A stretch of DNA of 64,000 bases from Rhizodiscina lignyota (Eukaryota): contig ML978122.1 of the NCBI GenBank assembly GCA_010015805.1, positions 3,134,453-3,198,452 on the forward strand, in the 5' to 3' direction. The position numbers were made by a program, and so were the translations under genes. This document shows positions 1 through 64,000 of the stretch, piece by piece. Each line of letters opens with the position of its first letter. Within the stretch, counting starts at the first letter, position 1. The notes under the pieces were generated by a model that saw only the letters and a list, made by a program, of their open reading frames with translations, made no database searches and was not told where the DNA came from.

Positions 1-2431
1 GCCTGCTCTTCTCGATGTTGATTTCACACTACCCATAGCTCTTACCGAAGCAGACAACAGGAGAAAAGAGAAAGGTTAGGAGGGCTGGTATCAGACAAAA
101 GAAGATGGAGTTAGAAGGAAGAAAATGTTTTCAGAAAACAGACGGAGGCGGCTATGGAGAGTCGCTGAGATGGAGACGAGAGGATTGGTATACTTGAGAA
201 AGAAGGTCTGATGATTCAAGAGCTTCCATTGGGAAGACTTCTGCCGCCAGCAGCAGTTTGAACCTCTCAGCAGTCGATATACCCAGTGTCAAACTGCGAA
301 GCAATTACGGTAAAAAGAAAAGATGCCACACGCCGCGAGGATACATTCGAGGCTTTCACCGGTTGGAGAAGAGGCTAGTCGCAAGGATACCAGGTCTCTG
401 GCGCCTTCCAGAGTAGCGGAAGTTGACTTACGGCCCAAGATACTGTGGGACCTGCTACCATCCACACTCCCGGCAAGCGAATGATCCGTGTGAGTCGTGC
501 TGGTGTGCTGGGCCTCGAATAGGTAGAAGATTAGTCAACAACCTCAGTACCGTCACCTGGGAGCACGTCGCTTTATTATCGAGATCGTCGTCGCTCGGAA
601 GAGCAATTTGTTCTAAATGCGGTGGGCCCCGTAAGACCTTTGGCTCCTTCAGCAGTCTTCCCTTCTGGGCTGGAAGTGGTACAAACGATCCAAGAATGGC
701 TCATCCATGTCCTCAGCAGGACGCGCGCGCAGCGAGAGGCTCTTCCTCTTACGGCAATCGATTTTCCGACAATGTGATAAAGGCACAATAACGTCTCTAC
801 CTTGAGTCTCAATACCGGTCCTACTCTTGGGCCATGCATCGCGTGTCTGATCTCCCATGTCTTGGTATCGCTGTGCCACTCATGGCAGACTGTCAATGTT
901 GAATGTGCCATGGCCAGCTGACATCCGAACGGTGATAACCCATAGCAGCTCTATGCCAAGTGCTTCTTAAAAGGTCCGTTCACATTTCCAAAGCGTCCTG
1001 TCTCTGATGCTGAAGGTAAACTGTTCTGCAGTCCGCTGGCCTTATGTGAGTATCTGATGCAAAGACTGCGAAAGCCTACTCTCTCCATGTTCTATGTCAT
1101 TGGTTTACCCAGAAGTGCAGGTAGTGAGTCACATAGAGTTCCGTTGCGTAGTCATCAGGCGTTCGTAAATGTCGTGACCGGTTGATTAGACTCGGATTGC
1201 GGAACTTGCGCCGTCTTATGACCCTTGTACCAGCATCTCAAGCATTTCATGATCCATGCATTCCGGTTTCCTTCAAGTTGTGAACCGGGTCCGATCTCAA
1301 GCTTGTGCTCCATCGAGTAGTATGCGTTGTGTACAGAGCGAGCTGGGTGAAGGTCGGTCGGTCGATCGGTTTACAACGTATTTTTGATTCCTTCGCGGCA
1401 CCACGCCCTGGCCCTGCCTTAGTGTTGCTAAACCATCTCGGCTGCAGCACAAGGGATGAGAGTATGTCTTAGCATCGAAAGTCCGTCTCCGACACCATCG
1501 GCATTGATGTGCGCGCCGTGGAGCGTTGCAGGATGGCTAAGGTTGGTCGCTCATGGAGCTGAAAGTATCATAATGGATAGAGATCGAAGAGAGTAGAGTG
1601 ATAGTGATAGAAGCTTTGGCATCGAGCTCCCAGCGACCTCGTCAATTGCAATACTGAAATGTAGTTGTGGGAGAGGCCGATGGAGGTCAGGACCGGGACA
1701 GGGGCTGTATCGTACTAAACCTAAGAAATCCGTCCCATTGGCTCAAATTTTGAAAACGGCACTCGATGAGAAAGTAACGTATGTCTCAACCCTTGGCTGC
1801 ATCCTCCCTTTCACTATCACCTCGTTTCGTAGAGAGCGGGCACCAGGGGCGCATGATGCATCTACGATCGAATGCCTAAACATTTGTTGTTTTTAGGTAT
1901 CTCCTCACATGCTTTATGGTACATTTAAGCTTGGTTTCTAGATACTCATAAACCCGTATGATTTTCGGTACTTATGCACCTATTATTTGGCTACCTGAAG
2001 ACTAATTATGTACCCCTGTACCGGGTACCTACGTACCTGATGCTGGGTGACTATCTGACCACCCGTGGCAACATCTCTCGGGTACTCCTGGCCCTTCATT
2101 CGACCTACCAAATTAGCGGTCGTCCCTCTGTTCATTCTTACTTTCAAGTTGGACAATATGTCTATCTCTCCAATTATACACTCCTGATATAATCGAATTG
2201 AAGCCCAAACAACGGGCGGAAATAGGCACTCTACGAGCGCTTTAACGTAAGATAGGTTCGTAAACGCAAGGGGACAGAAACCAGAAGCAAGATTTGTGCT
2301 AATTGACCGCAATTCCAGTACGCATTACAGCCTGGGTTGCCCCTCGTAAGCCTAAATACGACTTAATACGTAGCCCGCATTCGGTATCATATGGAGCTTC
2401 TTTGCGGCCTTCTCTGAGTTCAACTACTCCG

Positions 2432-3406
2432 TTATTGCGACGCCTCAAACGCCTTGCCATATACTCCCATACCATCCACGAACCCCAGGCGCTTGGGCTC
2501 CCATCCAAGTATCATCCTCGCTCTCTCAGCATGATTCGTCCCGGTCGTGCTCATGGCAGCAGCAAATAAATTGTCTCCAGCCCCCACCAGTTCTACCTTC
2601 CCCTTAAACCCCAGCACATCCGCCAGTCTACTAAAGATATCACGCATGCTCTCTGACTGCCCAACGAGATCAAAGCAAGGATGGAGGCCAGCACCGTTAA
2701 TCTCCGGGATCTTCTCAATTGCAGCGTGTATGCCCGTACCCACATCATCGACGTGTATAAGGCCAGGGCGGCTGTCTGCGTCTAGTGGGATCTGCACGCT
2801 CGGAGCGCCATTCTTCGCGGCTTCGAGCAGCGGCGCAAAGAACATGGTCCAGATGGCGTGGCTGCGGCCATACAACAGGCCTGGACGGATGATCACAACA
2901 TCCAAGAGCTCACGCACTTTGAAAGCGAGGATCTCTTGCTCGAAGTCTGCGCGCCACGCGACTAGCTTCGCCGGTGGAGAGGGCGCGAGGGCATTGCCGA
3001 CTTGATCGAGGTCCGAGACTGGTTCAATGGACGAGCCGTGGACCCATGTGCCAGATGTGTACATGAAACCTAGTTTCGTGGGCTTCTCCACGCCAGCTTT
3101 CTTGAACAGCTCAAGTCGCTCCAAGCCGGCTTTCATAGTCAACTCCAGGAGGGCGTGGGCCTGCTGATCACCGCCTACAACTGCGACGGTATCGATGCGA
3201 TGCTCTGAGATGGCTTGGAGCAAGGGAGAACCATCTATGGCCGGATCTGCGCAGATGACGGGGATTATTTCGAGTGCCGCGAGACTTCTAGCCTTCACTG
3301 GGGAACGGGCGACGCCATAGACTGTGTGATGCCCGGAGCGGAGGAGAGAGAGGGCCAAGGTCTGACCGATGTAACCTGTTGCACCAATGATGAGAGTCTT
3401 TGGCAT
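2432..3406 (-). CDS. NAD(P)-binding Rossmann-fold protein, atypical/extended SDR (NAD-dependent epimerase/dehydratase family)
   Basis: Intronless ORF. Likely start MPKTLIIGATGYIG (GxxGxxG) at ATG 3406. Contains YTSGTWVHG, IIRPGLLYG, IHVDDVG and LGWEP motifs typical of the family. Confidence 0.85.
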   Translation of the reverse strand: MPKTLIIGATGYIGQTLALSLLRSGHHTVYGVARSPVKARSLAALEIIPVICADPAIDGSPLLQAISEHRIDTVAVVGGDQQAHALLELTMKAGLERLELFKKAGVEKPTKLGFMYTSGTWVHGSSIEPVSDLDQVGNALAPSPPAKLVAWRADFEQEILAFKVRELLDVVIIRPGLLYGRSHAIWTMFFAPLLEAAKNGAPSVQIPLDADSRPGLIHVDDVGTGIHAAIEKIPEINGAGLHPCFDLVGQSESMRDIFSRLADVLGFKGKVELVGAGDNLFAAAMSTTGTNHAERARMILGWEPKRLGFVDGMGVYGKAFEASQ

Positions 3407-4506
3407 TTTGGATCTTCTCTTATTATTTTCCTGATCTTTCTTATTCAAATTACAATTGGAATGAAGCCGAAATAAAGGGTCAGTGAAAAGTAGACGGAAA
3501 TGGAAGTAGCTACAGCTGAGGTGGGGTCGTGAGTCGAGTCTCTTTGAATTTATACAAAGTGAAATTCCACTATGAAAGACACCCGTTTCAATTATATATG
3601 CGCCCTTGTCATGAACAATTTCGGCGCCTCCTTTTCATGTCCATCGACATGATACGGAGCTATTTGCGCCGTTCGATAAGTCCGAGAGCCTATTGGCCAC
3701 CAACCACCATACTGACAGCCTCAAAGGGTTAGTCAACCTATCCAAACTCGCAACTCATCAACTGAAGAGACTCTCAGCCAGAGATGAGCCGTAGGCTACA
3801 TATGACTCTTGCAAGAGCGAAGATGGCGTATCCATTAATGCAGGCCTCGGCAAGAACGAGGATAAGTCATCCAGTAGGAGCTGTTGAGTAAGCTGGGATG
3901 TTCGTAGAACCAGAGAAAACTGTATGCGCCTTGCAGCTCTCAGCCAGACACGAGGCCGTTTTGGGGTATCAGTAACAAAGAGAGGAAAGAAGTCGAAGGT
4001 GGTATTCTCGGGAAATGCTCGTAAATGCTTCGCAGGGGTAGTAACAGGGTGGGACGATTTTGAGGTCGGTTCGAACTTAACGCTGGAGTACAGAATTATC
4101 TCCGGATCTGCATATTCATGAGACGTAACATGAGAACAACCATTTTCCAAAGGCGGCGGAATAGGAATAGCTTATAACAGGTAGGCACGTAAGACTCTCT
4201 CTATTGGTATCAAATCATGTTGCGATCTGGACCAGCGACCGACGCGTAAGTACCTAAAAATGGGTGCATAGATACCGAGAGAATGGGTGCTCAGGTACCT
4301 GAAATAATAGATGCTTGGGCATCCAACCATGGATGCATCACGCGCCCACCTTTTACACCAGAGATCACAGGTTCTAACTCAATAAGGCAGAGGGCGAGAA
4401 GGAAAGTCACTCAATGCATTTACGATATCTAAACCATCAATTTGAAAGAAACAAGAGGGTATCTGTGCCCGAAGGACTTTGTCAACAAACGCCGTATGTA
4501 CATCCC

Positions 4507-6564
4507 CTAACCCAACTTGACCGCCAGCTCGCCATGCAAGCGAGTGCGGTACAGGCATGTCCACGCCTGTCCGTGGTTCTCCGTCACCCTTACCACCACC
4601 TGCCGCACCTCAATACCCAGCGCCTTGAAATCGACGCCCAGCCGGAAGGATTGCACGTGGTTCCACCCGTCCACGTCATAGACCGCCTTGCCCACACACA
4701 CATAGTTGTTGGGCATGCTACCACCACCAAGGCATGGCTGGCCGGGATTGATCGTCTCGTAAGCATTTGCCAGGGCGTCGCGTGCCGCTGGACTTGGTGC
4801 CTGTACCCAGAGCTCGATGTCTCGTGGGGCGGAGCCGATATCGAGCGTACCCTGCTTGGGTACGTGTTCGATCACGAAGGCAGTTGGGTACACGGGGTAC
4901 GGCAGGATGACGCCAATCTGCGACTTGCCGTCGGCCTTGGCAGCGCACCAGCAATCTCCGGGCTCTTGCCATGGTAATAGTGCTTCGACAGGCCTGTTCG
5001 GCGTCATTACCATGGGAGTGAGGGCATAGAGCCATTGCGTCACTGTCTTGGTTCCCTTGGCCATGGTCGCAGACGTTAGGTGCGGATTGACGATGGTACC
5101 GAGCTTCGGAGAGAAGAAATTGACCTGGTTGAGAGCGTTGGCATTGTTTTGGAGGTGTTGGATCAACTTTGCGCCAAAGGCCCACGGCATGTACGGCCGG
5201 TCGTAATTATCGAAGTCGGCTCCAAGGTCAGAGAGGAAGGAGTGCAAGACAGAGTGTACAGCTTGATCTGCCTGCTTTTTCATCCAATCATTCGATCCAG
5301 CGAAGTAGCGGTTCATCTGGCCATGGAGGTCCTTCGTCATTTCCAGGACTTCGTTGCGGGAGATAACATGGTAGTTTTCAAGAGCAGCTGCCATGGATCG
5401 GTCAAAGTGCACGTCCATGCGGGATCTGGTGATGGTGTCTATGAGGTGTGCGTTGCGTCTGAGCCAATCTTTCCAAGGCATGTCACCTCTGCCGTACTCC
5501 TCGGCGAATTTGCTATCCAGAGCCTGCCAGAAGTGGTCAAGCAATTCGTACCCGCCAGTGTCGGGATTGCGGTAGACGGCGATGTACTGAGGAAGAGAGT
5601 GCTTGAGTGTGGCGATTTCAGCGTTGAGAGCATCGACCTTGGAAGTGGTTGCAGCAACTCGGGTGTTGGCTTCGTCCACTCTGGCGTTGGCCCAATCGAC
5701 TCTTGCATTGGCTTCATCGAGTTTTGCGTTTGCCTCAGTGACTTGCGCAACCATTTGGGCTGCCATTTGCTCCATAGTTACGGGTGAAGTGTTTGATTTC
5801 ATGCGTTGTCCATATGTCTGGAACGAAGATCCATCGCCGTTGGGGATCTCGCCGCCGAAAAGGAGAACCATGATGTAACCGATAAGCACAGCAGAACCGA
5901 AAAGGTAGAGGATGTTTCGGCCTTGAAAGATCCAGGGGACAGCAGGGTCGCGGTCACGAGGTCTTGGTCGAGCATTGGCAGGTGCAACTCCGACAGGCTC
6001 GGAAGCAAGGCCACTGGTAGGGATGACTCCGGCTTCGCGCTGCACACCGAACGACCTCGATGCATCGACACTGGTGTCGGCCACTTCGGCAGAGGGAGCG
6101 ACAGAAGGCTCGCGGCTGAGAGAGGCACGGGCGCTGGCGCGGATAGAAGATTCTGGTGCTGGTTCTTCAACTTCGGGAATGACAGAAGGCTGGCGAGACG
6201 CTGCGTGGCTGGCTTCTCCATGGACAGTCGTGTCTTCGCGGGCCTGATTGAGAAGTGCAGCAAAGCTGGTGGCGGCACTGTCGTGGGTGGTCGGAGCTGC
6301 AAGCGAAGACCTTCCGGTGGTGCCGTATCCATGGGACAAGCGTGATTGAGAGGGAGGGAGAGCGCCTGACATCGCCGTATCACCCCCGGCAGTGGAAGCT
6401 CCACGACGGGGACGGCGACCACTGGCAGAGACGGCGACCGAACCGGCAACGGAACGAGCTGGAGTGGCAGAAGGAATGGCAGTGCCGGAAGTAGGATTAG
6501 CAGGTCCTGCTGCAGGGGTAGTGTCGCGAGACGCGAGGCGAGAGCTACGACGAGGAGTCGCCAT
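4507..6564 (-). CDS. sad1: SUN-domain (Sad1/UNC-84) inner nuclear envelope / spindle pole body protein
   Basis: 685 aa ORF: low-complexity N-terminus, one TM segment (ILYLFGSAVLIGYIMVLLF), coiled coil, then a C-terminal SUN domain (VNFFS, WQEPGDCWC, IEHVP, SAPRDIELW, NHGQAWTCLYRTRLHG). Confidence 0.88.
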   Translation of the reverse strand: MATPRRSSRLASRDTTPAAGPANPTSGTAIPSATPARSVAGSVAVSASGRRPRRGASTAGGDTAMSGALPPSQSRLSHGYGTTGRSSLAAPTTHDSAATSFAALLNQAREDTTVHGEASHAASRQPSVIPEVEEPAPESSIRASARASLSREPSVAPSAEVADTSVDASRSFGVQREAGVIPTSGLASEPVGVAPANARPRPRDRDPAVPWIFQGRNILYLFGSAVLIGYIMVLLFGGEIPNGDGSSFQTYGQRMKSNTSPVTMEQMAAQMVAQVTEANAKLDEANARVDWANARVDEANTRVAATTSKVDALNAEIATLKHSLPQYIAVYRNPDTGGYELLDHFWQALDSKFAEEYGRGDMPWKDWLRRNAHLIDTITRSRMDVHFDRSMAAALENYHVISRNEVLEMTKDLHGQMNRYFAGSNDWMKKQADQAVHSVLHSFLSDLGADFDNYDRPYMPWAFGAKLIQHLQNNANALNQVNFFSPKLGTIVNPHLTSATMAKGTKTVTQWLYALTPMVMTPNRPVEALLPWQEPGDCWCAAKADGKSQIGVILPYPVYPTAFVIEHVPKQGTLDIGSAPRDIELWVQAPSPAARDALANAYETINPGQPCLGGGSMPNNYVCVGKAVYDVDGWNHVQSFRLGVDFKALGIEVRQVVVRVTENHGQAWTCLYRTRLHGELAVKLG

Positions 6565-8317
6565 TTTGCGAAGGAAGTGAGATGAAAACAGATTGAAGGT
6601 GGGGCTTCAAAGGCGCTGCCTGGGTTTCGATCGGGATCAGTAGAGTTCGAAAAGAAGCGTCCAGCGCAAAGGGTGACAGAGTAAAAGCAAAGCAATCTGA
6701 AGAAAATCTGAGAAGAGAGAAGAAGGGAATCCGAAGGAAAGTTTAAGTACATAGGTATAGTTGGTGGCTGGGGCGGCTCTCTCAATAGAAAATTAAGGCT
6801 TGGTATTGTGCTATTGTTCTTGAATAGGCCCTAACACAGGACAGTGCGCGCAAATCGACTCACCTGAATAGAGAAGGGCAACCAGGGTATTGTGCCCAAA
6901 ATAACGCGACGTTCAGCTGTCTCGAGATGCTGTTTCAATTGGATGAATATCGCATTCAAGAAATGGGTATTCGAGCGCGTCGAAAATCGTCGTTCAGGTG
7001 TTGTCGTCGAATGCGCAACGCGCGAGGCGGCCGCAAATGTGGCAACAACAACCTCCGTATTCTCCCAACGGCGCGCAAGTCAGAGTTGATTTGTTTGAGT
7101 TGCAATTTCATAGTAGCTGCAGCGACGTTGAAGAGGAGTAGAACAGCACCAGTATAGCTGTTTGCGACGCATTCCAAGGATGGAGTGAAGCGCTGTCGTC
7201 CTTTGTTTTGCAGGCGAGCAGAGACAGACGGCAGGGGCTGATGACCTAATCAGTGACCGCCCCACATGTATTCTGAACAGGTACAGGGCGCACGTTTTGA
7301 AACACCCAATGCAAGTGGCGTGTTTTTTTGAAGCATCGCAGGTAAGTTTCGATGTTTCTATAATCGCAAACGTACCAGCGCCATTAGCGGGCCGGCCCGC
7401 GCCCGCGCAGGTTAAAATACACATATGTATCTGCGGTCTGCAAATGTAATCTACTGAGTCTCCAAGCCAAATTCGTGCGGTACATGAAAAGCTCAAGCAT
7501 CGTATAGCACCTACTCCTACTCATAGGAGAGCTCGACCTTTATACATAAGCCGTGAGCTGAGTGAGTTCATTTAGCGGAGGCGTGCTCGATTGACGTGTG
7601 CAAGCGGCAAGTTCAATGCCTGTACCTAATCGAATCGAAGCTTCAAGGCCAAGAGAGAAATGGAAATCATCAGTCGTAGACTCGCTGCATATATTCGAGA
7701 AGTTGTTCCCACCTTTGATATCTATAACCTCAGAGATGACGCTGGCTCTAATAAATAACGTAATTTACACCATTGTACACCCACTATGAACTAATATTTA
7801 CGAACTCGCCAGTTGCGACTTGCGTATTCTCAACTCTCCCAAAAAATATTCCGACATCGGACTATAAGATCGTATATGCCCTTCAATCAACATAGACTAC
7901 GCATTTTGGTGTTGTACAGTCTTCGGAAATGCAATTTAGAGTGAACCATGCTAAGTCTCACTTTAGCAGATACTTTCACTGCCGTGGAAGAGCTTAAGCA
8001 AAATCTTTGAAAGCAAAATCTTTTGGAAGCTTGATCAGATGAGCGTAAATGTATTGCTGAAAAGTGTGGAATCCCTAAAGTTTTGTCGTTGATATTTCTT
8101 TGGCTTGCAGCCTGACGTTGAGATCGCTCAAGGCTTTAGAGCGCTTGCGCACAGACAAAACGTGCGATAAGCGCGCGGGTAGTATGCGTCACTCCACGTT
8201 TTTGTCCACCCGAAATTAAACACGTTCCCTTTGAGGCTGCGTCAAGGGAAAAGTGATTTCTGCAGTCATCTCTCTCTTCTAGTACCCAATTGCCTTTGTC
8301 TTGGAACAAGTGGCGCC

Positions 8318-9649
8318 ATGACGGTCGGCTCTGTGCTTGTTACGGGGTGAGTGCATTTCACACTATTCTTCTTTCATTGCCGAGCGACGATCTGAAGGCC
8401 TTTGCCATGTTTAAATGCTTAATTGTGGCACTTGCTGGGCACCAAGGGAATATCGTCGAATTTGGCAAAATTATCCGCATTGAACAGAATATTCTGCGAA
8501 ACTTTACCGCCCTGCAGATGCCGATGTGCTCAATTGGCTGATTGTAATTGAAGTGGAACCGGCTACATTGGCTCATTCACTGTTCTTGCGCTCCTGGAAG
8601 CGGACTACAAAGTTGTCATAGTCGACAATCTCTACAACTCGTCCGATGAAGTTCTGAACCGCATAGAACTCATCTGTAGCAAGCGTCCCATCTACTATAA
8701 TGTCAACATAACCAACGAGGCTGGCCTCAACAAGGTCTTCGACGAGCACCCGGACATCGACAATGTCATTCACTTTGCCGCGCTAAAGGCCGTCGGCGAA
8801 TCCGGGGAAATTCCGCTGGAGTACTACCACACCAATGTTTATGGAAGTCTTTGTTTGTTAAGGGCCATGGCATCCCATGATGTGTCCAACATTGTGTTTT
8901 CGTCCTCTGCTACTGTTTATGGAGATGCAACTCGCTTCCCGGATATGATTCCTATTCCCGAGCGCTGCCCTCTCGGACCGACCAATGTGTACGGCCGCAC
9001 CAAGGTCATGGTCGAATCGATGATCGAAGACCTCGTCACCGCCAAGCGCAACGCAGCATCCAAGGCAAGCAAACCGGCAGAGGGAGCGAAGTGGAACGCA
9101 GCACTCCTTCGGTACTTCAATCCCGCGGGCGCACACCCGTCTGGCATCATGGGCGAGGATCCTCAAGGTGTCCCGTACAACCTCCTTCCGTTAGCAGCGC
9201 AAGTGGCTGTCGGTAAGAGAGAGAAGCTTCTCGTCTTTGGCGACGACTATGCAAGCCGCGATGGAACTGCGATCAGAGACTACATCCATATTCTCGACCT
9301 CGCGAATGGCCATCTCGTTGCTCTCAACTACTTGCGCGATCGCCATCCCGGCGTCAAGGCATGGAACTTGGGCACCGGTACCGGTTCCACTGTGTATGAG
9401 ATCGTCAACGCGTTCGGCAAAGCCGTCGGACGTGATATCCCATACCAAGTTGTAGGCAGAAGAGATGGCGACGTCCTGGATCTGACAGCGAACCCGTCCC
9501 TGGCGAACAAAGAGCTGGGCTGGAAGGCCGGCCGCAGTATCGAGGAGTCGTGCGCGGATTTGTGGAGGTGGACCGAGAACAATCCGCAGGGCTATAGACA
9601 GCAGCCACCGGAAGAGTTGCTGAAGGCATTGAAGGAGAAGAAGACGTAA
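8318..9649 (+). CDS. GAL10: UDP-glucose 4-epimerase
   Basis: Exon 1 8318-8346 (MTVGSVLVTG), intron 8347-8553 (gtgagt...aag), exon 2 GTGYIGS...HFAALKAVGES...FSSSATVYG, YGRTK, LRYFNP, RDYIH. Epimerase domain only. Confidence 0.95.
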
Positions 9650-10132
9650 GCGGCTACATTGGGTCTCCTTGCGCCAGATGGCTTGCAGGTTTACACTTGA
9701 GCAACTAGAGCGGTTTTCTCACGAGTACCGTAACCATTCTAGAAAAGTTCATGCTTTATGTTTGCTTTTATGTTATGATAGAGGTTCAATCTAAAACGAG
9801 ATCAGGGTACGAATTCTGCTTGGTTTGAGACATTACAATTTTGCTCTATCTCGTTGAATAAATACACGAGAATCAAAGCATCGCATTGATCTTTGTCTTC
9901 GACTCTCTCTGCCATGGCGCTACTGATAGCGTGATGCTAGATGCCAGGAGGACCGTTGTCGGCAACCTCGGTGTAGCTCCCATCAGCAGCTACCCGGAGG
10001 CGAGCTTCGGCCGTAATTATGAGAACTTCTCTTTTGCATCACATCCTCAACGCCGTGCTCATATGCATCAATGCGGTACTCCAATCGGGACTATACAAAA
10101 CGTGTTGTGGTGTTCACTGATAATGGCTGCTA

Positions 10133-10982
<850 letters not shown>

Positions 10983-11368
10983 TGTGACGTTGAGAGCGGA
11001 GAGGATGTGGATGAGAGTGAGAAGTAAGAGGAACAGCAGGCAGCTCTAATATCGTATGGGTATCTCGGAAAGGGGCAAAATGGCATGGGAATGGTCAATG
11101 TTCTTCATTGTCTTTGGAAGCACTGCCTCAGCATGGATGCCTCGACGTCCATGACCGCATGCAGGGATCAAGATATCACGTGCAAGACATATCATGTGAC
11201 TCTGGGCGGGCTGTACAGATATTGTGAGCGGAACGGAACATCTTCATCCGACAAATTTTCGTAGGCGTTCGAGGATATCTCCATATTCTCTTTGCTCAAT
11301 CCTCGTCCTCAGTTGTTTCATCACTCTTAATGTTGGCGAGGGTTTGCAACTGAAGTCTTATCCGAATC

Positions 11369-12771
11369 ATGTCTCCCTCACTACTTGCTCCGCAGCAGCA
11401 TAATCAGCCGTCACGAAAGAGCAAAAAGGCTTGGCGCAAAAATGTCGACATCACGGAGGTTCAAGATGGCTTAGAGAGTGCGCGCGATGAGGCTACTCTG
11501 GGGTATGACTCGAATTTTTGGGCTATTGGCTTGTCATGTCTGAAATTAACGTCTGCAGTGGCATCGTCGCCGAACTCCCTTCAGATGCTTTGTTCGTCCA
11601 AGACTCGACCGGATCGGTTGCTATTCAGAAAGCATACAATAAGATCAACAAGCCGTTAAAGTCGGAAGAAATTCTCGCTCAAAGAAGTGCGGTCCCTGCC
11701 GTTGATTCAAGGAAGCGAAAGAATAATATTGGCGACGGTATACTACCAATAAAAAGGCGGAAAGAGGGCGGCATTTCATACAAAGAATTGGATAGGCTGA
11801 GAAGACTGGCATACGGCGGAGATACGGTCCATAAAGATGTGGTCAAGGCTGATGGCATTGCTGCTGAGGACTTGTGGAATGTCCCAGACGAGGGGACTGA
11901 ACCCATCTCTGCTACACCTGGAGAGGACCAATTCTCTTTTCTAGAGAAGAAGAAACCTGTCCGTGCACCGGCGACGCTGAAACACGCCTCGATATCCCTT
12001 CTGGCTAATGGAAAGACGATCCCTGCAATACCAAAGCCTGCCGAGGGAAAATCGTACAATCCGTCCTTTGAGGCATGGGGTGCTCTTATCCAATCCCATG
12101 GCGAGGAAGAGGTGGCAAGGGAACGCCAGCGGCTCGAGTCAGCTCGTGCCGAGACAGAACTTGCGGATAGAGTGGCAAAGTCAGCGGAAGAGGCTCGCCT
12201 GGCTGATGAAGAGGATCAAAGTGAGTGGGAGAGCGAATGGGAGGGCTTTGTTAGTGAGAGGGAAGAAGCGGAAGAGGAAAATGCCGCATGGCTGAATAAG
12301 AAGAGACCCGAGCGCAAGACACAGGCCGAGAGGAACAAAATCCAACGACGAAAAGAGGAGGAGAGACGCAAGAAGGCCGAGGAGAAGCTGAAGGAGCGCG
12401 AACGGCAGCTACAGAGAATTAAAGCTCTAGCACAGGAGGCAGAAGCGAAAAAGAAGTCAATGGCAAGCTCACTCGTAGCTCATACCGAAGGGTCGAGTGA
12501 AGACGAGATTGATGGCCAGACACAAGTTCTCCGCCGGAAGAGATTAGGAAAGACAGTTTTGCCGGAAGCACCACTTGAGCTTGTTCTGGCAGATGAGCTG
12601 CAGGACTCTCTGCGTGCTTTGAAGCCAGAAGGCAATTTGCTGCATGACAGATTCCGGAGCATGCAGGTCCGCGGCAAGATCGAGACGAGAAAGGCTGTGT
12701 GGCAGTCGAAGAAAGCGAACAGAAAAGCCACAGAAAAGTGGAGCTACAAGGACTGGAAACTAAAATATTAG
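11369..12771 (+). CDS. NOP53: 60S ribosome biogenesis protein Nop53 (GLTSCR2 family)
   Basis: N-terminal QPSRKSKKAWRKNVDI; intron 11503-11558; LFVQD motif; SYNPSF; LQDSLRALKPEGNLLHDRF; C-terminal EKWSYKDWKL. Confidence 0.93.
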
Positions 12772-13300
12772 ATTTGGTGACAACTGCCGCCACCGGCGTT
12801 GCTTCATTCACGATACAAAAGCTGGCCGACACATCGATTAAATAGCCAAGTGCTTTGTCCAGAGACTGCTCGACAATGTATTGGGCACAAGTTCCACAAT
12901 TCAATTGACGAATTATGAATCAGAGAGACTGCGCTGTCCTTGATACTTGACGTCCTGGTCTCATGACCGCAGCTCACAAAGCGTACATGCATTCCATTAT
13001 TTTTGCCACAGTACTCTTCAATATGTTAATTACCGACATTGTCTCAATTCAGGTGTGAATAGACTTAATTCGTTGTTGCGACGGTTGGACTGTCCCAAAA
13101 CGTATCTCAATAACCAACACCGACAACGACGCTTTAAAAACACATGCATAGTATCTCAATATGTGCAAGACGCATTAACGAAACTCTCTTTTACACTTTT
13201 ATCCATACCTTACAAAGCTTTTCGTCTGGTCTTTACCTTGTCTTATCTTGGTTCTCGCGGACACCTTGAGACAACAATCCGTATCTCACATATAACCTCC

Positions 13301-13531
13301 ATGCGCCCACCGTTCATCTTCAGCGCCATCACGCTGCTCGTTGCCGTCACATACGCCGTTCCCATTGGTACTGAGGAGACGGTCACTGACCTGGTCGAGA
13401 AGCGTAACGAACAGACTGACGCCGTTCTCATGCGCGTGTTCAGCGTCCTCGGCGCCTATGAGAAGACGCACCCAAATCTGTGGAACGGCGCGATTAAAGG
13501 CTGCCATCTCGTTGGCGAGCCTTGCTTGTAA
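13301..13531 (+). CDS. Small secreted pre-pro-peptide (76 aa) with signal peptide, KR site and two C-terminal Cys
   Basis: MRPPFIFSAITLLVAVTYA-VP signal peptide, acidic pro region ending LVEKR, mature part ending GCHLVGEPCL. GC-rich coding-like island within AT-richer flanks. Confidence 0.7.
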   Translation: MRPPFIFSAITLLVAVTYAVPIGTEETVTDLVEKRNEQTDAVLMRVFSVLGAYEKTHPNLWNGAIKGCHLVGEPCL

Positions 13532-13727
13532 GTCCTTGCTTACTACGTAAATCTTTCTAACACCGTCCGTGGACGTGTTCGTCGATTATGAAGTGAATGT
13601 AAAGCAATGAGTTCATTTATTGCTGTTCCATTCTGCCGAAGGGCCTAGCGATATCAGTATATTCAGTCATATCATCCATTTTCTCGTTTTTTTTCAGGTT
13701 GGTAGTTATGCAGTAGCATACCTTATC

Positions 13728-15105
13728 TCAGGGCGAGGCAGACTTCAGTTCTTGAAAGTCGTTCAAAAGTTTATACATCTTATCCTTCTCTTCATTGCCC
13801 CCGAACATACATTCTATGGCCGATCGACTGAGGCCCAGGAGATCGGCCTTTGTAAGACTGAAATGCTGTCCGGCTAGCAGGTACTCGTTCGACAACGAAC
13901 TTCCAAAGACGCCCACATCGTCGGTCTGCTTTGCAGTTAGCAATCTCGTTCGCTCATCCCCTTTTACAATTTTATTGAGGCAATCGTACCCCAAGTGCAA
14001 TCGGACAACCCGTTTTCTGCCACTCTCCAAAATGATGCTCCGCGAAACCCCCCTCCGTCAACTTTGCCAGCACGTTGCAGCTCAGGCACAATTCAAGGCC
14101 TAGCTTCTTTTCCACGATCTCTTCTTTAAATTTCGGTGGCACATGAATAACGTGGCCTAGCCGATCTGGTTGATACGACAGCAATGCTCTGAGCTCATCC
14201 TCTGTCGACGAAGCTGGAATTTCTGCAAAGTGCAGTGTGATTTTAAGCCCGGCATCTTTTGCCTTCGCGAATGCTACACGGAATGTCGAAACATCTCCAC
14301 GCGCTGGATTGCCGCAGAGGTCCACGCCTACAACGGGACGACCCTGGTTTCTAAACTCAATTGCAAGGTCGACCGTTTGCGCAGCTTCCTCTGCGGCGTT
14401 CTTCCTATCTATTGAGAGGATCAGATAGATTGACATGTCATTTCCGCTGGACTGGAAAAATTCGTCCATACAGTCGAGTACCGTTGAGATGTAAATTTGC
14501 TTCGAGATCGATGTGCCGGGAACTGCTCGAGGTGTAGTTCGGAGTTCGAGATATCGGACGCCATCTGCATAGAACGACTGCAGGACGGCGAGAGTAGACT
14601 GACGGATGCTGGATACGGAGGTAATCAAATTGTAGATGTACGTGTCGAACAGGGGAAAGAAACTGCAAATCGAGTGAGAATGCTCGTCGGGTGGAGCAAA
14701 AGAGAGTGCACGAGAACTTATGTAGCGATAATTGAACTCGTCTTAAAGAATGACTCTACAAATTGGATGGAATGTACTGACGTGAAGACGTTGAAATGCT
14801 CCTTTTCGGTAGACATCACCTTCAGAGGATCATCTAGTTCCATGCTGGGGTCTTGCCCCTTCCTCTCTAGCCATATGTCATGCAGCGTTTGTGGACTAAT
14901 GCTACCAGTGAGATGCGCGTGAAGCTTTCAATCCAATAGATCAGCAAGTAGAATATCATCGTTCAAACGAAGTTTGAAGAGCAATGGAAGAGCAGGTAGT
15001 AGACGAAGCGGTCAAACGTGGCGATATCCAACCTACCTCAACTTTGGGAAGGTGTCTCGTGAAATTCGAGTCCACTGAGCTCTGGGATTTGATATGCGAG
15101 CCCAT
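13728..15105 (-). CDS. Adenosine deaminase-like protein (ADAL/MAPDA type)
   Basis: Spliced: MGSHIKSQ...LPKVE|LHAHLTGSI (metal-binding HxH), DGVRYLELRTTPR, GVDLCGNP, TLHFAE, DRLGH, ELCLSCN, TDDVGVF. Confidence 0.9.
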
Positions 15106-15372
15106 GACGGTTCCTGATAGACACTAAATGCGCTTTTGTAGAAGGAGAGCAGGCTAATATGTCGTGTAGTGAGTTGAGGCAACTAAGGCAATTGATATCA
15201 GCCAGGGTTAGGGTTTCAATTGTCTGATGTTTCCACGATTGCCAAGTAATTTCGAAGATTTCACAATCATACGGGGCAAATACAATTCATAACGATTGAA
15301 AACCGTGTCAAAGTTATGTCTGCAACAATAAACAACTTTTCCGCAAGTTCAATTGGGTATATCAAGAACAAG

Positions 15373-16739
15373 TTATAGGAAGTAATCCGCAACCGGCTTC
15401 TTCGCCGGCATGCCCCGACTCGTTGTCTGGGGCGCACTCTCAAACACTCTATACCGTCTACCGGGACCCCATTCTCTTTCCCTTGGTTGTTCCAGCTCCT
15501 TCAATGAACTTTGTGGGCCACTGCTCCGCCCCGCATCCCCATTGCTTCTCGGAATGAACCCGCCATTGCTCCCATCCTCGCCTAGCTCTAATATCGCGGC
15601 TACATTTCCACACCGGTAGCAGTAGTTCGGCGCAGACCATACAGTTACTATCCTTGAGTCGAACATCTCCTTGAAACCCTCCATGACGAGCTGGTGAGCG
15701 CGCGCGATAAGGGATATGTCGTTTTTCTGGTTGAAGCATTTCACAATGTCGGCGCCAAACAGGAAGCCCGCGCCACGGGGAGATAGGCCCCAGCCGTCGA
15801 TCTCGTCTGGGTCAGACCATAGAAGATCGCACATGGCGCCTTCATGAGGGACTTCTTGTTTCCGGTCTAGGAGTCGGATCTTATCAATCGTGTCTATCAA
15901 CGGTGAGAGACCGCCGTGAACACAGAGGACTGCGCCGCCGTCGTTATTTCGCGTTCCAGAACTGTGGCCTGACGCGCCAGTCCCTGCAGGGCCAGTGTTC
16001 GTGGGTGTCTCGGCGATAGGAGAAGAACCTGGCTCCGACTTTTCATCTTTCATGTTGGGCGTGCTTTGAGGGGAACTTCGTGGGAAGCGGTTGATTATTT
16101 CGTTGTTTGAGTTGAGGATTTCGATTTCGATGTCATCGTTCTCGCCGAGCATGGAGTTCTGAGAGGCAGGATCCGCAAACACTGTGGAGGCCGGCTCGAG
16201 GTTGGTCGCGGTACCAGTGACGAGCGCACCGAGAGCAAGGTAGTCGAAGACTTCGCAGCAATATCTGGTTCATTATGTTAGTCTTTCAGTCGATTAAGAG
16301 AGTGCTATCACTGGCAATCAATATACCTCCAGACATTCGCGCTCCCATATTTCCGTAAACATTCATCGTAGAAGCCATAAACGGTCGTAATCTGCCGCGA
16401 CTCATGATTCCCCCGTATCAGCGTTATCCGATCTGGATATCTGACCTTCAGACACAGGAGCAGCAGAAAGCTCTCCAATGAATAGAAGCCCCGATCCACA
16501 AAGTCACCCATGAATAGATAGTTTGTGTCCGGAACGTCTCCTCCTACACGAAACAGCTCCATCAGGTCATGGAACTGGCCGTGTATGTCACCGCATATCG
16601 TCACCGGCGCGTCCACGCCCACCACGTTGCCCTCCTCTATCAACAGTTCTCGTGCCTTGTAGCATAACTCGCGTACTTGAGGTTCTGGGATTGGTCGGCA
16701 CGCGCGTAGTTGTTCGATTGCCTTGTCGAGGTCGCTCAT
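15373..16739 (-). CDS. PPH3: Ser/Thr protein phosphatase 4 catalytic subunit (PPP4C/Pph3)
   Basis: [11 protein letters not shown] start; GDIHG, GDFVDRG, GNHE, HGGLSP and SAPNY motifs. C-terminus KKPVADYFL matches the PP4 tail. One intron at about 16265-16326. Confidence 0.92.
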
Positions 16740-17375
16740 GGTCGGCGCCAACGACAGGTTGGATGTTAATCTGAAGTTCTTCTCCCGTTTTGGTGTATAT
16801 CGGGATCCCTGTATAATTGATAGAGTCCTTGTTTTGATTTTTTACGGTCTTATGTTCTCGATTGTGGTCTTTTAAGGGTCGAATCGAACGGCAGCGAAGG
16901 GCAGCTAGCTCACGACGTATTGAAGAAGTATGAGACACTGAGGGGTGTTGTGGCGTTTGTACGTACGCGGGGAGTCGGTCGGCGTAGACGAACTGGGGAG
17001 GGATCGAGAGAAGAAGAGATACACCAGGCGTTGCGGAGCCTGTGGTAGCGCTGTGATGTTGAAGAAGTTGAATCTGCATCTCGATAATGGCGATCGCGCG
17101 ATTTGACGCCACAGACCGCGCTTTGCAGGGATCCCGCATTTTCGAGCCTCACCACCACCGAGCTCCTTGCCCTCATCACCACTTCCACATCAAGCTCAAT
17201 CGCCTCCAATACCTACTTGGCTCGCCCGAACCTGAGACTGTAGGCAAACTACACCTCCAATTGCTCTATTACTCACTTACACGACTTCCAGCAAGCTCCA
17301 ATGCCTCCTCAATAACTGTCTCTACATACGGAGGGCCGCTCCCGAGCGATTCCACTCCTCTCCACGATCGCCATC

Positions 17376-17741
17376 ATGCCATCACACCTGCATCCTCGCT
17401 CGCGGTGGACAATGTCCCTCTTCACAACGACTCTGATGATATCCTTCCTGGTAGTCAGCATACCGCACATCCTGCCCTGCCCGGTCCCACGGCGGGCCTT
17501 CGCAGACGGAGACGAGGGTCGGAAGAGGAGACGGAAAACGGATGGGCAAGAAAACTCCGAAGGACAGAGCGAGGCGCAATATATGCAAGAGCATAGGCGG
17601 AAGGAGAGGGAATGTCCAGTGCCGAAGCCTGGAGGACTGGTGGGCCAAATCATGGGCTTTGAAGCCAAGATCTCGGAAAGACCGGTTGTGAAGGTTGAGC
17701 CATTACGGCGGAGGGGGAAAGAGGTGGATTCAGATGCGTGA
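17376..17741 (+). CDS. Small single-TM protein resembling cytochrome c oxidase assembly factor Coa2
   Basis: HLHPRSR...LFTTTLMISFLVVSIPHILPCPVP hydrophobic segment ending in LPCP, as in yeast Coa2; second CPVPKPGG motif. Family assignment is from memory. Confidence 0.65.
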   Translation: MPSHLHPRSRWTMSLFTTTLMISFLVVSIPHILPCPVPRRAFADGDEGRKRRRKTDGQENSEGQSEAQYMQEHRRKERECPVPKPGGLVGQIMGFEAKISERPVVKVEPLRRRGKEVDSDA

Positions 17742-17817
17742 GGGCACACCGATTAAGAAAACCTTGCCGAATTACGTGTACATATGTACAACTCTACTAC
17801 TGGACAAAAAAGAATTA

Positions 17818-19236
17818 TCATGAGCATCCTCCTCCCTCCAGTCCAGTCACACCGTGTGGTGCGATATACTTGCAGGTTCCAGCATCAGTCACTGGCCCCG
17901 TCTCGTTGGCCTTCAGCGTGACATTGTTGAATGCAATGTTATAGCACGGATGCAGAGTGCTGCAGCTCACGCTCCCCAACGTGCTCGCGTTGTTCAGGTA
18001 CCCCGTGAAGTTCTCAAAGATAATGTTGCTCAGATCCATCAGGCTCGTGCCCGAGAAGCTGCCGTTGTTGCCATTATCCTGTGTAATGGCCGGACCACTA
18101 TCCGCACCTTGGACATTGAAATTTGCAAACAAGATGTTCCTAACGCTACCCCAGCCATCTCCTCGCGGCTGACCGGCAGACTCGTACGAGGTTTGAGGGA
18201 CCAGCGCTCCGACCCACGTCTTGATGTACGCGCTGTTGTGCATATCATCGTTGTAGCGGATGATGTTTACATCGGTGACCTTGACGTTTTCGACCGACGA
18301 GTCTTCTATGTACTGCCCCAGACTACCGATGGCCATGCCGTTGCCGCCATGGCAAGTCGCGTTCTGGACCTCGATATTGTAGCTGCGGGGCTTGATAGCA
18401 ATGCAGTCATCGCCGCCCTGGTAGTAGAAGTTTGTGAGGCGGATGTTGTTCGCATCCATGGTGTCTGGAAATGCATGTTAGTATTTCCAGCTCTCAAATA
18501 TCAATACACATCATCACATCCCAAAAGCAACTTACCAAAGCCGTCCGTATTCTGCACCCAGTTTGAACCGAACGGTGCCTTCGTAGCGGTTGCATTACAC
18601 AGGATGTTATCAAACCACATGTTCGTGCCATTCATGATGTTGATGCTCCACAAAGGCGGCTGCTTGACAAAGAAGTTCTTCACGGTCACGTCGCTGACAT
18701 TCCACCATACAAACGGCATCGGGCGTCCAGGTTGTGTATTGCCTGCTTCGGCAGTGTACCAAACGTCGCCGTTTCCATTGACACCTCCAGTTCCGTAACC
18801 GTCGATCGAGATGTGGTCGCCAGTGAAGATGATGCCTGCGTGATGGTTCTGAAATGCTATGGGATATGAGTTGTTTCGCCAATACGAGAGATCTGGTGAC
18901 ATCTGGTCCAATTAATTATCTATGTCAGTGATGCCATCACGAATGTCAGAAGGGACATACCGTCCATTGCCCGTGCCACTGAATCTCGCAGTCATTTAGA
19001 ATTGGGTTCAACTTGGTCGCGATGTAGTAATTCTGGCTCTCGGGGAACACGACGATTCCGCCATTTCCACAGTCCTTGAAGGCCCTCAAGATATTCGGGA
19101 CATCGTCTTTCGTCCCTCCCTTTGCAGTGACGGTACACCTGCGTTTCTCTCCTGCAGAAGAGTACGAAACGCCCCCAGCGAGCACCGAACTTGCGAAATA
19201 CGCGCTCAAGAGAGCAGTAGAGATTTGGAAGCGCAT
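17818..19236 (-). CDS. Secreted GH28 pectin-degrading enzyme (exo-rhamnogalacturonase/RgxB-like)
   Basis: Signal peptide MRFQISTALLSAYFASSVLA; two introns; NTDG, GDDCIAIK, GGNGMAIGSLGQY and YIKTW motifs. Confidence 0.9.
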
Positions 19237-19894
19237 AACTAAGGCAGATATGGTGGCAGGAGAAACCAATTGATATTGGAGATAATCAGAAATGCCCAAA
19301 ATCATTACCTACCTGAAGCTTTTAACCCTTACCTTGCCCCGTAGCATCCAGGCACGGAAGCCTTGCGATTGGCGGCAAATTCACCATGACATGATGCGGA
19401 GAAGGCGCGGACGATCGTTCCTGGATATCTGCCTTAAATAGCTCGGTGTGGTTCATGTAGACGAAAGTGATGATATCCGGCTGGCTTTACACCGAGGCGA
19501 CGTAGGTAGCGATTCAGGGACCAAAATCCGGGGAAATATGCAGGATCCTGGGAGGTATTGTAAGGATGGTCTTCGGGGAAATTTAGGGACTATTTGAAGA
19601 CATGACCTTCATGCCAGCTACGTGAGGAGCGAATGAAAATAAACAGTTAGACCACTGTCCTATATACAAACTCGGATCTGCAGCACCTCCATGGCTACGA
19701 CCATTGAGATGGTATTCTTGCATGTGGAAATAAAGCCGAAGCATGTGCCAACTAGCATTTCTGCGCACATCTTCGAACCAGAATCGATCGTCCGAGTTGT
19801 ATGTGCCCCATCGTACCACATTCAGCAGGGAAATGTTTGTGAATGGCATTTGACACTATCCAAGACGATCATAGGCTTTTGATGAATCATATTG

Positions 19895-21895
19895 CTACGA
19901 AAACGGAAGCATGCTGAAAGTATTCAACATCTCGTCCCAGAGTATGTTGTCAGATAAATCCCATGACAACTGGTCCACAGAAGAAAGGTCTAGGACCTCA
20001 TTACTATCATCATTATCTGCCCCTCGACTAGTATATGGGGTTGATTCAACAACAGTGTCACTAGACTCTTCCAAGTCCGGCATCTTAGCCGTTTCTGCAT
20101 TTACCATGGTCGTTTGTTTCTCGTTCATCTGCTTCTCATATCCAGTCATCAGTATCTTCATCGCCGAAGCAAAGTTCGACATGGCATCTCGTTGTCCCTC
20201 TGGGCCAATGAAATCCGTCGCAACTGCAGTAAATTTCTGTAGAACCCTGCTCGCTAAGGCGAAAAAATCCGACTCCTGTGCAATGTTCATCATATGCCAA
20301 GGTTGGTTTTGTGACTCCGGGGTTGTTTGATCGGCTTGTTGGGAATTATCTTCGCCCCTGTTATCAAAATCCAGAAACACCAGTTTCAGGAGAGTGATAA
20401 AGACATAATACAATCTTGGAATGATGAAGACTGTCAAGTAATAAAGATCCCTGTTTTGGTAGGAAATAAAAGCGTGGAGGAACGATTTGCAGCTGTTCAG
20501 GGAGCTCAAGAGCATCTTAGACCGTGTTATTGAAGGGAAGTTCGAGGCTGGATCTGGATGCGAGTTCCATAATTCATCGTGCAAGGCAACTTCGTTGATC
20601 AATATACACAACACTTGAAACTCCAGACTGAAAAGAACTATGTATTTCGTCAGTAGTGCATAAGGAGATCGGCAGAGAAGAACTCTCACTGTTCTCATGA
20701 AGAGTTTCAGCAAGCTCTAGTCGCAAGCAATGGAGGTCGCGAATGAAAGCTTCTGAAGCCATTGTGATGAGCAACTCCCCACGAATTTCACCGTTGTTCA
20801 GATCGTCGTAAGAGAAAGTATCGACAATGCGTCGTCCAAGCTCTTGGCTTCGTACAAAATGTTGTATCAATTCGTCCGTTATATACTCTTTGAGTTGTGT
20901 CAGCGACTGGCAACAGTACTCCATGTGACTGGTGTAAACCAGCGCAGTACGTCTTCGCAGAATCGTGGCGACTCTACACAGGTGGTATAACGTTAGTCAG
21001 GGCTCTCTCCCAATTCTGAGGTGATAGCGTACAAACAAGATATACAGTACGTGCCTAACAAAGCCCGCATCTTTGCATTGGTAAGAGATGAACTCGACTC
21101 TTGGTCGGAGCCTTGTGTGCATTGGTTATCACGTTTTCTTTCGGCTTCGTCGATTCCTAATTCATGAGCAAGCGTGACGCATAGCTGTGATAGCAAAAAC
21201 TCTTGGTGTTTGTCTCGGCGATAAAAATGGCAATACCAGGCGGTGTAGACAAGGAGACCTTGGAGAAGATCCAAGCTCTTATCGGCATGGAGAAGTATCC
21301 TCTGGAAGGCTTGTTGTTCGATCTCTTCTCCAAGTTGATGCTGAAGGAAAGGGTTGTCAAAGATCATCGTAGCCACGATGGCCAGAAAGAGGAACGGGTT
21401 ATTTCTCCGAACCGAGTCCAACGAAGCGCCAGCAGGCACAACGACGAAGGGGAACTGCTGAGTACCGTGGTTCCGGAATCGATCCAAGAGTACTTGTGCA
21501 ATCTCAGGTGTCACTGTGCCGCGACCGATGATGTCTCCATTCTCTCTATCGACGATGTTGACTCCCGTGGAAGAAACACGCAGTGAGGCTGATAGGCTCT
21601 CTGCGTGGTCAGTTCTTCTACTTTTCGTTCCAGCATCGCGAGTCGCCTGAGTCACGTTCAGCAGTTCTTCGAAGCCACGCCACTTATCCACAAACGCAAC
21701 TCACAAGTTCGACTGTGGCCTCTTCCGCCTTGTGGAAACATTATCATAGCGGCACTCCTTCCCTAGCCTATGGCACCGCTCGCAAACGTTCGCCGAATAT
21801 GGACTGCACTTCGCTTTGCTAGCTGTGCACTTGGTGCACGCCCTTTTCCTCAGGCTCATGGCCGACGCCGACGGCTGCCCCGGCCGCTCCGGCAT
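19895..21895 (-). CDS. Zn(II)2Cys6 fungal transcription factor
   Basis: ACTKCTASKAKC...CERCHRLGKEC zinc cluster. Downstream exons carry FPFVVVP, PFLFLAI, SLDLLQGLLVYTAW (fungal TF middle region). Multiple introns. Confidence 0.9.
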
Positions 21896-22022
21896 TCTCG
21901 TTCCTCTGGCCTCGTTATGTGATGGAAGTGAATGTCGCGTGCAGCCATCTGTTCTGTCTGAATTCTTTGTACCTGACGTTCATGGCACAAGAAAGGGGCC
22001 CGTTCGGCAGCGGGAACGGACG

Positions 22023-22058
22023 CGGAGTTCCCGACGGGGTTTCCGACGGGATTCTCAG
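22023..22058. promoter_or_regulatory. Tandem 12-bp CGG-rich repeats, candidate Zn2Cys6 binding sites in the divergent TF/MFS promoter
   Basis: CGGAGTTCCCGA CGGGGTTTCCGA CGGGATTCTCAG, which contains two CGG-N5-CCG and two CCGACGG units. Confidence 0.55.
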
Positions 22059-22377
22059 CACTGCTTTGGCCGCTCAGATCACCTTTCTCATTTACCATGC
22101 CCTTCCGATCCAGCACAGAGTTGACCCTGTATTCCTTTTCTGAATTGTATCCACATTGCGTTCTTCTCTCGCCTTTGTGACAAATGGCTTCTTACAAATA
22201 TCATGACTTCTCCTGGGTTCCCCGGCGAAACACCTGCCGGTCCCTACCGTTTTCTGTTCTTAAATTGTACTATTCGCTCGCTATTCTCCACGGGCTGACG
22301 CCATATTTCATATTTTCGTTGATATCAATACCTTCTCAGGTGCAATATCTCTACAAGATTCCTTGGTTGACATCATA

Positions 22378-24433
22378 ATGGCAACGACCAACGAAGAAGA
22401 GCTCAAGATACCAGACGAAAAGAAGTCTGGAGAACCCGCATCAGACGAGGACGGAGGTCGCCCCGCAAGCTACAACCAAGAGCAATATTATATGTCTGGA
22501 CCTAAGCTTGGTATCATTATCGCTAGTTTGTGCCTGGCGCTTTTCCTCCTTGGGCTTGATACAGCTATAGTGGCAACTGTGAGCAGTCCTAACTTAGAAA
22601 TGGAGGACCACTAACCCAAAGAACAGGCAATCCCGAAGACCACTGAAAGATTCAACTCAACAAAAGACATTGGCTGGTATGGAAGTGCATACTTTCTAGC
22701 ACTGTAAGTCGTACAGCTCAAAGACACTGCAAACATCTAACCGTTCTGCAGTTGTTCCGTCCTCCCAATAGGAGGGAAGATATATTCCGAATTCTCACTC
22801 AAGGTTCGCACCTCCCTATTACCGGAAGGCCAAAAGCTCACCATATTGGCAATAGTGGACATTTCTGGGCTTTTTCTCAGTGTTCGAGCTCGGCAGTCTT
22901 CTATGCGCTGTTGCAACTAGCTCCAAAATGCTTATCGTAGGCAGAGCGGTTGCTGGTGCAGGAGGATCGGGTATTGTATCCGGTATCATGACTATCATAG
23001 CACATGTCATTCCACTCAGTCAACGCGCTGGTGAGTTCACGCCCCTTACGACGGAGCTAGTTTTCAGCGGGCGAACAGTCTGCGGAGCCACTCTCTTAGA
23101 GTTGCCCCTGGCACTTCCAAGAAATATTCTCGCATCGGTGAAGTTGCGTTAGATATTATCAGGGAGTAGCTTGCCCAACCTGGCTTAGAAGTTTTGCTAC
23201 TCATTGTCACGGAAAATGGCCGTCGTTGCAGACCTCGTTCGCGGAAATCAGCTACTTCGTATCAACACATCATACTGACGACATACAGGCTACATGGCTA
23301 TTGGAGGTGCAACGATGGGAATCTCGACGATCAGCGGCCCTCTCATTGGCGGAGCGTTGACCCAAAAGGCATCTTGGAGGTGGTGTTTCTATATCAATCT
23401 TCCGATCGGAGCTGTAACCGCAATTGTCCTTGTCGCCCTCTTCCACCCTCCTATCCGCCCAAACGAAGAACGCCCAGTAATCGAAAGAGCAAAGCGACTT
23501 GACCCTATTGGCGCTTTCTTGCTCACACCAGCGATAATTATGGTGCTGTTGGCTCTCCAGTGGGGCGGGAATGAGCACCCGTGGAAGTCTGCGACAATCA
23601 TTGGGCTATTCTGCGGTTTCGGTATCCTATTCTTGGTTTTCATCGGATGGCAACTGCACAAGGGAAGTGGAGCTATGGTCCCACTCAGACTTCTGGCCCG
23701 GCGAACGATCGTATCGACCAGCCTGAGATCCACATGCGTCTTTGGATCGCTATTCATCGTCATCTACTACATACCAGAATGGTTTCAGGTCATAAAGAGC
23801 GCATCCCCGGTCAAGAGTGGTGTGATGAACCTTGCTCTGTTTGTTCCCCAAATTATTGGCTCAATCATAGCAGGGACCATGATCACCAAGCTGGGCTACT
23901 GTAATCCATGGATTATAGCTGGTACAGTCCTCTCAGCAATCGCAACTGGTCTATATTCCACACTGAAGGTGGACAGCGGTCATGCTCTGTGGATAGGATT
24001 CCAAGTTCTCAATGGCGTTGGAGCTGGCTTCAGCATGGAGACGCCTTTAACTCTAGCCCAGACGGCCCTGAGCGGGGAAGAAGCAGCTGTTGGAATTTCC
24101 TTAGTTACCTTCTTCCAGTTCTTTGGATCCTCGATCTTCTTGGCCATTGCTGAGACTGTTTTCAGTAACACACTCACGAGTGAGCTTACTAAACATGTGC
24201 CTGAAGTTAATCCGACGACTTTGATGCACATAGGTACATCTGCTGTTCGGAATTTCGTCACTCCTGAACAACTTCCTGCGGTTCTCGCTGCATATGATAA
24301 AGCAATCACGAGCACATTCTATGTTGCAGCGAGCGCTTCGGCATGTAGCTTCTTTGCTGCTTCGTTTGCAGAATGGAATAGCGTGAAGGCAGGAAAGCAG
24401 GCAGCACAAGATGAGAGTCAGACAGAGAAATAG
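22378..24433 (+). CDS. MFS DHA2-type toxin/drug efflux pump
   Basis: LALFLLGLDTAIVAT|AIP, DIGWYGSAY, FELGSLLC, LIVGRAVAG, GPLIGGALT, WRWCFYINLPIG. Four introns splice in frame. Confidence 0.93.
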
Positions 24434-24987
24434 ACGCATATTCCGCAACGAAGAACCCGTGGAAAGGCATAGAATGTAGTTTAATTGCTAGTTTATGACT
24501 CTAGGATCGAGTCAGGGCGTCCAGGATGGCTTAAGGGATATCAAAATGGATCAAACCGTTTCAAGATGAGACCGTCTTAAAAGCTGTAATTTGTACATAA
24601 TATTCTATCGATTTACACAATTCCTAGCGGGTAGAGACCCTCAAGATACAAAGCCTCCTTCCATTATGCGTGGCTTAGGTCTCCACAGAACTGCAGTACT
24701 ACTCGATTTCGTTCGTACACTTTCCCCCAAAGTAGTGTCTGGTGCCCCTGAACGGCGTCATTGACGCATGGATCATTTGATTGTCAATAACGGAAATGTA
24801 ATGCTTTGAAATGAGACTCTGATTAGAAATGCAGCTCTGGGATCGAGGAACGGCTGCTGTCCCATATGACCTCCGCCTTTGGACCCGTCGGACAGATACC
24901 TCACACCTTTTCACTGTGATTTGTTTCACCTCCTTCCTTAACTTGACCGACTGAGACGATTAAACACAAGACATTCGTACAGACAAG

Positions 24988-26202
24988 ATGGGTTCATGGC
25001 TATCAACAGCATGGGATCCATCTACAGGCATTTCCGACCTCAGTGGGAAGGTCGCTGTCGTTACTGGAGCAAAGTACGACCAGATATTTTATGAAATCCT
25101 GAGAATTGCAGAGGCTGACTTAACATAGTGCTGGAATTGGCTACGCCACAACTATTGAGCTTGCTCGTCATGGAGCTAAAGTGTATCTCGCTTCAAGAAG
25201 CGAGAACAGAGCCTTAGCCGCCATTGAGAAGATGCATGCTGAGAGCCCGAAGATCCAAAAAGGAAATTTGATATGGTTACCGTTGGACTTGATGGATCTC
25301 GAAAGCGTTGTGCAAGCAGCAGATACATCAATGCAGAAGGAAGAGAGGTTGGATTTACTTGGTTCGTCACACTCTCGTACATAGACAATTCGAGTGGATG
25401 GTGCTTAAATTTCGCAGTCAACAACGCTGGAGTTGCTACCGACAGCTACCAGACAACGCCGGCCGGATTCGAAGTCACAATGGGAGTCAAGTATTTCCCC
25501 TACGCTGCCTGGGCTGCCAATACAGCTGACCAAGATGATAAAATAGTCATTTGGCCCATTCTCTGTTCACCGTAAACCTTATCCCCATTTTGAAGCGCAC
25601 AGCAGCGAAGGATGATTCGGACGTCAGAGTAGTAACAGTATTTGCTCCTCCTTCTTCTCTCTCGCCCGCGGATCTCTGTCTAACCACTATGATTCCTCCA
25701 GGTTTCGTCGTCTGGACATGCAATGCTGATTCCAAAGCACATCCGATTCGACAAGCTCGACGACTTCAAATACCATGGAATGACATCCTCTCCCAACTTT
25801 TCCAGCACTCGTGATCTTTTCAGTCGGTACGCACTCAGCAAGTTGGCCAACATCCTTTTCTGCAAAGAGTTGCAACGGCGCTTTGATTTGGAAAAAGTGC
25901 CCATAACCTCAATGACGAATAATCCCGGTGGCACCAATACCCAAGGTGGTATGTCAGTGTGGCCTGTGTGGTTGCGGCCCGTTATGAGTAGGCTGTTTGT
26001 TCCGGCATCGAAAGGAGCGCTTCCGGTCCTCTACCAGTCTGGCGCGCCGGAGATCAAACGCGATCCCGCAAAATACAAGGCGGTTTATTTTAACCCGTCT
26101 TGCAAGATCGAGGCGCCATCGGCACTTGCTCGGGATGGGGTGCTGGCGAAGAATCTCTGGAAGACAAGCGAGGAGGCTCTCGGTACCTATATTAAGGGAT
26201 AA
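24988..26202 (+). CDS. Short-chain dehydrogenase/reductase (retinol dehydrogenase-like)
   Basis: DLSGKVAVVTGAN|AGIG (TGxxxGxG), NNAG, VVT|VSS, YALSKLAN (YxxxK), PGGTNT. Four introns. Confidence 0.92.
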
Positions 26203-26956
26203 TGGTCAGAATTGAAGAAGGATTACTCGCCCCAGGGAAGAATAGAGGTTGATTTGATTGTTCATGTAGAGGTTATGTAGATGGCGGAGATTAATTGTAG
26301 TAGATAAGCGTATTGCGACAAGAGGTTCTCAGAAAGGCATTGACAATCTCTGAAGTTCTGATACTATTTGGTTGATGTCGATTTCATAGTAGAAAGACAA
26401 CTGTTGATTATGCTTACGAGTTCAATTGAGTGCGTTATGAACAAAGTTCGCCATTTGGCCCATTCCACAAGCGAGGGTGCAATATTTTACATGAGTTCTT
26501 GTACTTATGGAGGTGGCGGCAGACGGGGGCGGGGCCATTTAAGAGTTTCTACCCACGCCTAGCTACAAGCTTATTCGATCGTACGAGCACATCCAAAGGA
26601 TTTAGACACGTGAAAACTATTAAACACATACAAGTAACAAGGATTAGGACAAGCGGGGCTGTAGAGTATCCGCTACGTGCCACGGCCATGAGTATTGTAA
26701 TTTGTAAATATATTGAGCATCCATTATTCCTCTTCTAACGACGGAAAGCTTCACTGTGTACATACCAGGCCGGAACAAAAGGCGCCAATCAGTGTTTGAA
26801 TTTCCCGGGAAAGGCTTGATAACCCCCTGAATCAGCTGATATAATCGAATAGATGCTTAAATCTCAGGTAGAAACAGGAGATCTACGGACCCTTTATGTA
26901 AGGTAAGGTGGTATTTCGGGATATTGCGGCAAAGGATTGCCAGAGGCTTCGACATT

Positions 26957-28758
26957 TCACAGTTCCTCAATTCTCCCAAGAAGCCACTGCATATGCCTAT
27001 AACTGCTCCTCGGCTGGAACTGTGGCTGCATATGCCCCGACTGATATGTCTCCACAAACATCAAGCCCCTCTCATAATGGTGAATGCCCATAATTCCCTG
27101 ACCACCAGGCCCATCAAATCCATCTCCATTGGCATCGACCAATCCGCTATCAATTATGACTTGTCCGTACTGCAAATCGGGAAGCTTGATATCAGTTGGC
27201 GTGGAAGGCTCTTCTTGGAAACCAAATTTCCCATTCCACGTCATGTTTTGTATAGCAAGCAAAGTGCCCTTTGTGAGGATCTCCATGTCGTAGTCGCCGT
27301 TGCCGACAACTACGCGGTTCGTCGCTTCAATGACCTTTGGAAGGATCTTCTGGATGGGGTCGAGACTAAGATCGCCAACTCCGTACACTCCGCCGTCACC
27401 CTTGAAGACGGGGCCGCCGCACTCTGACCAACTCACATTCAAGGGAGCGTGCATGGCTTTCTTCACGTCAGTGCGATTGAAATATATGCCGCCGGAGCCA
27501 GGCCATGTGTATTGGATGTCGCTTGGAAAGCCGAGCGGGTCGAAGAGGAGCGGGCACATCGAGCTGATCTCGTATACGTTGAAGCAGGGGTTCGGTCTGT
27601 ACGCTTCCTCGTATACCAAATTCCACAGGTCGCAGTTATCAACGCCTGGGCCAGTGACGTTGTTGAAGCCCCCATCCAGGGGCGGCTGAACAGCTGTGGG
27701 AGGATATGTGAGAAAATAGTCCGTGTAATTGGCGTAGCCGCAGTATTCGTGGGCCGACTTGAGATAATCCATAAAGGTCTCATTGAAATTGAAGAAAAGT
27801 GAGTGCTCTTCCACGAAGGGCACGATCGGAATGGTCTGCTGCTGATACTCGTACTGCCCAATGACGGGATCGTACATCAGTGCTCCCTTGACGTCAAAAT
27901 GGTCCGTGTCTTTAGAGTCGAGCATCGCTGCCGAGACGTACGGCACATAGCGACCCGCATATGATTCTCCGGTGACGTATATCTTGAACTTGGAGATGCC
28001 AAAGATTTCTTGGAAGTTCTTGAAAAATCCAAGAAAGTCTTGGGCAGTTTCCTCTTCGCTTGTAGCTGTTACTGCACCCTCGCTGAAGCCAAGTCCGATT
28101 GGATACTCCACCCTGAGATACTTATCAGCACAAGCGACTGAAAAGGATCCAGAGCGCTTAAACTTACCAAAGAACATTGGTCAAGTTGACCCAGGTGTAT
28201 GCGTTCTCCTGGGCTCGGTACATGCCCCAAGACCAAATGAACCTCCCTATTTCACGTCAACAATGGCATCTATAGGTTGTGGTTCATCTTACCATTCTCC
28301 TGCAAGAAGGCTTCCAAGGAGCTGCAGCCTGGACCGCCATTAAACCAGATTGTGACTTCATCAACCGGCTCGCCGATGGTTGGCTCGAATACGAAAAAGA
28401 ACGACCGCGAAGGGTCGCTCTTGTCTACCGGAATGGTGCCAGAGTACATTTCTCCAAGGTCGTATGGGATCTCCGGAAGCCCATCGACAAAGTATTCTAG
28501 TCCAAGGATGAGAAACGAGTTGCCACCGTGCAGATTTCACGAAAAGATCTGCTTACTCTTGCTGTCATCGTTGTAGAATCTGAACGATTTCTTTGCCCGC
28601 GGTTCAAGCTGCTGTCGCTTTGAGGCCGTCATTCTGGACCTCCTCTCTCGGACGTCCTGCGCTCTCTTGCCCATTGTCTCCCTCGTGGAAACAAAGGAGC
28701 CATGGAGCGCCAGGAGGCAGGCCAAAATGGCCACGAAGGTATACAATCGACGCAGCAT
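26957..28758 (-). CDS. Secreted serine carboxypeptidase (family S10)
   Basis: Signal peptide MLRRLYTFVAILACLLAL; WFNGGPGCSS, EYPIGLGFS, GESYAG (catalytic Ser), NGDYD, GHMQP (catalytic His). Confidence 0.93.
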
Positions 28759-29958
28759 ATTCACAATTGACGCGAGACGAGGATGAGAGAAGGAGGAAAA
28801 CAACGCGTCCAGAAATTTGGAATGCGGGGAAAGCTGCTGCAAGGCACTTCTTTGAAGCTGTCGGCCTGTCCCGCCTTCCTTCAGACGATCGAACGGGACG
28901 AGGTAGAACGTACCTACCGTATCTGTGGCCCAAGCTGCAGGACTTCAGCTCAAAGCGGAGAAAGAGAGGACTCCATTGGCGCGCTCGATGAAGCGAGGCC
29001 AAAGTGCTTCTGGTTTACGAGCTTGGAGTCGAAGTCACGAACCATCTGACGTCGTTCCAGGCCGGCGAGGCCGAACTCCTACTGATAGGCGCAACACTTT
29101 GCGTCATTTTGCGATTGATTAGGTACCTAAAGCTCCCACCTGCCGCTAGTTGGAGTTGGCGTTCACGGCACAGATGGGGTAATGCTTGATAGTGGCGTCT
29201 TCGATCGTTATGCCGTGGCTTCGAGAAGTCGTGCAACGTTCCTCATTGACCCAATGGCCAAGGTACAACTGACTAAAGTTAGTCTGTGTTCAATTTAACC
29301 ATATAAACGAACGAGTAGCAAACCTTATCACTCTCAGTAAGATGACAGTGGGCCAGCGATGATATTTCATCTTGGGAGCTCAGAGATCTTGAGATTCCGT
29401 TATCCTCGTTGATGGATTCAGTCTTGGCTGCAAGAGGCAGGAGGTCGCGCAAGGTTGCATGGATCCGGCATCTTGTATACGATAGCCTGATAACAAGAAT
29501 CCTTTCTCCTGTTCAACGTTCCATAAGCAGGCCTCGGGAGGATTCCGTCCCTGGTCGCCCTGTGCAAGGTTAACGACATTCGAGGTGTTCTCTGACCTGC
29601 ATTTTAACCAACGACCAGTGTGCCGGATACATGCGGAATAACTTCACGGCGTTACATCAGAGCCTCTAAAGAAAACATTATTTGTCGCAACGAAATATGT
29701 ACTTTAATTCATGGTCGAAATTTACCCGCGTTCCTTTTTAAACACACAAACTGTCTCCAGGTATATCTGCGATGATTCGTGAAGAGCCGCAAATGCAAAA
29801 GATCGAAAGGATGGTGAACACGCAACACGAGACATGAGTGCAGGAAATTTCGATGCTAAATTCTGCAAGCTCAACGACATCCCTCAGATGCATTTTTCAT
29901 TTGGTTTTCTGAAAAACTCAAGCCAATGCCATTCATACAAGCATACCGGCGGTACAAT

Positions 29959-32139
29959 TCATCTCGATCGTAAAATAGATCCAATATCGTCCCAACTCCA
30001 GTCCTGGAACTGGCCATCGCCTTCATCCATGAAGGACAGGTGATTCCAGAACTGCGGATCTTGATCTCGTGCGGCGAGAGCGTCTTCCGAGGAGAGCGCG
30101 TCGCTGGGGGTGGGTTGTTGGGGAAGTTGCATCGGCACCACGTACGTATTCCCCGCAAATGAAACGGTTGGCTGGTCTTGCTGGTCCCCTGGAGTGAGTG
30201 GCACTGCTCCAAGTCCGTATTGGGTATGACTTCGATCACTATTGTGGCTCTCTGAGCTTGAGATGAGATCATTCGCTGTTAAGTTGATTTCTCCAACAAT
30301 TGTAGCCATCTTCTGCATCGTCTCTGGCATTTTGGGATTCTGCAGCTGTCTTTCCGCGAGTGCTGCAAGGTCCGCAAGAAGTTGCTGTGAGTTCCTTGCA
30401 TGCTCCAGTGCAATCAACTTGATGCGGATGTCAAGTACCAGAACCATTGCGGCAGTAACGGCCAGGAAACAATCGAACCATGTCACTGCATTGAATTTGC
30501 CGACGACGTCCAGCTTTTGCAAGAGTTTGGCCAGGGACCGCCCTGCGTCGATACAAGTTTCGGAAAAGGATACGAAAGATTGCGAAGTCGGATCTCTACC
30601 ACCCTTCGTCACGATCGTAGCGCGTCGAAGGAGCGCAGTGCGTGATATGACAATCAGGATATAGTAGAACTGCATGTGCAATAAGAGAAGGGGTCTCTGA
30701 GCGGCTGGCGCGAGCGAACTTGTTACTTCGAGCTGAAGATGATGCGGCAGTCCCTCTTTCCATTTGTCAAGGTCTCTTAAAATGGTTGCTGCTGGAGAAA
30801 GTGGCTTGCTGTAAGAGTCTTCGGAAGCAGACCCAGATGCTATCGGAGCTAATGCTCTGCAAGCTGATCCTAAAATGCGAACCAGTTTCTGAGACCACTT
30901 CGTGAACTCGGGAGGACAGTGTCCGGTCACTCCAACAATCCTTTCATTTGGGCAGCTTACTGAGCTGATGGACTGTGCGATTGCGCTTGGGCGGTCATAT
31001 GAAGAGACTTGCATCTGTTCAAACGCGTACAAAGTCCACCAGAGCTGTTTTCTCAGCTCCCTTCCAAGTGGACTCTGTACGTGCTTTAGATCGTCCCGGT
31101 GGAGTCCGATAGCGTATGCCACTCGTACAGCAGTCCCAGTTAGATTCCAGCACGCGTCTCGATGGTTTGTGTTGTGCAAGTGCAATGCTGCAAGCATGAG
31201 AGCTTGCACAGTGTAGACAGTTGAGCTGAATACCACAGTTGGCAGTAGTAAATGCACATGCCGAAACCATTTCTTTTCGTAGTCCTCTGAGAGTTCGATT
31301 GGAATTGGAGCCACACGCTGTGCCAGAATGAGAACACAGAGCAATCCACAGAGCCAGACCGGGTCTGCCGGAGTCGAAGAAGCAGACCAGATCTCATAAG
31401 CCTCCCGAAATGATGCTTCATGAAGAATCGGGAAGTCTGGATGAACTATATCGAAGTAGGAGTCCAGAAGTGATTCCATCAAGACCGGATCAATCTCCTT
31501 TACCGCCTCTGAAGGCGAGTCACAGTGATCCTGTATGTTGCTAATCGCTCGCTGGCTGTATGGGACGTAGCCTTCCCCTGACTTCGGATAGTTTTTGGCG
31601 AATATTTGATCTGCCGCGTTTCTCCCAAACATGGCAAATTCAAGTGTGGAATAATTGCCTATCATCTTCCTCAGATTGAGATGGAACAAGAATGAGCTAG
31701 ATGGCCCAATCCATTGAACTTGACCTTGCTGGTCAGGCACCAGTGGTATTGTATCTGGATCATCTTGCTTGTTTGGTGGGCTGGGCTGTGCACTCTCGAC
31801 CTCGTTGGCGCCAACGTCCTCGATGACAGGCAGAGCAATACCGAGCGATTTTCCTAGTTGTTGCATCTCATCGTTACTGGATATATCTGCATCCGGTAAC
31901 AGCCCTTTCACAAGCGATTCTAGGAGAGTAATCCTGCTGCCCAGGCCCTCGACAGTCCCATAGACTCTCTTCTTTCTAGGGGCGGTTGTTGTACAAGTGA
32001 TTCCGTGGAGCTCGCAATATCGACATTGCTCCCGACCAAGTTGACGATCGCATTTCTGCTTTCGAATCTTGCACTTGTCACAGCTGGTTTCAGTCCGTTT
32101 TCGTTTGTCCAGGGGCACACGCCGACTGGCGGGATCCAT
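29959..32139 (-). CDS. Zn(II)2Cys6 transcription factor with fungal-specific TF domain
   Basis: 726 aa intronless ORF: SCDKCKIRKQKC...CRYCELHGITC; AVRVAYAIGLHRD; RKQLWWTLY. Confidence 0.93.
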   Translation of the reverse strand: MDPASRRVPLDKRKRTETSCDKCKIRKQKCDRQLGREQCRYCELHGITCTTTAPRKKRVYGTVEGLGSRITLLESLVKGLLPDADISSNDEMQQLGKSLGIALPVIEDVGANEVESAQPSPPNKQDDPDTIPLVPDQQGQVQWIGPSSSFLFHLNLRKMIGNYSTLEFAMFGRNAADQIFAKNYPKSGEGYVPYSQRAISNIQDHCDSPSEAVKEIDPVLMESLLDSYFDIVHPDFPILHEASFREAYEIWSASSTPADPVWLCGLLCVLILAQRVAPIPIELSEDYEKKWFRHVHLLLPTVVFSSTVYTVQALMLAALHLHNTNHRDACWNLTGTAVRVAYAIGLHRDDLKHVQSPLGRELRKQLWWTLYAFEQMQVSSYDRPSAIAQSISSVSCPNERIVGVTGHCPPEFTKWSQKLVRILGSACRALAPIASGSASEDSYSKPLSPAATILRDLDKWKEGLPHHLQLEVTSSLAPAAQRPLLLLHMQFYYILIVISRTALLRRATIVTKGGRDPTSQSFVSFSETCIDAGRSLAKLLQKLDVVGKFNAVTWFDCFLAVTAAMVLVLDIRIKLIALEHARNSQQLLADLAALAERQLQNPKMPETMQKMATIVGEINLTANDLISSSESHNSDRSHTQYGLGAVPLTPGDQQDQPTVSFAGNTYVVPMQLPQQPTPSDALSSEDALAARDQDPQFWNHLSFMDEGDGQFQDWSWDDIGSILRSR

Positions 32140-32647
32140 CCGAGGGAAAGCAGACAGCAGCGTGAGTGGTGGCGGTCGTCGTCAAGCACCCAACGCTTCT
32201 CACCATGGATTCAGGCATCCCAATACAAAACGAGAGGAGGTGAAGAGGATATCGTTCTCGGAGCTGGATTTTGAAGTTACATTTTTCAATTTGCAGGGAT
32301 GTGCCTGGAGTTACGGAGTACCGTTGTATAGCACTAGCGAGGCCGAAAATCGGCTAGGCCGTTTTCAGCAAAGCTCCGCGGCTGGGAGAAAATTTTGATG
32401 AGTGGCAAGACAGCTTCACTAATGTAATATTTCAAAGAATGCCTCTCTCACACGATTACGCTACCTTGGCTCATTCAAGAGAGTTATGCCATATTCATCT
32501 GTCCGGGACCGTTCACCGCCAGGAGACAGTAGAAGTGAGATAGGGGTATCTTCTATTTTTCGAATTCGTAGATAGAGGAAAAATTTAAGCCGCAGGTTTG
32601 GTTAAGGAGCGTCGATACGCAAGCGCTTTTTGATACTCTATCTCTAA

Positions 32648-34599
32648 CTACAGTCTACTGCCGATTTCTGCGCTGCTGTCAAATTCGTATTCCTTAATGA
32701 GCTTCTCTGAAGCTATTTCTCCGATAACGTAAGCTGTCGATTGAGTGTGGTTACTATTCTCTAATCAGCTTGCCTCTCATCGAATACCCATCTGTAGTCC
32801 TCATGGTCTCTGTCAAATACGACATACCTTGGAACGAACGGCGTCACGCTCATGTCAATTATCCGGAGAGCTTCGAGGCCGAAGACACGGAAATCGGAGT
32901 CGACACACGCGTCGTCGCTCGAGACACCCATTTTCGCAGTACACGACATGTGCCACGATGATCCGACATTGTTTCTCACGTGTTCCTGGAGAGTTTAGCT
33001 CGACAGTCTCGGGGAGATTTCGGTCGTCCAAGGAATGCGCTTACCCATATCTCTTCATCAGAGTCGCCTTCCGGCCCATAAAATCGAAGCGTATCTTGAG
33101 CATACACAGGTGCTTTGAGCAGTTTTCTCAGCTCTCGGATACCCTCGATCATCACACGGCGATCGAAAGGATGCGTCAGGAATTGTGGATCGATGATTGG
33201 CTTCTCAGTCAGATCCGTGGATTGCAATGTGACCGTACCACGACTCTGCGGGTTGTCAAGGAAACACAGAGCGCCAATCCAGGTCTCATTTTCATCAGGA
33301 GCAATGTCGATGAATGATGGTGGTGTATGCGCGTTGCGCTGTCAATTATCAGCCCAATTATACGCAAGAGAAGGCAGACTCACGGTGCACACTTCAACAT
33401 TCGGCTCGGTTGGTGCTTGCAGGAACTGCTTGGCTGCCAATGGAAGGGCCTGGTACTCTTCCGAGGCCAGCGCGCGAGGGAGCTTAAAGAAACCCATCGG
33501 GCTCGGAGCTTGAGGCGGTTTGTGGTACTGGGTACTCAGATCACGCTTTCGGGCGATAGCCATCTGGGAAGTGCAATGATCCATGAGGTTCTTTCCGACC
33601 ATTGGAAGTTCGTGGAATACTGGAATTCCATGCTTGTTCAGTTCTTCAGATGGTCCGATCCCTGACAAGAGTAGGATTTGAGGGGTATTCAAAGCACCAG
33701 CTGAGATGATGACTTCTTTCCGTGCTTGGAATTTTCGGCCGTCGGTGGTGATGATGCCTGTGGCTCGTTTGCCGTCGAGTAAAATCTTCGCTACGAAGGC
33801 ATTTGTACCGATGGTGAGGTTTGGTGGCGGCGTGGGGAGATACGTGCTCGTGGAAGTCAATCGCTGCCCTTTGTAGATGCATGTCGTTCCCATACCCAGG
33901 CCGATCGGATCACCATTATTGACATCTGGGTTTATTCTCCAGCCGATTTGCTCGGCGGCAGTGTAAACCTTGTCAATGTCCGGCATCCATTCACGATTGT
34001 AGGTTATGTCCACCTTGCCGGATGTACTGTGATCTGCATTATTCCGTCAATCACGCCGTCGTGCAGTCTAAAGAGCGTTACTTAGCTACCCCTAATATCT
34101 GGATGAATATATTTTGTCATAGATAGAACTGGAAGTTCAGGATGCAGTTTGACGATCTTGTCAAGATTTCTCTTCGCATTCAACCAATTGAAGCTCTCAT
34201 CTTGTACGAGCCTCGCCCATTCATCATAATCGTCTCTTGGTCCCGTGAGCCATCCGCAGAAATTGATTGCTGTGCTACCTCCTAGACCTTTCCCACGAGA
34301 ATAATCTATTTGCTGCCCGGCCAAATGCGTTTGTGGGGCAGTTTTGTAACCCCAGTTGAGCGGTGAATTTGGACTGAACGCGATGGTGAATCTGGCATCT
34401 GCGTTCATATATTCCGTGGAATCATTGGGTCCGCCAGCTTCAAGAAGAAGAACTGAGGGCTTTGCTGGGGTTTCGGCGAGACGTGCGGCAACGACAGCAC
34501 CAGAGCAGCCCGCTTATCAAGCTTGGTGTTAGCACCTGCTGTGGCAAAAACGGATGCGAGACAGATACCTCCCACTATAATGAAGTCGTAGGATTCCAT
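32648..34599 (-). CDS. GMC (glucose-methanol-choline) oxidoreductase, intracellular, with C-terminal PTS1
   Basis: MESYDFIIVG|..., RGKGLGGSTAIN, EVIISAGALNTPQILLLSGIG, VGKNLMDH, SRGTVTL, WHMSCT, LRIIDMS, PSNHTQ. Ends IGSRL*. No signal peptide. Confidence 0.92.
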
Positions 34600-35656
34600 C
34601 TCTAAAGATACTACATAGAAATAAAGATGTTGAATTTGCAAAACAGAGCTCAAAATGGCCTGCTTCCCCTCCCATAAATACGCGGATATGTTACAAATCC
34701 GCGTGGTCCGGCAATTGATCGTCAGTGGCCGCAAGATGATGTCTTTAAAGTAGCCATTCTTTTGTCCAGCTCAATGTCTTACACTGACAGACATAAGCTC
34801 TAGTTCAGCGAAGTCAGAGTAACGATGCTGAAAAACGTCGAGAGCGGTCTGAGATTGATTATATTATTATGCGATTCTGGATAGGGCGAATCTCCCCGAA
34901 AACTGGGGCACGTCAATTACTACTCTCCTTCGGGATCCGTCAAGTCATAGTGACAGTCTATCGGAGTTATCACTATCCACGAATCTACTAGCTTACTTGC
35001 GGTCGAACAGTGATGCTACTTTTCAATTTGCCTCCAGAGCGAGATCTCATGTTCCCGTGGAAACTGTATAGTAAGCAGAGCTTGCGAAGTTGACTTCGCA
35101 AGTGCTGCAGGTGGCGGTTTGGGACTTTGAGCATTTACAAGGCGATAGCATAAGTCCAGATAAAACGAGTGCTGTTTTCATCGGACACGTCGCCCACAGC
35201 CGTAGGCCACATGCGGCTACGGCCGTAGAATTAACCTGTTAGGCTGCTCGTGCGAGTAAAGTCAAACGGATCGGACACTCGCAAATGGCGAAATTAGGGC
35301 AAGTCCAGCGATAATAGTACATTTCGATTAGCTTCCTGAGCTACGGCTCTAATTCGATATGCAACACACATGTGTGTACTGAGCTTTCAAAGCCTAGGAG
35401 CGCCCGATGAGAGACAAGAGGATCTCAAATGCAGACCAAAATGCAAAATGGAGACGGTCGCCTCGAAAAAGAAACCGCAGATCGCCATCCCCTGCGCCCA
35501 TACATGATTATAAGAAGACGCCGCCCATGCAAGTTAATGCTCGCTTGTCAAATGTGGACTTTTGTTGTTCTGCGTTTCTTGCGCATTTCCATCGATAGGA
35601 AGGAAAATCGTACTGGGATTCTTGCCTTCCGTTGTACACTGTAAAACCCAAAATTG

Positions 35657-38600
35657 TCAAGGCTCGCCGCTCTTCGGCCCTTGCAAATACATATCCGGCA
35701 CCTTTGGAACCTTTGGACTTCTGATGGCCTCTCGAATTGCCCTGACATCCCTTGCGTCAGCGCTACCTCCCGTCAGTCTACGGATACCGGAGCGGAATCC
35801 TGATCGAGCTTGTTGAGCCGCAGGCTTAAGAACATTTTCCAGAGTAGGAAACGCGCCGGACTTGTCGATTGCAGAGTTGCTCGTATGTGAGCGTGTCAAA
35901 GTAGGCACGGGAGCTTCGTCATCGGAGACCGTGCCGTCGGTAAAATTTGCATCAGGAGACGACAGCTCTATACTAGTACCAGGGGGTGTCCGCTGATTCA
36001 AAGCTGGAGATGTAATGGAACGTGAATGCATGCCCGGACGGAAAGCTGGTTGATTGATTGTCGGAACTGTGCTTGGGCTGGAGAGAACATTGAACGCTCC
36101 AGGAGTCATAATATTACCGTCGCGAGAGGGTGACTTGTTGTCAGTAAAGCCATTCTGGAAAGAAGTAACACTCGTATTCCGAGCGAGGGATTTGTGGAGT
36201 AGAGGGAAGGTCTGTTGGTCGTAGATGTCCTCTCGTGGCTCCATCGGCTCGTGGGGAAACTCGGACTCGACGGGGCTGGGCGCAAGGCCTTGCATCTCTC
36301 CAGGGACGCTCCCAAAATTATCTTCGTCGAAGAAGTCATCCAAGCTATCCAGTTTAGCCATGATGTCATTCAGTTGTCCAGTTTTGCTGGACTCGTCCGA
36401 GATGGTTGATGTGGCGCGGTATTCGGGGAAGTAGCCCCCGTGAGGATCCTCTGACACTAGTTCGATCTTTGGAGTGTCTTCTGGAGGAGCCGCAGTTGTA
36501 CCGCTCGCGCATGTGTAGTAGACGGCATGGACATTGTTCCGGGTCGTGGTCGACTGGTTTGCAGGGATGGGAATTGCCCAGCCAGACTCGTGCGGAATGC
36601 CATACAAGCTTATAGTCTTTTCGTACTCCTTGCGAGTTGCACGAGACGAGTGCGAGCCAGCCATGCTCATTCTCATATGATGTTTGTCCATTGGTGTCGT
36701 CGCCATGTTCATGACATTGTCGAGTACCTGCAAAGCCTGAGGGCAAAACTCAGTTTGTAGAAGTCTGAGGAGTGGCGAGATCAGATCCGGGCCCTTCGAA
36801 GCGATATCCGGGTTTTGCATATCGATTTCTGGAATGACAACGCAGAGCACCTGCATAGTCTTGATCTTAAACCATGGTGTAGAGTTGGTCAATAAGCTCA
36901 AGAGAAAGATGAGGCTCTGATACTCTTGGTCCTGGAAAATCCATTCCCGGAAAGAGGCAACAGCCTGTGCAAGGAAGTCGTTCTCAGATCGATATCGAAC
37001 ACCAGCGAATGCCTTCAGGACCTGCGCCATCCTTATGCGACCCTGCTTCTCTGCGACATTCGCTAGAGTTTCCGCTGATGCGAGCACGCTCCGATCCTTG
37101 TGCTCGTGGTCAAATGAGTGAAGGTAGCGTGGAAGGTTAGCAAGCACGGTGAAGGCCAGGCGATCATCATCGCCGACGAGACTACTCGTCGGAAGGACGA
37201 CCAGCTTCTCTAGAAGCATGAGAGACTTGTCCATGGATACGCTTGATCGCACTCCTTTGTAGATGAACGATGAGAGGCCTTCAAAATGTCCATCCCATGT
37301 CAAAGGACGGTTCTCCTCGAGGCGTTGAATAATTGGCGGCGCACCGAGGTCAAGCTTATCTAGGACAACTTCCAGCATTGCCAAGCTCTCCGTGAACTCT
37401 TGCTCATGTGTCGTGTTCAAGCATGCGCATGTTGTCCAAAACAGTTGGGGATACTGGATCAAGTCACCTGGAGGTAAGAGGTCGATAATGGTCCTCAGCG
37501 TGGAGAGAATTTCCATGGAGAAGGTCAGGATCTCCGTCTCGTCAGCAGCAATGGTGTTAGAAAGTCTTGCAAGCATATCGCAGAGCATGTTCGGCTCAAG
37601 AGAGCTGAAGATGCTACGATAAAGTTGGAATGACCTGCAAGCAAGATGGCGGACTGAACACGTGGTGGCCCAAGCGAGCGAAGTCTTTGCCCACTCTTCT
37701 CTAATTCCAGGATAACTGGTTGAGAAGATTTGGACAACCTGTTCGGCGACAAATCTCATTTGTTCTGGAACACGAAGGCCGGATTCCTTGTTGTTGCTGT
37801 CGTTGTAATCGTCATAACCCCAGACGACCTGGCCGTCACCACGGCGCACCGAATCGATGAAGCCCTCGATGTACTGCTTATTTGGGCGACTAGCTGCGGG
37901 GGTGTTGTCATCGATTTTGGATAAGATCAGCTCGTGTATGAGATGCACAAGCATCTCCCTTGCCTGCTCTTGGACAAGTCCGGTGTAGTTGTCCCATAGA
38001 ATCAACACGACTTGAAGTAACAAAGTCACATTGCTGGGTGGAAGTTGGACTGGAGCGACCATGAGGTCCACGAGTAGAATGAGGCTGAGCTGGCCCAGGG
38101 AGAAGCCGTGGCTCTTGTTTCCGACCGGCAACACCTGGTTCAGGTCTGCAAAATAAGGGAGCGTAATGGCCTCAGGAGGTAGCACGAACGGGTCCTTGTT
38201 CTCGAAAACCATTGCTTTCGGCTCGATTTGCATAAGGAGGAACTCCACAACTTTCGATCCTGCTGGCGTGCCCGAAAGGTATACAACAATCTGTCTGGAG
38301 TAGTCAACAAAGTTTTGTTCTTTCTTCTCCAGGCACAGATTTATGATGAAGTCGAGAATCAAGCGCACATTCCCAGCATGCGGTCCAGTCGCGAGAGCTT
38401 GCCACAGAGCCTGTATCTCATTGTGGAGAACCGTTCCGCACCGAACAGTTATCTCAAAGAGATTCACAAGGAGCATGTATGTTGTAGATGTCGGTTCACC
38501 ACTTGGTTCAACTTGTAATTCGATCGCCTGAATCCAAGGGAGCATAGCCGCGACAAGGTTCCGTTGGTGGTCCGGCTGAAGGTCTTTGAAGTAGCGCGAA

Positions 38601-41600
38601 AACTCGGCAAAGACAAACGGTGCAAGATGGCCGTATAATTGCGAAAGGCGATGGGAGACTTCAAACTGGGCGTTCTTATAGACCGCGATTGTCTTGTCCG
38701 ACACGCTGATGTCAAGGTCTTGCAATTTCGAGATATTTTGCTCTCGCTCTTCAAGCGATCGTAGTAAGCGCGCCGCCCTGGTCCTTAGAATGCTTTGTTC
38801 GTTGCCTAGAATGTACAAGCAGGCAGGAAGCATCTTCGAAAATGCTTGCGTCATATCTGCATGCTCGAGTAGAATCTCTCGGACGACTTCGAAATAGCTT
38901 TCCAAAGACTTTGGTGATTTGGCCGTGTAGCACATCTCTATTGCTCGGTCCATCAAATAATTGTGTTCGGTATTGTGAAGGATGACATTCTTCAACGCTC
39001 GCCGGCCGATGGTATGCGTTCGGTCGCTGACATCTTCGAAAATTGAATCAATCCAAGAGAGCAGCCGATTCACATCAAATTGTAGATTCGTCTTGCTGTC
39101 AGTCGTGATGCTGATCGGACCGCCGCAGAGAACAGCCATAGCACTGAGTGCGGCGGTTCGAAGGTTCCGCTTCTCGATCTCCATCCTTGCATTAATCATG
39201 TTCTGATTTCGGTAGCTCTCCCGGTCAAGGTAAGATCGTCTCATTGTCTCTTCTCGTTGTCGAATAACTGGCTGGTTGGGCGAGTATCCACACCAGTCTT
39301 CCATGAGTGTGAACGCAGCCTTTCGGGACTGGAAAGGCATCCACCTCATCGGATCCTTGGTCTTGCTGATACCCTCGTACAACTGCTCTATCAAGCCACA
39401 ATAGTGAGTGCGCAGTTTCTGGAACTCGTACTCGTTTTGCACTTCGACGTCGTTCAGAAACAAACGAAGATCCTTGGTGAAGTTGACCAGATTGTTGAGA
39501 ATCCATTCGTCGTTATAAGACTCTGGGAGTTGCAAAAAGTGGGAGGTGAGCTTGTAGATGTGGGTGATTTCAGTCCTGAGAACGTCTGTTCGCCGACTGC
39601 CTCTCACGCTACTACTCGGCGTACGCTGGTGTGCAATGCGCTGCTTCGCCTCCTCGTGACATGAAACAACCATTGGCTGTAAGGTCTCGAGGAGTATGCG
39701 ATACAAGCCTTGATTGATGGAGCCAAGCCCTACGACTATGGCATCTCGAATTGCGTCATTTGGTGCGGTGAGAAGTGGCAAAACCATATTGAACAGTCGG
39801 CCAGCAGAACCAACCTTGTCCACACTCTTCTGCGAGGATTTCGAACTTTTCCTGGTATGCTGTGGACCCTGGGCATGTGAATCAGATCCACCGGCGCTGG
39901 GCAAAGTTGTGCAGGCAAAAATGAGGTATAGCTTCCACTGCTCAATGATGACCTCTGGTGAGGTAGCAGCCAGTCGCCCTGACATCTTGCCAGATTGTAA
40001 GTCATAGCTGGTATATGGAATCGTTCGTGTTCCATCCACAAGCGACGCAACAGTTCTTTGCATCTGTGATATCCTTGCGCAGATCGACTCTCGTGTTAAT
40101 GCCACAGCCATCGGACAGACTTCAAGGCTTATCCTGACCAGGTTGGGGAAAACTTTGAACCACAGTGTCGAGTCGTGCGGAGTATCGCTACTGCATAGTT
40201 CGACAAGTGTATTTTGCGTCTGGCCATCTCGAATGCCGCGCTGTAAACGACTGCGTTCGGCAACTGATAATTTCTCATCGTGCACATCAATCACATTTTG
40301 GAGGTTACCCTCCAGGACCGTGATGATGCGAGTACTGTCAGTGCCAAGCGCAGTGTCGAACTCTGTGACCAGGCGCAGCACTGTCACTGCAACAGCTCTG
40401 ACACGCCTGGAAGGAGAGCAGAGGAAGAAGAGGCCGTGCGATTCGATCTCATCCACATGGGCCCATATCGAATGCAAGTCAAGTCCTGCAGCACGCATTC
40501 TATCAGCGTTGTTTTCCGAAGTCTCGCCCACGTTCTTCTTTGTCTTTGTCTTGATCTCTTCTATCCAGATATTAAGCAGCTCAACGTAAAGACGAAGTGT
40601 GCTTTCAATGTGCCCAGTGCCGAGCATTCCACCGTCAGACATCGTAGCATAGCGATCGTCAAAATTGAAAATGAACCTTGCGAAACCAATGGTGACTTGC
40701 TGGGCATGTGACTGTCGCGCGATGGATTTTAGAGACTGCGCCGAAGATGTTGCAATATTGTTCTGCACATGAGCGGTGCCAGTGCAAAGAAGATTGATGA
40801 GGGAGTTGAACGGAATGTGTGGAGATAGACATCGTGGTAGAGCCTGAACAGCGACATGGAGCAGATCGTAAAAGCCTTGCCTCACGTCCAGCCCACTGAG
40901 ATGATCATCCTTGCGAGAAAAGCTGAAAGCATCTGTCATCGGGGTCTTCGGTGTCTGGTTGCCGAATTTCTCGTCCAAAACTGCTTGGCCACCGAACGTA
41001 TTGTCGCAGATGATCGTTATCTCCCCAAGTATCTTGCAGAACTTGATATAAGACTCCTTCGCTACTTCTCCAAAAGCCTGCACCATGACGGGACGCGAAA
41101 GACGGTCTTCTTTCACTGTGCTCGTTTTAATAGCGGTCGGAATGAGCGGTTTCGGGCTGAGAGGCATCGAGGCAGATTCGAAGCGCTCAAGAGCAGTATC
41201 ACTATAGAAAGTGACCGGGAATGGCGGGTTAGTCGCATTCTCAAGATCTGCCATGATGGCCAAAAATGCCCGAATCCCGATAACCATTTTCTCTGGCTCC
41301 AGACTTTCGACCTTGTGCTCCCGGCCTGAGAGAAATACGTCGGAGTTCATGAGTGGAAATATCAATTGTTTGAAAGCGAAATCTTGGTATCTGAAGCCGA
41401 TGATGCGAACCAACTGAATAAGTGGCTCCGCAATTGCCGTTTCGGTCGACAGATATGTCTTCTTTCCAGATAAGAAAACCATGGCTTTGATTTCCTCTAG
41501 TCGTCGCAGTGTTTGATTGGGAGGATCCACCCCATGATAGATATACCTCCAGAGAAGTCGACAGAGTCCACGCAAAGCAATGCCTCGACTAGCTCGTTCC

Positions 41601-43422
41601 TTTAGTCTAGCTTGCACAGACGGAAGTAGTTGCAGCCAGTGAGTGGCAAAGGCTTCGGTTGGCGAGGCGCAAATTTGAACAGCAAGCGTCGGAAAAGCCT
41701 GTAGCCAGTGTTTTGGCTTGTTTACGAGTTCATACAGCTTCAGGCGCATATCCTCCACAACGTGTTTCCACTTCGGCGAGTTCAGCTCTACGGTCGCTTG
41801 CGCAGCAATAGGAACCAGTAGGTCCTCGAACAATTGGCAGTATGCATATTTCAGTGAGTGTCCATGGCAGTTATTGAAAGCAATGGTCAGTCTGTGCATG
41901 AACTTGCACGTCTGCTCCCAGGCTGCGTCTGGAACGGTTTTCAACCTGAGATGCTTCATGCCTCGAACCAGTAGCACTGCCCGGCCTTCAATCTCGCGGA
42001 CAATCGTGGCCTTCACTTGCATGTGACTTTGGAGGACTTCCAGGTCCTTCAAGAATCGCCCTGCAACGCTTTCGAAGTTAACGCCGCTCATGACTCCCAG
42101 CAATTGGCCAAAAATGTTCCAATTAGCGAGCTTAAGCGGAGATTGCTCCAGGGTCTCGGGTTCGGACTGCTTCAGTTGCGTGAAAATGATATCTTCGAGC
42201 TTGTATGACAATTCAACTGTGAGATTGCCGAGTGTCGTCTGGCTGATAATTTCGATGAAAACTCTGCAAAGCAGATAGATGGACACAGTCGATCGTCGTT
42301 CTGCCTGAATCACATCTAGCTGGAGCTGGGCTTGCGAAGCATCTGGCCTGTACCCATCGCCACCATTGAGTGTCGCCGAGGAGTAGTTTGGTTGCTGGCC
42401 AAAACGGCGTATGGACATGCCGTTTGCACCAGGCGACTTCGTGACGGCATTGTTGAGAGCCTCCCTAGCGGCATTTGCTTCTCCACTTATGCTCTGCCTC
42501 CACAACATCAGTGTATCGATCATGGGCTTGGGCTCTTGGCGAGCGACATGTCCCAGGGCCCAAATAAGCTGATCAAATTCAGCGTCGACGCGAGGACCAC
42601 ATATTTGTTCGACTTTCGGCTCTGGTCCCTGAGGTGCAGACGAACACTTGTTGATTTTAATGAGCGCTTGACTGACAAAGGCAGTGAACAAATGGTGAAG
42701 AGCGAATTCACCAACAGTTCTCAGCTTCGTTTGCGATGGTGGGACTGCTCTCGATTGTGACCGACTATGGGGTGGTTCGCGTTGTCTTGACTTTCCGCTG
42801 TGCATGCGCTCGATGTGTCTGGCTGAGGTATGGAAGCTGTCGTTTGCGGTGCGATCTGAGTATAAGCTTGAAGAACTCATTTGAGCTGCTGATGCGGATG
42901 TGAGAGTACTATTGATCGAAGAGGGTACCGTGGGAATATCGTCACCAGGTGCGTATCCATCGCCGCCAAACGGCACCCCTTCCGAAATTATTTGAGGGCT
43001 GAGTGGATTCGTCACGAAGCTCGCATTGCGAGAATGTGGCATCCCATGGACAATGGATGTTTGTCTGTGATGTCCATAGGAAGATAGCGAAGGCTTTCGG
43101 TCCAGACTCGTAGGGTCGGCATTCGTAGAGAATTTTGGGAGTGGAGAGACGGCATGAGAGGGTCCTCCGCCGGTCAGAGCCCGACCTCTGTTCACTGGAA
43201 GCTCTCGCAATGCCGGCGATGCGGAATTCTCAGCAAAACTTCCCGCATGTGGGCGCGCTGGATCAGCCTAAAGTGATTAGACACGGTCCGATCTGAGAAA
43301 GTTGGTGTTACAACACTGCAGACCAGAGCCACAGTGCGCAGAAGGGGATGGATTGAGGGAGGAGAGGTCGAGGAGATGGTCTGACATACACATTCCGCTC
43401 GTCGACGGCCCGTCATTTGCAT
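35657..43422 (-). CDS. TAO3: Cell morphogenesis protein TAO3/PAG1 (Mor2/Furry family, RAM/MOR network scaffold)
   Basis: Helical-repeat ORF of over 2500 aa with MOR2-PAG1 motifs (WATTCSVRHLACRSFQ, YPQLFW, DLISPLLRLLQT). A short first exon MQMTGRRRAEC is joined by a phase-0 intron (about 43268-43389). The start is tentative. Confidence 0.93.
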
Positions 43423-44986
43423 AAAGTGCTCAATTGTGAATTGGGCATTGCCTGTCGTGGTGCTTGCCGAAGGGATGCGTGAGCGTGCTCCACGACATGC
43501 AGTCGCGGTGAGTTGGAAAGGCGCGCGTCAACGGCCGATAGGGCATTACATAAGCAAGGCACTTCGTCGAGAGGCTTTTGAGAGGAGCGCCACCGCCTGG
43601 GGTAGCGAGACGTCAAAGTTGCCTTTGGAACTTTCTCCAGAAACGTCAATTGGCTATTTGGAATGGCTGCATTCGTCTATACGCTCGCCTATTACGACAC
43701 TACTATATTTAAAGACCCAGAACTGTGCACCGACAGTGATCCCAGGGAAAGCCCGCGCTGCTTAACGATGGGAGACCCTGCATCCAATCACGTCGCCAAT
43801 GCTCCAGATGTAGTGAAATACTGGCTCGTTCCTGGCCCCATAGAACATCGAATCACCCCGGAGCCGGGGCATATCACGTATCCCGACGATCGCATGAGCC
43901 TCCAGGAGCTGCTATCACTTGACAGGATTGCTTACTGTGGGATATCACTCTGCCCTTTCTGGGACCAACGTGAGTTCAAGACGTGCAAAGGCATGATGGC
44001 AACGCTGTTCGCCACAACTCCAAACATCGGAGCCATTGGTGGCCTAAGACAGACCCTGATGTCGACAATGATTGCGTAAACCATACACTGCTAAGGATGC
44101 CTGGTTGACTGTCCAATCCAGCTGTAGCGGTGAATGATAGGCTTAGGTTGATTGATGGTGCGCTCGAAGCTGCCTTGCATCACATGTCGTCTTGTTCCGA
44201 GCTCGCTGTGGCTGCTTGATACCAAATCATGCGGACCTCAAACCAACGGCGACTCAGGTGAGGCTAACTTGATTCGAAGAGTACCATGTACAACGAGAAT
44301 GACTGAAAGCGGAGACTCCGCATATTTCCTCCACATTGATATGTGCGTCTTGAATCGGTAGGTCGGGCAAAGGCGGGCGGCTTCGTCTGTGCCGGCGTGG
44401 GCGAGAGAAAATTCGAGATCATTTGGGGTCAGCCGACAGCGAGTTTGGCCGCCTCCGCCGGAGGCACGAGTATGGGTGCGGAACGACAGTAGAAGAAAAA
44501 GACGAGAGGAGGAAGACACGGAGCTGTGCGCGTAACAGACCCTGGAAGCTCACCTCACCTCATATTCCGCGACGAGTGTGCGCTGCGGAAAGGCTCTGCC
44601 GAGTCGTAATCCGAGAGAGCGGCTGACAACCCTGTAGCGCGCCCAGCGCCGCCTGTATCTCGACCACGTAAATGTAACTTTTGCAGACCACGGCACTTGC
44701 TCTGGCCACCTACCGCGACTGTCCGAAATATCTCCCCTATACCAGACGTCACGACAATCGCTATACGAAGCATATATCGAACCAAGCCTTCTCGGTGCGC
44801 CGGCAATAGCGCAAAGGCGTTGGTTGGCGATTCGGTTAGCACGTGAAGGCAGCAGAATTTCGCTGGCCGGTTTGACGGACCGTGTTCTTTACTTCTAGAG
44901 TTCAGTCGACTGCAAGCTGTGAGTTCACCCTGCGAGCACTTGTACACTCTCTGGAGCGCAGCTAACCAACTCCGCAGTGCTCCACC

Positions 44987-47133
44987 ATGGCGCAGCTCGA
45001 TACGCTCGATATCATCGTCTTAGTCGCCCTCCTCGTAGGCACCATCGCATACTTCACGAAGGGTACATACTGGGCTGTGGCCAATGATCCATATGGGAAC
45101 TCGCTAGCACATGCAAATGGCGTCAAAACCGGCAAGTCGAGGAATCTCCTCGAGAAGATGGAGGAGACTGGAAAGAACTGCGTTATCCTCTATGGCTCGC
45201 AGACAGGCACAGCGGAGGACTACGCCTCAAGATTAGCGAAGGAGGGCGCATCTCGTTTCGGGCTCAAGACCATGGTCGCAGATTTGGAAGATTACGACTA
45301 CGAAAACCTAGACACCTTTCCAGAGGACAAGGTGGCGTTCTTCGTCTTGGCGACGTATGGAGAGGGGGAACCCACTGATAATGCCGTGGAGTTTTACGAA
45401 TTTATCACTGGCGAGGACGTCTCGTTCAGTGAAGGATCAGAGGATGCGCCGCTTTCGAAGCTCAAATTCGTCGCTTTTGGTCTCGGCAACAACACTTACG
45501 AGCACTACAACTCCATGGTCCGAAACGTCACCAAAGCCCTCGAAAAGCTCGGCGCACACAGAATCGGCGAGGCTGGGGAAGGAGATGATGGTGCTGGCAC
45601 GATGGAAGAAGATTTTCTGGCGTGGAAAGAACCCATGTGGACCGAGTTGGCAGAGACAATGGGTCTTGAAGAGCGTGAAGCCGTCTATGAGCCTACATTC
45701 GACGTCGTGGAGAAGCTGGATATGAACATCGAGGACAATACCGTCTACCTCGGAGAGCCGAACAAGAACCACCTCGAGGGCCATTCGAAAGGACCGTACA
45801 ACGCACACAACCCCTACATCGCGCCAATTGCCGAATCCAAAGAAATATTTACCACCAAGGACCGCAACTGTTTGCACATGGAGATCGACGTCGCTGGATC
45901 AGGCATGTCTTATAATACAGGAGATCACATTGCCGTATGGCCAACGAACGCTGGAAAGGAGGTGGAGAGATTTTTGCACATTGTTGGACTTGGCGACAAG
46001 AAGAACACTGTCATTACTGTCAAAGGTCTCGATCCAACTGCAAAGGTCCCGTTCCCTTCGCCAACCACGTACGACGCCGTTGCTCGTTACCACATGGAAA
46101 TCTGTGCGCCAATGTCTCGTCAATTCGTCGGCACCCTGGCTCAGTTTGCTCCGAACGACGAAATCAAAGAGGAACTCACGAAGATGGGTGGTGACAGGGA
46201 TTACTTCCACGCGAAGGTATCGGAGCTCAACTTGAACCTCGGCCAATTCCTTGAGAAGATGTCGAACGGAGAACCCTGGACCAAGATTCCCTTCTCGCTC
46301 TTCATCGAAGGTCTGAACAAGATTCAGCCCAGGTACTACTCTATTTCGTCTTCATCCCACGTTCAGAAAGAAAAGATTTCCATCACGGCAATCGTCGAGT
46401 CGATCGAGAAGCCCGGTGCGCCTCACATCGTTAAGGGTGTCACGACCAATTACCTCCTCGCTCTCAAGCTCAAGCAGCATGGTGAACCTGAGCCCGATCC
46501 GTATGGACTCAACTACGCGCTCAACGGTCCCCGAAACAAGTACGATGGCATCCATCTTCCTGTACACGTCCGTCATTCGAACTTCAAACTCCCATCAGAC
46601 CCCGCCAAGCCGATCATTATGGTTGGTCCCGGTACTGGTGTAGCGCCATTCCGAGCATTCGTGCAGGAGCGAGCTGCATACGCTAAGGAGGGCAAGGAAA
46701 TCGGCAAGACGGTATTATTCTTCGGTTGCAGGAAGAAGTCTGAAGATTTCTTGTACGAAAAAGAGTGGGAGGTAAGTTCAAGTTGTGATTGTTACGTGTC
46801 TGTGCGTGATCGGTGCTAATACTCGGGCTTCTGCAGGAATACAAAGAAGCGTTGGGCGACAAATTCGAGATGTACACTGCCTTCTCGCGGGACGGCCCGG
46901 AAAAGGTCTACGTACAGCACAAGATCAAAGAACAGGCCGCCGAGATCGACAAGCTGTTACAGCAAAAGGCCTTCTTCTATGTCTGCGGTGATGCGGCGAA
47001 CATGGCACGTGACGTAAACGCCCTCCTTATCAAGATCATTTCTGAGCAACGTGGCGTTTCTGAACAAAAGGCTGAGGACGTTGTGAAGCAAATGAGAGCG
47101 TCAAATCAATACCAAGAGGATGTGTGGTCATAA
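44987..47133 (+). CDS. cprA: NADPH-cytochrome P450 reductase
   Basis: N-terminal TM anchor, YGSQTGTAE, ATYGEGEPTDNA, PRYYSISS, MVGPGTGVAPF, YVCGDA, C-terminal EDVWS. Intron 46772-46836. Probable 5'UTR intron 44919-44977. Confidence 0.96.
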
Positions 47134-50100
47134 TTTGACTTGATCACATTTCTTTGCTGGCGGTTTGTTTCATGGGTGCATTTAGACGGCGATGCTGCAT
47201 GTTGCAGGGATTGACGCTTTATGGGAACGGGCTTTTTGGCTCTCTTTCTATTTGGAGATTAATGGAGCGACTCCTTTTTTCTGTATTTTCTGTTGCATAG
47301 AGAATGATACATATCAAAACCATGACACTTCCACGCTGCACGCTAAATCTAGCCTACATGCCAAGCTACCCTCCTGGTCATCAAAATAGTCGGCCTCGAT
47401 CAAATACGGAAAATTACGAACGGGCTTTGCTTGTCAGCATAATATTAAGTATATCAAAAGGCTCAGTTTAGCACGCTGTGGACAGTGTCTACCAAGAAAT
47501 ACGGCTTCCATTAATATAATATACGTTGATGGAAAAGAGCGTGTATCTGTGGTTGGATGTGCTTGCTGACGGCGCAACTTTTTCGTCACTCCCTGGCCAT
47601 CCAATTAAACCCTTGCACGACCAATGGCTCTTCCTCCTGAACCTCGTCGAAGGTAAAAGGAGTACGAAAAGTCTGAGCTCAAGCACGCTTGCAACGCTTC
47701 AGAGCCAGGCAATTCTGGCCCTTGATAGCATGTGCTCCTGATGCACAACTTGGACCTTCAAACTCGGCATTGACCAAGGAGGCAATTCAATGTCTTGATC
47801 CCGCGACGCGACTGTTGTCATCCATGGGGCTTGCAAGAGCACGCTGAGATCAGAAAGGGCTCATCCCCCAACCCCTCACTCATCAAGAGACAGCTCGTTT
47901 GCGGATGCTGTGCTCAGAGTCTTGTGCGACTGTTGGATCCCGAGAACCAGGTTTCGCTGAGCGGACATGGAGGTCCGCACGCTTGACGGGTGACTGTTGC
48001 ATTGAAAGATGTGATCCCTCACTCCGCAAAGTCCTTCGACGGTACGTACCTAAAAATCTCCACTTGCGCGCTTGAGTCCCTGACATTAGTCTCGGTCGGC
48101 GAATTTGCGCCTGTCGGAAGCCTCGGGGCGCTTTTCGGTATCGCATCTGGCTGGAGACTCGACTTTGGGAGAGTCCACTCGACGACTGCTTCGAGGAAGC
48201 CCTGCGTCACACAAACGCACGGGAAGCAAAGCCGGTGGTGACGCACCAGCAAACGGCGCTGATTCCATCTTCCACATTTGTCGGTCTGCATCGACCTAGA
48301 TTTCGGATGTTACAAAGCGATTCCCTGCAGACCCCGGCTGGTATCTCAACCACGACAAAGGCGTCGACCGCTGTGCTAATGAAAGGGGCGGCCATCTGCG
48401 CTTGCGCCTCACTCCCATTTGGCGCTGCGATATCATCGCCGTTTGCTTGAGGCGTCGTAGGCGATGACGAGCCACTTAGGCAAGAGTTGATGGAAGTTGC
48501 ACTGTGGATGATAAGACGCGGTCAGATATATGGGACGATCCGAAGGTTAGCCACAACGAGCGCGTTTGGAGCTCAGACCCTCGTGCTGGATGCACGATGG
48601 ATGTCAAGGACCTCATCAAACGCGGCCAGCGGTTGATGATCAACGATTCTGACGAGATCGTTTATGGATGGATAGACTCTGTTCAGCTGCTGCACACCGA
48701 AGCGACCCACCCCGTAGTGCGTAAGGCTGGCAACGTGCGCGCACTAGGCATGGAAGATAGGAAGAATGTTCCACGGTGGGTATACTGATCGACATGGTGT
48801 GTAAACGGCTGTTGACTTTCGCAGTGAGACTCGACCTTGGGTGAAGATTTAAGAGCACCGTGACCTAATGGTGCAGCCATGTGACGTGACTCGAGTACTT
48901 GCTGTACAACGGAGGCCTGAGGTGCTGAAAACAAGCAGCGAGGCACGTCACGCAGCACCTTCGCTCTGGCGTTTGGTGCTCTTCAAGTTTGAGCCGGGGC
49001 GAGTGCAATCGGGGAGGCACGGCGATGTGACCGGTACGGTTGGCGTGAGCCGTGTGTCGCATTCAGCAGGTTGCAGGACGAAAAGTCTCAGGGACTCGAG
49101 GCCGGTCGTTCGCAGCGGAAGATTAACACGTCGTAGTGTGCGACTTGAGTGCGCGGAACCCTTGCTGCTTCTGCACTTAAAAGCGCGGTGGTGCTCGCGA
49201 TGTCCAGCTTCGCCTGCACCGCGCCATTTCCCACGCAATACTCGGAAAAACTTAACTGAACATTGTTACGAAGCATTTCCTGCGCTCCGCAATTAACCTG
49301 TTGTTTTGCCTTTTCGTTGGCGCCTTGTTCACATGCTATTGTGTGCGTCTGAATAGCGACTCGCGCCTGCCACATCAACACCACACCTTAACACCTCCTT
49401 CACTTAACATCGAGCTCGCCACCCGCCCTCAAGCTGGTGCCTGCCGCTTGAAACCCTTTGGCTCTGAGAAGGCGCTCCCAGCCACTCGGCCGGATTCTCT
49501 TATATATTGCCTCGCTCCCGGCTTTCCTCCACCCTTCCTTCACCATACATCTTCTCTCTCATCAGCAGATCAGAGGTCGACATACCTTTCCTCGCTCATC
49601 CCCTCAGGGTATGTTCCATCCTGCACTCCCTCTCCTTTCGTCAGCTGCCTGCTCACTGATTTGCGTCTTTAGGCTTGCTCTCCGTCGCTCCAAGATCCGA
49701 TCCTGCATCCTCACGCATCAGCAAAGGTCGACTCGCCCACAGGTAAGCCACCAACTTCCCACTTGCTGCTCTCATTCTCTTGCAAGCCCGCCAGCCTGTT
49801 CTCTTGACCCCATCTATGCTTCACGCTATGCTCCAACCCCGATCTCCTCACCTGCCTGGTCAGACGAGACTCTTGCACAGTGCACTCCACCTTCTTTCCC
49901 TGAACTCCAACTAACAACCTTCTAGACAGATCGATCTCTCTTCGCAGCACTGCCGTAACCTCCCTATATTCAACGCATCCCTCAGATCGAAATCTACAAC
50001 GGTACGAGTACTCTCATGGCAACCTCCCATGTCATGACCAGTCAAAACTTTCTCTACTCTTAATGTGTTTCATTAGATGAGCTGGTTGGAAGACCCCTTT

Positions 50101-50283
50101 GTCGACCCTCCAGGCTTCTACTACTTCCCTTATCACCACTTCTACAACCCCAAGCGCACTCTCTTCCATCAAGTCCTTTTCCCGATTCCAGAAGACCGCG
50201 TCTTGAACGTCTTCCGAGTTCCAATCTCATACATGCTGTTCGGTGCTCATTTTCGCGCCTCCATGCAGGCACGACGAGCTGGT

Positions 50284-52175
50284 ATGACGAACAAGGAAAT
50301 GGCCAATCAACGCAACGCATACACTGCTGGCTTCGCCACTGCTGGTAACATGCTTGGTGCCAATCAGGCCCAGATGCTGCGTGGACATCCGTACATGCCG
50401 ACAGGTACTGCCATCCATCATGCCAACGTTAATGGAGATGCCAACCTCGCAGCTATCCAAGCTGGATTCGGAACCATGAATCTGCGTGCTCCCTCCTACG
50501 GCTCCGCTACCACTAGCGCAACTCAGATCTCGAACACCCATTCCGACTTCAGCGCCCATCATGGTCTTCCCATGGCGGCCAATCAGACTTACTGGGTCAA
50601 CGGTCAGCAGGCCATGTATCCGCAACAAATCCTTCAAGGTGTCGCTCAGTCCACCGCCATCCAGCATCCGGGCCTCTATGCTCCGGCGAACCACTACCTG
50701 CCACAGGGCGTCTATCAGCCGCACAATCAGCATGTTCATGACAACAGCCCGCTGTCCACCAACTGGACCCCGCGTGTTCCTTCTGGAGATATCCCGAGCC
50801 TCATCACCCCTCGTCGCGACTCAATTTCTTCCAACGAGGCCGACAACCTTCCGGGTACTCCCTACACTGGATATGGCAACTTCCAGAACGGTGTGACGGT
50901 TCTTGATCGCTCTCCAAGCGCTCTCTATGGCCACAGTGCCACTCCATCGCCGTCTCAGCTGGCTGCTGGATACCCCATGCCTCACATGGTCAAGCCTCAG
51001 ACTCCTGCCCAAGTTCCTATCCCGCTTCAGCTGCAGATGCTCGTTCAGCGTGATCCCCAAATTCCGCATGCCATTCCGGCTCCAAGCTCCCCGATCAAGG
51101 CTCTTGATCGCAGTCTCGAGAACAAGAATGGCGAGACCAACGTCTACATTCGCGGCCTCATGCCTGAGACGACTGATGAGATGCTTGAGTCCTGGGGCAT
51201 TCGCTTTGGCGACATCGCAAGCCACAAGGCCATCATCGACCACAAGACTAACCTCTGCAAGGGCTTTGGCTTCATCAAGTACCACAACTTTGAGGATGCC
51301 GAGCAGTGCATTCGCGGGTTCCACTACCTGGGATACGAGGTCAGCTTCGCTCGCGAGTCGTTCTACTCCAAGCTCAAGAGGTTCTCCGATGAAAACAACA
51401 CCAACCTCTACGTCTCCAACATTCCCCGTAGCATGAACGAGCATGATCTTGGCTCCATCTTTCAGCCACACAAGGTGTGCTCCGCTCGCATTCTTCGCGA
51501 CACTCAAGGCCACGGTCGTGGAGTTGGCTTTGCACGCTTCGAGTCTCGCGACATCTGTGAGCTGGTCATCCAGCAATTCAACAACAAGGTCATCAGCAAG
51601 GCCGAGGACGAGTACACCATCCAGATCCGCTACTCCGACACGCATGAACAGAAGGCCCTGAAGCAGCAGACCGCCGCCGCTCGTCAGTACCGCGCTGCAG
51701 AGTTCGAGTTCGGAGTCATGCAATCTCGTGGTCTCCTCGGACCAGCAGGCAATCCTCTGGCCCTCCTTTCCGAGGCTGACCAGCGTACTGGCATGATCGC
51801 GCTTCCCGGAACTGAGGCTGTTGATGGCATTGAGAACCATCTTCAGAGTGAGATGAGGTATGTTTGCCCCGGTCGCCGTGCTCGCATGCAGTAAGCTGCA
51901 ATCTGTTCCTGTTTACCATACTAAATATTACGTTCCCTAGCTCTGCGTATAACCCGCGCTACGCCAACTCTGCCTTGCGCTTCAACAACCGAACCATGCT
52001 CGGCGCAACCGGTCTTAGTGGCGGAGTCGCCATCCCTCAAGTCAATGTCTCCGCCATGCCAAAGCGCGAGGAGACTCCTATCAAGGTCGAAAGCGATCCG
52101 AAGCCTCGCCCAACCACTCCAGTCATTGCCCGTGGTGATTCTGGCTCCAACGGCAGCCCTGGCGAGCAGGACTGA
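50284..52175 (+). CDS. Two-RRM RNA-binding protein (MSSP/RBMS type, related to fungal Spo5/Rim4-like proteins)
   Basis: Q/N/P/Y-rich N-terminus; RRM1 NVYIRGL...CKGFGFIKY; RRM2 NLYVSNI...RGVGFARF; intron 51858-51939. Start is uncertain (alternative ATG 50077). Confidence 0.88.
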
Positions 52176-53195
52176 ATAGCTTCTTGTGGCGACGGATGAT
52201 ACGATAGGACAGAACGTTTTGTTCCTCTACGCGCCGCTTGTCGTGAACAGTCATGTCCACCAGTCCACCTACTACCTTCAACGCTCGTCTGCGACGATTC
52301 ATCCCCTTCACCATGACGAATCAGCCTGTTACACTTTTCCTTTTCTCGTTGCAAGTTTTTCTGCGTGCATGGCTCAAATGATCACACTTCTCACGACTAT
52401 CTTGGCATGAATGCTAAGCGTCAGGCATCTTCTCGCCTCATGTGGTCTCGAGCCTTTCCATTTCGACTTTGTGTTTTCTTCTTTCTTTTTGCGTCTTGTC
52501 GCTCCTTTGGTGGAAGTTTGAAGATCGATGATTGCATCTGCTTTTGCTTTTCCCTTCGTTTTGTTTGTAATTTCGCCATGCACGCACGCAGAATGAGTAA
52601 CGGCGAGCACGATTTCTCAAGAATGGAAACACTGCACATGTCCTCACGGACAAAGCTTTCTCTTGGGTGGCTATCTGACTGGAGTCTTTCGACTTCGGGC
52701 TTCCACAGCCTCCTGTTGATAGCTGTCTTTAGCTAGGACATACTCTCAATGAAGAACTTCTCTCTTAAAAGATGCATTTCAATTAACCGCTGCGCATGCT
52801 GGTGATATCGTCGCCATGGCCCAGTGCGCTTTGCTAACATGCAGAGGGTCGAGAAGAACGTCGTACGAGTGGCCGAACAGCTCTCCCGCGAAGGTAATCT
52901 TGAAGCTGCACAACGTGAAACGTGGGTCGTGGTCGTGCATCCCCACAATAAACGCGGAGTGCTTCCGTTTAAAGGGCCCATGAATACATTACGAAGTCAC
53001 CGTCCTGAGAAGCGACATGTTGAATCGGGCTGGTGATCTTCAAGGACAACACGATTGAAACCTTGTCCCTGAGGCAATTCAGCTTGCACAGCAACTTACT
53101 CTAATGCGAAAACAAATTCTCTCAGGGTATCTCTTGCTATTTTGTAGATGTGGGTGCACCAATTGAACTCGGTTCTCAGGCAAAGGACTCGACCT

Positions 53196-54614
53196 TCATA
53201 TTGCCCATCCAGCTGCTTGAGCGGTTGCCCGAGGTTTGGCAGGTAGCGCTGGTTCACCCACAGCTGCTGCTTCAAAGGCGAATTGACGATCATGTATGTC
53301 CAGCGGCGTCATGACATCCATAGGCGACAGCGCAGGATATAGATGTGGGCTTGCTGGACGATCTGATTCTTCACCTTCGCCATCTTCCTCCCCAAGGTCT
53401 TCATTATCTTCGCCGCCGTCACGCTGGCCCTCTAGTTCGGTGGCATCACCAACAGCACCATCGTGCTTGACGCTGAGTCCACCGCCATCGCCTTCTACAC
53501 CGACCTCTTGCATGTAACTCTCCAACTCCTTGGCCATCTTCTTGCTGAAGCCGCTGGCTTCCACCTCGACATCCAGCCTTCGTTGGTTGTGACTTCTCTG
53601 AGCTTGCTTCATCGCGTCAGCGAATGTAGGACCCGGGTCGTCGCTGGTGAATTTGAAGCGTCGTTCGAAGAATTTTTTGATGCATGCGATGTCGCGGTCG
53701 AAGTAGTATTCTGCGTTTGCATGCGACGTAGATACCATTTGTGGAAAGTCGATTATAATGGGGTTGAGCCGTACATTTGGAGATCTGTCATCGTTCTCCT
53801 TGCTGCTTTCTGTATCATTCGGGGATGAATTTGATGCTTCTGGCTGCTCCTCGATCATGATGTTGAACTCGTTGAAGTCGCCGTGTATCAAACCGTATTG
53901 CGCCAATCTCATCGCCAGAGATATCAACTCCGCATAAAGAGCAGGCGGGTCCGGCACGCTCGATATCTGCCTCAACGGAAATCCATCCACCAAGCTCATC
54001 ACCACGGTATGCCTATTCTGCGCGACCGGCTCCGGAACCGGAAACCCATTATCCCACAGCGCCTTCATGAACGCATGCTCCTTCATCGCCGCTAGCCTAC
54101 TCATATACATCCAGCTCCCGCCTTGCCTCTTCCTCAAGTAATCGCGATTACTCTTCACACTTCGAAAACTTATTCGGCCCAATCGATGGATCTTCAGCAC
54201 CCGCTGCTGCCCGCTCGGGCTCGCAACGACGAATATGTCACTCTCCTTGCCCACGCCAATCTGGTTCCCCACACTGTAGATGCAGTTCGCCTTGCGGTGT
54301 GCGTTGAGAGCGAGATAGTCCAGTCCGCCGTACGCCAGTCGGTAGCCGTCGTACTTCGCGTTCTTGATCTTCGAGATGAGGTTCGCTTTCGCGAGGTTTG
54401 AGATGCATTTGTGTACGCCGGTGCCGGAGCGCAAGGAGGAGATTTGCGTTATGAGTGGAACGGGGACGATTTCGTGGTTCTTGGAGCCCATTTCAACCTA
54501 TCGCAATTATTAGTCCAAGATTTCGGGTTTGGAAAATGGGTTGTCGCATACCGCCGTGAGGACGCGCCAGTCCTCCGCGGTGAGGTAGCGGATCCCCTTA
54601 GGGTCGAGCTTCAT
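53196..54614 (-). CDS. RIO2: Atypical Ser/Thr kinase Rio2 (40S maturation)
   Basis: MKLDPKGIRYLTAEDWRVLTA|VEMGSKNHE, YDGYRL, GVGKESD, HRLGRISF, IHGDFNEFN, IDFPQ. Confidence 0.95.
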
Positions 54615-54860
54615 GTTGGAATGCCGAAGGGGTTCGTAAATTTCGTGAAGCGAAGAAGGATTGCATAAATCTCGGAGTCTCGTGTGCGCATGTGTACATT
54701 TCGGGGGTCATCTCACTTCATCGAATCAAGCGGAGGCGTTTGCGGTTGGCGTTAGCGTTGCGGAGTGACATTATAACTAGTGCTTGCCCTACTTCCGTAG
54801 CTCAAGCTTCGCGCTGCTTCCATCAACTACAAATCCCCAACATCACACAACATACACAAC

Positions 54861-57782
54861 ATGGCTGGAAAGGAAGAAGAGGAGAAGCCCACCGCTGTCG
54901 ACAAGGGCAAGGGCAAGGCAACAGACGCAGTGGAGAAGAAAGAAGAGAGCAAGGACGCAAAGGAAAATGGCGTACTTCCTCCAGGTAGGCCGACACGCGC
55001 GCTCAGTGTTACACCGATGAAAAGTGCTAACCTGGCGGTCTTATGACAGAGGAGCTCAGTGAAGAAGATCAGAAGCTCAAAGATGAGCTTGACATGCTTG
55101 TCGAGCGGTTAGGCGTATGTAAACGGCTCCACTCTTCCCCAGCGCATGCTCATATTGCCACAGGAATCAGACTCGAGTCTCTACAAACCAGCGTTGGACG
55201 CTATCAAAGATTCGATCAAGACATCCACATCGTCGATGACAGCAGTTCCGAAGCCGTTAAAGTTCCTCAGACCACATTATGAGAAGCTGGAGCAGATCTA
55301 CGAGTCGTGGCCACAGGGCGACGACAAGGTATGTTTGCGTCGGACTTGGACGAAACGTAGCAGGCCTTGTGGCTAATGCAATGATCTATTCGCAGGCATC
55401 GTTGGCAGACACGCTCTCTGTGCTTGGCATGACATATTCCGAAGACCGAAGAGATACCCTCAAGTACCGCCTCCTCTCACCCTCGAAAGACCTTGGATCA
55501 TGGGGACACGAATACATGAGACATCTGGCGCTGGAGATAGGCGAGGAGTACCAAGATCGGCTAAACGACGATAAGCCAACAGACGAACTCACCGACCTCG
55601 TCCTCGCTCTCGTACCTTTCTTCCTCAAGCACAACGCCGAAGCAGATGCGGTGGATATTCTGAGCGAATTGGAGATGATAGAGCAGATCACAAAATACTT
55701 GGACGAGAATACCTATGCTCGAGTATGCTTGTATATGGTTAGCATGGTACCTCTTCTCACGTACCCTGACAACGACAAATTTCTCCGAACCGCGTACGGT
55801 ATCTACCGACAGTACAAGCAATATACACAGGCGATAGTGCTTGCGATTCGATTAAACGACAAGGAGCTGATTGAGGAGACCTTCGGCGCTACGGACGACA
55901 AGTCAATCAAGAAGCAGATGGCGTTCCTCATTGCTCGGCAGAGGATATGGATAGATCTTCCAGAGGCGGATGCGGGTGACACGGAGCTAGAAGAGTGTCT
56001 CAACAACACAAAATTGCCCGATCACTTCAAGGCTTTGGCGAAGGAGCTCAACATTCTCGATCCGAAGACCCCCGATGACATCTACAAGACCCACCTTGAG
56101 AGCTCCCGGACCGCTGGCTTGACTAACACGGACTCTGCCCGTCACAACCTTGCAAGTGCTTTCGTCAACGCCTTCGTTAACGCTGGCTTCGGCAACGACA
56201 AGATGATGCTTGTGCAAGAGAACAAGAGCAGCTGGGTCTGGAAGACAAAGGACGAGGGCATGATGTCAACGGCGGCATCTCTCGGTATGCTGTTGCAGTG
56301 GGATGTTGAGATGGGTCTGGATAAGATCGATCCTTTCACATATGTCCAGGAAGACTACGTCAAGGCTGGCGCTATCTTGGCGAACGGTATCATGAATTCT
56401 GGAGTGCGTGTGGACTCGGATCCCGTACTGGCCTTGCTCGGAGATGAGGGCAACTTGCTGAACAAGAATGAATCAATTCGAACGGCGTCGGTCATGGGTC
56501 TCGGCCTAGCTTATGCTGGTTCGAATAAAGAAGATCTCTTGGAACTCCTTCTGCCTATGGTCACGGACACTAGTCTACCAATGCAGCTCTCGGCCATGGC
56601 TGCTCTGTCGCTAGGTCTCGTCTTCGTTGGTTCGGCGCAGAGTGAGGTCAGCGAAGCGATCATTCAGACATTCCTGGATGAGGACCGAACCAATCAGCTT
56701 AAGGACAAGTGGACGCGGTTCATGGCTCTCGGCCTAGCGCTTCTGTTCTTTGGACAGCAGGAAGAGGTAGACGTCATCCTCGAGACGCTCAAAGCGATCG
56801 ACCACCCGATGTCGAAGCCGACGTCTGTTCTTGCGGAGGTGTGTGCGTGGGCGGGAACCGGTGCGGTCTTGAAGCTGCAGCAGCTCCTTCATATCTGCAA
56901 CGAACATATTGAGGAAGACAACGAAGAGAAGAAGGGTGACGAGTTACTTCAGGCGTACGCTGTGATCGGTCTCGCGCTCGTTGCCATGGGTGAGGATGTC
57001 GGCCAGGAGATGGTCCTCCGCCAATTCGGCCATCTAATGCACTACGGTGAGGCCAATATCCGCAAAGCCGTTCCTCTCGCCATGGGTCTTATCAGCCCGA
57101 GCAATCCTCAGATGAAGGTCTACGACACGCTGTCGCGATACAGCCACGACAATGACAACGACGTAGCCGTTAATGCCATCTTCGCCATGGGCTTGCTTGG
57201 TGCGGGTACGAATAATGCACGTCTGGCGCAGCTTCTGAGGCAGCTGGCGAGCTACTACCACCGTGATCCGAATGCACTATTCATGGTTCGCATTGCTCAG
57301 GGCCTCCTGCACATGGGCAAAGGCACTCTGTCCGTTAACCCGTTCCACACCGACCGTCAAGTCCTGTCTCGTGTCGCTGCTGCTGGACTTCTCACCGTCC
57401 TTATCTCTCTCCTCGATGCTAAGCAGTTCGTGCTTGGTGAATCGCATTACCTACTCTATTTCCTCGTCACGGCCATGAACCCACGCTTCCTCATTACTCT
57501 CGATGAGGAACTCAAGCCGCTTACGGTGAACGTACGTGTCGGTCAAGCAGTTGACGTAGTAGGCCAGGCTGGTCGACCGAAGACTATTACTGGCTGGCAG
57601 ACACAGAGCACCCCGGTGCTGTTGGCTTATGGTGAGCGAGCGGAGTTGGAAGATGAGCAGTACATCTCGCTGAGCAGTACCTTGGAGGGTATTGTGATCT
57701 TGCGAAAGGTAAGAGTCCTCTCCACACCTCAACAAAGATAGTCTTACTAACTAGACAACAGAACCCGGAGTGGCAAGATTGA
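54861..57782 (+). CDS. RPN1: 26S proteasome regulatory subunit Rpn1
   Basis: [53 protein letters not shown]. Four introns; last exon NPEWQD*. Confidence 0.96.
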
Positions 57783-58184
57783 GGTTGAGAAGGCGTCGGG
57801 CATTGCATGATATCAGATCCCGGGTCCGGTCTTCAGGGTCATAGAGCACGTCAAATCACAGGCGTATGGAGCTTTGTAATATGTAGCATAGACAGCACAG
57901 GCTGAAGCGCTAAAATGAAGCTCGTGATTGTCATCCTTCGTACATGCGCGTGCAGTTGTCATGTCAACCTTACAGACTCATGCCCACATTTTCCTTGTCA
58001 AGCTTTAACGCCATGCCAAATGTAGATAAATGGTTTCACTTAGGATCCTATCCAACCCATTCAACTCCTGGCGCCAGCGGAAAGAAGGTTTCAAAGGGGG
58101 TATCTCTCTATATTCAAAATTGAAACCTCCCCACCGTCCACAGGAGATGCCTCCGAATTACGTCGAAAATACCTCGCGGTCGAA

Positions 58185-60772
58185 TCATTTCGTTCCCGGT
58201 CGAAAAGCCGAAGCTATTGAGATGTACTTCGCTGAGCCAGGAAGTATTTGGCCGCCATATTCTGCGCTTACTTGGATGTGTCGGTCATTAATCTGGACAG
58301 TGATTCCGAGGGCAATGACGTAGTGAGGCCGGCTGTGAGCGTTATCTTCAGGATATTCTATGGGAAATTCGTTTCTGAGGTCCGACACGTCCACTTCGAT
58401 GGTACCAATTGCCTGGCATCCTGAAATACTGTTAACCCATCAATTTCAGATTTGTGGACGTCGAGGTACTCTTGCCTTTGTTCTTTGCATGGTACCGCGG
58501 CCAGTGATCCTCAACAGGCTGGTCAGAAACGAAAAATAATTCTGTAATTATGAGTGACTCCGACTCGTCCAGTGCGATTTTATGTATAGACCAGAATTCT
58601 TTTTCATGTCGTACTTCCATTTCTTTGATCTTATCCTGTTCGATAAATCAGCACGCCAGCTCCACTCAGGCCCTTGCTTGTCATGATCTTGCCTTATTGA
58701 ATATCCATTCAATACAGTTCCGAACGTACCATAGCCCATCCACTCGACACCGCGTGACATTCTTACCGCGTCGCCATTTATGGCCTGCATACTCCTTGTC
58801 ATAACTTTCATGCCGTAAGATGCCGTAGCTCAGTCGTAGCTTTCTTTTGGGTCCTTTCTCCTTGTTGAAGGCGCGCATCACGCCTCCGCGAGCTACAGCG
58901 ACGGCGGACTGATCTCTGAGAACCTGTTAGAATAATGTCGCCAGATGGTTTGGGCAAACTGACGGCTTTGCCTTATGAAGTTTGATAGGCGTGTGCCAAA
59001 GGCTTGGCGATACCGTTTTCAGAAACTTGTCCAACTTGTTCACTAACGCTGGACATCCACCGAAGCCTCCGATTAAGACAACGTACTGAAAGAAGAGATG
59101 TGAGCATTCGAAATGTCTTCCATCGACGAATCAGTTACATACGTCAACAACAATATGCTCAGACTCCAAGCAACGCTTGAGCTGAGACGCCAATACGGCC
59201 CTTACTCCTGCTAATGTCTCCTCAAACATCTTTTTGTACTCACATCTGTGAACGTTAGCAAACATACGTACACGGGAATGTGGCAACTTCCTTCGTAATT
59301 TTCAGCCAACCAGCCGTGGAACCCCTTGCCTTGTTCTCCTTTAAGCCATCGATCTGAAACCATTGTAGAGCGTCCCGGAAATTATCAAAATCCATTCGCC
59401 TCTTGACTACGGTCTCAAATGCTCCCATGACACCCTCACTCATAATGACATCGTGCAACGTACGCCGTATCCTGCCGTCGAGCTGGGGACTGAAGTCCTC
59501 AGGATGTTCGAAGTCATCGGGATGCAGTGTCGAGGAGAGGAAATTATAAAAGGCTTCGTTGAGGAATGTCGAACGACATAGTTTTCCTGTAGCGAATGAG
59601 CAAGTGTCTATGGCAGTGAGCTGTATTAACTTGACCGTCTGGCTCGACAGCCTCCCGCTCTAGTCTTAGCGGATCAGTTGCGCCGACTACAAGAGTAATT
59701 GCATCGACTGTGCCACCGCCAGCATCCAGAAGAATGAATGTGTTACGACGCTATCGATGTTAGGGTTTGAAACGCCGATAAACTCAGTTTGCGCTGGATA
59801 CTGTACCGAGATCCTTGGGATATCGTACAAAACGAACTCTGCCGCAGCCTCCTGTTCCGACACCATGAAGATATCAGCAGCTCGAATCAGGCGAGCTTTG
59901 TCCATGGCTTCCATAAGTGCGGCTTCCATGACCATGCATGCCTTGGGAGACCATATCGCAGGTACGGTAAAGACCATCTCGCTTGCTTCATCATCTTGTA
60001 GGCCGCAATGGATTTCGAGCTGGCATTTCCCATGTTGGAGGAAGAGAGTCAGGAAGTCAACTATGACATCTCGGTATCGTTCGATGATCCTCCGCCCTGA
60101 CCCACTTTCATCCAGTAGCATCATTCTAAGATTTCTGAGGTCTTTGCGTTGCTTACGACGAATGTCCTCTGTCACCTTGCTTTCATCAAGCATCAGCTTC
60201 ATAAAACAGACCGGGGTATTCCTTATCCGAGACTCCGCTGTTACATTTCGCAGATGTGGCCAACGTTGGCACTCGAATCCCCATCGTGCACAATCTGGCA
60301 AAGGGCGAGGACTGTCTTCATCATTGCTGCCGTCTTGGCCATCTAGAGTTGGAGACCTGGGGGTTATGGAATCGGTTCTGGGAGGGCTACCTTCTTCATT
60401 TTGGGAGTTGTTGGGATGGCCGCCGGCGGGCGTCTTGATCACATGGTTTTGAAAAATGTCGAAGGTTTCGATATCGGACTCCTCGTCGTCAGACTCCACA
60501 TCAATAGCCATAAACGACATGGAAGCTTCCGGATTCGGATACGAAACTTCAGTGGGCACCTGATCGCTAGGCATTCCTCTTTCATGACGTGGAAGTTGAT
60601 CGTCTGGAAACTCTCGAATGGATTCGATCAGATCTGGATCAGGGTCTTCTCGGCCATTCCGGCGAACGTAAGCTGCTCCACTTTGGGTCGTCGCAAAGTC
60701 GATGCTCAAGATGATACTGCCAGATTCCGTGCTTCTTGATTTGCCTTTCCCTTCTTGACGAGAAGGCGCCAT
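58185..60772 (-). CDS. Atypical Hsp70-like (HSPA12-type, actin-like ATPase fold) protein, possibly degenerating
   Basis: IDFATT, QVPTEVSY, FTVPAIW, VSEQEAAA, LLDAGGGTVD, GKLCRSTFLN, VLIGGFG, AVARGGVMRA, SYGI, ending SIASAFRPGTK*. About seven introns, some non-canonical. Confidence 0.82.
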
Positions 60773-61577
60773 TTTTTAGAGGTTCTGAGGAGATATATAA
60801 CAGTCAAAGGATTGAGTAGATTAAAGACGCTAGGGATGCCGATGAAGTGTGCAATTGAAAAGGTACGAGCAATGTGAGATGTACGCAGAGCGAAAGAAGA
60901 GAATGATGTGCGGTAAGATAAAGCTATCGAGGCGGACATGCAGCCCCTAAAGTCGAACAGGCGTTGAAGGCGGCGACTTTGATCGATCGGAAAAGGTAGT
61001 GTTTTGCTAAACCGTGACTCGTCGATATATCGCTGCTACCTAGCATGCACCTTTTCATCTACGCGAGTGGCGCGTCTCAGAACTTGCATGAAGAGCACCT
61101 ATCCGTTCGTATAGCCCTATTGTTACACAACACACAAAGCGATCAGTAGATGCACTAACTGTCACCGGTCAGCTTTATTCAGTTGTCACGATTGGAGGTT
61201 GATCCACCCGCGATACACGCTGAAATACCCATAATCAATTTGTAAATACACTGAGTGGCTTCTGAATGGGGCGTCGGGATTGAAAGACTAAAGTACAGGG
61301 CTGTCCGTGCTTTAGAGGATCCGTGAGGCGTGTGAGCGTCGCGTGCCGCGCGCCGCGTTAACAGCCCAGCTCTTGTGACCAGTCACAATTGTTCAGTTTC
61401 CGCGATGGGATGGTAATTGCCTCCTGCAATATGCGGAGTATGCTGAAAGTAATTCCGATCAATTTGTTATTCCGTTGAGTAGCTTCTGAGCGGGTCCACC
61501 TGTGATGTTCTTAGGTGCCCGTGTTTCTGCCTTGTGCTGCTTTGTTGCCTTCAATTTTTACCTAGCTCTAAACAAAA

Positions 61578-63723
61578 ATGAGAAAAGAAAAATTCTTCTG
61601 GACTAACGAAGAAACGTTGGAGCTCTGGGCATTACTTGACCATTTTCGAGATGAAGGTGCGAAAAGTAACAAAGAGAAGATGAGTGCAATAGCAGCAATT
61701 CTGAAGCACAAGTACAACAGAGAATACACGTCAACGGTCGTCGGTAACAAGCTCACCTGGGAATGGAAGAAAATTAACGGAAATGCTGCAAAACGCTCAA
61801 AATTATTCGACCGAGGATCAGCCTTGCTCTCCAGCGATGTTCTATTTGGGGAAGAAAATGAAGTGAAAGCAATTGAAAGGGCGAGGAAAAGATTGCAAGA
61901 TGAGGGCTTTCTCGAAGTGCGGCCTCAGAAGCGACGTGCAACTATGGTTGCGACCCAAAGGCTCATTGCACCAAGCCCCTGTGTAAGGGAAAGTCGGAAA
62001 TCGAATGACTCGAGTATCGATGTAGCGGGTAGGATGTTTGTTCACCAAACGACCACCACAACGTCACCAATCCGGGAAACCGAGGATGAAGCTTCTGTAA
62101 GACTATATTGCGCCTATTCCTTGAAAGGTATGAATACAGTACTTACTTCTTGAGCGTAGAGGAGTAGTAGCGATAGGTTAACCACAAATTCGACGATACA
62201 GCACCTCGACACGCCCAGTAAAGCTGCCAGCTTTACCCTCCCTGCGATCACCGTACCTGATGAGGCTATCATTTGCTCTCGCTCTTTGGAGTGTCTCAAT
62301 CAAATGCCACATGGTACGGACAGGGCCCGATTGCAGACTTTCCCGGTGCAGAACAGTTCGACTACGGACTATGGGCCTTCGAGCCAGAATTTGGCGCAAT
62401 CCATCACTGAGAAGGATAAAGAGCTTGCCAGGCTCAGTGCAATTATCGAGAGTCAACAGCAGACGATTCGGAGGCAGCAAATGCTTCTCGAACGCAGTTT
62501 CGAAACTTGTGACTCCAGATACGGCAAACTCTCTCATGGGAAACGCGATGAAATGAACATGTGTCGCGAATTGGACAGAAAAATTGTTCAGTTGATTAAC
62601 GAACAAGAGCTGGAAAGGAAGAAGTGGCAAAGGGAATCTGAAAGCTGGAGCTATGCGGTGCTCCACGGATCCAAAGAAGATGAAGTCTTCAAGTTGCGAG
62701 AAGAGCTCGCGAACCTGGAAGAAAAGCAGATGGAATACCGGCAGCTGTTCAGCTTTGTGCGTAATGACAGAACGATGGCCGAGAGCTCGAAGCTAAGCGA
62801 TATCCACGAAAAGATGGATTATCTCGTTAGGGATGTGATGATTCTTTCGAATGCATTTGATGGGTCCACCTTTCGAAGTCGGACGCCGCCGCCGCCAAAT
62901 TCAGATGCGGAGCAGCTAATTCGACGGGTACTGACCGGCGTTCCAAGATCACTATCACCAGAATCCTTTTCCGTATCCACCGAATCGCTCATGAACACGG
63001 TTGATAGTGTGAAAGGCAGCGGTCTCGCGGCCGCTGTCGTCAGCGTGGCTTTCCAGGAATGGATATTTGAGGCTGATTGGCCTAACTTCGACCCAGAAAA
63101 GAACGAGCTCCTTGACATATATAGAGATCAGCAACGCCAGCAAGCAGGTAAGTTGCTTATCATACATGCTTTGATAGCGTACCACTGACTAGCTTTACAT
63201 AGATGGGCTTCACCTGCTGAGGGGTCGAGATTGTGCAGCACATCGGACCTTGGTCGAAAGGCCTGGCTTCACCAAGCATCAACTTCCTTCCAAAGCGGAA
63301 GAGCTTGCAAACCGGATCAAAGAAGCTTTATCAACCATCTTTCTCTGGGTAGAAGACGAAGAGAGGCTTCGAGAACTAAAGAGGCTGATTGAGGACGCTC
63401 TGAATCTGAAAGTGTTGGTGCTCACTGGAAACATAACTTACTCTTTGTTGACAGTGAAGCCTGGTACACCATTCAACCCCAGAGTCATGCACATTGACCA
63501 TGATGGCAGTGCATCAGCAGAACTGGCCCAAAATTCCGCCGCGGTCGTGAAATTTTGTCGCTTCCCCGCCCTCTTCGTGCGCAAATCGGCGGCTCCTGCA
63601 GACGTGGAAGAGGGCCATGATATGTCCCGAGGCCTCGTTAGCCTACAAACATTCGGGCCAATCGGCTTGGACGACGTGCGCAACCATGACTGTCTGCTGA
63701 AGGCGAAGGTTCTTCTGGGTTAG
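61578..63723 (+). CDS. Uncharacterised protein (about 675 aa): Myb/SANT-like N-terminus, coiled coil, GrpE-like C-terminal beta region
   Basis: Three exons (61578-62096, 62160-63147, 63203-63723) splice in frame through gtaaga...tag and gtaagt...tag introns. Confidence 0.8.
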
Positions 63724-64000
63724 CGAGTGCACATCGGAGTGGGTGGAACGATCAGAATGCTCAATGGAATATGGTGATAAAGGAGTTGTATCAGATGGAC
63801 TTAGGCATATCAGCATCGGCTTAGATATAGCAGTGTTGAAAGCATGGCAAGGAATGAGCATGAAGCAAACATTTCGCGAGGTTCGGTGGTGAAGTACTCC
63901 GTAAAACAAATGCCAAGTCGTCCGTCAAACAAGGGTTACGATAAGCGACCTCAGGACGGGGTTTCGGCGCGCAAAGATCCAGGTACATGCAGGTGGATTA

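What the first reader, a model, noticed from the sequence alone, without database searches (positions are those of the whole stretch)
58185..63723. Divergent gene pair: atypical Hsp70 (HSPA12-like) ATPase and a Myb/SANT-coiled-coil-GrpE-like partner, a candidate dedicated chaperone or signalling module
Seen in sequence: two multi-exon genes are transcribed head-to-head from an intergenic region of about 800 bp. The left gene has the Hsp70/actin ATPase motifs (IDFxTT, TVPAIW, SExEAAA, DAGGGTVD, GGFG, AVARG) but no canonical Hsp70 lid or EEVD. The right gene begins with a W-led helical domain (FWTNEETLELW...IAAILKHKYNREYTSTVVGNKLTWEW) and has a long coiled coil (ITEKDKELARL...LREELANLEEK). It ends in PGTPFNPRVM...VKFCRFPALF...LLKAKVLL. 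Established knowledge: GrpE nucleotide-exchange factors have a long coiled coil plus a beta head with a G..FDP...V...L.PA.V pattern, and dnaK and grpE are commonly linked in bacteria. Inference: the partner may be a GrpE-like cofactor of the neighbouring ATPase, with a possible DNA-binding N-terminus. That would make a two-gene module (stress, nonself recognition or cell death) for which I know no functional description.
Basis: partly seen in the sequence, partly recalled or inferred. Interest (0 to 1): 0.8.

Follow-up and report, generated by a model that had tools for sequence, protein, structure and literature searches.

The report
Fungal Hsp70-like ATPase with GrpE-like partner
Two head-to-head fungal genes, an unusual Hsp70-type ATPase and a coiled-coil protein whose tail is predicted to fold like the Hsp70 cofactor GrpE, stay together in distant fungi, which points to a dedicated cofactor for a chaperone family of unknown function.

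Summary
The window (Rhizodiscina lignyota) holds gene A (58185-60772, minus strand, 720 aa) and gene B (61578-63723, plus strand, 675 aa), with start codons 805 bp apart. All quoted motifs are present.

Gene A is a divergent HSPA12-class Hsp70-superfamily ATPase. Gene B belongs to a Pfam-less ascomycete family: basic tail, W-led N-domain, coiled coil, helical region and a C-terminal beta domain.

The main new result is linkage. Every place where neighbours could be read shows the pair:
- All 7 metagenomic loci with enough upstream DNA (3 lineages) carry a full-length B gene head-to-head with an A-subfamily gene about 450 bp away, and nothing else is shared between lineages.
- In Zopfia rhizophila the two homologues have consecutive accessions on one contig.

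Binding could not be tested because the complex tool never accepted the job. The Myb/SANT reading of the N-terminus is only weakly hinted. My searches found nothing in print. Earlier scan notes report a similar pairing in Naegleria.

The parts
58185..60772 (-). Gene A: HSPA12-class Hsp70-superfamily ATPase (P0002, 720 aa, 9 exons in the deposited model, stop codon included).
   Evidence: The exon-1 translation is 100% identical to P0002. Relatives carry PF00012 and PF27033. The Atlas structure match to an 'Heat shock 70 kDa protein 12A' cluster has TM 0.68.
60677..60712 (-). Gene A phosphate-1 loop, ILSIDFATTQSG. The G of the family's DFGTT motif is replaced by A.
   Evidence: Sequence read. 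D25, F26, T28 and T29 are nearly invariant in A3.
59703..59726 (-). Gene A phosphate-2 motif, DAGGGTVD.
   Evidence: Sequence read. D331, G333-G335, T336 and D338 are invariant in A3.
60773..61577 (.). An 805-bp divergent intergenic region, presumed to be a bidirectional promoter.
   Evidence: Related loci have about 450-470 bp between the two genes. No heat-shock element was found in any of the 5 intergenic regions scanned.
61578..62096 (+). Gene B exon 1 (residues 1-173).
62160..63147 (+). Gene B exon 2 (residues 174-502 plus the first base of codon 503).
   Evidence: The intron 62097-62159 runs GTAAGA...TAG.
63203..63723 (+). Gene B exon 3 (residues 503-675 and the stop codon).
   Evidence: The intron 63148-63202 runs GTAAGT...TAG.
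61578..61832 (+). Gene B N-terminal W-led helical domain. Most homologues have a basic KRKR-type tail in front of it.
   Evidence: In the 17-sequence alignment A6, W8 is nearly invariant and G80 is invariant. The only recurring Pfam hit is the sub-threshold PF04504 GeBP-like_DBD, in 2 of 17 members.
62385..62774 (+). Gene B coiled-coil region (heptad-rich segments at residues 249-278 and 343-378).
   Evidence: My own simple heptad score. Weak coiled-coil Pfam hits occur in B and its relatives.
63003..63420 (+). Gene B conserved helical region ahead of the beta domain (residues 455-575; it spans intron 2).
   Evidence: Conserved block in A4. The AF2 model has helices 2-18, 20-42 and 52-74 of the exon-3 model. 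Residues about 460-552 also match proteins with C2H2 zinc fingers.
63427..63720 (+). Gene B C-terminal GrpE-like beta domain (residues 578-675), with PGTPFNPRVM, VKFCRFPALF and LLKAKVLL.
   Evidence: AF2 model with pLDDT 79. The top four of 48,161 PDB representatives by VIA are all GrpE. The hhalign register lies at the FDP motif.

Best explanation
This is a conserved, divergently transcribed two-gene module of filamentous ascomycetes.

Gene A encodes a divergent HSPA12-class ATPase. It has an Hsp70/actin-fold nucleotide-binding domain with a long acidic insert and a C-terminal beta-rich domain, and it has no lid and no EEVD.

Gene B encodes its dedicated partner. It has a basic tail, a W-led N-domain, a disordered linker, a coiled coil, a helical region and a C-terminal beta domain of GrpE type.

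The most likely mechanism is that B dimerises through its coiled coil and docks its GrpE-like head on the nucleotide-binding domain of A. That would promote ADP release or otherwise gate A's ATPase cycle. The N-terminal domain would direct the complex to a site or client, possibly in the nucleus.

Shown: both genes exist, the pairing is conserved, and the predicted fold resembles GrpE. Inferred: physical binding, nucleotide-exchange activity, dimerisation and localisation.
For: Linkage
- As a control, the window's own pair has consecutive GenBank protein accessions (KAF2103570.1 and KAF2103571.1). In Zopfia rhizophila the B homologue P0023 (KAF2178398.1) and the A homologue P0064 (KAF2178399.1) are also consecutive, on a contig of the same length, 807,800 bp.
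- A scan of metagenome contigs with the B C-terminal profile gave 13 loci. All 7 loci with at least 4.6 kb of upstream DNA carry a full-length B gene. Each also has, about 450-470 bp upstream on the opposite strand, an ATPase gene whose best matches are the closest relatives of P0002. These loci are L002 and L003 (one lineage), L005 and L006 (a second), and L011-L013 (a third). The other 6 loci are too short to judge.
- Between lineages tblastx finds only the pair in common.

Fold
- The beta-domain-only AF2 model has pLDDT 79.
- With the helices included, the six best Foldseek rows are all GrpE chains. GrpE chains are also the only rows that span the beta part in the VIA lists.

Sequence
- hhalign of the B family against 30 GrpE sequences places ...TVKPGTPFNPRVMH on E. 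coli GrpE 123-155, at its FDPN motif. The score was 24.3 (P 0.015), reached by 0 of 35 column shuffles. With a 54-sequence B profile the score was 20.1 (P 0.026), reached by 0 of 60 shuffles.

Architecture
- Coiled coil, then helices, then a beta head is the GrpE layout (recalled from structure 1DKG).

Gene A family
-.
Against: - No Pfam GrpE (PF01025) hit was found for P0001 or for any of the 16 C-terminal sequences, even at E up to 10.
- Foldseek E-values are not significant: 0.4-2 for the larger model, and at best 3.8 for the beta domain, where GrpE chains rank 3, 4 and 6 of 9 at E 7-9.
- hhalign probability is 2-3%, and its P value is only about 0.02.
- Binding was never tested, because the complex job did not run.
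- P0002 has A in place of the conserved G in its DFGTT loop.
- The Atlas's nearest named clusters for the B tail are GIL1_IRKI_C and MIEAP, not GrpE.
- No heat-shock elements were found in the shared promoter.
- Lineages I and II are related (78% DNA identity), so there are about five independent linkage cases, not more.
Confidence: 0.5

Rival explanations
1. B is a scaffold of the MIEAP / GIL1-IRKI type. Its C-terminal domain would bind lipid or other partners, or drive assemblies. [quoted passage not shown] Structural TM to DUF641/GIL1 clusters is 0.51-0.52, and TM to a basidiomycete G-domain protein cluster is 0.62. The layout of coiled coil plus disordered regions plus a structured C-terminal half resembles what the Mieap paper describes (PMC10845071, passages seen).
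Against: Feature scores under 0.9 are leads only, by the tool's own note. No Pfam PF16026 or PF24994 hit was found at E up to 10. This rival does not exclude the GrpE fold, because those families might themselves be GrpE-like, which I could not test. It also does not explain why the partner is always an Hsp70-type ATPase.
Confidence: 0.25
2. B is a DNA-binding regulator with a Myb/SANT-like N-domain and a nuclear basic tail. It would control the divergently transcribed ATPase gene, so the linkage would be a regulator-target pair and not a protein complex.
For: PF04504 GeBP-like_DBD is the only Pfam family hit by more than one of the 17 N-terminal sequences (2 of 17, best E 0.012, 15.5 bits for the window's copy). 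Most homologues start with a KRKR-type basic stretch. The helical region at residues 460-552 recurs in 12 of 58 relatives that also carry C2H2 zinc fingers.
Against: All these hits are below the Pfam cut-off of 29.5 bits. A profile search of PDB sequences found no Myb or SANT chain. This reading leaves the most conserved part of the protein, the C-terminal domain with its invariant M598, unexplained.
Confidence: 0.12
3. The adjacency has no functional meaning: it is either inherited synteny between related fungi or an annotation artefact.
For: Only about five lineages could be examined. Two of the metagenomic lineages are related at 78% DNA identity.
Against: The proteins of the window and the other lineages share only 28-36% (A) and 22-33% (B) identity, yet orientation and spacing are kept. 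No flanking gene is shared between lineages. No locus with readable flanks lacks the partner: 0 of 7.
Confidence: 0.05

Closest known systems
GrpE with DnaK (bacteria), and Mge1/GrpEL1 with mitochondrial Hsp70
   Same: The partner has a coiled coil, then helices, then a small C-terminal beta domain. The best structural matches are GrpEL1, T. thermophilus, E. coli and G. kaustophilus GrpE. The F-D/N-P motif sits in the same register. The gene is linked to an Hsp70-superfamily ATPase, as grpE is to dnaK in bacterial operons (recalled).
   Different: There is no PF01025 match. The protein is three times longer, with an extra N-terminal domain and a disordered region, and the beta domain carries an insert of roughly 40 residues with low pLDDT. 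The ATPase partner is HSPA12-class, not a canonical Hsp70. Exchange activity is untested.
HSPA12A/HSPA12B and fungal 'Hsp70-like / actin-like ATPase domain' proteins (PF00012 + PF27033 DUF8340)
   Same: Gene A shares the nucleotide-binding motifs, lacks the lid and EEVD, and matches HSPA12A-named clusters in structure (TM 0.68). Its relatives carry PF00012 and PF27033.
   Different: P0002 and 8 of its 10 closest relatives are too divergent for any precomputed Pfam hit. This subfamily is the one tied to the B gene. A 2026 review states that the function of HspA12 is unknown (PMC13580251, passage seen).
MIEAP (PF16026) and GIL1/IRKI C-terminal domain (PF24994, DUF641 proteins)
   Same: These are the nearest named clusters to the B tail in the protein Atlas, by features (0.80-0.82) and by structure (TM 0.51-0.52). 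They share a coiled-coil plus C-terminal structured domain layout.
   Different: No Pfam match was found. Those families are from animals and plants, and I know of no reported Hsp70 link for them. The Mieap paper has 0 mentions of GrpE or Hsp70. I could not fetch members to compare profiles.
Anabaena All4144, a GrpE carrying a helix-turn-helix domain
   Same: It is a GrpE-type factor joined to a DNA-binding domain, which would parallel a Myb-like N-domain on B.
   Different: It is a true bacterial GrpE working with DnaK. I saw only the search listing and abstract start of bioRxiv 10.1101/2025.04.14.648684. The DNA-binding nature of B's N-domain is unproven.
Earlier notes of this scan: Naegleria gruberi HSPA12-vWA genes beside GrpE-like coiled-coil genes
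   Same: An HSPA12-type ATPase sits next to a coiled-coil protein read as GrpE-like.
   Different: This is a different organism, and the partners there are small proteins with no N-domain. Those notes are unchecked AI notes. I did not compare the sequences.

Membership tests
GrpE (PF01025) nucleotide-exchange factors | Sequence match to the Pfam GrpE profile above its cut-off. | tested here: not met
   No PF01025 hit at E up to 10 for P0001 or for any of the 16 C-terminal sequences. hhalign against 30 GrpE sequences gives only P 0.015-0.026.
GrpE (PF01025) nucleotide-exchange factors | A compact C-terminal beta-sheet domain with GrpE topology. | tested here: met
GrpE (PF01025) nucleotide-exchange factors | Long paired helices and a helical bundle that make a homodimer. 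| tested here: inconclusive
   Heptad-rich segments lie at residues 249-278, 343-378 and 532-561. Three helices precede the beta domain in the model. Dimerisation was not modelled.
GrpE (PF01025) nucleotide-exchange factors | Binds the Hsp70 nucleotide-binding domain and speeds nucleotide release. | not testable with these tools
   This needs biochemistry. The complex prediction that could have given a hint never ran.
GrpE (PF01025) nucleotide-exchange factors | Gene linked to its Hsp70 partner. | tested here: met
   Adjacent in the window, in Zopfia, and in 7 of 7 metagenomic loci with readable flanks.
HSPA12-class Hsp70-superfamily ATPases (gene A) | Hsp70/actin-fold nucleotide-binding domain with phosphate-1, phosphate-2 and adenosine motifs. 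| tested here: met
   The motifs are present and lie in conserved columns. An Atlas structural row has its aligned part assigned to PF00012 and 'meets the bar'. P0002 itself gets no Pfam hit, but its relatives carry PF00012.
HSPA12-class Hsp70-superfamily ATPases (gene A) | No canonical substrate-binding lid and no EEVD tail. | tested here: met
   The C-terminus reads ...IASAFRPGTK. There is no sequence match to any PDB Hsp70 chain at E up to 1.
MIEAP (PF16026) / GIL1_IRKI_C (PF24994) | Match to either Pfam profile. | tested here: not met
   No hit at E up to 10, and none in 58 relatives at E up to 0.01.
MIEAP (PF16026) / GIL1_IRKI_C (PF24994) | Shared fold of the C-terminal domain. | tested here: inconclusive
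   Atlas feature scores are 0.82 and 0.80 (leads only), and TM is 0.51-0.52 to GIL1/DUF641 clusters. No members were available for a profile comparison.
Myb/SANT-like DNA-binding domains (GeBP-like_DBD PF04504) | Match to the profile above its cut-off. | tested here: not met
   The window's copy scores 15.5 bits against a cut-off of 29.5. Only 2 of 17 N-terminal sequences hit at all, with best E 0.012. No Myb chain appeared in the PDB profile search.

The most novel reading that the evidence does not exclude
The fungal B family, animal MIEAP and plant GIL1/IRKI C-terminal domains could be one superfamily of GrpE-derived heads. They would serve HSPA12-class ATPases across eukaryotes. On that view HSPA12 proteins, whose function is unknown, have had dedicated exchange factors all along, and Mieap and GIL1 would act through an Hsp70-like ATPase.

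Two hints point this way. The Atlas's MIEAP-like cluster is commonest in molluscs. Bivalves are the group with the massive HSPA12 expansion (PMC13580251). Earlier scan notes also report a similar pairing in Naegleria.
Probability: 0.2. Interest if true: 0.9.

Novelty: new variant of a known kind. Interest (0 to 1): 0.72.

Why it matters
A 2026 review says that HSPA12-type Hsp70s have no known function and have not been tested mechanistically (PMC13580251). A conserved, physically linked partner with a GrpE-like head gives that family a concrete, testable cofactor. It also offers simple first experiments: binding, nucleotide-release kinetics and paired deletions. It gives a first functional handle on a Pfam-less fungal protein family found in four ascomycete classes. 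If the GrpE-like fold extends to MIEAP and GIL1/IRKI domains, it would change how those animal and plant proteins are understood.

Tried and rejected
Complex prediction
Each time the queue was full or the machine gave no usable answer. There is no result, so binding is untested.

Expression
- No RNA holder is listed. The single run found (X1) is genomic DNA, probably the source assembly: one 167-kb contig, identical, with no joints.

Whole genome and bacterial pairing
- No whole genome is held for the window, so paralogue neighbourhoods could not be read.
- The A3 profile against 401 Pseudomonadota genomes gave 0 matches at E up to 1e-15. This covers one phylum with a fungal-subfamily profile, so it says little about bacterial pairings.

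Searches that failed or gave nothing
- The first metagenome scan with A1 failed for lack of a conserved stretch. It was redone with the five-sequence alignment A5.
- A profile of the B tail against PDB sequences returned only designed helical proteins, at E 0.7 or more.

Promoter
- There are no triple heat-shock elements in any of the 5 intergenic regions, and STRE and CCAAT counts are near expectation, except for 5 CCAAT in L012.

'Stand-alone' domain proteins rejected
- P0015 is 99.5% identical to L002:6222-6872, while the same gene continues upstream to 4685. These short proteins are therefore last-exon fragments from gene calling.

Xylogone
- The only listed A-family protein of that species (P0125, a distant member) lies on a different contig from the B homologue P0008. 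Whether a closer A gene sits beside P0008 could not be checked.

Literature
- No paper joins MIEAP, GIL1 or DUF641 with GrpE in a meaningful way, HSPA12 with Mieap functionally, or HSPA12 with a GrpE-type partner. The GrpE review PMC12987570 has 0 mentions of HSPA12, MIEAP or fungi.


Full report
**What is there**

The window comes from Rhizodiscina lignyota (names).

Gene A lies on the minus strand, from the ATG at 60772 to the stop at 58185-58187. The translation of its first exon is 100% identical to the deposited 720-aa protein P0002 (NA57DRAFT_72548). maps the 9 exons of that model.

Gene B lies on the plus strand. I derived its splice sites by hand from the sequence: introns 62097-62159 and 63148-63202, both with GT...AG ends. 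This gives a 675-aa product, which is exactly the deposited protein P0001 (NA57DRAFT_72549).

The start codons are 805 bp apart. The upstream neighbour at 55261-57741 is the proteasome subunit RPN1.

**Gene A**

P0002 itself gets no Pfam hit at E up to 10 and no PDB sequence hit at E up to 1. Its family membership is nevertheless clear.
- A search of the 5.8-billion-protein collection gave 139 proteins at E up to 1e-3 among 8000 scored candidates, of which 120 were listed.
- The ten closest (P0061-P0070, E 5e-72 to 1e-42, 30-35% identity) form a divergent subfamily. Eight of the ten have no precomputed Pfam domain.
- Many of the more distant hits carry PF00012 (HSP70), often with PF27033 (DUF8340). 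Several are named Hsp70-like or 'Heat shock 70 kDa protein 12A'.
- The protein Atlas agrees. Feature scores are 0.97 to ascomycete clusters in which 18-36% of members carry PF00012. Structural TM is 0.68 to an 'Heat shock 70 kDa protein 12A' cluster. One row has its aligned part assigned to PF00012 and 'meets the bar'.
- In an alignment with 12 relatives, the phosphate-1 residues (D25, F26, T28, T29), DAGGGTVD (D331, G333-G335, T336, D338) and the SE.EAAA motif lie in invariant or nearly invariant columns.

P0002 has DFATT where the family has DFGTT. It has no lid and no EEVD.

**Gene B**

P0001 has no significant Pfam hit. phmmer against 1.84 billion representatives found 59 proteins at E up to 1e-3, with 8 at E up to 1e-10.

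Twenty of these were looked up by name. Sixteen carried a species name.
- Dothideomycetes: Rhizodiscina (two further paralogues, P0003 and P0011), Zopfia and Tothia.
- Eurotiomycetes: several Aspergillus, Penicilliopsis and Coccidioides.
- Leotiomycetes: Botryotinia, Rutstroemia and Xylogone.
- Sordariomycetes: Fusarium, Hypoxylon and Parathielavia.

The class assignments are recalled, not taken from a call.

The 26-sequence alignment A4 shows one architecture throughout:
- a basic tail;
- a W-led N-domain of about 80 residues;
- a variable, low-complexity stretch;
- a coiled coil;
- a conserved helical block (...AA..WVF...FP.F....LL..YR...DG...LR.LD.AAH);
- a C-terminal block, AL.LK..L......Y.....PGT.FDP..M...[variable]...V.LC..PA...[variable]...KA.V.L, with M598 invariant.

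Twelve of the 58 relatives scanned match only the helical block and carry C2H2 zinc fingers elsewhere.

The short 'stand-alone' proteins of 170-220 aa are gene-calling fragments. P0015 is 99.5% identical to L002:6222-6872, while the same gene runs upstream to 4685.

**Linkage, the strongest result**

GenBank protein accessions along a contig are consecutive. The window's own pair serves as a control (KAF2103570.1 and KAF2103571.1). In Zopfia rhizophila the B homologue P0023 is KAF2178398.1 and the A homologue P0064 is KAF2178399.1, on a contig of the same length.

A scan of JGI metagenome contigs with a five-sequence profile of the B tail returned 13 loci. They fall into these groups:
- three lineages with usable flanks: L001-L003; L004-L007; and L011-L013. 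The first two share 78% DNA identity;
- two further groups, L008 and L009-L010, on short contigs.

All 7 loci with at least 4.6 kb upstream (L002, L003, L005, L006, L011-L013) contain a full-length B gene, N-domain included. Each also has, about 450-470 bp upstream on the other strand, an ATPase gene whose best tblastn matches are the P0002 subfamily (P0062, P0182, P0061; up to 63% identity). The other 6 loci are too short to tell.

tblastx between lineages, and against the window, finds similarity only across the pair. The flanks are unrelated.

The window's proteins are only 28-34% (A) and 22-33% (B) identical to those of the other lineages over the parts BLAST aligned. B of lineage III did not align at all at this threshold.

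Orientation and spacing have therefore been kept across deep divergence while the surroundings changed. One open case remains. In Xylogone the only listed A-family protein is a distant member on another contig, and I could not see what lies beside the B gene there.

**Is the tail GrpE-like?**

An AF2 model of residues 504-675 (16-sequence alignment, pLDDT 80) has three helices followed by a beta domain.
- Foldseek against 350,542 PDB chains gave no hit at E up to 0.001. Its six best rows were all GrpE chains (3a6m, 1dkg, 4ani; E 0.4-2.1), and GrpEL1 was at ranks 10-11.

Foldseek on the same model was not significant. Its best E was 3.8, and GrpE chains ranked 3, 4 and 6 of 9 at E 7-9.

For a sequence test I collected 30 GrpE proteins from Pseudomonadota genomes and ran hhalign locally.
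- The B family aligns ...LNLKVLVLTGN-ITYSLLTVKP-GTPFNPRVMH to E. coli GrpE residues 123-155, that is, last helix, first strand, then FDPN motif.
- The score was 24.3 (P 0.015, probability 3%). None of 35 column-shuffled GrpE alignments reached it (maximum 22.0), nor did the reversed alignment at 10.7.
- A 54-sequence B profile gave the same register, with score 20.1 (P 0.026), above 60 of 60 shuffles (maximum 16.7).

Taken together, a GrpE-type beta head is the best reading, at about 70%. It rests on predicted models from a shallow alignment and on weak sequence statistics. The family fails the Pfam definition of GrpE.

**MIEAP and GIL1**

The Atlas's nearest named clusters to residues 470-675 are GIL1_IRKI_C (0.82) and MIEAP (0.80, commonest in Mollusca). 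TM is 0.51-0.52 to DUF641/GIL1 clusters and 0.62 to a basidiomycete G-domain protein cluster. By the tool's own note these scores are leads only. No Pfam hit supports them, and I could not obtain members for a profile comparison. This reading and the GrpE reading are not exclusive.

**N-domain**

The only Pfam family hit by more than one of the 17 N-terminal sequences is GeBP-like_DBD, a Myb/SANT-like family. It was hit by 2 of 17, with best E 0.012. The window's copy scores 15.5 bits against a cut-off of 29.5. A profile search of PDB sequences found no Myb chain. Most homologues have a KRKR-type stretch before the conserved W, which would fit a nuclear protein. That is inference.

**Mechanism**

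My best-supported model is as follows. B dimerises through its coiled coil; heptad-rich segments lie at residues 249-278 and 343-378. It then presents a GrpE-like head to the nucleotide-binding domain of A and controls A's ADP/ATP cycle. The N-domain gives location or client specificity.

- Shown: the genes, the family memberships, the conserved divergent pairing and the predicted fold resemblance.
- Inferred: binding, exchange activity, dimerisation and localisation.

There is no sign of heat-shock regulation, with 0 triple heat-shock elements in 5 intergenic regions. Nothing here bears on nonself recognition or cell death.

**What is in print**

- A 2026 review states that the function of HspA12 is unknown and notes its expansion in bivalves (PMC13580251, passages).
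- A 2025 review of GrpE-like factors has no mention of HSPA12, MIEAP, GIL1 or fungi (PMC12987570, term search).
- The Mieap paper has no mention of GrpE or Hsp70 (PMC10845071, term search and passages).
- Searches joining HSPA12, MIEAP, GIL1 or DUF641 with GrpE found nothing relevant.

These searches cover only open-access PMC and bioRxiv.

This scan has noted before, on other DNA (Naegleria gruberi), HSPA12-type genes beside GrpE-like coiled-coil genes. Those are unchecked AI notes, and I did not compare sequences with them.

**What is missing**

- The complex prediction never ran.
- No RNA data were found. The only run holding the stretch is genomic DNA.
- No fungal genomes could be searched, so the linkage count rests on about five lineages.

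Noticed in passing
window 58430-58930 (minus strand), gene A exons 6-8: The deposited model P0002 probably mis-splices here. The open frame 58681-58926 aligns to 9 of 9 homologues past the model's splice point, through ...DGLWYVRNCIEWIFNK. The open frame 58432-58647 aligns to 7 of 9 homologues from about HEKEFW onward, whereas the model uses only ELFFVSDQ... and inserts a 14-aa micro-exon (58593-58634). The homology-guided reading would need a GC-AG intron. RNA data are needed to settle it.
   Followed up: partly
proteins P0004-P0007, P0013, P0015 and similar; L002:4685-6872: The 170-220-aa 'stand-alone' members of the B family in public protein collections are last-exon fragments of full-length genes called on metagenome contigs. 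For example, P0015 is 99.5% identical to L002:6222-6872. Atlas clusters of 150-190-aa 'hypothetical proteins' may be the same artefact.
   Followed up: partly
proteins P0010, P0017, P0018, P0024, P0025, P0030-P0032, P0034, P0052, P0053, P0057: Twelve of 58 relatives match only the helical block of B (about residues 345-556) and carry C2H2 zinc fingers downstream in place of the GrpE-like beta domain. The helical block is therefore a separable module that also occurs in putative transcription factors.
   Followed up: no
R. lignyota proteins P0003 (KAF2103518.1, same 3.32-Mb scaffold as the window) and P0011 (KAF2103967.1, another scaffold): The genome has two further full-length B paralogues. 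P0003 lies some 50 gene accessions away from the pair. Whether each has its own ATPase neighbour could not be checked.
   Followed up: no
window 55261-57741 (+): The upstream neighbour is the 26S proteasome subunit RPN1 (RPN1_RPN2_N at E 7e-92, plus RPN1_C and PC_rep). It is not shared with the related loci.
   Followed up: yes
Atlas hit, row 4: A basidiomycete cluster of 'G domain-containing proteins' (PF01926 MMR_HSR1 in 73% of members) aligns structurally to the B tail (TM 0.62 over 168 residues). This suggests the same domain is fused to a GTPase in another phylum.
   Followed up: no
L012:7847-8302: The intergenic region of lineage III has 5 CCAAT boxes where 0.8 are expected from shuffles. 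The other lineages have 1-2.
   Followed up: no
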